Assembly (NCBI GenBank): GCA_019057375.1
Contig: DXJF01000130.1
Span: forward strand, 1-40,867
From: Candidatus Heimdallarchaeota archaeon
Lineage (GTDB): Archaea > Asgardarchaeota > Heimdallarchaeia > Heimdallarchaeales > Heimdallarchaeaceae
DNA length: 40,867 bases
Direction: 5' to 3'
Part shown: positions 1-40,867 of the stretch, one piece after another
How positions within the stretch are numbered: position 1 is the stretch's first letter
How the letters are laid out: each line of letters opens with the position of its first letter
Position numbers and translations under genes: made by a program
The notes under the pieces: model-generated
The model's database searches: none
What the model saw: the letters and a program-made list of their open reading frames with translations, nothing else
Told to the model about the DNA's origin: nothing

Positions 1-2
1 AA

Positions 3-251
3 TTACTTGAGAAAGGTATCCCAAGAGCAGACTATGAAATCCTTAACATGACTGGTGAAAAAATAGGTTCCATGGTAAATGGTATCAGATCTCCTGTTAT
101 TAGAGCTGGTCTTGGAATGGCTTTTGTACCTATTGAATACGCAGAACATGGTAAAGAAGTTCTAGTTCAGATCAGAAATAGACAAGTAAAAGCTATGGTT
201 CACAAACTTCCATTCTATGACCCAAAAGTTTGGGGCTGGAAAAGAGAATAA
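3..251 (+). CDS. gcvT: Glycine cleavage system T protein (aminomethyltransferase), C-terminal part; 5'-truncated by the window edge
   Basis: The frame is open from position 3 (LLEKGIPRADYEILNMTGEKIG...SPVIRAGLGMAFV...VQIRNRQVKAMVHKLPFY). This matches the GcvT C-terminal barrel (KGIPR, GMA(Y/F)V, KLPFY). gcvH lies 5 kb downstream. Confidence 0.9.
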   Translation, partial: LLEKGIPRADYEILNMTGEKIGSMVNGIRSPVIRAGLGMAFVPIEYAEHGKEVLVQIRNRQVKAMVHKLPFYDPKVWGWKRE

Positions 252-278
252 TAGTTTTCTTTCTTTTTCTTTTTTTAC

Positions 279-1103
279 TTACTCTTCACTTTTCTTTTCT
301 TGTTTAAGGCGCAGATATTCAGCAGGATCTTCCCAAACAGGTATCTTAGCTTTATTATTGTACTCGGTAAGAAAAACTCGAGCAGCTGTTTCTAGGTCTA
401 AATCTCCACCTTTTTTCCTCTTGTGCCTTATTTCAGCAAATTTCTCTAAAAACTCAGGAGGAGATTCGTATTCAATTTCATAGGTTTTTTTAATTGCATT
501 AGAATTAATTTTATCAATACTTTGTACTAACGACCATGCACCTTTGACAGGATCTGAGAGTTTTTCTGGTTTAGCAATACCAAGAAGTATCTGATCAGCC
601 ATGGATAATTTCTTTGAGATCACTCCAGGTGTGTCATAAATCTTTAATCTTGTAGTTATTCTAAGAGCTTGCAATGCTTTAGTGAATCCTGGGATAGGGG
701 CTACTGGAGCACTTGATCGCCCCTTTAAAATATTGATTAAGGAACTTTTTCCAGTGTTTGGGAGACCTATAAAACAAGCAATAATATAGAATAAATCATC
801 CTTAACAGCAGAAATGATTGCATTCCTCAGTACTGAAGTGCTTAATCTTTCTCGAGCTGAAGTTGGTATAACTTTGAATCCCTCACTTCTTAAAATTCTT
901 CTCCATTTTTTTACAATATGATCAGGAACAAGATCAACCTTATTCAGGACAATCAATAGTTTTTTTGTTGGATCTCTCATAACCATTCGTTCATATCTGC
1001 CAGATCTTGATAAGCTTGGAAATCTGGCATCTAAAACCTCAACTACAACTTCGCTGCCTTTAATCATTTTACGTACCATTGTATCATAGTCATCTTTTGG
1101 CAT
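279..1103 (-). CDS. Circularly permuted YlqF/RbgA/YawG-family ribosome biogenesis GTPase
   Basis: G4 (NKVD) precedes G1 (GLPNTGKSS), G2 (PGFT) and G3 (DTPG). The N-terminal EVLDARFP motif is typical of the YlqF family. Confidence 0.92.
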   Translation of the reverse strand: MPKDDYDTMVRKMIKGSEVVVEVLDARFPSLSRSGRYERMVMRDPTKKLLIVLNKVDLVPDHIVKKWRRILRSEGFKVIPTSARERLSTSVLRNAIISAVKDDLFYIIACFIGLPNTGKSSLINILKGRSSAPVAPIPGFTKALQALRITTRLKIYDTPGVISKKLSMADQILLGIAKPEKLSDPVKGAWSLVQSIDKINSNAIKKTYEIEYESPPEFLEKFAEIRHKRKKGGDLDLETAARVFLTEYNNKAKIPVWEDPAEYLRLKQEKKSEE

Positions 1104-1132
1104 TCTACGCTCAACTCAGTAATTCAATTTTG

Positions 1133-1339
1133 CTAGAATTCTTTTGGTGGCCCAATATCAGGTCGATCTGGTTTGTATGGTCGATCTGGTTTGTATGGTC
1201 GATCTGGAGGAGTTTCTGGTTGAAATGGTGGTGAAACACCATGATCTTTCATGTGTGCTTCTAGTAATCTTCTTAAACGTTCTACCTCTTGTTCCAGCTG
1301 TTTTATTCTCTCTTCTAAGGGTAGGAGTTCTTTAGTCAT
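1133..1339 (-). CDS. Small protein: N-terminal coiled coil plus Pro-rich tail with PDRPYK repeats
   Basis: 68-aa ATG ORF with heptad-like LEERIKQLEQEVERLRRLL and an in-frame 18-bp repeat. It is co-oriented with the GTPase gene and ends about 30 nt before it. Confidence 0.7.
   Translation of the reverse strand: MTKELLPLEERIKQLEQEVERLRRLLEAHMKDHGVSPPFQPETPPDRPYKPDRPYKPDRPDIGPPKEF
1161..1207. repeat. 18-bp tandem repeat (ggtcgatctggtttgtat), about 2.6 copies, encoding PDRPYK on the minus strand
   Basis: Seen directly: identical units at 1161-1178 and 1179-1196, partial unit at 1197-1207. Confidence 0.97.
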
Positions 1340-1373
1340 ATGTGTATAATTAATGTGAAAAGATATAAAAGAT

Positions 1374-2183
1374 GTGATTGAAGTTAGAATAATGAAATTT
1401 CACGATGCTCATTGCCATTTAGCAAATAAGGATTTTATGAAAGACTTTGATATTTCTACTTCTATGGAAAAGTGGAAAAATTCAGGTTTGGAATACGTTA
1501 TTGGTGTTTCATCCAATATTTCCGAATCTTACAAAATCCTTGAAATGAGCAAAGAATTCAACAAAATAATTCCTGGTATAGGGATTCATCCTTGGAAAGC
1601 AAAAACACAAATGAAAGAAGAACTTAAAGCAGAATTCAGACAAATTATCAACGATAATGAAATAATTGTTATAGGTGAAATAGGCTTGGATCATCACTTC
1701 ATCAAAAAAGAAGAACGCTATCCGTACCAAGAAGAATATTTTCGATTTTTCTTAGTGCAAGCTGAAAAAAACAGTTTGCCCATAAATATCCATCTAAAGG
1801 GAGCTGAAGAAGAAACTTCAGATATTCTTACATCTTACAAAATCCCTTCAGAAAACATCTTGATACATTGGTATTCTGGACCAAAAAAAGTTTTTAATCT
1901 ATTCCTAGAGAGAGATTATTTTTTTAGTATCAATCCTTCAATTCTTACTGGTTCCACTCATATTGAGGTTTTGAAAAACGCACCTTTAAATCGAATTCTG
2001 ACAGAATCAGATGGTAATGTTAAATATACCATAGATAATGTAAAAGTAACTGGTTCTCCAGGTATTATTCCAGAAGTATTAATTAAAATTGAAGAAATAA
2101 AAAATATAGAACTAGAAGAATTATCTGTAATCCTCCAAAAAAATATAAGAATCTATGCAAACTTAGCAGGTGACAAAATATGA
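1374..2183 (+). CDS. tatD: TatD-family metal-dependent nuclease
   Basis: Motifs DAHCH, GIHPW, GEIGLD, H(W)YSG and (T)ESD. The start could instead be the ATG at 1392. Confidence 0.92.
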   Translation: MIEVRIMKFHDAHCHLANKDFMKDFDISTSMEKWKNSGLEYVIGVSSNISESYKILEMSKEFNKIIPGIGIHPWKAKTQMKEELKAEFRQIINDNEIIVIGEIGLDHHFIKKEERYPYQEEYFRFFLVQAEKNSLPINIHLKGAEEETSDILTSYKIPSENILIHWYSGPKKVFNLFLERDYFFSINPSILTGSTHIEVLKNAPLNRILTESDGNVKYTIDNVKVTGSPGIIPEVLIKIEEIKNIELEELSVILQKNIRIYANLAGDKI

Positions 2184-3211
2184 GTAAAAAATCTTTAGAC
2201 AGAATTCTAAGACAAAGGAAACTATATGTGGCTGAAGTTCTAAAGCGAACTTTAAGTAAGAAGGAAAAAGTTGCTTACCATTTCAATTGTCCTGATGGTC
2301 TAGTTTCAGCTGCTTTGTTTCGTTATCTCTTTGCAGATAAAAATTTAGTTTTTATTCCAATAGATTATCCTTTATTTAAGGAGGATAAGATATCTCAGGT
2401 GTTAATCGATTCAATCTGGTTTGCAATATTAGATCTTAGTCCTTTCAATTCAAATAAAATAGACTACTTTTTTGATCACCATATATCAAACGAAGGAGTG
2501 GAAATCAAGGCAAAAGTTTCCATTTTTGATCCTAAATCACCAAGTGGGGCCACTCTTATTGCAGAATATTTTGGAGATAAACTACCAGATTTCATGGTTG
2601 AATTGTCTGAAATCACCAAAATTACTGATACAGCTAGTTATAGCACACCAGCTCCTATGGAAATCAAGGATAATTTAAGTGAGTATGATTGGGATGAAAG
2701 AGTTTGGTTTTTAGAAGATGTATGTAAATCAACATTCACAATGGCTGAGCATGACCTTGTTATAGAGTTATTGGCATCAAAGGGGTTAGATGGTTTATGG
2801 GAGAAGGATGTTTTACATCGTGTAAGGAGACTACGAAATTCTCGAAAAGAATCTTTCAATATAGCACAAGAAATTGGAATTACTGATTTCATTATTCTTA
2901 TTGATGACCCTCTTCATTATAATACTGCAGCTATAGCATCAGAGTTGCAGAAAAGAGGAGTAAAGGGGGTTGCATATCTTACTGTCTACCCAGAAGAAAC
3001 CAAAATAAGTCTTAGATTAAACAGAGCAATGTCAATCAAAGATGTTGAAAAATACAGAGTAGATTTACTTGCAAATACAATGTCAGGTGGAGGGCATAAA
3101 GGAGCCTCTGGAGCTGAAATGGAAAATCTTGATGAAACCCTCGAAATAATAAAAACTTGGACTAAAGAAGTCAACCTAAATATGAAAATAGTAGATTTAA
3201 GAAAAAAGTAA
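2180..3211 (+). CDS. DHH/DHHA1-family phosphoesterase
   Basis: Motifs YHFNCPDG..SA, ILDLS, FFDHH and C-terminal DHHA1 GGGHKGASG. ATGA overlap with the tatD stop. Confidence 0.85.
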   Translation: MSKKSLDRILRQRKLYVAEVLKRTLSKKEKVAYHFNCPDGLVSAALFRYLFADKNLVFIPIDYPLFKEDKISQVLIDSIWFAILDLSPFNSNKIDYFFDHHISNEGVEIKAKVSIFDPKSPSGATLIAEYFGDKLPDFMVELSEITKITDTASYSTPAPMEIKDNLSEYDWDERVWFLEDVCKSTFTMAEHDLVIELLASKGLDGLWEKDVLHRVRRLRNSRKESFNIAQEIGITDFIILIDDPLHYNTAAIASELQKRGVKGVAYLTVYPEETKISLRLNRAMSIKDVEKYRVDLLANTMSGGGHKGASGAEMENLDETLEIIKTWTKEVNLNMKIVDLRKK

Positions 3212-3223
3212 AAGAGGATGAAA

Positions 3224-4708
3224 TTATCCTTTAACATTACCTATAGGCTTAACTCTTACAATTGGATGACCAAGTCCAGATACTTTGAGAGCATTAATTA
3301 CTTCATCAATGTCTTTGTATGCAAATCCAGCTTCTTCTGCTAAACCTGGCATTGATGCTCCTTTTACGTATATCCCTTTTTCTCTCATTTTCTGTTGAAG
3401 AAAATCTCCCCTTATTTGCCTTTTTGCTTTGCTTCTACTCATTGTTCGTCCTGCACCATGAGCTGTTGAGCCAAAGCTTACATCCATTGCCTTTTGTGTC
3501 CCTGATAAGAGATAAGAACCAGTTTCCATGGATCCTCCAATGATAATGGGTTGTCCAATTTCCTTATATTCTTGAGGAATTTCAGGATGATTTGGTGGAA
3601 ATCCTCGAGTAGCTCCCTTTCGATGAACCATTAATTTCTTTTTCTCACCATCAATTCTGTGCTCTTCAATCTTGGCAATGTTATGAGCTACATCGTAAAT
3701 CAAATCTAATCCTAATTCATCTTCATCTTGTTTGAAGACTTCTGTGAAAACTTGTCTAACGTTATGAGTTATTATTTGTCGATTAGCATAAGCCATATTA
3801 GACGCACAACTCATAGCTGCAAAATAATCCTCTCCTTCTTTTGAGTTTATAGGAACACTGGCTAGTTCTTGATCAAGTACTGGAATATTATATTTGGTCA
3901 TTGCAGTTAAACAGTTTCTTAAGTAATCTGAAGCAACTTGATGGCCTAATCCTCTAGAACCACAGTGAATCATAACAGTAACTTGATAGTTTTTATTCAA
4001 ACCTAATTTTTTACCCTTCTCGGGGTCAAACAAATCTCCAGGTTTTACTACTTGTATTTCCAAATAATGGTTACCAGAGCCAAGTGTTCCTAGTTGTCTA
4101 AGTCCTCTACTCTGTGCTTTATTACTAACCTTTGAAGAATCTGCTTTAGGCATCTTTCCCTGACTTTCAATTCTACGTACATCTTCTTCTCTAGCATAAC
4201 CTTTTTCCAAACACCACTGTGCTCCGTCTTCTAGAACATTTTCAAACTCTGAACGAGATATATTTGCCAAATATTGGTCATGAGTTAGTTTAACCCCTAC
4301 TCCTGCAGGAACACGTCGAAACAGCTTGTCTACAAGCTCCTTAATCTTAGGTTTTACATCTCTTTCTTCTAAGGTTGTGGTGAGCATGCGTACTCCACAA
4401 TTGATATCAAAACCAACACCGCCAGGGCTAATTACTCCTTCCTCCATATCCATTGCAGCAACACCACCTATTGGAAATCCATATCCAACATGTGCATCAG
4501 GAAGAGCTATTGCATATTTCTGAATTCCAGGAAGGGTAGCTACATTGGTTATCTGATCTACAACTTTGCCTTCAAGTCCTTTTTTTAGAGCTGGAGTTAC
4601 AATCAATCTTGCAGGTACCCTCATACCCTTTTTGTATGATGTGGGGACTTCCCAAGTTGTTTCATCAATTTGTTTCATTGGAATGTTATTGCTTGACATT
4701 TTTCTCAA
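3224..4708 (-). CDS. rtcB: RtcB RNA-splicing ligase (3'-phosphate/5'-OH ligase)
   Basis: Motifs PDAHVGYGFPIGGV, GFDINCGVR, LGTLGSGNHYLE, HCGSRG, HRKGATR and STAHGAGR. Confidence 0.98.
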   Translation of the reverse strand: MRKMSSNNIPMKQIDETTWEVPTSYKKGMRVPARLIVTPALKKGLEGKVVDQITNVATLPGIQKYAIALPDAHVGYGFPIGGVAAMDMEEGVISPGGVGFDINCGVRMLTTTLEERDVKPKIKELVDKLFRRVPAGVGVKLTHDQYLANISRSEFENVLEDGAQWCLEKGYAREEDVRRIESQGKMPKADSSKVSNKAQSRGLRQLGTLGSGNHYLEIQVVKPGDLFDPEKGKKLGLNKNYQVTVMIHCGSRGLGHQVASDYLRNCLTAMTKYNIPVLDQELASVPINSKEGEDYFAAMSCASNMAYANRQIITHNVRQVFTEVFKQDEDELGLDLIYDVAHNIAKIEEHRIDGEKKKLMVHRKGATRGFPPNHPEIPQEYKEIGQPIIIGGSMETGSYLLSGTQKAMDVSFGSTAHGAGRTMSRSKAKRQIRGDFLQQKMREKGIYVKGASMPGLAEEAGFAYKDIDEVINALKVSGLGHPIVRVKPIGNVKG

Positions 4709-4808
4709 TGTAAAGAAATTGTTAGTTTTAATAAATCTCTTGGTTTATCAGAAAATATCTACAAAGGGATTATTTTTATTAGTAATTTATTTCACCTTTC
4801 TGAGTTCA

Positions 4809-5237
4809 ATGTTCAAATACAACATACTCTCTGAAGAAGTAAAATCAGATTTTGCTTTTGAAGTTAATGCAGATACCCTCTCTGAACTTTTCAGAGGTGC
4901 TGGAATAGCTATGATGGAAGCTATGGTAAACGTTAAAGAATTTAAGGCAAAACGCGTTTGGGAATTCAAAATCGAATCTGATACCCTAGATCTATTATTG
5001 TTCGATTTTCTAGGAGAACTAGTATTTGTTAAGGATGTTGAATCTGTTTTATTCAAAGACTATGAAATTAAAATCGAAGAAAATGATAAGTTCAAACTCT
5101 CATGCAAAGCTTTTGGTGATGATATTGATTATGAAAAATATGAGATATTAACAGATGTAAAAGCTGTTACTATGCACAATTTTGTCATAGAAAAAAGAAA
5201 TGATGAGTGGTATTGTCATATAATTTTAGACTTATAA
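4809..5237 (+). CDS. Archease (RtcB activator)
   Basis: From the ATG at 4809: SDFAFEVNADTLSELF, LLFDFLGELVF, DVKAVTMH and terminal IILDL, 142 aa. Divergent from rtcB. The ORF-track extension to 4566 overlaps rtcB and was discarded. Confidence 0.92.
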   Translation: MFKYNILSEEVKSDFAFEVNADTLSELFRGAGIAMMEAMVNVKEFKAKRVWEFKIESDTLDLLLFDFLGELVFVKDVESVLFKDYEIKIEENDKFKLSCKAFGDDIDYEKYEILTDVKAVTMHNFVIEKRNDEWYCHIILDL

Positions 5238-5377
5238 TACTGAGAATTCTATATTAGATTAGATTAACACTAAACAGAGGTATTTACCTCTCAAATCAGT
5301 AATATATCGGATTAATAATCTTTATAAACTAAACTTCTTCTCGTTAAAACAATCCTATAAATGATAGAGGAATTACT

Positions 5378-5800
5378 ATGGGTGACATAAGAGTAAAAGA
5401 CAAATATACTGTAAAAGAAGGACTTCTTTACACTAAAGAAAGTGAATGGGTTCTTCAAGAAGGAGACATCTGGATTTATGGCCTTAGCAATTATGCTAGT
5501 GTCGAACTAGGTGAACTTGCGTATGTAGAACTTCCTGCAGTAGGTGATACCTTCGGTAATGAAGATTCAATGGGTATTGTTGAAGCTCTAAAAGCTGTCG
5601 TTGATTTCTATTCTCCATTCGATTGCGAAGTTGTAGAAGTTAATTCAGATTTAGAAGATGATGCATCACCAATTACTGAAGATTGTTATGGTGAAGGCTG
5701 GATTCTGAAACTCAAAGCAACTGGTCCAATTGATCATCTATTCAATCAAGAAGATTACGTAAAGCTCATTGAGAAAAAGATCGAAGAAGGTTCTCACTAG
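5378..5800 (+). CDS. gcvH: Glycine cleavage system H protein (lipoyl carrier)
   Basis: Motifs LGELAYVELP, GIVEALKAV (lipoyl Lys), SPFDCEVVEVN and CYGEGWILK. Confidence 0.93.
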   Translation: MGDIRVKDKYTVKEGLLYTKESEWVLQEGDIWIYGLSNYASVELGELAYVELPAVGDTFGNEDSMGIVEALKAVVDFYSPFDCEVVEVNSDLEDDASPITEDCYGEGWILKLKATGPIDHLFNQEDYVKLIEKKIEEGSH

Positions 5801-5870
5801 ATTTTAAGAGGAGAATTTTTCCCCCTCTATTTTTATCGATTAACAAAGAGGAAGGGGAAAAAAAAGGAAA

Positions 5871-6170
5871 GGAGAAAAATGACAGAAGGTTTTATGAGTT
5901 ATTTTCTCCTCAAATTCATTTTTTTGCTTTCAAGAAGATTCTTTCAAGACTCATCCTAAACCAGCGTAATAAAGGGTAGGCAAAGTAGCAAAACTGAACA
6001 ACATGAACATATAAACGATTCAAATTGTAACAGTTACTGGTTTTCTGGAACAGAGACATACAATGATGTAAATCTGTTCAAAGGAATCATCTCTTGTTAC
6101 AAGAGGTCACTCATTACCGAACCCGTCGAACTAATTAGATGACAGATTCTCGACCTAGCTCATCGAATCT
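5871..6170 (-). ncRNA. Putative omega/reRNA scaffold and right-end region of the TnpB element
   Basis: Stacked hairpins directly 3' of the tnpB stop: AGATTC/GAATCT (6144-6170), CTCTTG/CAAGAG (6091-6105), GAACAGA/TCTGTTC (6048-6079) and GGAGAAAA/TTTTCTCC (5871-5909). The position matches known TnpB omegaRNAs; the boundaries are unknown. Confidence 0.5.
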
Positions 6171-7737
6171 AGAGAGACGATGTATTCTTTGCAGAATCCT
6201 CAAGCCATTGACCTAAGGGCTGGAGACACTTGAACAGTGTTATCGAGTAGTATTCGTTTGTTAGTGTATCTCGAATACTGGTGTAGCCATGCATTGGTTT
6301 CAAAGCATATTGGATCAACCTTTTACCTATGTTCTTTGCCCCGTTCAGATCAGCATCCAGTTCATAGTTGCAATCTTGGCAGTTAAACTGTCCTTGTCCT
6401 GTACGAGTGGTGTTAAGTGAATTACACCTTGAACATATTTTCGAGGTCCAACTTTCTCCAATTGCTACCACTCGATGGGGTTCAAATCCATAGCGATTAA
6501 GTTTGTGCTGCAGTTTAGTGATAAAGAGGCGATAACACCATTTATGCAATCTACTTCGTAAGGATTTGTTTCCGCTACCACGGGGGTGACGTTTCCGAAT
6601 ATCCTTAGGATAGCCAACAGATACAAACAGATTATAACGCACCTTCAACTGGAGAATGAAATCAACTAGTTGGTTAACTGCATATCCCAGTTCCTGTTCT
6701 GTAACAGATCGAAGTCTTCTACGTAATTGGTAGAGTTTGACGTTAAGCTGTTTAGTGGGTTGGCCATTGTTGTTACTTGTATCTAACAACTTCTGAATAG
6801 ACTTAATCCGGTTCTTTAGTTGCCATATTTTTGACTGTCTTTCCTTATTGACGATGAAGCGGAGTTCATCCATGATTACTTTCCCAGAGGGGGTAAGTAA
6901 AACTGCGACAGCTGTCTTCTTCATTCCTAGATCAACGCCCAACACTGCTGGAGGTTGAGTAGATTGATAAAGAGGGACAGTATATTGGAGAGCGACGTGT
7001 GCCCACCACTGTTGTTCTTTGGATTTATATACTAGTTCTAATGACTTTATCTTCCCTAGTTTTAGCTTCTTTTCGTGATAAGGTGAATAAGCTAAAGGTA
7101 GCAACAGTCTATTATGATATCTTTTACCAGATCGTTTTGTATCAAGAGAGTCCCTTACTTCTAACCACATCTTAGCTACTGTATCTTTGGTAGTAGGAAT
7201 CAATTGAAACGTACCTCTATCTAGTAACCTTGTAAATAGTTTTCGGGGGATTTTTTTCTTGAATTGTGGTCTATTCAGCTCCTTTTCGGAAAGATCTTGT
7301 TGTGTTTTCCAGCTTTCATAAGTCCAGATAGATTTATCTCTACATTCGATGAATTCACCAGGGGAACAGCGAGGATAGCGTTTTTTCAAGTCATGGGGAA
7401 CAGTTGTTCGTAGTTTGTGTTGCGTTTTTCTAGATGTTGTCAAAGTCAATTTATCCAACAGGGAAGAATTTATTTTGCCATCTTTTCGTAGTATTTTCTC
7501 CTCGTTGTGTTTGATGATTCTGAGGTAGTCGTTGCAGATTCTAGTATCCCTTTCGGTAATTAATCTCAGCCTATCACACTCTTGAGCAACCATCAGTTCT
7601 GTCTTAATCCTGAGTTTGACAAGATTGTAGCCAGTAACTAATCGTGCTTGATGTGTGCTTGTAACAACTCTATCTTTCTCATATTTCTTGTTTTCATTTG
7701 TTGATTGTTTTTGTTTATTATTTGCTTCGTTTGTCAT
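6169..7737 (-). CDS. tnpB: TnpB RNA-guided endonuclease (RuvC plus Zn finger) with rearranged catalytic site
   Basis: RuvC-I VLGVDLG. The canonical RuvC-II Glu position reads VSVGYPKDIR. An alternative Glu lies in AIGESWTSKICSRC. Second CxxC is CQDC; RuvC-III is DADLNGAKNI. The likely start is the ATG at 7737, because the track start at 7851 lies in the end hairpin. Confidence 0.93.
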   Translation of the reverse strand: MTNEANNKQKQSTNENKKYEKDRVVTSTHQARLVTGYNLVKLRIKTELMVAQECDRLRLITERDTRICNDYLRIIKHNEEKILRKDGKINSSLLDKLTLTTSRKTQHKLRTTVPHDLKKRYPRCSPGEFIECRDKSIWTYESWKTQQDLSEKELNRPQFKKKIPRKLFTRLLDRGTFQLIPTTKDTVAKMWLEVRDSLDTKRSGKRYHNRLLLPLAYSPYHEKKLKLGKIKSLELVYKSKEQQWWAHVALQYTVPLYQSTQPPAVLGVDLGMKKTAVAVLLTPSGKVIMDELRFIVNKERQSKIWQLKNRIKSIQKLLDTSNNNGQPTKQLNVKLYQLRRRLRSVTEQELGYAVNQLVDFILQLKVRYNLFVSVGYPKDIRKRHPRGSGNKSLRSRLHKWCYRLFITKLQHKLNRYGFEPHRVVAIGESWTSKICSRCNSLNTTRTGQGQFNCQDCNYELDADLNGAKNIGKRLIQYALKPMHGYTSIRDTLTNEYYSITLFKCLQPLGQWLEDSAKNTSSL

Positions 7738-7805
7738 AAATTTCACTTCCTGAAATTGTTTCTTTGGAATAAACTTGGATACCCTTTTTGAAAAGTCATA
7801 ATCGA

Positions 7806-7850
7806 TGGTTCCTCTTCTAGTTTTAATATTTGAAACCAGTAGAGGAACCA
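7806..7850. other. Imperfect hairpin, candidate IS200/IS605 left-end subterminal palindrome
   Basis: TGGTTCCTCT (7806-7815) pairs perfectly with AGAGGAACCA (7841-7850), with further imperfect pairing inside. It lies about 70 nt upstream of the tnpB ATG. Confidence 0.65.
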
Positions 7851-8217
7851 CCGGTTGTACTACGTGTAAAATTGCTTCAGATTCTCAAAATGGAAATCCT
7901 GACAATCAACTTCTTCTCTTCTTTCAACTCCTTTTTCCTTTTAGGTGACAAGCGAAGAATTACAGGTTTGGTTGTAATTCTTGCCTATCGAGAATCTAGA
8001 AGGGTGTTGATATTATAAGCACCACAGAAATTTTGTGCCAAATCATTTTTATTAGTATGAGAATTTGAAAAGATTCATTAGATCAATTATTACTCAAATG
8101 ATAAACCAGTTCTCTTTTTACACAGAATAAAACCTGATCATTAGATGCTAAATTCTTTTCTTGAAGCACTTGTTTAATTAATTCATCTACTGATATCTTT
8201 GATTTTTCAAGAATAGC

Positions 8218-8763
8218 TTGTTCAATTTCAAATTGGGAATATCTATCTGTTATAACAGAACAATAATTGTAGCTACATATAGGCTTTTTTCATTTTTCTC
8301 TCCTTATAAAACACTGATAGATAAAATAATTGATGGAATTATAACTTTGGAAGCTTTACTATTACCACATATAAAAGACGAACTTGCTTTCCGACTAAGT
8401 CTACGGGCAGCACTACTAATAGGAGAGACAGAAGAAGAGAGACACAAATTCTTCAAAATTGCAAAAGAAGCTTATAAGCATAGAAGTGATTTAATACATG
8501 GTGAAATTAAACCTATAAAAATACGAAGAGAGTTTCCAAATGATTTCTATCAGCTTTGTATGAAAGTTTACCTCAAATGTCTAGACTTATATGATTCTGA
8601 ATCCTATATCGATCCTAAATCATATTCCAAAGACTACCAAGCTTTATTCAGAAAAATTGAATTTTCCCAATTTAATGATACTTCTTTAAAGTTGGAAGAT
8701 ATTCTTGATCTGAAATTTACAACATATGAAGAATATAGAGAGTATTTAACATCCTATCTTTAG
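8218..8763 (+). CDS. HEPN-domain protein (ApeA-like HEPN); probably N-terminally truncated
   Basis: DKIIDGIITLEALL...LAFRLSLRAALLIG...YKHRSDLIHG with an Rx4H motif. The start is TTG and all three frames at 8041-8217 contain stops. Confidence 0.75.
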   Translation: MFNFKLGISICYNRTIIVATYRLFSFFSPYKTLIDKIIDGIITLEALLLPHIKDELAFRLSLRAALLIGETEEERHKFFKIAKEAYKHRSDLIHGEIKPIKIRREFPNDFYQLCMKVYLKCLDLYDSESYIDPKSYSKDYQALFRKIEFSQFNDTSLKLEDILDLKFTTYEEYREYLTSYL

Positions 8764-9010
8764 AATGTTTTTATATAATTTTTATACATACTCTATTCAT
8801 CCCTAAATTAAGGGATGTTCTGATACATTTTCTTTGGTTTCAGAAATATTTCCCCTTCTAACAACTTCTGCTCAAAAAATTTTTCTGCAACTAATAGTTA
8901 TATCTTCTTCTCTTCAGCTTCCTTCAAAAGTCAAAGAATAAAAGTGAAATTAGGAATATTTCTAACAACTCTACAAAGACCTTATATTTCATGTTGTCTT
9001 AAACTAGGAA

Positions 9011-10174
9011 TTGAGAAGTATGAGTATAGAAGAAACGAGTACTAAAGATATGATTCAGAAAAGAATAGAGGAAATTTATTCTGAAATAGTGGAAGATAAG
9101 GAAATTGAAGTAATTGAGAAGAAGAATTTCTTCAGGACAAGCATTGGAGACGAATTTCATCATGAATTTCTTGAGTTATTCAGTTTTGTTTCGCTAATTA
9201 CATCGATTAAATCTATCATAACATGGGCTATGAATATAAGAAAGAAACTAGTTTCACCTTCCTCAATTCCAAATGTATATCAAAAACTACTAGAAGAATC
9301 TACTTTAGATGAAGATAAGAAGAATGAAGCTCAAACAATTCTTACAAGGATAGAGAAAGAATGGGTAGAATTTCATAAGAAGTTAGAACCTGATATCTCA
9401 GAACTTCAAACAGTTTTATCTCAACAACAGGAAAATCAAAATGAGGAGAAGCAGCTTGATGAAAATTCTGATTTTCAACAGAAACAAAACGAACAAGTTC
9501 TTTGGTTATTTGAACAGATACCAATTAGAGTCTTTTCTTATTTTGTTACTACGCTATATGCGCTAATAGATGTATATACTATGTCTCTTATTCAGATGAT
9601 AATTAGCTTTCTCAAGACAGAACAAGTTTATGAATTTTTCAAAATAAGAATATCAGACCTAAAGGAAAATATAAAATATATTCTGGAATTTCTAAAGATG
9701 GAGGGAAATCAGAAGCTCCTCAAAGTTACTGAGAATACTACAGTAACTTCTGAATGGAAAAAAGACTTGAATTATGTTGCACATTTCATTTCTTTGAGAC
9801 ACATTTTTGCTCATAAGAATCCCTTGCTTGAAATGTCTGAAATGATGGACATGGATATATTTGACCAATATAAGAAGAAATTAGAGAAAGAAGCTAGAGA
9901 ATTTAAAACTGAGTTGGAAAAGAGTGATATTCAAATAAGCTTGCTTAAATCTTTGTTCGAAAAATTTTCAGATATCTTACCATATATGGTTTTTATCAAA
10001 GGACTAGGATTTGCATGTTATAGGTATTTATGTGTAGTAGATAACATTATTCAAGGATACTTTGATTTTGAGAAATTTGATTTAGAGGATTTTCTTTTAT
10101 CAATTAAAGATCAGATGAAAAACGAAGAAGATGCAGCAGTTTTACAAAAACTAATTGATCAATATCATGAATAA
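9011..10174 (+). CDS. Helical protein with a C-terminal HEPN-like domain
   Basis: 387-aa ORF. The Rx4H motif LRHIFAH follows a helix FVTTLYALIDVY of the kind that starts HEPN domains. The start may be the ATG at 9020. Confidence 0.6.
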   Translation: MRSMSIEETSTKDMIQKRIEEIYSEIVEDKEIEVIEKKNFFRTSIGDEFHHEFLELFSFVSLITSIKSIITWAMNIRKKLVSPSSIPNVYQKLLEESTLDEDKKNEAQTILTRIEKEWVEFHKKLEPDISELQTVLSQQQENQNEEKQLDENSDFQQKQNEQVLWLFEQIPIRVFSYFVTTLYALIDVYTMSLIQMIISFLKTEQVYEFFKIRISDLKENIKYILEFLKMEGNQKLLKVTENTTVTSEWKKDLNYVAHFISLRHIFAHKNPLLEMSEMMDMDIFDQYKKKLEKEAREFKTELEKSDIQISLLKSLFEKFSDILPYMVFIKGLGFACYRYLCVVDNIIQGYFDFEKFDLEDFLLSIKDQMKNEEDAAVLQKLIDQYHE

Positions 10175-10175
10175 T

Positions 10176-10261
10176 GAACAGATGAGTACCATATCGGTTT
10201 TTCCTCTTTATTCTCAGCTAGAATAATGAAAGAATCAGAAACTTAACTCATCTAACCGTTC
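10176..10261. other. Long imperfect intergenic hairpin directly after a stop codon
   Basis: GAAC/GTTC, AGATGAGT (10180-10187)/ACTCATCT (10246-10253) and TTATTCT (10208-10214)/AGAATAA (10220-10226) are nested. Confidence 0.7.
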
Positions 10262-10296
10262 GAAGAACTTCATTTGACTATAAAAAGAAAGACCAA

Positions 10297-10364
10297 GGTT
10301 GAAGGGTTCTTGCCAAGGTGTTTTGCAAGTTTTTTTGGGTTTTTTTCTACCTTCCCCTTCAACC
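10297..10364. repeat. 68-bp element bounded by a perfect 10-bp inverted repeat, with an inner hairpin
   Basis: GGTTGAAGGG (10297-10306)/CCCTTCAACC (10355-10364), with inner CTTGC/GCAAG (10309-10329). Confidence 0.7.
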
Positions 10365-10477
10365 GATAAGGTAAAAGGGATGCCAAAAAGAGGTATAAAA
10401 AGGCAACAAAAGGTATTATTCAAAAGAATGTTAAATAAGCTTAAATAATTCGTATTTTCAACTAGAATCTGTTTAAT

Positions 10478-11347
10478 ATGTATCAGCCTGCGTATATCAC
10501 TCTTGATCCTTTATCAATGGTAAAAAGAAAATTCAAAAGGCATCTGAATATTATTGGAATAATCCTTATAATATCGATATTGAGGTATTTACTTCATTTT
10601 ATTATTCGTGTTTATCAGATTATTAAGACTAAGTCTTTTCTTCAGCCGACATCTCTTGAGTTTTGGGAAATAAATACTGTTTACTTCTATGTCTTTTATG
10701 CTGTATATTTTGCAGAAGCTGCGTTATTCATTTTGTTCTATTTTTTAGCTTCTGATTTTAGAAAACTAGAAGAAGCTTTACCAAAACTGGAGTTTAAACC
10801 CAATAAGATAACCATTACATTGATTATAGGAGCTACTTATGAATTCATTACAATGCTCTTCTCTATTCTTAGGATTTTTCTTGTTCACAATATCTTACTC
10901 TGTTTTACTCCGTTACCTTTTATTATAGCATTCTGGTTCATGAGGAATCTATTTTTAGAATTGGAAAACAAGAAAATAATAGACAAACGAGCGGATAGGA
11001 TTCTACTCTATTCTCAGATTTATATCCTTTTTTTCAACATCATTCATGTAAGTATTCAAAACACCAAACTTAGTAATTGGACATTTAACGCACCTCAGTT
11101 TTCTTATTACGTAATTTTCTACGTTGGACTTGTAGTTTACTATGTTTCATTCATACTTGGAATCTACAGAACTTCTAATGATTTTACGCAAATAAAAGGA
11201 GAGAAGCAAGAAATCCTTTATCAACAAATCTCTTCTAAACAAGAGGTTCTTATCAAAGATTCAAACATCAAATTTTGTATAGAATGTGGTTCAAAAAATA
11301 AGCATTCTGCGAAATTCTGTTCAAGTTGTGGTAGTGAAATGGAATAA
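10478..11347 (+). CDS. Multi-pass membrane protein with a C-terminal zinc ribbon
   Basis: About 6 hydrophobic segments and a terminal CIECG...KFCSSCG. Confidence 0.8.
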   Translation: MYQPAYITLDPLSMVKRKFKRHLNIIGIILIISILRYLLHFIIRVYQIIKTKSFLQPTSLEFWEINTVYFYVFYAVYFAEAALFILFYFLASDFRKLEEALPKLEFKPNKITITLIIGATYEFITMLFSILRIFLVHNILLCFTPLPFIIAFWFMRNLFLELENKKIIDKRADRILLYSQIYILFFNIIHVSIQNTKLSNWTFNAPQFSYYVIFYVGLVVYYVSFILGIYRTSNDFTQIKGEKQEILYQQISSKQEVLIKDSNIKFCIECGSKNKHSAKFCSSCGSEME

Positions 11348-11360
11348 TTTAATGAGGAAA

Positions 11361-11642
11361 TTAATTATTCTGGTTAAAATTAATTATCTCTTCTTCTATC
11401 ATCTTTTCTTGAATTACTGTTCCACAATTCCTACATGTCTGTTCTGCTCTCCCTTGATCCAAAATAAGAGAACTTTGACCACAGATTGAACAGTCTAGTT
11501 CATCCAAATTTTTAGAATAGAGTTTATCTTCAAGTTCCTGTAACTTTTCGACAGTATAAGAAACTAAATCATCTAGATTCTCACTTTTTCTTCCATCTTG
11601 AAACAAAGGTTTTTGATAGAGTTTCTCGAAATCTCTTTTCAT
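11361..11642 (-). CDS. Small protein ending in a TFIIB/TFB-type zinc ribbon, without cyclin folds
   Basis: CSICGQSSLILDQGRAEQTCRNCGTVIQEKMI resembles the TFB N-terminal ribbon (C..C....l..D..rgE..C..CG.Vi.e). 93 aa with an ATG start. Confidence 0.7.
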   Translation of the reverse strand: MKRDFEKLYQKPLFQDGRKSENLDDLVSYTVEKLQELEDKLYSKNLDELDCSICGQSSLILDQGRAEQTCRNCGTVIQEKMIEEEIINFNQNN

Positions 11643-11897
11643 CTCGAAAAAAACATCAACAACTATCTTAGTAAGAACAAAACCTGTAGGATCTTCTAGT
11701 CAAACTCATTAAACAATGGTTCATTGACCAGAAGGATAAGGAACTGAAGGATTTTCAGAGAACCAAGAAACAATTAGGACTAAAAGATTTTATGTAAAGT
11801 TTTTTTGACTAACGTCTGATTTAAAGAAGAATCTAGTCATTGTTTTTCAAAATCCATATAAAAATAAATATATTACCTACTTTCATTTTATTCTTTT

Positions 11898-12452
11898 ATG
11901 GATGAAAAAAGCAAAAGCATCATAGAACAAATTGAGGATGCTCTTCAGCAAATGGAACACATTGCTTCTTCAACTCAATTAAAAGTACCTCATGGAATCA
12001 TGTCTTATGCAAGAACATACCAAAAACAGCTTTCTTTTCTTAATAACAGAATTTTGAAGAAAAATATTTCCTATCTTCTGATGTTAAATGACTTTCTTAG
12101 TTGGGCAGTAAAGAGATTTTCACTCGTACCTAGGATAAAAGATATGTTAATGAAAAACATTATCACAAACTTTGGGTTTGCTATTGAGGGAATTAACAAG
12201 TCTCTTGCCAAGAACATAATTGGTAAGAAGGATATTGGTTTTGATGCATCTTCATCAATACTATGTGAAAAAGGGATTATTTCCAAAATTATGAAAAAGG
12301 AAATTAGATGGATATATGACATTAGAAGCAGACAACATTATGACACTCTTACTCAAGTGGAATTTGAACATTATACATACAGGGATTGCAAAAAAGCACA
12401 AAGAATATTTAATTATTATATTCAGCAAATACAAGAAAAGCTTGAAGATTAG
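11898..12452 (+). CDS. Hypothetical helical protein, possible divergent HEPN fold
   Basis: 184 aa. FAIEG helix, GIISKIMKKEIRWIYDIRSRQH (Rx3H variant) and YTYRDC..A tail resemble HEPN-like families. Confidence 0.5.
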   Translation: MDEKSKSIIEQIEDALQQMEHIASSTQLKVPHGIMSYARTYQKQLSFLNNRILKKNISYLLMLNDFLSWAVKRFSLVPRIKDMLMKNIITNFGFAIEGINKSLAKNIIGKKDIGFDASSSILCEKGIISKIMKKEIRWIYDIRSRQHYDTLTQVEFEHYTYRDCKKAQRIFNYYIQQIQEKLED

Positions 12453-12481
12453 TTCATTTGCGTTACTCTTCAAAGAACCTC

Positions 12482-12515
12482 CAGATAGAGTGTTTGAAGG
12501 TGAACCAACCTTCTT
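12482..12515. repeat. 34-bp direct repeat, copy 1, containing a hairpin
   Basis: cagatagagtgtttgaaggtgaaccaaccttctt is 31/34 identical to 14422-14455. Stem GAAGGT/ACCTTC. Confidence 0.92.
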
Positions 12516-12553
12516 CTGATATTCTTTTTCTTCTTTTTCCAATACTGCAATAG

Positions 12554-14353
12554 CTATCTAAGATATTTAGCAAAAAACTCAAGCACCATTTTATCATATC
12601 TTAGCCTAGCTTCTTGCCCCGAAAGTGTATGACCTTCTCCACCAATCTCAAAATATTCAAAATCTACCCCTTCTTTCTTACCTAACTGAAGTAATCTATC
12701 TCGAAATTGTCTTGACTCACTAATCGGGCACCGTGGATCATTTACAGCTTGAATCATCAGGATTGGAGCTTTGATTGACTTGACATAATTCAATGGGCTC
12801 CTATCTTCCCATAATTCTTTATTTTCTGCATAAGTTCCAAACAAACCTTCTATCCAGTTTTTGTAAGCTGGCATTCCAGCATCATACATTGTTTTCCAAC
12901 TTGTTATCCCTACATATGCTGCACCTGCATTCCAACCTGCATCTGCATATTTAGTTAATTGGAGATAAGTCATGTATCCTCCATAAGAACCACCATAAAT
13001 ACCAATCCTATTTGTATCAACGTATTCAAGTGATTCAAGATATTTCTTCGAGTAAATGTAATCTTTTGCATCCCCTCCACCTATGTCAAAGTTGATTAGA
13101 TCTCTGAACTCTTTCCCATATCCAAATGAACCTCTAACATGTGGAGAGATTAATATAAATCCATGGTCAACTGCTACTTGTGCAAACGAGTAAAAATCCC
13201 ATAAAAGTCTTCCACCTGGTCCTCCTGGTGCCAAAACTATTGCTGGGTATTTTTTTCCTTCCTCTATATCAGGTCTATAGATAACGGCACCTATTTCTCT
13301 CCCATCAAAAGTAGTGTAATTAATGAATTCAGGTTCATAAAAATCTTCTTTAACATAGTCAGAAACAGGGTTTATAATAGGAATTTCTACTTTTTTAGAT
13401 AAATCAAATAGGGCTAACACACTAGGTGTTTGTGGGTCAGAGCGGCTATAAAACAGATATCTATCATCTCCTGTAAATTGAACTCTGTAAATTACACCAG
13501 GTATACTTGGAATAATTTCTTCTTTTGTTTCAATGTTATAGATAACTGGATAAGATCTAACGGCTTCATCCCTAATAACCAGTAACTTTCTTTTATCTTT
13601 ACTAATTTGCATACCACGTTCTTGAAACTGGTTTTCACCAAACCAGTTGAGTTCATCAGTTTGCGTATTATAAATTAGAGCTTGATCTGTCCCTTTTGCA
13701 TTTGTGCAAACTAGTAGTAATTCACCATCATTAGATATATCATATATATGGTCTAACGAATCATCAGAAAGATGTAATAGTTGTTTGCTATTAGAACCAT
13801 CAGACTGTACCATCCAAACATCCTCGTTTCTTCTGTTTTCTGTGGTTCTAGCAGAATAGTAAATGACATTCTGAGGAGACCACACACCTCCTCCAGATGG
13901 CAAATCATGAAAAGTTAATTGTGTTAATTTTTTTGTCTCTATGTTTACTTTGAACAGATTATCAGTTTTTTTTCTATTTGAGCGTAATAGGATGTATTTC
14001 TTATCGGGGCTGATGTCTATGCAGAACTCCTTGTTTTTAGGAGTGTCTGTTAGGTTTATTTCCTCATTCTTTTCAAAGTCATATAGATACACACTATATT
14101 GTTCATCCCCCTCTTTATCTCTATTAATCAAAAGCTTTTTATTTTCTTCCAACCAGAAAAAGCTAGTAAGTAGGTTTAAACCCAAACTTTCTTGAAACGT
14201 CTTATAAGAAAAATCTTCAAGACTAACTTCAAAAGCTTTGTCTGATCCTTCAATGTCACTACAGAACCAGAGATTATCATGTCTATTAAAGTGATGATGA
14301 TGAACGAAATAAGGTAATTTAACTATTTTTTCAAGTTCTAATCTCTTTCTCAC
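12554..14353 (-). CDS. S9-family peptidase (acylaminoacyl/prolyl oligopeptidase-like; beta-propeller plus alpha/beta hydrolase)
   Basis: Catalytic triad GGSYGG (Ser), AVNDPRC (Asp) and GEGH (His), with an N-terminal propeller. The likely start is the GTG at 14353; the track start is 14407. Confidence 0.92.
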   Translation of the reverse strand: MRKRLELEKIVKLPYFVHHHHFNRHDNLWFCSDIEGSDKAFEVSLEDFSYKTFQESLGLNLLTSFFWLEENKKLLINRDKEGDEQYSVYLYDFEKNEEINLTDTPKNKEFCIDISPDKKYILLRSNRKKTDNLFKVNIETKKLTQLTFHDLPSGGGVWSPQNVIYYSARTTENRRNEDVWMVQSDGSNSKQLLHLSDDSLDHIYDISNDGELLLVCTNAKGTDQALIYNTQTDELNWFGENQFQERGMQISKDKRKLLVIRDEAVRSYPVIYNIETKEEIIPSIPGVIYRVQFTGDDRYLFYSRSDPQTPSVLALFDLSKKVEIPIINPVSDYVKEDFYEPEFINYTTFDGREIGAVIYRPDIEEGKKYPAIVLAPGGPGGRLLWDFYSFAQVAVDHGFILISPHVRGSFGYGKEFRDLINFDIGGGDAKDYIYSKKYLESLEYVDTNRIGIYGGSYGGYMTYLQLTKYADAGWNAGAAYVGITSWKTMYDAGMPAYKNWIEGLFGTYAENKELWEDRSPLNYVKSIKAPILMIQAVNDPRCPISESRQFRDRLLQLGKKEGVDFEYFEIGGEGHTLSGQEARLRYDKMVLEFFAKYLR

Positions 14354-14421
14354 ACAATAAAAGTTGGTAAACTGGTTTATAAGAGTAATGCAGAAAATAA
14401 TCAACAATCTTTATGAAATCT

Positions 14422-14455
14422 CAGACAGAGTGTTTGAAGGCGAACCCACCTTCTT
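14422..14455. repeat. 34-bp direct repeat, copy 2
   Basis: cagacagagtgtttgaaggcgaacccaccttctt differs from copy 1 by 3 substitutions. Confidence 0.92.
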
Positions 14456-14591
14456 TTAAACTTAAATCTTCCTTGCTTTCCTTTTTTCGCCTAACGAGGA
14501 ATTTAATAGATAAGTAGTAATTCTGTAAACTATTCCTATTCATAAACCAACAATAAATAGCACTTCATCTAAGATAAATAAAGAGGTAAGA

Positions 14592-14610
14592 GAGAACACT
14601 TGGTGTTCTC
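14592..14610 (-). terminator. Hairpin downstream of the epimerase gene, possible terminator or stability element
   Basis: Perfect 8-bp stem GAGAACAC/GTGTTCTC with a 3-nt loop, about 46 nt after the stop. Confidence 0.4.
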
Positions 14611-14656
14611 CTGGGGAAGGAAAACCACAAACAATTGATGAAAACTACTCTAATTC

Positions 14657-15646
14657 TTAAGTGATATTGTGTGTTTGACTTTTATAGTAGGGTGATTTAT
14701 TGAGTAGAATGCTTCTAACTATAGGTTTAAACAATTTTATTAAAAATCTTTTAAAGCCAATTTTCTTCTTGAAAACTCTGAGGAAATCTTCAAAAGAATA
14801 TCTTTGAAATTTCAGTAATTTCTCTGCTTCTGTTGTGTTCATCCAATCGCAGTGATAATAATCATCAATATTTTTTACAAGCTTAAATGCTTCTTCAGGT
14901 AACATCCCTATCCCCAAAGCTTCAAGCAGTTTTGAAACATAGTCGGATTGGTATAATTGATTTCCCTCTCCACCTCCGATGAAAAGAATCTTTCCTTCAG
15001 TGTCAGCTTCAACAGCATTTGCGCAAGCTAATCCAACATCTCTAGTATCTGCGATCTCTATTCTTTGTTTCAAAGGTATTTCATACATTATATCAGGAAT
15101 ATTCCAGCCTAGTTCAAATGGTGTAATTGCAGCAAATCGTAAAATTGTCCAGGGGATTTTACTATCAATTAGTTTCTTTTCCATCTCAACTTTATGTTTA
15201 GCATAATTATCATATTCCAGAGGATTTATTGGATCAGATATCCTTGTAGGAGGAATATGACTCATTCTGTTACCATGAACTGCGATAGAGGATGCGTAAA
15301 TAAGTTTAGGAGGTGATTCCATCCTCTCTACTGCACGTAATATGTTAGTTGCACCAGTTACATTAACATCATATGCTAAATCTGGTTTATCGTATGCTAA
15401 AGGAGGAATTATTGCAGCTAGATGAATTATAACATCAACATCTTTAACTAAATCATCTGTTACTTCCTTATCTCTGATATCTCCCCAGATAGTATCAAAA
15501 TATCCAAGTTTTTTCATTTTTTTATAAATTTTTAGATTTCTAGGATTCTTTAAGTCAAAACATTTTACAGAGTACCCTTTCCTAAGTAAAACCTCTAAGG
15601 TACTTTGTCCCACATTTCCAAATGCCCCCGTGAGTAAGACTCTCAT
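14657..15646 (-). CDS. NAD-dependent epimerase/dehydratase (extended SDR)
   Basis: TGAFGNVG Rossmann motif, IHLAA, and YAKHK (YxxxK). Confidence 0.92.
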   Translation of the reverse strand: MRVLLTGAFGNVGQSTLEVLLRKGYSVKCFDLKNPRNLKIYKKMKKLGYFDTIWGDIRDKEVTDDLVKDVDVIIHLAAIIPPLAYDKPDLAYDVNVTGATNILRAVERMESPPKLIYASSIAVHGNRMSHIPPTRISDPINPLEYDNYAKHKVEMEKKLIDSKIPWTILRFAAITPFELGWNIPDIMYEIPLKQRIEIADTRDVGLACANAVEADTEGKILFIGGGEGNQLYQSDYVSKLLEALGIGMLPEEAFKLVKNIDDYYHCDWMNTTEAEKLLKFQRYSFEDFLRVFKKKIGFKRFLIKLFKPIVRSILLNKSPYYKSQTHNIT

Positions 15647-15904
15647 ATGTTAATTTACACACCGACAGTTATATACAGTTCAGTGAAACGAATTTATGCA
15701 AATTTCTAAACGTAATTCCAATTTTTTAGAATTATTTTAAACTTGTCTATTAAGCCTTTAAAAGCCACATTAAGAGATTCATATTTCTTTGATTAATCAT
15801 TTATAAATTCATAGATAATCAGTTTTCCATACTATTATATCTATATGTTTCACACAGAGCTTTATAAAGAAAAATTAGGGAGTAACTTTTGTTTAAGGAG
15901 ATTC

Positions 15905-16747
15905 CTAGAGGAATAACTTTCCTTTCATAACTAAAGTTGCATCGCCTTCTATTTCGACTCTATTCTCCTTAGTTGCTCTTACAATTAATTCTCCGCTTCT
16001 ACTAGAAACTTGCTTAGCTTTCATTTCATTTTTTCCTAAAAGTTTAGACCAGTAAGGTTGAAGCTGTGTGTGAGCAGAACCTGTTACTGGGTCTTCGTTA
16101 ATTCCTACCCAAGGAGCAAAAAACCTGGATACAAAATCATAATGATTATCCCCTTTAGCAGTTACCATTACACCCCTTATGGTTCTGCTAGAATCAATCA
16201 TCTTCATTGCATTGAAATCTGGTGTTAACTGCTCCACAGTTTCCATGTCCCTCAATTGGATTAATAGGTCTTGACTTTTCTCAGAATATACATAGTCTTC
16301 AAATTCATGAATTCCCAATGCATCAAGCATTTTCTCATCGGGTTCACAAGTACTTGATTCAGTCAATGGGAAGTTTAATTGTATTTTCTCAGCTGTTTTT
16401 TTAGCCAATAATTGACCGCTCAGGGTTTCAAATTTAATTACATCAGCGATCAAGTGATATTCATTAAAAAGAACTGCGGCCGCAGCCAATGTTGCATGCC
16501 CACAAAGATTAACTTCTACTTGAGGGGTGAACCATCTTAATCGAAAAGTATCTACACTCCTAATAGTTTTGAAATCGTTTACATAGATAAAGGCTGTTTC
16601 TGAAAGATTCATTTCAGCTGCTATCTTCTGAAGAAGTGCATCATCATGCTCTCGAACGATTAAACATACAGCAGCAGGATTTCCTTTGAAAGATTCATTA
16701 CTGAAGGAATCTAGTTGGTAAAGAGGGATAAATTGCTCATTTGTCAT
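15905..16747 (-). CDS. PhzF-family isomerase/epimerase
   Basis: Motifs GNPAAV, MNLSETAF, EVNLCGHATLAA and EDPVTGSA. Confidence 0.95.
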   Translation of the reverse strand: MTNEQFIPLYQLDSFSNESFKGNPAAVCLIVREHDDALLQKIAAEMNLSETAFIYVNDFKTIRSVDTFRLRWFTPQVEVNLCGHATLAAAAVLFNEYHLIADVIKFETLSGQLLAKKTAEKIQLNFPLTESSTCEPDEKMLDALGIHEFEDYVYSEKSQDLLIQLRDMETVEQLTPDFNAMKMIDSSRTIRGVMVTAKGDNHYDFVSRFFAPWVGINEDPVTGSAHTQLQPYWSKLLGKNEMKAKQVSSRSGELIVRATKENRVEIEGDATLVMKGKLFL

Positions 16748-16902
16748 TTTTTAAACTCCAATAGATAATTATTTGGTTAGAAGAATGTTTAGGATTTAAT
16801 AAAAATTGCAGTATCAACAGAAAAAATAAATCTATATTTTTCATCTTTTTGAAATAATGATGTTCAAAAAAATTTATGAAGGAAATAATATAATAAAGAC
16901 TT

Positions 16903-19900
16903 ATGAAACGAAAAGCAATTATTGTTACAACTATCTTTCTATTTTCTTTGTTTATGTTTCAAATGAGTTCAATGATGATTATGACATCCATTGCTCAAAA
17001 TGACACTAATGTGGAAATAGAAATAATTACACAACCATCTTCTCTTCCAGAACAGCCCTTCATTGATTCGATGAGAACTTTTGTTTTGCATTTTGATAAA
17101 AAAGCAATGTTTAATAGCTTTGTTGATTCTTATAATCCAGTAGAAGAATTAACATTTTCTAATCTCAAAATGGTTGCTTTGGAGGATTATTTGAGTAAAA
17201 AGGATGAATATAGAAAAATAGACGGCGTAGATACCGTTTTAGATATTACAGATTCCAAATTTTACTTCTATGAACAACCAGAAGAAACTGAATATATAAT
17301 GTTAGATTCTTCAGGTGTGAAACAAACTCTTCAAACAAGAGACTTACTCAACATAGATGATCTTTGGTCTCTAGGTTATACAGGCAGTAATACTGTAGTT
17401 TATGACATAGATTCTGGGATATTTGAAGACCATCTCGATTTTGAGGAGAGAATACTGGATACAAGCCAATCATTCCTTTTGACAATATATGGAGCTCCAT
17501 TCAATGATTATTCAATCGACGATTTGAACGGTCATGGAACTCATACTGCTGGAATAGCAGCAGGTGCAGGAATCGCTAATGGAGAGAATATAGGAATGGC
17601 TCCAGATGCAGACATTCTAGTTGCAAAAATAGGTGGTTCTGGCTCCACAGTCTATGCTTTAGCTGGAATAGCCGCAATGGATCATGGTCTGACTATAGGT
17701 GTAGATGTTGTCAACCTCAGTTGGGGCGGGGGAGACAGTGAAGGAATGGATTTAACTGAAATTGCAGTAGAAGAAATGATCGCTCAAGGAGTGGTTGTTG
17801 CTGCAGCAGCAGGTAATGCGGGTGTAAGTGGTTTTTACACATTAGATTCTCCGGGATCTGCACCAAATGCAATAAGCGTTGCAGGAACAACAGTAACAGG
17901 TGGTATATATGGTGTTAGTTCAAATGGACCCACAGCGGAGGGCTATCTTAAACCAGATATTGCAGCTCCAGGTAGGGATATAATTAGTTGTGGAATTGAG
18001 AATCCTTCAGCTTACGTGACTGGAAGCGGAACTTCAATGGCAACTCCACATATTGCAGGTGGTGTAGCAGTGTTAATTGAAGCATTAAAAGATCAAGGAA
18101 TACCTTATGATGCTGGTTTAATTAAAGCAGCTCTTATGGAGTCAGCTGATCTTGGAATTAACAGTTACCTCAGCAGTGGTGCAGGACTCGCAAACTTTGG
18201 TACTGCTTTTACTAATATTCAATCTGCTCCCACTAATGGTTCTGGTTTCCCAGTTATTCTTTATGCACATCCATACTTCCCAATACTTGATTATACGAAC
18301 ATACCTCAAGGATTTCATGCAGAATTATATGTCCAATCAGTATCTTCAACTCCTTGGGAAGATTTAAATCCAGTTCTTAGTGGAAATATTACAACTATTC
18401 TGGATTTGAACACTACAGCAGTTACAGGACCATGGACAAAAAATTATTATTTGGCAATTAATGTTCCTGACAATGCAGCTTTAGGTCTTTACACAGGTAT
18501 TATTACTTATGAGACTGCTGCAGGTGTAACAACTACTACTCCAATAGAAATTACAGTTAAGGAAGGTAAAGGAAAAATACTTTATGCAAGGCTATTTACA
18601 GATTATGGAATAGATAATTTTCTTGGTCAGTATTATTATGCCATTGAGGATCTTCTAGCAAAGGGAATTGCTGTTAATGAGTATAGATTGCTTAACATAA
18701 CTGGAGAAGAAAACGTCATTACTGAAGATTTGTTAAATCAATATGATGCTATTTGGATACCAGATCCCTTTGAGTTGCGACTTGATGAAGCTTATACCAT
18801 TTCGGGTTATACAGAAATAACAGAAAGTGAAATTACGGCCATTCAAAATTACGTAAATGGTGGAGGAGGTTTGTTTATAGACTTCTTAGGTTTATCATCA
18901 CAGGAAACGCCTGTTGGAGATAGAAATCTTGGAACCAACATAACAAGATTAAATGAGCTCACTTCTATTTATGGAATTGAAGCTTCATATGATTTGTTTG
19001 AATTTGATGCTCCAGTAAAAATACCAGTAACTAAGACTCATGCTGTTACTGAAGGTGTCGATTACATGGATCATTATGGTACAACGTTAACTGTCACAGG
19101 TGATGCTATTTCTCTAGCAAAATATGCAAACAAACCAACAGTTGCTCTCTGGGAGAATTTAGCAGGAGGAAGAGTATTGGTTGCTTCAACTAATTTTCAG
19201 CTGGATACAGTGGGATATCTTAATTTGTACAACACTGGAACACAAAATGAGATTTTTACAATAAATGCATTCAATTGGTTAACTGCTAGAGAAAAAATCA
19301 CAGCAGTTTCCAGTGAAGATGAAACAGGTGTAGATTTTGACATATATTCACTTGATCCACTTGCAGATATTGCTGCTTCTGTTGAATTTGTAGAGCCAAC
19401 TGGATCTTCATTCCAATTTGTATCGTTAATTGATGTTGGTGGTGGGCAATATAGCTACAGACTTACTTATGCAGAAGAAGGTATCTACACATTCATTCTT
19501 GAATCTGCAGATGATAAATGGATTGGTGAGTACATATTTGATTCAAATCCACCAGTAATTACCTCTGGAACTTGGGCAAATTATACAGTCCCAGAATCTG
19601 CTAGATTGGATTTCAAGATTCAAGATACGATTACAGACATTATTACAACGAATGTAGAACTTAATGGTGGAAGCGTTAGCATATCTGGAACCGGAAAAGT
19701 GAGAACCTTTGTTGTATTAGTTTCTTCTCTAATTGAAGGAGATAACACATTGTATATCTATGCAGAAGATGCAGCGAGTAATATAATTGAAGCCACATAT
19801 ATTATTCCAACAACGAAACCAAAAGGAAGCCCAGTGAACACATTTTATGCAATATTAGGGCTGTTATCTATAGCCGCTCTAATTACTTTCTTAAGAAAAA

Positions 19901-19911
19901 GGAAAAACTAG
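16903..19911 (+). CDS. Secreted, C-terminally anchored S8 (subtilisin) serine protease with extra extracellular domains
   Basis: N-terminal signal peptide; triad DIDSGI, HGTHTAG and GTSMATPH; central GATase-like region (YDAIWIPDP...YVNGGGGLF); C-terminal TM followed by RKRKN. Confidence 0.93.
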   Translation: MKRKAIIVTTIFLFSLFMFQMSSMMIMTSIAQNDTNVEIEIITQPSSLPEQPFIDSMRTFVLHFDKKAMFNSFVDSYNPVEELTFSNLKMVALEDYLSKKDEYRKIDGVDTVLDITDSKFYFYEQPEETEYIMLDSSGVKQTLQTRDLLNIDDLWSLGYTGSNTVVYDIDSGIFEDHLDFEERILDTSQSFLLTIYGAPFNDYSIDDLNGHGTHTAGIAAGAGIANGENIGMAPDADILVAKIGGSGSTVYALAGIAAMDHGLTIGVDVVNLSWGGGDSEGMDLTEIAVEEMIAQGVVVAAAAGNAGVSGFYTLDSPGSAPNAISVAGTTVTGGIYGVSSNGPTAEGYLKPDIAAPGRDIISCGIENPSAYVTGSGTSMATPHIAGGVAVLIEALKDQGIPYDAGLIKAALMESADLGINSYLSSGAGLANFGTAFTNIQSAPTNGSGFPVILYAHPYFPILDYTNIPQGFHAELYVQSVSSTPWEDLNPVLSGNITTILDLNTTAVTGPWTKNYYLAINVPDNAALGLYTGIITYETAAGVTTTTPIEITVKEGKGKILYARLFTDYGIDNFLGQYYYAIEDLLAKGIAVNEYRLLNITGEENVITEDLLNQYDAIWIPDPFELRLDEAYTISGYTEITESEITAIQNYVNGGGGLFIDFLGLSSQETPVGDRNLGTNITRLNELTSIYGIEASYDLFEFDAPVKIPVTKTHAVTEGVDYMDHYGTTLTVTGDAISLAKYANKPTVALWENLAGGRVLVASTNFQLDTVGYLNLYNTGTQNEIFTINAFNWLTAREKITAVSSEDETGVDFDIYSLDPLADIAASVEFVEPTGSSFQFVSLIDVGGGQYSYRLTYAEEGIYTFILESADDKWIGEYIFDSNPPVITSGTWANYTVPESARLDFKIQDTITDIITTNVELNGGSVSISGTGKVRTFVVLVSSLIEGDNTLYIYAEDAASNIIEATYIIPTTKPKGSPVNTFYAILGLLSIAALITFLRKRKN

Positions 19912-20006
19912 TTTTTTCCCTCTTTTTCTTCCTTTGGCAAACATTTTTAACACTGTTTTCTTTAATTCTATTGAGATTCTCACGAGATTAATTACACAAG
20001 GGAATT

Positions 20007-20669
20007 ATGAGGATTCAAATGACTATCGCAAAAGGAACAAAGTTCATTGTTTTGTTTTTAATAGCTTTTTCAGCTCTATGTTTCATTTTATCATTTGTAA
20101 TATGGTATCTTACCAGCTTCTTTTGGCATTTCATTATACTCGGCTTAATTGTAATAACAAGCTCTTTCTTGATTTGGTCTTTTAGAAATCCTGAAAGGTT
20201 CTTTAGTATAGACATCAATAAAATTCTAGCTCCAGCTGATGGAAGAATTATGGAAGTTGAAGAGAAAGATGGAATAATCTATTGTGTGATTAGAATGTCA
20301 CCATTTGATGTTCATATGACAAGAAGTCCAATTAAAGGAAAAGTAACAAAAACAGTATTCAAGAAGGGTGCTCATTGGCCGGCATATTTTCCAAATTATG
20401 CAAAGAAAAACCAGAGGAATAAGATAGAAATTATTGATGAGGTGGAAAACATTAATGCAGTTGTAACTCAGATTTCAGGTATCTTTGCTAGAAGAACAGT
20501 TGCTTATGTTAAAGGGGGAGATAGCGTAAAACAAGGGGAAGTAATAGGTACCATCAGGTTTGGTTCACTAACAAGTTTAGAAATCAAAAGCGATAAAAAG
20601 TTTAAATTTAAAATAGGTAAATCTGATGTAGTAAGAGCTGGGAAGACAGTGTTAGCTGAATGTGATTAA
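20007..20669 (+). CDS. psd: Phosphatidylserine/archaetidylserine decarboxylase proenzyme
   Basis: Motifs FRNPER, APADG, MSPFDVH, ARR and FGS self-cleavage site. Directly upstream of the serine synthase gene. Confidence 0.93.
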   Translation: MRIQMTIAKGTKFIVLFLIAFSALCFILSFVIWYLTSFFWHFIILGLIVITSSFLIWSFRNPERFFSIDINKILAPADGRIMEVEEKDGIIYCVIRMSPFDVHMTRSPIKGKVTKTVFKKGAHWPAYFPNYAKKNQRNKIEIIDEVENINAVVTQISGIFARRTVAYVKGGDSVKQGEVIGTIRFGSLTSLEIKSDKKFKFKIGKSDVVRAGKTVLAECD

Positions 20670-21470
20670 ATGGAATGGCAAGATGTAACATTTTTACAAA
20701 AAAACTGGATAAAAAAGTCAGCTTGGATTTTGGCAAATTTCCTTACTTTTTCAAGCCTGATTCTAGCAATTATTGGAATTGTTTTCACTTTTATTAATCC
20801 AACAGATTTCAACTATTGGTTTGCAAAAATAATAGCATTATGTTCAATTTTTGATTTTGCAGATGGAAAATTAGCAAGAATAAGCGGCAGTAGAAAATTG
20901 GCGGTTGATATTGATACAATTGTGGATTCTATTGCGTTTGGGGTCTTTCCCGCTATATACTTGGGTTTCACAGTTGCTTCTTGGCCTATACAAACTTGGA
21001 ATATTGTTGCAGGTATTTTCACAGGATTAGTTTACATAAGTGCAGTATGGTTTAGACTTTATCGATTCGTTAAGCGAGATCCACTTTATACACCATATTT
21101 TAATGGGTTGCCTAGTCCATTTGCAGGGATGGTTGTTGCTTGTTTAGTTATTTTTCCATACACAGGACAATGGGTGATTATGTTATCGACAGTAATAATT
21201 TCAGGATTCATGTTATCAAAAATTCCATTTCCCTCCTTTAAGGGAGTACCTACAAAATTTGACATGTTTTGGATAGTAACTACTACACTGTGTGTTGTTC
21301 TTTTTGCTGTACTTCCTTTCAATCCAAATTGGATGGTTTATCCTGCATATGGAATTGCAGTTCTAATGATAATTTATCTCATTATGGGTCCAGGCTATGC
21401 TATAAAACTTGATGAAAAATTAAAATTAGGATCTACAGTAGATACAGAAGAAATGAAAAGTAAAAAATAA
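20670..21470 (+). CDS. pssA: CDP-alcohol phosphatidyltransferase (archaetidyl/phosphatidylserine synthase)
   Basis: DFADGKLAR...IDTIVDSIAFGVFPA and F.GLPSP motifs. Abuts psd (TAA-ATG). Confidence 0.88.
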   Translation: MEWQDVTFLQKNWIKKSAWILANFLTFSSLILAIIGIVFTFINPTDFNYWFAKIIALCSIFDFADGKLARISGSRKLAVDIDTIVDSIAFGVFPAIYLGFTVASWPIQTWNIVAGIFTGLVYISAVWFRLYRFVKRDPLYTPYFNGLPSPFAGMVVACLVIFPYTGQWVIMLSTVIISGFMLSKIPFPSFKGVPTKFDMFWIVTTTLCVVLFAVLPFNPNWMVYPAYGIAVLMIIYLIMGPGYAIKLDEKLKLGSTVDTEEMKSKK

Positions 21471-21482
21471 GCTTGATGCTTA

Positions 21483-22544
21483 TTATTTCTTTAATTTTGT
21501 AAGAGCGATTTGCTCAAAACCTAAAGCATTTGACAGCACAGCGTCAGTTGGTTGCAATACTTCATTGGTGTTCTTAACTATGTTGGCTTCAAAGAAGGCT
21601 TGTTTTAGGTAATCACCAAAGATATATGCCCCTCCACCACAAACAATAACTTTCTCAATCCATGCATCAGGAGGAAGATTGTTTAGAAGTCGATTGCTTT
21701 CATCAACAATCACGTCTGCAATGGAAATAACTGCTTGTTCCATTGCTGAGCTAATATCTAGAGCTTTTCCACCAACTAGAATATTTTTCTTACCTTGTTC
21801 TATAGCTGTCATTAAGTCAAATGGTCGTATGATTTTGCCAGCTTTTTCTTGAATTGCTCTAGATAGAGCACTTGTTAAACTGTCAACTGCTTCTTCTAAA
21901 GAACCTGATGCAGCTCTCATCATATTACCTTTATACATACAAAGAATGTCAGTAGTTCCGTGACCAACATCTACAATTATCGAATCTACTGCAGTTTGAA
22001 CACCGCTTGTTTTTAATGTGTGCCAGTAAGTTCCGTAAGGTTCTGGTGCAATGAATACTTGTTCAATTAAGATTTTCATCTGCTTTGATTCACCAGTAGC
22101 ATCATTTCGAACCTTAATTTCGTGAGTTCCTTTGAGACCTCTACTTAATTCCTTACTTTCATCAACGCCAGTTGCAATGGGAACACCTGTAGCCACTACA
22201 AATTGTTCATAACTGGATTTCATAATAAGACTCAAAATAGCTTTCAAAGCTAGAAGACTATTTTGAATTGATTTCATCTTTCCTTCTGAAGCCAAAGGCT
22301 TTCTAATCTCACTTTGAAGCCTAGCTAGTTCTCCTATGTAAACTTCTTGTCCCTTTGCATCTTCTATTATAAGATTGTTTAACCAACTTTTATCAGAAGA
22401 CATACCTTGCCAACCAGGATTAGGGGTTCCTATAACAGAAGGAATCCTATACTTCATGTTTCCTGATGTAAGTTTTATTGTGCTTGTTCCAAGATCAATT
22501 CCAACAGCATTTGTCATGGGCGCGATAGGCATATTTTTCACCAC
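21483..22544 (-). CDS. ParM/StbA/Ta0583-like actin-fold ATPase (not eukaryote-type Lokiactin)
   Basis: Phosphate-1 GIDLGTSTIK, connect-1 PEPYG, phosphate-2 VDVGHGTTD and adenosine CGGGA. Confidence 0.9.
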   Translation of the reverse strand: MVKNMPIAPMTNAVGIDLGTSTIKLTSGNMKYRIPSVIGTPNPGWQGMSSDKSWLNNLIIEDAKGQEVYIGELARLQSEIRKPLASEGKMKSIQNSLLALKAILSLIMKSSYEQFVVATGVPIATGVDESKELSRGLKGTHEIKVRNDATGESKQMKILIEQVFIAPEPYGTYWHTLKTSGVQTAVDSIIVDVGHGTTDILCMYKGNMMRAASGSLEEAVDSLTSALSRAIQEKAGKIIRPFDLMTAIEQGKKNILVGGKALDISSAMEQAVISIADVIVDESNRLLNNLPPDAWIEKVIVCGGGAYIFGDYLKQAFFEANIVKNTNEVLQPTDAVLSNALGFEQIALTKLKK

Positions 22545-22580
22545 TGTTTTTATCTCATGATTTCATTATTTAAACCATTT

Positions 22581-22624
22581 GTAAGTTCACAAGCAAAGCT
22601 AATCGCTTAGCTCTTTGCACTTAC
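22581..22624. promoter_or_regulatory. Bulged hairpin 40-80 nt upstream of the actin-like gene
   Basis: GTAAGT/ACTTAC outer stem plus GCAAAGCTA/TAGCTCTTTGC inner stem. Confidence 0.45.
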
Positions 22625-22717
22625 TGAATTCATTCTAATATTCTTAAATTGCTATAAAAGCTCGAGATTCAATTCTAGAGTTTTTTATTCCAATTATTAA
22701 AACGCAAAAAGCATATA

Positions 22718-22808
22718 TTTAAAGGTTTCAACGCTTTAAAGTAGCTTAGAAGATTATATACTACTGGAAAAAGTATATAAAGGTATGTGCTATTTTATGG
22801 CTAGCACA
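22718..22808. promoter_or_regulatory. Three consecutive inverted repeats, each with a 9-nt spacer, in the divergent promoter region
   Basis: TTTAAAG-N9-CTTTAAA (22718-22740), TTATATACT-N9-AGTATATAA (22754-22780) and TGTGCTA-N9-TAGCACA (22786-22808). The first two contain TATA-like cores. Confidence 0.5.
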
Positions 22809-22819
22809 CGTAAACCCAG

Positions 22820-23392
22820 GTGATAACTGTGGGTATATTTCAGCAAGATATGGACGAACTAGAGGTGAGGGCTCAGATTGATCGTGTCCTACGACAATCA
22901 GCTCAACTATTTACAACTGAGAATGGTAAAAGAGTTCGTTTAAACGAAGCAATTCGTTTGCGAGAATTTAATGCAGTTATGGGGTTGATTATAGCATATA
23001 GTGCAGGTGCTTTCTTAAGCGTTGACCGATTTAGGATAGAAGATAATCATCCTATCCGCTATAAGAGAATCATCAACAGATTAAACTGTTATAGTGGTCA
23101 AGTAAACTCAGCTTTAATGCTCGAGTTATTACGTTTAAGGGATCAAACTAAGATAAGTAAATATGAACTTATCAGAGTAGTTCAAAGCAAATACTTTAAT
23201 CACAAACCTGTTGGAACTAGAGATATCACTGAATCTCTTAACAGAATGTTAAGAAAAACAATGGACGAATATTTTAAATTCGAGGATAGATATTTCAGAA
23301 GAGGCCAATTTGAACTTCGTTTAGTTGAAGTTCCACGCAACACCCCATACGAATTAGCAAAAATTAGCTTAGATAACGTAATTCAATTCTAA
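22820..23392 (+). CDS. Hypothetical protein, possible C-terminal winged helix
   Basis: 190-aa ORF (alternative ATG at 22850) fills the gap between the actin and GTPase genes. ISKYELIRVVQSKYF...TRDITESLNRML looks HTH-like, but the resemblance is weak. Confidence 0.7.
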   Translation: MITVGIFQQDMDELEVRAQIDRVLRQSAQLFTTENGKRVRLNEAIRLREFNAVMGLIIAYSAGAFLSVDRFRIEDNHPIRYKRIINRLNCYSGQVNSALMLELLRLRDQTKISKYELIRVVQSKYFNHKPVGTRDITESLNRMLRKTMDEYFKFEDRYFRRGQFELRLVEVPRNTPYELAKISLDNVIQF

Positions 23393-23498
23393 ACATTCAT
23401 CTCTTTTGTAAGAAAGTTGTTATATCTTTTTTTGCTATTTGATGTTTAAAATCAGTCCAATTATTATAATAGATTTAAAACTGGAAAAAAATGGAGTT

Positions 23499-24257
23499 TC
23501 AGATGCTCTGGACGTATTCCAATCTTTGTTCTACAGCTAACTGAGTGAGTTTTTGAATAGGTTTAACAATCAACCAAACTGAATCTGGTCTCTTATCTAT
23601 TCGCAATCTACTACTATCATCAAAATGCTCATCTCTTTTGGGAGATGTTAGGATAGAAAGCAATTCATTCCTTGCGTTTAAGCAACTTCCAGTTAATACT
23701 AAGTTTGCGGCTTTATCACTATGAATGGCACCTTCATCAAGTAGATTTTGGATAATATCTCTCTTATCAAGTCGTTCCTCAGCTGGTAAATCAGATTTGT
23801 TGATATAAGCAACTACAGGAATACTAGAACCAAAATTCTCACCTACTATTTCCTTAGCTTCCTTAATAATTGCCTTATTTTGCTCCTCTGCTGTTTTTTC
23901 GAAGTTCAAGAATAGTAGAACTGCATCGACACCTTTCATGACAATATCTCTTTGAACTTTGTGTCTTTCTTCGCCAGGAACTGTCCAGAGTTGGTATCGC
24001 AATCTATCAAAATTATTTCCTTTAAATGGAGGTGTTTGAAAGACACCTTGATCAAAAAATACTGTACGACCTGAATCATCTTGTATTTTTGTTAATGCCG
24101 AAACAATAGTTTTTGGATTCTCCATTCTTCTGAGTGCGTTGAAAACTGTCAACATGCTTGTTTTACCACTCATCGGAGGTCCAAACAGAACTATCTTAAT
24201 TGTTGGTTTTCCTTCCCTATCAACTGAAAAAAGGTTAGATAACTCTAGTTGACTCAT
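23499..24257 (-). CDS. MglA-like small GTPase, paralog 1
   Basis: G1 GPPMSGKT, switch-I SGRTVFFD (MglA DRTLFFD), G3 WTVPGE (MglA-type T-V-P-G) and G4 NKSD. Confidence 0.88.
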   Translation of the reverse strand: MSQLELSNLFSVDREGKPTIKIVLFGPPMSGKTSMLTVFNALRRMENPKTIVSALTKIQDDSGRTVFFDQGVFQTPPFKGNNFDRLRYQLWTVPGEERHKVQRDIVMKGVDAVLLFLNFEKTAEEQNKAIIKEAKEIVGENFGSSIPVVAYINKSDLPAEERLDKRDIIQNLLDEGAIHSDKAANLVLTGSCLNARNELLSILTSPKRDEHFDDSSRLRIDKRPDSVWLIVKPIQKLTQLAVEQRLEYVQSI

Positions 24258-24318
24258 AAGTATTTATTCAGTGAATTAGTATATAAAATTATACATAACT
24301 TTGTACATTTTTTTGGTG

Positions 24319-24326
24319 TTTAAATA
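24319..24326 (+). promoter_or_regulatory. Candidate TATA box for the structured RNA
   Basis: TTTAAATA lies about 22-26 nt upstream of where the structured region begins. Confidence 0.4.
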
Positions 24327-24347
24327 TAGTGATGTAATTTCTAATCT

Positions 24348-24810
24348 GAAGGATTGTAGACATGCACCAACTTTATGGTGATCCTCGGGTTTACATCCAA
24401 CAATCATGCAAAAGCAAACCGTCGTCCACTGAGTGTAGGAAAGTTGACTAATCTTGCCATAGGAGCGAGTAAGCTTGAGCGTTTTTTTTCTCTGGGTTTA
24501 TATATGAAAGTAAACATAGAAAGCTAGATGGTGTGTGCTTCAGCACTTACCTGTTTCGCAACTACCAAGTGGTTGTCCCTCAGTAAACTTACCATGAAAC
24601 GGGGAGCCTAGCTAGCTCTGTGCTGATAACCCACTAACTAACAAAGTCGTCATGACTTCCCCTCATCGCACGTGAGGGGACCCACTTAAACGACGGTTAG
24701 AAAGCCTCTGGCAAGTTTAACCAAGTTTCATAACGTGCGTAAGCATCTTTGCGTAATGTGCGGGGTAGGAGGGTATGTGGCGTCCCCATGATGTGCTCTA
24801 GGCACTTCTA
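24348..24810 (+). ncRNA. Unassigned large structured RNA of about 460 nt with a long-range pseudoknot
   Basis: ORF-free, GC-enriched intergenic stretch. Helix AACCGTCGT (24417-24425)/ACGACGGTT (24690-24698) is crossed by CTTGCCA.AGG (24453-24463)/CCT.TGGCAAG (24705-24715). At least 8 local stems. Frequent G-U pairs favour the + strand. Confidence 0.75.
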
Positions 24811-24888
24811 AAGAATTTGTACAAAATTCATGTCATAGTAAATGGTAGTTTATAAATGAAAAAAACGAGATTAGAAGAGGAAGTTCCA

Positions 24889-27087
24889 TCATTTACTTCT
24901 TCTTTTAATTGTTACAATTGATATACCAATACAGACAATAATTATTCCCATCCAGAATGAAAAATCTAATGAAGTTGTTGGAAGTGGAGAACCTTCAATC
25001 ATAAATGTATCAGAATCAACAGATTTTACAGTTCTACCCGCATATCTAAAACTAATTTTTATATGATGGTCTCCGAAGTACATACTGAGATCAATTAAGC
25101 CACTTTCCCAGTCATTTGTAGATGGATTATAAAGCATTGAAAATGCATCGACAGTTACTCCTTGTGAATCATATAAGAGAATCATCACAAGAACATTTTC
25201 TGAGAATGAATCCCATGCATCAAGTTGAGTGTAGCTTGCATTTCCCCTTACGTAAATTCCCGTTGATTCACTGTTCAAAGTGAAGGAAGGTTCTTCAACT
25301 GCTAGAATGTGATCAATATTAATCAGATCTACATGTGATTCACCATATTGTGATGATCCAGATGCGATAATTGACACATCATAAGTAGCTTCATCAAAAG
25401 ATTGCAAGGATAGTGTAATGTACCAATCAAGAGATACAGAATAATTCATAGCAAGAATTGTGTAAATTGTTGAGGACCCATCAAACTGGAATTGAACATA
25501 CACATCTACTCCACTTGAATCAGTAATAGGGGTTGAATTTTCATCTAGAATAACTACATTGTACAACGAAAAATTCCAATTTCCACTTACATAATTATAG
25601 CTAAGAGAATCTACTGTAAGAGGGCTACCTGGTAATAATGTAAAATCGATATAATCTGTAGTTCCCAAACCAAACTGATCATTCCCTGCCGAGATTATAG
25701 GTGTTGTTTCTGTCATCAAACTAGTTATTATATATACTTCATCTACAAGCGTTCCATTAAAGAATTCAACAATATCTGTATTTTGAATACTTTTAGTTAC
25801 TGTCCACCCATTCATGTCATGAACAGCGAAAGACATTCCCAAATAAGTTGAAGCTGGATCAGTTGGTTCAAACATAAGGTAATCAGGAGGTGAATTCAGT
25901 TTTGCAACATAAAGCCCATAAAACCGATTTAATTTATTAATTTCAGATGTTGGAACTGTTGAAATCAACTCAGAATCCATTGGAATGTCGAGATTAATAA
26001 ACCCGTATAATCCTCCACCGAATGATGTATCGTCTACATATAATGCAGTTGCCCAATTTAGAAACAAATCATTAAATTCTATAGTATATCCAACGTTTGC
26101 AAGAGCATTTTCAACACTAGGTGCTCCACCAGCCGTCTCATTGACTAAGAAGGTTACTGCATCAATCCCGTATTTCTCAGCTAAATAGAAAATAAAGAGA
26201 TAAGCTCCTCCATAATCAATACGTACATCCTTTCCACCTATGCTCTCATAATTCCAATATAATAGTGAGTCATCAACATTATGAGCAAAATAATCTCGTG
26301 CAAAAACTGTTAAATTATTGACTATATCATATCCATTGAGATATTTAGCAAGTTCAGCACAACCCTCATCAATCCACCAGAATTCATCTGTATCGTAATT
26401 AAAATGAATTAAATGTTGAAACTCATGAGCTAGAACCCCGTAAGTTGTAGAATAATCTACATAAACCATTTCTCTTTGGTTTGAAGTTCCACCAGTTCCT
26501 TCATTATTTGGATCAAAATACCCAGCAACTCCACCATCCAGATCAGATATTAGAATTGTTACATGAGAATCGTCATCAATATCTCCTAAAGTACCATTTG
26601 GATGTCCAAAGAAGAGAATATCATTTGGGTATATTTTTGTTTCAAATTCATCTCTCCAATCTTCTGCTTTTGCTTTTGCATTGGCTATTCCATTCGAAGA
26701 AATTAAACTATTCAAAACATAAACATAACTGTTTGCTCCAATAGCTAGTAATTTAGCAGATCTCTGAACATATGTATAAGGAAATGAAAGAAAGGAATCA
26801 ATTATCCAAAAATCTTGTACTTCATCTATAACATCTGTTTTGACTGGAACACTGAGTTTTGGTAAGTCAGAAACAGGTTGAGGAACTTCTGACAGATATT
26901 TGTATTTCAGAATTTGTGTGGGATTTGTAGGATCACTATTAAATAAATCATAAGCAATCTTTGCATAATCATTCTGCTCTGAATTAATTTCACTGTCATT
27001 TCCTAAAGTGGCATAGGAACTCCCTAAGAGAACTATGAATGCTAAACTAATACTAAAGTAAGTTATTTTCCTCGATCTTTTATTCAT
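24889..27087 (-). CDS. Secreted, C-terminally anchored zinc metallopeptidase (M30/hyicolysin-like zincin)
   Basis: VLAHEFQHLIH...WIDEGCAELA and YGGAYLF motifs; N-terminal signal/TM; C-terminal TM plus KRRSK. The likely start is the ATG at 27087. Confidence 0.85.
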   Translation of the reverse strand: MNKRSRKITYFSISLAFIVLLGSSYATLGNDSEINSEQNDYAKIAYDLFNSDPTNPTQILKYKYLSEVPQPVSDLPKLSVPVKTDVIDEVQDFWIIDSFLSFPYTYVQRSAKLLAIGANSYVYVLNSLISSNGIANAKAKAEDWRDEFETKIYPNDILFFGHPNGTLGDIDDDSHVTILISDLDGGVAGYFDPNNEGTGGTSNQREMVYVDYSTTYGVLAHEFQHLIHFNYDTDEFWWIDEGCAELAKYLNGYDIVNNLTVFARDYFAHNVDDSLLYWNYESIGGKDVRIDYGGAYLFIFYLAEKYGIDAVTFLVNETAGGAPSVENALANVGYTIEFNDLFLNWATALYVDDTSFGGGLYGFINLDIPMDSELISTVPTSEINKLNRFYGLYVAKLNSPPDYLMFEPTDPASTYLGMSFAVHDMNGWTVTKSIQNTDIVEFFNGTLVDEVYIITSLMTETTPIISAGNDQFGLGTTDYIDFTLLPGSPLTVDSLSYNYVSGNWNFSLYNVVILDENSTPITDSSGVDVYVQFQFDGSSTIYTILAMNYSVSLDWYITLSLQSFDEATYDVSIIASGSSQYGESHVDLINIDHILAVEEPSFTLNSESTGIYVRGNASYTQLDAWDSFSENVLVMILLYDSQGVTVDAFSMLYNPSTNDWESGLIDLSMYFGDHHIKISFRYAGRTVKSVDSDTFMIEGSPLPTTSLDFSFWMGIIIVCIGISIVTIKRRSK

Positions 27088-27158
27088 AAAAAGTGACCTC
27101 TTTAGATTATATGTGACAAATATCATTAAAAATGTTCACAATCAAGCAATAATTCTAG

Positions 27159-27989
27159 CTATAATTTCATTGAAATTGCTCTAATTATAATGCTTAACAG
27201 ATAATTAGCTCCAATCATTACAACAGCTAAAATTACCAGTTTTACTGCTGTTAGATTTCTTTTGGCATGTTTGTTTGCAGCTATCATCTCTTTTCCCCAG
27301 AAGGTTTCATCTTCTCTCTTGAATTCCCAATAATCAAGATACTCCTCTCTATCTGATTCAGGATCACAAATCACTCGGATTTTGTCTTTAACCTCTTTTC
27401 CTTTTACATCCTGAGTTACAGCACTAATGAATAAAGATACAGCTTTTTTTGGAGGAGTTTTGAAGACTTTAGGAATATAAATTATATTATTTTCTTTGTT
27501 AACTTTACTTGGAATAGCTTTTTCATTAACATATACAGAAATAGTTTCAGGTTCTATTCTGATCTCATCATATCTAATTCTGATTTGAAACTCAGCTGGT
27601 GTAACCGCTTGATCATCAGGTTCTATTATTCTCATTTTTGGAGGTACATTATATCTACTCAAACCCCCCATGCACCCTCCAACTATCAGTGATGCAGCAG
27701 GGAGATAAAGGAGGGTTGTTTCGAAGATTGCACCACCATTAAATGCTATAAGATCACCTGAATAGAAGTATCCGCCCATAGCAATGAACACGGAGGTTTC
27801 GAAAAAGAACCCACCAACTGCTACTTCTAGAAGTACCCAAAGCAGGGTTTCTATTACTAAAACTATACTTCCCCATTTCAAGCAAAAAAGAGCTATTAGT
27901 TTTATTTTTTCTTTCAGAGTAAGACTCAAGAAATCTGTATCTTTTTTTTCTGTTTTGTTTTTACTAAATGGAAGTCGCATTTTAATCAC
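27159..27989 (-). CDS. Membrane protein with N-terminal TM helices, a beta-rich soluble domain and a C-terminal TM
   Basis: Hydrophobic segments flank an Ig-like stretch (PKMRIIEPDDQAV...ISVYVN...KEVKDKIRV). Overlaps the upstream ORF. Confidence 0.75.
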   Translation of the reverse strand: MIKMRLPFSKNKTEKKDTDFLSLTLKEKIKLIALFCLKWGSIVLVIETLLWVLLEVAVGGFFFETSVFIAMGGYFYSGDLIAFNGGAIFETTLLYLPAASLIVGGCMGGLSRYNVPPKMRIIEPDDQAVTPAEFQIRIRYDEIRIEPETISVYVNEKAIPSKVNKENNIIYIPKVFKTPPKKAVSLFISAVTQDVKGKEVKDKIRVICDPESDREEYLDYWEFKREDETFWGKEMIAANKHAKRNLTAVKLVILAVVMIGANYLLSIIIRAISMKL

Positions 27990-28248
27990 TTACAATGTAC
28001 TTAAACAGTGCAAAAGAATAATAGAACATCAGCAAAGCCAAGTGAACTCCAAATATTGTCCCAACTGAACTGTCATAGGAACCCACATCTATGTTTCCTG
28101 CGGCAGCATATATAAAGACAGTTCCCCCACCAAATAATAACGCTACACTTAATGCAAGAGCAGCCATCATTTTTATAACAACTAGATCAAATTGTCTGTC
28201 TGGTTTTAGTTTACTTGGGGGTGGCTTTCTTTCGGTCATTCTTATCAC
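27982..28248 (-). CDS. Small two-TM membrane protein
   Basis: 88 aa with two hydrophobic helices; overlaps the next ORF by 8 nt. Confidence 0.7.
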   Translation of the reverse strand: MIRMTERKPPPSKLKPDRQFDLVVIKMMAALALSVALLFGGGTVFIYAAAGNIDVGSYDSSVGTIFGVHLALLMFYYSFALFKYIVSD

Positions 28249-28343
28249 TAATTTGGTTTCATCTGCTTTATTTGATATAATCTATTTTCAGTAATGAAAA
28301 TTTAAATTTCAATTACCACAAGATATAACTGTACTCTCTTTTT

Positions 28344-29219
28344 TTATTTCTTTGCCTTTTTCACATCATTAGAGTTGTTTTGATGTAAAACGACTTTACC
28401 ATCTTCTTCATCAATGAAAATCTCGCGTTGTACTTTTAGTTTATCGATTACATGTCTTGGTAGTTGAATCCCGCCATAACGGTCAAGATACACATGATGC
28501 ATATCACGGATTGTTTTCAGTTTTTCAGTAGGTGAATAACCAGAGATTCTACCATCTACAATTTGAATCAATCTATCTGTTGATTTAGCAACATCGAAAT
28601 CATGAGTAACCATAATCGCAGTGATTCCATGGGTTTCATTTAGATGTTTGAAGTATTTTAAAAGTTCTCCTGCAGTTTTAGAATCAAGTTCTCCTGTTGG
28701 TTCATCTGCAAGCAAAAGTATTGGATTATGGGCGAGAGCACAAGCTAAACCTGCTCTTTGTACTTCTCCACCAGATAACTGACTTGGTTTATGTTTTAAC
28801 CTTTTCTCCAAACCTACTTCACTTAGTAATTCTTTTGCATCTTTTATTCGCTGTTCTCGTGGAATACCAAGTAATCGCATAGGAATTTCCACGTTTTCCA
28901 AGATATTAATCTCCCAAATTAAGTTTCTATTAGGGATTTGCCATAAGGTTCCTACATTATATCGTCTATAAAGACTTCTTGAATCCTCAGTCAGTTGGTC
29001 CAAACGAACATCCCCTACACTAATTTGACCAGCAGAGGGTTCAGTCATTCCTGCTAGAACTAGCAGAAGAGTGGTTTTTCCACTTCCTGAAGGACCGATT
29101 ATTGAGATGAATTCTCCTTGATTAATTTCGAGTTCTATCCCCCTTAAAGCAGGAACTCTTAAATTGAATTCTTTAGTGTGGTAGATTTTTATCAAGTCTC
29201 GTACTTCTATAAATGTCAT
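28344..29219 (-). CDS. ABC transporter ATP-binding protein (LolD/MacB type) with a C-terminal AbrB-like extension
   Basis: GPSGSGKT, LSGGEVQR, LLADEPTGELD and THD motifs; tail VYLDRYGGIQLPRHVI. Confidence 0.95.
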   Translation of the reverse strand: MTFIEVRDLIKIYHTKEFNLRVPALRGIELEINQGEFISIIGPSGSGKTTLLLVLAGMTEPSAGQISVGDVRLDQLTEDSRSLYRRYNVGTLWQIPNRNLIWEINILENVEIPMRLLGIPREQRIKDAKELLSEVGLEKRLKHKPSQLSGGEVQRAGLACALAHNPILLLADEPTGELDSKTAGELLKYFKHLNETHGITAIMVTHDFDVAKSTDRLIQIVDGRISGYSPTEKLKTIRDMHHVYLDRYGGIQLPRHVIDKLKVQREIFIDEEDGKVVLHQNNSNDVKKAKK

Positions 29220-29227
29220 TTTATCAC

Positions 29228-32200
29228 CTAAGCAGATTGTCTTAATTCAGTTCCAATTTCTTGTTTTGAAGAACTTACAGTAGGTATTGCTGCTCCAACC
29301 AAAGCAGTTACAAACAGGATTGATAATACTAATGCTATTTGCCCAACTGGAAATGTCATTGAATACGGTGGTATCGTTCTATTAATCGCTAATATTGCCA
29401 TGAGCATTGTAGAAGAGATATAACCAACAATTAGACCTACAATTGTTGTGAAAGCGAGTAAAGAGATATAAACAGAGATATAATACTTCATCAGTTGTCT
29501 AGAAGAAATACCTATGGCTTTCATTGTGGCGATTTCTTTTGATTTATCGATTAATTGAATGGAAGCGAACAACGCAAGAATTATTGCATTAATGGTGAAT
29601 GACATTAGGAGTGTTGAGTTAATAGCTGAGTAAAGAATTGATGATCTGGGGCTATCAGGACTTACGAACACTTCTCTTTCAACATCATATATGAATCCAG
29701 TGCTAAAGGAAGAGATTTCATCAGCAACATCAGATATGTCTGCTCCATCAGCGACTTTAACTAAAAGATAACTTATCACATCGAAAGGAGCTACTTGAAT
29801 GTAGTTCAAGACGTTAATTGGTGCTACAAAGTGGAAAACCTGTGATCGGACATTAGTAGTCAATATATCATTAACAAGAACTGGCCAGTACTTGAAAGTG
29901 TCCATGATTCTAAGAGTTATATTCTCATCCCAATATGGAGTACCAAGTATTGGACGCATACTTTCATTATAAGCTCTATATGTTATTGGTCTATCTTCCC
30001 ACGGTTTGATATCGTAAACAGCTATTTCATCCTCTTGGGCAAGTACAGATTTTGGAGCTAGCTCATTAGAAGTATTAAGCTCATTAATAAGCTCAATAAA
30101 CTCAAATTTACTAAAATCATCTCTGAAATATGCCGTTTTATTATAGCTAATTGGGTCAACAATTAAGACTGAATATGTTAAGGCAAGATCACCTTGAACA
30201 TTATCTAAGTTGATCAAGCGAACAATTGAAGTAGATTCAACAGAGGTAAGATTATCTATTGTTGCTTTTAGGATGTAATCATCAACAGGAAAATCTCGTA
30301 TCATAATATCTGACCCAACATCATAATAAGCACTATTCAGGTTGTAATTTTGATAAGTGAATGGTACAACAATTGATGCGACAACGAGAGAAAATGATAA
30401 GCTGAGAATTATTGAAGACCTAGCAAAACTTTTCTGATATCTACTTATCTCTCTTACACTGAGAGAAGAAATGTCCATTTTCAATCTAGAAGTTAATTTA
30501 ATCAATAAGCGAGAAAATAATGGTAAAAATCTTTGGAATAAAAGTATTAAACCAAAAATCATCAAAATTGTAGCAGGGATTCCTATATATCGTGCAGTAG
30601 ATTCCTTATGGGAGGTTAGTATAGGTAATTGATAAACTATCCATACTGTGCCTGCTAAGAGTAATAGAACAATATCTATAAAGTACTTATAAAAGCGAGG
30701 TAGTGACTTCTCTACTTTACCATAATCATCAATATCTCTCTTTCTCAGTAGTGTTATTGTATTGAAAAGTTGAATAAATAATATAGCTCCAATACTGCCT
30801 AAAACAGCGACAATTACTGAAGAAAGCTCTATTCTCAAAGGAGAAGAAGAGTTTGAAAATTTCAAGAAACCTGAGCTTCTAGTTAATAAGGATGCAATAG
30901 GCGTTCCTAGAAAAATACCCACGAACAAAGAAACTCCTCCTACAATTAGTGATTCTAAGGCTAGATAAGAACCAATCTCTCCTCTGTTACTTCCTCTTTC
31001 AGTTAAGATTGTTAATTGTCTATCTCTTTTCTTTCTTACTAGATTGGCAGCATACACTGTCAGTATAATAGTTAATGCCATAATGGGAGCAAGAAAGGAA
31101 AACATGAAAGTTTGATATAATTCATATTCATCTTTGAAACTTTCCATTAAATCGACGAGATAAGAATTAATCCTAGCATTATTAATACCCCCTAAAGTTT
31201 GATACCATTCCTTTAGTTCAAGCCCTATTGTTTTGAGAATAGTTATTTCTTTGTCAATCTGAAAAGCATCAATTAATGATATATCATAGAATAAATTTTC
31301 AAAGACAGTTCCTTGACCATATGTTAGAGCAATATCGTTGTTTATATTTGCAGCAGGTATCCATCGGGTAAACAGAGCTAAATTATCTTCTAATTCCAAC
31401 ACATATTCAAGGGGTATACCAATTGTAGATTCGATTACATTATAAACAGGAAGATCGTCCAAAAAGACTATCCCAGTAATATTGACAGTTGTTTGAGCTC
31501 CAGGAACTGTAAGAGAAGCACTTTTGTCTAAAGCAACTGGAATATAGAGGGGAATTATTGAACCATTTCTGAAAGTTGTATGGTTATAAAAATCTCTAGT
31601 CATAAGAGCTAGAGCTTCATTATCATTCTCAGGTGCTTGACCGTATGCAATATTACTCTCAATGAAATACCTCAATTTAAGATCGGACCCATACAATTGC
31701 ATATTCGGAAAACTCGTGACATTAGTTGTAGGGTCAAATGATTGCGTGAAAGACGCCAATTTAAAAAACAAATCTCTTTGTGGAACTCGATAAGTCATAT
31801 CAATGAATTCCATGGCATATTTAGCAACATTGTCAATACTATTATATTGATGATATGATGCTTCAATCGGTATACCGGCTATTTCAACTTGGATAAATCT
31901 TCGAGGTTCATCAGCCAAATAAAGATCAAAAGCTTGGAATTGATAAGAATAAATAAAGAAAACGTATTGTGTTATCACAGATACAGCAAGAGTTACACCT
32001 ATTGCTGAAATAAGTGCATATTTCCACCCAGCTTTAAAGAGTGGTTTGAAGAGATGAAGACCAGGAGAGAAAATGAGAAGAAAGACATCTACTATAGGGA
32101 GAACTATAATTAAAACAGGTAATAATACCCATAGCATTATATCCATGACAATCTGAAAATCAGGTTTTCCACTTAATTTTGCATCGGATAAGTTTCGGAA

Positions 32201-32350
32201 ATATGTCTTAGTTAGAATGAAGAAATTTTGTAAAATGTAACGACGTGATTTTCTAGGAATGTCATTCGCTCGCTTCATTATCCCCAGACTATTATAAACA
32301 CCTATAAGCCTTTTTCTTTCACCAGTTACGCCCTTATATTTTTTGCTCAC
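29228..32350 (-). CDS. FtsX/MacB-family ABC permease with duplicated architecture
   Basis: Two FtsX signatures (KRDRQLTILTERGSNRGEI and KSKEIATMKAIGISSRQL), large extracytoplasmic domains, adjacent ATPase gene. Confidence 0.9.
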   Translation of the reverse strand: MSKKYKGVTGERKRLIGVYNSLGIMKRANDIPRKSRRYILQNFFILTKTYFRNLSDAKLSGKPDFQIVMDIMLWVLLPVLIIVLPIVDVFLLIFSPGLHLFKPLFKAGWKYALISAIGVTLAVSVITQYVFFIYSYQFQAFDLYLADEPRRFIQVEIAGIPIEASYHQYNSIDNVAKYAMEFIDMTYRVPQRDLFFKLASFTQSFDPTTNVTSFPNMQLYGSDLKLRYFIESNIAYGQAPENDNEALALMTRDFYNHTTFRNGSIIPLYIPVALDKSASLTVPGAQTTVNITGIVFLDDLPVYNVIESTIGIPLEYVLELEDNLALFTRWIPAANINNDIALTYGQGTVFENLFYDISLIDAFQIDKEITILKTIGLELKEWYQTLGGINNARINSYLVDLMESFKDEYELYQTFMFSFLAPIMALTIILTVYAANLVRKKRDRQLTILTERGSNRGEIGSYLALESLIVGGVSLFVGIFLGTPIASLLTRSSGFLKFSNSSSPLRIELSSVIVAVLGSIGAILFIQLFNTITLLRKRDIDDYGKVEKSLPRFYKYFIDIVLLLLAGTVWIVYQLPILTSHKESTARYIGIPATILMIFGLILLFQRFLPLFSRLLIKLTSRLKMDISSLSVREISRYQKSFARSSIILSLSFSLVVASIVVPFTYQNYNLNSAYYDVGSDIMIRDFPVDDYILKATIDNLTSVESTSIVRLINLDNVQGDLALTYSVLIVDPISYNKTAYFRDDFSKFEFIELINELNTSNELAPKSVLAQEDEIAVYDIKPWEDRPITYRAYNESMRPILGTPYWDENITLRIMDTFKYWPVLVNDILTTNVRSQVFHFVAPINVLNYIQVAPFDVISYLLVKVADGADISDVADEISSFSTGFIYDVEREVFVSPDSPRSSILYSAINSTLLMSFTINAIILALFASIQLIDKSKEIATMKAIGISSRQLMKYYISVYISLLAFTTIVGLIVGYISSTMLMAILAINRTIPPYSMTFPVGQIALVLSILFVTALVGAAIPTVSSSKQEIGTELRQSA

Positions 32351-32400
32351 ATCTTGCTAGAAATCTCACAAGTGATTATTATTGTCGGAATTATTGGAAA

Positions 32401-32442
32401 ATTCGAATAATTCGAATGATACGAAAGGTTCAAATATTCGAA
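32401..32442. promoter_or_regulatory. Cluster of TTCGAA palindromes, candidate operator
   Basis: ATTCGAAT at 32401-32408 and 32410-32417, plus GTTCAAATATTCGAAC (32428-32443), between the divergent permease and AAA+-wHTH starts. Confidence 0.45.
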
Positions 32443-32471
32443 CAATTCAGATGTTGTCTGGATAATATTTT

Positions 32472-33704
32472 GTGATTATCATGGATAAGTTCGAGAAGCT
32501 AGCTTTGGAGGCAATAGAAGAGAGTAAAAGCAGCTCTTATACGCCTCAAGATCCTTTTGTCTCTTTTGGCTTTGATGCCAATCCGTTTCTTGAAACATCT
32601 ATAGAAGATTTACAGAATGAAGAATGTATTGAATCTCGTTTTAGAGTGGTTATCAAGTACATCAATAAGGTTTACAATAGCTTTCTTGACACTTATAAGG
32701 AAAAGAAGAAAGATTCTGATACCGCGATAATGGATGGCGTTTTGTTTGGTTCAAGTCAATCAGGTGTTAGTACATTAATTTCCTTAGTTCATCAATACTT
32801 GATAAAAGTTCACAAAGAATTAACTAACACTGTTTTCTCAGATGCCAAAGAATTAGTTGAATTTGAAGACAACCAATATTCTATCGCTAAAACGATTCAG
32901 AATTTTAGAAATTTTATAGGAAGTCAGAATACAGGAGGCGATACTATTTCACTACTCATTATAGATCATGCTGATTTCTTAATTGATTTCTTTGAAGACT
33001 TCAGATACGCACTAGATAGAGATTTTCAGAATACACCCATAATATTTGTTTTCTCTCAAGGCGGATGGACAAGGTTAAAGAATCAGCTTGCGTTTTCTGA
33101 TTATGATTTAATCAATAGTATGGTACCAAGTCAACAAATTAATTCCTTAAATGAAGACGAGATATTTGAGATTTTAAGTCTAAAATTAAGCAAGAATAAG
33201 CAAATTCTAAATCCTTTCACCAAAGAAATACTTCAAACAATTTCAAAAAAAGCTAGTGGAAGTCTGTTAAATGCCATAAAGATTTGCACTAAAGTTTGTG
33301 ATGAATGTTTCTACAATGGTCTAGATATCTCTTCTTTGTCCCTTATTAATGATGTTACATCATTTCTAGCCATTGATGTGAACAAGGAGTTCTTTGATCT
33401 TGTGACACTTAATGATAATACTCAAACCTTTATTCTTGCTCTAATTACGATGAAGTCTACAGCTTATGATTTTGGTATAACGTATGATGACATTGTTACT
33501 AATTTAGGGATACAAAAAACTTCAGCCTCCCACCATTTAAAGCAACTTCAAGAAAGACGGTATGTCATAAAAAAGACAGTGAACCGAAAAGCTTTCTACA
33601 GATTGAGAGAGGAACTTAAAACCATATCTGATACATACTTAATGAAAAGTTTTGAACAAAAAGAAACTCATGTAAGGCTCGAAAGTATTTCTAATTTGGT
33701 TTAA
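32472..33704 (+). CDS. Degenerate AAA+/P-loop domain plus C-terminal winged HTH
   Basis: N-terminal FGFDANPF; Walker A-like GSSQSGVST (Lys to Val); Walker B-like LLIIDHAD; wHTH ITYDDIVTNLGIQKTSASHHLKQL...KAFYRL. Confidence 0.75.
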   Translation: MIIMDKFEKLALEAIEESKSSSYTPQDPFVSFGFDANPFLETSIEDLQNEECIESRFRVVIKYINKVYNSFLDTYKEKKKDSDTAIMDGVLFGSSQSGVSTLISLVHQYLIKVHKELTNTVFSDAKELVEFEDNQYSIAKTIQNFRNFIGSQNTGGDTISLLIIDHADFLIDFFEDFRYALDRDFQNTPIIFVFSQGGWTRLKNQLAFSDYDLINSMVPSQQINSLNEDEIFEILSLKLSKNKQILNPFTKEILQTISKKASGSLLNAIKICTKVCDECFYNGLDISSLSLINDVTSFLAIDVNKEFFDLVTLNDNTQTFILALITMKSTAYDFGITYDDIVTNLGIQKTSASHHLKQLQERRYVIKKTVNRKAFYRLREELKTISDTYLMKSFEQKETHVRLESISNLV

Positions 33705-33779
33705 TTGGTTATTCTAAAGTATAAACAACATTTAACTTATCTTTATCACAAATAAAAAATAAGAAAATGGAAGGAGATA

Positions 33780-35414
33780 TTACTCAGATTCTTTTTCCTC
33801 TTTTTCTTCATCAAATGAAAGAGGAGGTGTTAAAAGTGCTGTTGATTCTATTAATGTTTTCCCAGCATCTATATTCTGTCTGATGTAACCAAAGTAATCC
33901 AGTTCAAAGATATATTTGGATGCAACTTCCTCAGGTACATTAAGCATTTTAGAGAGTTCCTCTTTAGCCAAAGGTCTCTGAAAATCATTAAGCAGATATA
34001 AAACCCTATATTTAGGATCTGTATTTAGGAAGGCTTCAACTGACTTCAGAGTTTTGTTTAGATTGTCAATTTTCTTTCTTAATTTTTGTATATTGAGCTC
34101 ATATTGATACTTCTCTTCAGAAGAAATCGTTCCTTGTTTCTCCATTGTGAGTAAAGTGTTCTTTGTGTCGGTTAATTCTTTAGTTGATTCTTCAAGTCTT
34201 GCCTTCAAATCCTCGAGTGTATCTTGTTTTTCTAAAATTTGTTCTTCAACCTTTTCTCTTTCACCTGTAGCTTTTTCAGCGATGTCTCTAAGTTCTTGAA
34301 TTTCGGTTTCCTTCTCAGCAAATTGTAACATCATTTCATCCGTTGTTGTCTGTAAACTATGTAGTTCTTGTTCCTTTGAACTGATATCTTGTTGGAGTTC
34401 AACCATAGTTTCAGCAAGTCTTTCCATATCCTCATCTCTTTGAAGAATTTGTTTTCTAAGTTCCTCTAGCTGTGTTGAATCTTCAGCTTGATCAGCGGCT
34501 TGATCTTGAATATCTTCCATCTGTTTCTTTAATGAATCAATTTGAGAGGATTTCTGCTGAATATCGATTTTTTGGTTTCTTACAGTATCTTCATGTTCGG
34601 CAATTTGATTTCTAAGATTGAAAACTGTCTGTCTTGTGCTATCAAGTTGTTTTTGTAGTTCATCGAATAATTGATCCTCTTTGGATAAAGCTTCAGAAGA
34701 CACAGATCTTAGACGTGCTTCCATTTCTTCAACATGTGTAGACATAGCATCTCTTTCGATTTTTAATCTATTAAATTCTGATTGGAGATTATTCTTTTCT
34801 AGAGATAACTGATGAATGGATCTATCTTTATCCATAATCACTTGATCTCTTGCTTCAATTATAGTTTGATCCACACCCATTGTAGTAGCTTTTTCTGATA
34901 ATTCTCCAATAGCTTGGTCTTTGCTTTTGAGAACTGATTGAATATCTGTCAATTCATTTTGTATAGAGATTGTCTCAGCTTTAAGATTTCCAATTTGATC
35001 ATTTAATTCATCGATTTTCAAAGCATCATCTTGAATTTTCGTTTCATACCCAGGAATTTTTGCAGCTTCAGCCCTTAATTTCTCAAGCTCCCCAAGCATT
35101 TCTTGAGTAATCATTTCCGCATTAACATATCCCTGTTCTATACCTTGACGAATCTTACTAGTGCTTTCTGTAACAACCATTAGATGGATATCTCTTAAAA
35201 GACCCACATAACTATCTTTGAAATTTCGAATGATTTTATCAACTTCTGATACAGAATATTGGGCTTTTCCAGGTGCTAAAGAACTACTTTTAATTTCTTC
35301 AGCTCTAGCTTTTACTTGTTCTTCTGAAGTTGTACGAATAACTCTCATTTCACCTAGAAATTTCTTCACGAGAGAGCGTACAACACTGAAAGGACTTTGC
35401 GTTTCTATAGCCAT
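33780..35414 (-). CDS. Long coiled-coil protein with a C-terminal winged-helix-like domain
   Basis: About 370 residues of E/Q/K/L heptads and no Walker motifs. The C-terminus reads PKYRVLYLL...LAKEELSKMLNVPEEVASKYIFELDYFGYI. Confidence 0.8.
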   Translation of the reverse strand: MAIETQSPFSVVRSLVKKFLGEMRVIRTTSEEQVKARAEEIKSSSLAPGKAQYSVSEVDKIIRNFKDSYVGLLRDIHLMVVTESTSKIRQGIEQGYVNAEMITQEMLGELEKLRAEAAKIPGYETKIQDDALKIDELNDQIGNLKAETISIQNELTDIQSVLKSKDQAIGELSEKATTMGVDQTIIEARDQVIMDKDRSIHQLSLEKNNLQSEFNRLKIERDAMSTHVEEMEARLRSVSSEALSKEDQLFDELQKQLDSTRQTVFNLRNQIAEHEDTVRNQKIDIQQKSSQIDSLKKQMEDIQDQAADQAEDSTQLEELRKQILQRDEDMERLAETMVELQQDISSKEQELHSLQTTTDEMMLQFAEKETEIQELRDIAEKATGEREKVEEQILEKQDTLEDLKARLEESTKELTDTKNTLLTMEKQGTISSEEKYQYELNIQKLRKKIDNLNKTLKSVEAFLNTDPKYRVLYLLNDFQRPLAKEELSKMLNVPEEVASKYIFELDYFGYIRQNIDAGKTLIESTALLTPPLSFDEEKEEKESE

Positions 35415-35512
35415 TTATTTCAGCTCATAGCTTACCTATACAAATTATTAAGTTAATGATATATATGAGTTTTTCAGTTGTTTTCACCCAAAACATGATA
35501 GAAAATTGAATT

Positions 35513-36190
35513 TCAGTTCATATATAATGATATATAGAATAAACCATCTCTAAACTCATCAATTTCTTGAAGAAAGCCCGATAGTTGGTTAAAGGGAATT
35601 ATGGGAATATCTGAAGAGAACTGAATATTATGATTTCTCCAAGAGATAATTAATGGATAAAGTTTCACTTCTCTCTTCAATGGTAAAGCAAGTTTTGAAA
35701 TAAGTTCTTCTGAAAGGATGGGAAATATTTCAAAAAGTACTTCGGTTCTTTCCTTTTGTTTAACAGCTGCATCTTTCATGATAGAAGACGAAGGATGCTT
35801 ATAATGTTTGCAATCGATCAAAAATAAGTAAGGATATTTGAATGCTAGAACATCAATTTCGTATTTTGTGAACTCGTCCTTAAATCGAAAATTAGAAAGA
35901 ACTGAAAAACCTAACTCATCAAAAAGAGCAGTTATAACATTCTCAAATCCTTTCCAATCAAGAAACTCGATTATGCTTCTCACACTAGTATCTTGCATAA
36001 GAAGAGAAAGTAGAATTTGACCCTTTTCTTCATCTGTGAAATCAATCCTATTGAAGAATTCTTCTAATGAATAATTCAAAGAAGTAAGAATGGATGTACA
36101 CTTATCTTTATCCACTACTTTGAGATTAGCTACATCTACTTTATTGCGGTTAAATATATGGTTCAAAATAGCAACAATTGAGTTATCCAT
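35513..36190 (-). CDS. PD-(D/E)XK restriction-endonuclease-like protein (Mrr/NERD-like)
   Basis: FENVITALFDELGF...YEIDVLAF...LIDCKHY. Confidence 0.8.
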   Translation of the reverse strand: MDNSIVAILNHIFNRNKVDVANLKVVDKDKCTSILTSLNYSLEEFFNRIDFTDEEKGQILLSLLMQDTSVRSIIEFLDWKGFENVITALFDELGFSVLSNFRFKDEFTKYEIDVLAFKYPYLFLIDCKHYKHPSSSIMKDAAVKQKERTEVLFEIFPILSEELISKLALPLKREVKLYPLIISWRNHNIQFSSDIPIIPFNQLSGFLQEIDEFRDGLFYISLYMN

Positions 36191-36222
36191 TCTCTAATCA
36201 ACAGAAAATAAAAATGAGAATA

Positions 36223-37008
36223 TTAAGGTTCGCTTTTAGCAGATTTAACTCGATGAATAATTATTTCTCGTGTTAATTGCTCAATTGGCTGAGCAGTTTT
36301 TTGAACACTTAAAGGTCTAGCTCCTTTTTTAAGACGTCCATATTCATCAAGCATTGATTTTATATCAGGACTTCTCAATAGAGACATCAATTCGTTTCTA
36401 GCTTGAAGACAAGATGTTTCAATTACTCGCATGTAGGCTTCTCCTTTATTAGCTGCAAGTTTCTTATCAATTAATAAATCAAGAAACTTATCGGTAGGAG
36501 TACGCTCTTCAGGTGGAAGATCTATCTTATTCAAAACGATTAAGAATGGCAAGGATTTTCCTAAGATATCTCCCTTAAGGGCTATGAGCTCAACAAGGCT
36601 TTCTACATTATCATCCCACATATTTTTGCTGGGATCGAACATAAATATCAATCCGTCAGCACCCTCAAGAACAACCTTTCTTTGAATATAATGTCTTTTC
36701 TGACCAGCTACCGTCCAAACTTGGTATCTTAGCTTTGGAACACTTACACCCTGTCCTTTTGGTAATTCAAAGGTACTTTGATCATAGAAGATTGTTCTAC
36801 CACTTGGGTCATCAATCTTCTTTAAGGAAGAATAGATTGTTTCAGGATCTTCAACTTTCCTTAGAACATTATAGACTGTCAACATACTTGTTTTACCTGA
36901 CAATGAAGGACCGTATATGACCAATTTTAGATATGGTACTCCAGAGCCATCTACTTTGAAAATATCTCTGATTTTTAAACTGCTTGACATCTTATATCTA
37001 GCCGCCAA
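36223..37008 (-). CDS. MglA-like small GTPase, paralog 2
   Basis: G1 GPSLSGKT, SGRTIFYD, G3 WTVAGQ and G4 NKID. Aligns along its length with 23499-24257. Confidence 0.88.
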   Translation of the reverse strand: MAARYKMSSSLKIRDIFKVDGSGVPYLKLVIYGPSLSGKTSMLTVYNVLRKVEDPETIYSSLKKIDDPSGRTIFYDQSTFELPKGQGVSVPKLRYQVWTVAGQKRHYIQRKVVLEGADGLIFMFDPSKNMWDDNVESLVELIALKGDILGKSLPFLIVLNKIDLPPEERTPTDKFLDLLIDKKLAANKGEAYMRVIETSCLQARNELMSLLRSPDIKSMLDEYGRLKKGARPLSVQKTAQPIEQLTREIIIHRVKSAKSEP

Positions 37009-37164
37009 GATTTTTACTTATTTAGGTTTTTAGGTGCGAATTCTAAAACCTTTTCTTGATTTATATATGTCTTCATTATAATGAAATTCTATTAAACTTT
37101 GCTATAATTTCACTATAACATAGCTTTACTCTAAATTCAAAACCTTAGAGATATTGAAAATAGA

Positions 37165-37857
37165 TTATAAGCCTTGATTATGTTGATCTAAAAGGCTTTT
37201 CTCATCTCTATGAAGGGAAACAGCTAATTCTGCGACAATTCCATCCAAAAAAGCTAAAGCAGCATGTTCAAAAGCTGTTCCCTCAGGTGCTAATGTACTA
37301 TCCAGTCCCTGGTCTCTTCTTTCTAAATCAGATTTAGTTCTACCTTTGAGTTTCACAGTAACATCCCCTAATCGGCCAATAACACTCATAGGATAACTTG
37401 TAATGACAATTACAAATGGATTATATATCAAATAAGTTTCTAACATAGCTTTAACTATAGGAGTTGTTCCAGATCCACTAATTACCATAATAGAATCATC
37501 TTCCCTTAAACGAGGGACAGATCTTGTATTTGTGATAAAACGACTTTCAACACCAAAATGCTCTAATCTTGTTTGAAACATCTGACCAACATATGCACTT
37601 CTTCCACTTGCTAAAATATAGATTCTTTTTTGGTTTTGTATATCAACCATTAACCTATCCCTTACTTGCTGAACATACTCATAATGATCAGTCATGTGTT
37701 TAATATTTTCTTGTAAGTTTGATATCATTAATTCCATTGCTCTAAAAATTGCAGGTTGTTCTGTGTAACTAGCCAGACTTTTAATTCTCTCATCAGACAT
37801 GACACGCTTCTTATTGTTTTCATTATTTTTTTTAACCATTTTCTCACAACTTACCAC
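37165..37857 (-). CDS. SIS-domain protein, 6-phospho-3-hexuloisomerase (HxlB/Phi)-like
   Basis: RIYILASGRSAYVGQMF..RLEHFG, VISGSGTT, SYPMSVIGRLGD and APEGTAFEHAAL. Confidence 0.75.
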   Translation of the reverse strand: MVSCEKMVKKNNENNKKRVMSDERIKSLASYTEQPAIFRAMELMISNLQENIKHMTDHYEYVQQVRDRLMVDIQNQKRIYILASGRSAYVGQMFQTRLEHFGVESRFITNTRSVPRLREDDSIMVISGSGTTPIVKAMLETYLIYNPFVIVITSYPMSVIGRLGDVTVKLKGRTKSDLERRDQGLDSTLAPEGTAFEHAALAFLDGIVAELAVSLHRDEKSLLDQHNQGL

Positions 37858-38085
37858 AGGTTAACTTTCAAATGATAACCCAGAAATTATCATTTCATAC
37901 TCTTAAGCACACTATTGGATAGTGTTTTTAAATTTCTCGGTTTTCTGAAAGAACTTCATTCGGTAATATTGTTTCACTTAAGTAAATAACAGACCTATTG
38001 TTACCTAATACAGTTTTTTGATATAAATTCCAAGCATACAAGAAATAGAAATATAAGGAGGAATATACGATATTCATTTGATAAT

Positions 38086-40867
38086 ATGAAATTATTGGAC
38101 AAGTTATGGAAGAGACCAAAAATAATTGCATCTGCAATATTATTGTTTTGGATTTTACTTGTTTCAATTAATATCAACAAAATATTGAATATTTCCGATT
38201 ACGTAAGTGATGAAGGTAATAATCTTTCTACAACTAGTCAATCTGAATCTTCGATTGGAACAGAGATTTTATCCACATTTAGTGAAGTAAACAGTTCATT
38301 TCAGATTATAGTTAGAAATCCTAATGGAAGTATAGTTTCGGAATCTATGTACCAAAAGGTGACAAGTTTAGTATATAATATAACGCATAATCCAAAAATT
38401 GGTCCATATTTATCTCCAAGTAAACCTTATGCTTCTATATATTCTGATGCAGATAATCTTCTCAGAACAATATTAAGTCTTCAATGGTATGCCACACAAT
38501 TATCTTTTGCATCTATTCATTATGTTTGGGGAGGTATAGAGTATTTTAGTTCAACTTGGATTGATCAATATAATAGCACCAATAGCACTTCTTTGGCAAC
38601 TACAATAACCAAACAATTAACAACAAACTATCTTGAAACACTTCTGGATTCGTTTAATGAATCGAGATATTACAGTTTTGTTGATGTTTTTTATAATGAA
38701 TTGTCAACGAGTTTCAACTATTTTGCGAATTTATCAATACCAACTAGTGAAGAAGACGTTTTTAATTTGCTAAGTAGCATAATAAAGGCAAACTCAACTT
38801 TTATCTCTGAGGTTTCAGCAGATACGAGACAAACACAACTTCTTGGGGTACTTTCTAATAATTTCAATTCCAGCGAATGGCAAAATGCAACATATTCCTA
38901 CGAAAAAATTGCTGAATTTTTGTTTGACTCAAATAATTCTTTTGAGGTTGATTTCACTAGAGAAGTTTATGATGATGGTAATATTCAAGGATTTATTGAT
39001 GCTAAAAACAAATATCTTTTACCAGTCCTGACAATGGAATCCATTATTCCGCCAATTACAGAAGATATAATTCTTACATTTCTAAGGCAATACACGAATT
39101 ATAAAGAAAGTATGGATGAAGCTGATACAACAATTATCACGTTTAATATGGCACTTAATCATTTGAATGAAAAAGGAAAAGCTGCTTATCTCGAAGTGTT
39201 AGACATTTTACCATCAATGAAAGAAGAAAATGAACCCCTAGAAATATATGCAACAGGTATCGATTTATTCATAGTTGAAATTTCTCAAGATTATCAAAAT
39301 CAAGCAAAAAAAACAGACTTGATCGTTATTATTACTATCGTAGTTATTCTTCTACTAGTTTATAGGTCGCCTATCTTGCCGTTAATTCAACTCTTTGTTC
39401 TAGCAATTTCTTTTGGAGTTTCTCGTCTGATCTTCATTGGTATAGGATCTTTAACAGGAGGATTAGATTCAACGAGTCTTATTATCTTGAGTGTAACCCT
39501 CTTAGGAGCAACAACTAATTACTTTGTCTTTTTAAACGGGGATTATTTACTTAATCTGAAGAAAACAAATTCCAAGTATATTGCTCTTAGAACTACTCTT
39601 AAACGTACTTCTAAAAGTATAATCATTGCATCAGTTTCCTTGTCTTTTGGTTTTGGTGGATTAGTTTTGAGCAGTTTTGCCTTAGCAACTGGAATGGGTA
39701 TTAGTGGTATAATTGGTTTCCTAACAAGTATGGTTGTTTCCTTAACTTTAGTTCCTGCAATGCTTATTCTACTGAATCAAAATATTCTTACAAAGTGGAA
39801 AGTTAATCTAAAAATATTACAGAAAAGGAAGGGTTCTGTCATTAAATATGTGAAAAAAGCAGTTCAAAATCCAAAGAAAGTTTTACTTGTTTCTGTAATC
39901 ATTAGTTTGGTTGGAATAGGAATTTTCATTGCAGTACCAACAGATTATGCTCAAATCGCCTCGGCCCCACAATCATATCAATCAAGACAAGGATTGGATG
40001 CAATTACTCAACATATGGGAACAGAATATATTAGTCAAATTTCTCTTCTTTTCAAGACTACAGACATGGATCCATTTATTTTCAGTAATGACAGTTTGAA
40101 TTATGAATCTATAAATGAGGTTTTATTTATAATTGAGGCTATTAAGATTGAAACGAATATAACGGTTCTTGCAGGACTAAGTCATCCTTTTGGTAAACCA
40201 TATCATGAACATTTCCAGAACACTTCTTTGTTTGTAACTGAAGAAATACAAATTCTAATGAAGAATTTTGTTTTTTCCGATGAAACTTATGCAATTGTTT
40301 ATTGTGGTTCCCAATATATGGAAGGGGACAGGAGATTAGATGAACAGATTAATACTATTAGGAAGACAATTTCAGAAATAATTGAACAGAGAGAAATCAC
40401 AGAATGGCAAACATATACAACGGGCTTTGCACCAGTTCTGTATGATTCCAAAACAGGAATTTCATTTGATTTTAATTTAATTTTCCTATTTGTTTCAGTT
40501 ACGATTACGCTATTATTGTTCGTATTTTTAAGAAATTTCTTTATGTCTGTAAGAGTTCTAATAACTATTCTCTTATCTCTAGGAATTAGTTTAGGTTTGT
40601 TTAGTTTGTTTGCTTTAATTTTCTTAGGAGGTTCAATATATTGGATTGTGCCTCTACTAGCATATGCGGTTTTAACTGCTTTAGGATTGGACTTTGATGT
40701 ACTCTTTCTAGGTATTTTCCAAAATATTTACACTGATGTTAAAGATTCAGAAGAAGCAATTGTAGAAGCAGTAGACCAAACAATGAATAATATTTCAGTG
40801 GCAGGAATAATTATGGCAGCGACTTATTTCAGCTTATTATTCACTTCATCCATTCACATGCAACAAT
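38086..40867 (+). CDS. MMPL/RND-family transporter; 3'-truncated by the window edge and absent from the ORF track
   Basis: Translated by hand with no stop from the ATG at 38086 to the window end. It has two repeats of IYATG/YTTG followed by TM bundles (LLLVYRSPILP; WIVPLL...LGLDFDVLF). Confidence 0.9.
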   Translation, partial: MKLLDKLWKRPKIIASAILLFWILLVSININKILNISDYVSDEGNNLSTTSQSESSIGTEILSTFSEVNSSFQIIVRNPNGSIVSESMYQKVTSLVYNITHNPKIGPYLSPSKPYASIYSDADNLLRTILSLQWYATQLSFASIHYVWGGIEYFSSTWIDQYNSTNSTSLATTITKQLTTNYLETLLDSFNESRYYSFVDVFYNELSTSFNYFANLSIPTSEEDVFNLLSSIIKANSTFISEVSADTRQTQLLGVLSNNFNSSEWQNATYSYEKIAEFLFDSNNSFEVDFTREVYDDGNIQGFIDAKNKYLLPVLTMESIIPPITEDIILTFLRQYTNYKESMDEADTTIITFNMALNHLNEKGKAAYLEVLDILPSMKEENEPLEIYATGIDLFIVEISQDYQNQAKKTDLIVIITIVVILLLVYRSPILPLIQLFVLAISFGVSRLIFIGIGSLTGGLDSTSLIILSVTLLGATTNYFVFLNGDYLLNLKKTNSKYIALRTTLKRTSKSIIIASVSLSFGFGGLVLSSFALATGMGISGIIGFLTSMVVSLTLVPAMLILLNQNILTKWKVNLKILQKRKGSVIKYVKKAVQNPKKVLLVSVIISLVGIGIFIAVPTDYAQIASAPQSYQSRQGLDAITQHMGTEYISQISLLFKTTDMDPFIFSNDSLNYESINEVLFIIEAIKIETNITVLAGLSHPFGKPYHEHFQNTSLFVTEEIQILMKNFVFSDETYAIVYCGSQYMEGDRRLDEQINTIRKTISEIIEQREITEWQTYTTGFAPVLYDSKTGISFDFNLIFLFVSVTITLLLFVFLRNFFMSVRVLITILLSLGISLGLFSLFALIFLGGSIYWIVPLLAYAVLTALGLDFDVLFLGIFQNIYTDVKDSEEAIVEAVDQTMNNISVAGIIMAATYFSLLFTSSIHMQQ

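Follow-up and report, generated by a model that had tools for sequence, protein, structure and literature searches.

The ORF-free gap in the stretch of Candidatus Heimdallarchaeota DNA analysed here (40,867 nucleotides of contig DXJF01000130.1, referred to as the window) holds two nested non-autonomous elements: an outer element A, present in two parts (24290–24422 and 24741–24837), and an inner element B (24423–24740). Each of them has probably been reduced to a promoter and the scaffold of a TnpB guide RNA (omega-RNA or reRNA), which is proposed to be used in trans. Direct observations are the nesting, ends in common with other elements, TATA boxes kept between copies, folds with covariation, a guide-proximal pseudoknot, a pair of empty and filled sites and intact genes for candidate effectors. 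A first-pass annotation had described the gap as a single RNA of about 460 nt, for which a new large archaeal RNA class was considered; no support for such a class was found, and two nested elements of known type stand in its place. Its other suggestion, a stand-alone guide-RNA scaffold or a non-autonomous element, was essentially right.

The gap extends over 24258–24888 (631 nt, the ~630 nt noted at first pass) and is without an ORF of more than 50 aa; the G+C enrichment noted at the same time was reproduced (0.41–0.52 over 24400–24800 vs. 0.29–0.37 in the surrounding DNA). It is flanked by a minus-strand gene for a small-GTPase-like protein (23499–24257; weak Roc/Ras matches) and by a minus-strand ORF of 745 aa (24889–27126), which had been named a metalloprotease and gave no Pfam match at E≤0.001. 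Rfam gave no match at the gathering score in the whole window, and at E≤10 for 24200–24950 nothing but noise, located beside the feature or at its border; neither a tRNA nor a tmRNA was found by ARAGORN. The view that the sequence fits none of RNase P, SRP, tmRNA and group I/II introns was thereby borne out. The folding energy of the 476-nt stretch used as a query was no better than that of dinucleotide shuffles (z −1.4 on the plus strand and −1.2 on the minus strand).

A BLASTN search of the same and related genomes, as recommended in the first-pass annotation, returned repeat copies as well as orthologous loci that lack B. When searched against 41 related genomes, the 476-nt query split into separate repeat families: positions 1–83 and 399–476 of the query are contiguous in G009:C105, G013:C169 and G011:C92, which have the unique flanks of the window on both sides and are thus orthologous loci without the middle part. 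At these three loci (L056, L057 and L058) the 24290–24422 part is joined straight to 24741–24837. Elements A and B are separate repeat families, which differ in copy number and distribution. Since the orthologous loci lack B, it entered a pre-existing A after the lineage had split from the three sequenced relatives. The intact target of the relatives reads GAACCGT-AAGCAT (the hyphen marks the junction; ACTGT in G013), and B is positioned just 3′ of ACCGT, inside one strand of a stem of the fold of A.

The left part of A (24290–24422, plus strand) starts with the left inverted terminal repeat (24290–24307; TA followed by TACATAAC-TTTGTACA), contains the TATA box TTTAAATA (24319–24326), has its first RNA hairpins from ~24348 and ends in ACCGT. 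This box, located ~25 nt before 24348, is the TATA-like box reported at first pass. The right part (24741–24837, plus strand) consists of a hairpin remnant, the hairpins GGGTATG/CGTCCCC and GTGCT/GGCAC and the right inverted repeat, which ends in CATGTCATA. Fourteen further copies of A could be aligned end to end and define a unit of ~250 bp; the right part was also considered as the right end of a larger element, and this was rejected because all of the copies examined (14/14) are complete ~250-bp units. The ends are ~25-bp imperfect inverted repeats (TATRACATGnnTTTTGTACA; ~20/25 positions match by eye) with TA on both sides. One-base variants of the TATA box were seen in two A copies. The consensus fold of A contains 11 covarying pairs; the pairing of 24357–67 with 24793–800, put forward earlier as a contact between the two ends of a single RNA, is absent from the consensus fold of intact copies. 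Compared with its orthologues, A of the window has a 5-nt deletion in the enclosed hairpin. Nothing was found in Rfam at E≤1 in three loci with intact A copies.

A covariance model of A matched the 3′ ends of ~420-aa tnpB ORFs (DVNAAYNIL...GVGGYVMYP) in the genome of the window (G000) with 34–54 bits, and alignment of the DNA revealed direct homology (AAAAGCGAnCCGnAAGCA ... GGGGTAGGAGG). On the strength of this homology, A is read as a second gene-less omega-RNA element, unrelated to B. The ~420-aa tnpB elements of this genome at C66:~4299–5700 and C124:~16900–18342 carry terminal inverted repeats of 21–25 bp (TTTGTCATGTTGTCATGTTAA) with a CATGTCA motif like that of A; their ends are symmetrical and not of the IS605 or IS607 type. 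These inverted ends fit published work, according to which certain lineages of TnpB are carried by transposons that have symmetrical ends (PMC10691335). No transposase was identified for A or for the tnpB elements on C66 and C124.

Element B (24423–24740, plus strand) is a 318-bp, ORF-less, multi-copy element with sharp ends; in G013, G011 and G009 the orthologous locus is without it. Eleven copies from ten genomes were aligned; their common ends lie directly after ACCGT on the left and at the close of ACGTGCGT on the right. ACCGT, the target motif to the left of B (24418–24422, plus strand) and the presumed TAM, forms one stem strand in intact A; it precedes 10 of the 11 aligned copies, and the extract of the eleventh begins at CGT. 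All aligned copies that reach the right end stop in TTTCATAACGTGCGT, with unrelated sequence beyond. The left end (24423–24481, plus strand; CGTCCACTGAG..AAAGTTGACTAATCTTGCCA) matches the left ends of the full-length copies on C92, C145:66703 and C144 of this genome; ~37 nt of the left end that are present in other copies are missing from the copy in the window (alignment A1). The three nucleotides CGT occur at both junctions of B and once in the empty site, and are ambiguous between the junctions; they fit a GT/CGT crossover core and, equally, an IS605-style insertion 3′ of ACCGT.

Two further copies of B are present in this genome (C65:8485–8773 and one divided between the end of C49 and the start of C40). 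By using a covariance model of the 5′ domain, copies of the B type were detected in G041 and G045, which represent a second genus of the family, and, within the genus itself, in 15 of the 24 other genomes; this model gave no match in 30 genomes sampled from other families. Such mini-elements are numerous in some genomes, with up to 12 matches to the 5′ domain in G008 and 9 in G005, and also occur in G022. Both the left and the right ends of B are common to protein-coding elements. In another species and at another locus (L103; G012:C119:1–140), a right end of the family of B adjoins a different copy of A, with the junction at the identical position and ACGTGCGT followed directly by AAGCATCC. 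This could be due to chance given the requirement for ACCGT, to homing by recombination between A copies or to movement of an A::B composite. Targeting of A was considered on the basis of the two independent B-in-A junctions (window and G012:C119) and is not claimed; by a rough estimate from the ACCGT requirement and ~100–150 right-end copies, two such junctions are compatible with chance.

Within B, a T8 tract (24482–24489) is followed by a TATA box of its own (TTTATATA, 24497–24504, plus strand), which is the same in 9 of the 11 aligned copies and has one base changed in G008 and G017. Downstream of this box ~215 nt are conserved, and the RNA is predicted from archaeal TATA spacing to start near 24524–24530. 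The first ~125 nt form a folded, B-specific 5′ domain (24527–24650, plus strand) with a hairpin (24535–24546), a stem (24550–57/24596–603) enclosing a second one (24558–64/24570–76), and the conserved single strand GTCCCTCAGT. These pairings, seen at first pass as GTGC-TTCA-GCAC, CCTGTTTC/GAAACGGG and GCAACTA/TGGTTGT, are all present and are kept by compensatory changes in related copies; the proposed AGCTAG/CTAGCT helix failed, as its C>A variants are mismatched in the alignment. The changes were found in a diverged second subfamily (G021, G002, G005 and G012), both in the hairpin and in the two stems; across the two subfamilies, seven pairs in two of these three helices are affected. When the structure of B was specified explicitly, 96% of cells were paired and 11 pairs had changed on both sides; this was reached by none of 500 shuffles, and slid controls gave 35–43%. 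Each match to the 5′ domain that was compared with right-end coordinates adjoins a right-end copy, a few short partial matches having been left out.

The 5′ domain was not found in the protein-coding parents of B, in which the full model aligned to the 3′ ~90 nt only, and a low-stringency BLAST search for it in the parents gave nothing significant. Because the ~125 nt are absent from the 3′ ends of the parental ORFs, the RNA of B is not simply the parental omega-RNA. One invariant single strand of the domain (TGTCCCTCAGT(AAA), 24574–24587) has an exact same-sense match of 11–14 nt in the middle of the ORF in all seven 640-aa ORFs (~1569–1582 of the 2.8-kb extracts of full-length elements; BLAST E about 1), which is probably a chance match.

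The last ~85 nt of B (24656–24740, plus strand) make up the right-end module, an omega-RNA-like scaffold core, which is almost invariant within the genus. It contains a hairpin (24658–65/24673–80), the loop of which (CGCACG, 24667–72) pairs with the 3′ end (CGTGCG, 24734–39) to form a pseudoknot. The hairpin had been noticed before as TCCCCTCA/TGAGGGGA; it exists, and it never varies, so it cannot be read for covariation. The loop and the 3′ end do vary in distant relatives found via the protein (CACACG/CGTGTG, CGCATG/CATGCG, TGCACG/CGTGCA, CGCATAC/GTATGCG and CGCATGC/GCATGCG): in relatives down to 38% protein identity, five of the seven pairs of the pseudoknot covary and 97% are paired, in an alignment that was fitted to the model, which favours pairing. 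The scaffold is intact in every copy, with its pseudoknot and a sharp end beside a variable flank. From its position, the guide of the RNA of B is predicted to be the first ~16–20 nt of this flank (24741–24760, plus strand), which here belong to A; the copies diverge right after ACGTGCGT. No other copy of intact A, the sole type of target for this predicted guide, was found in the G000 assembly.

The right ends of seven elements of ~2.1 kb in G000 match the last ~85 nt of B (24656–24740) with 86–94% identity. They are located at C65:~38.5–40.66 kb, C102:~37.4–39.57 kb, C92:2154–~4300, C21:9111–~11250, C145:~64.6–66.79 kb, C145:90646–~92800 and C144:5572–~7700, are 72–84% identical to one another in DNA sequence and all carry an intact ORF of 642–667 codons. 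The stop of this ORF lies inside the hairpin TTCCCCTCA..TGAGGGGA of B, ~22 nt into the right-end module, and the similarity to B ends sharply after ACGTGCG(T). The left end ACCGT..ACTGAG..AAAGTTGACTAATCTTGCCA is common to B and three of the seven, and in the same three a TTTAAATA box upstream of the 640-aa ORF aligns with TTTATATA of B. The other four (C65:40573, C102:39488, C21:9111 and C145:90646) lack the left-end segment ACCGT..ACTGAG..AATCTTGCCA, and their left ends appear to have been truncated or replaced. Along the 640-aa ORFs the conservation profile lacked the clear rise towards the 3′ end that a scaffold embedded in the ORF would produce.

The 640-aa product (P0001; L021:419–2347, minus strand) was assigned to the Pfam family PF07282 (Cas12f1-like_TNB; 29.9 bits vs. 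a cut-off of 26.3) and matched the NCBIfam model guided_TnpB/Cas12f2 weakly. It aligned to PDB 8hr5 (E 1e-5) over RuvC-II, the zinc finger and RuvC-III, and the Glu of RuvC-II is aligned. In RuvC-III (residues ~614–622, N-T-H-D-N-A-A) a His takes the position of the catalytic Asp of 8hr5, with an Asp one residue later; this residue, H617, is invariant in an alignment of 12 sequences (A6). Because of the His at the usual Asp position, nuclease activity of the protein is only putative. The homologues of P0001 (n=141) come nearly all from Heimdallarchaeota MAGs, and relatives of ~45% identity occur in Thorarchaeota. A third TnpB-like ORF (560 aa; Cas12f1-like_TNB, E 8e-15) is encoded in the window at 6169–7851 on the minus strand, 17 kb away; its DNA is unrelated to A or B.

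In relatives, ~10 places have a Resolvase gene (~200–220 aa) that precedes a right-end copy by ~2 kb in the same orientation; its product has MerR-HTH and Resolvase domains, and in L084 the left-end sequence of B extends over the start of this serine-recombinase gene. From this arrangement the autonomous parent of B is IS607-like, and B is, as judged from these sequences, a deletion derivative of a Heimdallarchaeal IS607-type element that encodes a MerR-HTH serine recombinase and the 640-aa TnpB-like protein. Derivation of B from an IS200/IS605 (Y1) element was rejected because none of the 25 genomes of the genus gave a match to Y1 TnpA (PF01797), against 6 of 14 controls. No IS607-type recombinase lies beside any of the seven G000 copies, and B is also without it; as Y1 TnpA is lacking too, no enzyme to account for this insertion was found in the 89%-complete assembly. 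Intact ORFs at 72–84% identity and with no adjoining recombinase suggest long-term selection on the protein independent of transposition.

The mechanism proposed for B is drawn from published work (PMC10691335; 10.1101/2023.03.14.532601; 10.1101/2023.11.20.567912). TnpB guides sit just outside the right end of the transposon and stand-alone omega-RNAs function in trans (PMC10691335); omega-RNAs are frequently encoded by PATE-like elements (10.1101/2023.03.14.532601); IS607 has a target motif identical with the TAM and neither inverted ends nor a target duplication (10.1101/2023.11.20.567912); and TnpB and Cas12 guide RNAs have as their hallmark a pseudoknot in which the nucleotides directly 5′ of the guide take part (PMC10097598). 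That cutting of the empty site favours retention or homing of the element has been shown experimentally for TnpB of IS605 and IS607. Transcription of B would begin near 24527, driven by the TATA box inside the element, and the transcript would cross the right end into ~16–20 nt of the flank (24741–24760) as the guide. The RNA would be loaded in trans by the 640-aa TnpB-like proteins of the seven intact copies elsewhere in the genome, the complex would recognise ACCGT plus a match to the guide, that is, the empty (B-less) site, and cutting of this site would favour retention or homing of B; the element itself would have been moved by a serine recombinase supplied in trans. A canonical tnpB gene of ~420 aa is the likely source of the RNA of A, which would correspond to the 3′ end of the gene; this RNA would be broken here, and the transcript of A would probably end at the T8 tract of B.

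It is conceivable, if unlikely, that the 5′ domain is an added functional module and defines a distinct class of trans-acting omega-RNA, either by contacts with the N-terminal lobe, which is enlarged in the 640-aa His-variant TnpB, or through a fold switch in which GTCCCTCA and TTCCCCTCA compete for TGAGGGGA. If this were true, the nuclease would serve mainly these mini-elements, of which some genomes have many.

Three other explanations were weighed against guide-RNA elements used in trans. That A and B are plain decaying transposon relics without RNA function, conserved through recent copying and through the needs of a recombinase for DNA sites at the ends, is rather improbable. This explanation would account for the deletion in the left end of this B and for the broken state of this A, and draws on the near-invariance of the right-end 85 nt within the genus, which leaves covariation there with little to say, and on the end motifs ACCGTCGT/ACGACGGT and CTTGCCA/TGGCAAG, which resemble conserved DNA sites; compensatory changes were nevertheless found in the 5′ domain of B (between subfamilies), in the loop-to-3′-end pairing (in relatives of 38–60% identity) and in A, and these point to selection on base pairing and not on sequence alone. 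A TATA box is moreover kept at a fixed distance in nearly all copies, the exceptions being one-base variants in two copies each of B and A. If the RNA of B is functional, it might serve not as a TnpB guide but as a regulator that acts, for example, on the expression of tnpB or tnpA or on transposition, or as a decoy that soaks up TnpB. The 5′ domain, conserved, structured and absent from the parental elements, would suit such a role, and GTCCCTCA of this domain could rival TTCCCCTCA for pairing to TGAGGGGA and so give an alternative fold; the full right-end scaffold, the pseudoknot and the sharp end by a variable flank are, however, kept in every copy, as a guide RNA needs, and no significant antisense match to parental genes was found. 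A regulator or decoy is accordingly regarded as quite improbable.

The single ~460-nt pseudoknotted ncRNA of a new class, closed by long-range helices, that was described at first pass is now very improbable. The complementarities on which it was built (24417–25/24690–98 and 24453–63/24705–15) are real, and a TATA box does precede 24348; yet the central 318 nt are missing from the orthologous loci, the two halves come from distinct repeat families that differ in copy number and distribution, the fold energy is no better than that of shuffles, and a T8 tract and a second promoter lie inside the stretch, so that each of two elements has its own promoter. Both long helices pair the left end of B with its right end, and their left arms are upstream of the second TATA box (24497–24504), which had been missed. 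The closing helix AACCGTCGT/ACGACGGTT stands as a complementarity and not as a conserved pairing, since its left arm varies in 5 of the 11 copies without a change in the partner; the same applies to the crossing helix CTTGCCA/TGGCAAG, in which single changes give mismatches. Their arms are better read as conserved DNA motifs of the two ends of B. The pseudoknot of the two long helices is thus without covariation, and it is the different pseudoknot of hairpin loop and 3′ end that covaries.

With two nested guide-RNA elements as the preferred reading, a candidate for a new large archaeal RNA is removed and accounted for by known biology. Asgard genomes of the Heimdall group are seeded with promoter-bearing, protein-less guide-RNA elements of at least two TnpB lineages; because they are GC-rich, highly structured and ORF-free, such mini-elements mimic novel ncRNA genes and should be expected by annotators of Asgard genomes. 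The locus also offers a natural before/after pair, empty in three species and filled here, that fixes the element ends, ACCGT as the target motif and the guide predicted for a 640-aa relative of TnpB. Stand-alone omega-RNAs and PATE-like omega-RNA elements have already been published; particular to this locus are an arrangement with one gene-less element inside another, orthologous sites that are cleanly empty, and the B-specific 5′ domain.

Among known systems, the HEARO/IscB omega-RNA, of which the first-pass annotation was reminded, is likewise a transposon-borne guide-RNA scaffold. The kinship was not upheld: no HEARO match was obtained at E≤10, the proteins linked to A and B are TnpB-like and not IscB, and the variable flank of B is at the 3′ end, whereas the guide of HEARO is located at the 5′ end. 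As in the omega-RNA of ISDra2 TnpB (cryo-EM; PMC10097598), the last scaffold nucleotides by the guide form a pseudoknot with an upstream segment; unlike in ISDra2, the upstream partner is a hairpin loop, the tnpB stop being part of the same hairpin, and there is neither sequence similarity nor an Rfam match, the remaining ISDra2 scaffold not being comparable to that of B by sequence. With IS607, as represented by the IS607 IStron of C. botulinum (10.1101/2023.11.20.567912), the parents of B share a MerR-HTH plus Resolvase TnpA upstream of a tnpB-like gene, an apparent lack of terminal inverted repeats and of a target duplication, a fixed target motif of a few nucleotides in the left flank, and a scaffold that overlaps the 3′ end of tnpB and terminates at the right end. 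They differ in that the TnpB-like protein has 640 aa and a His at the RuvC-III Asp position, that the target is ACCGT and not TGGG, and that most copies, including all seven in this genome, are without the recombinase; B lacks both genes.

The closest likeness is to the stand-alone (effector-less) omega-RNAs of OMEGA systems (Altae-Tran et al. 2021, as summarised in PMC10691335) and to PATE-like elements, which are ORF-less IS200/IS605 derivatives encoding omega-RNAs (Meers et al. 2023, 10.1101/2023.03.14.532601). Both B and A are ORF-less and multi-copy, were evidently mobilised and have ends or sequence in common with effector-encoding elements of the same genomes; an empty site can be demonstrated. 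The scaffold is kept and abuts a variable flank, and its use by TnpB in trans is presumed by analogy. In contrast to PATE-like elements, B comes from an IS607-type (serine recombinase) element and not from IS605, and has its own archaeal TATA promoter together with an extra, covarying 5′ domain of ~125 nt not found in the parents; the ends of A are inverted terminal repeats, and one element lies inside the other.
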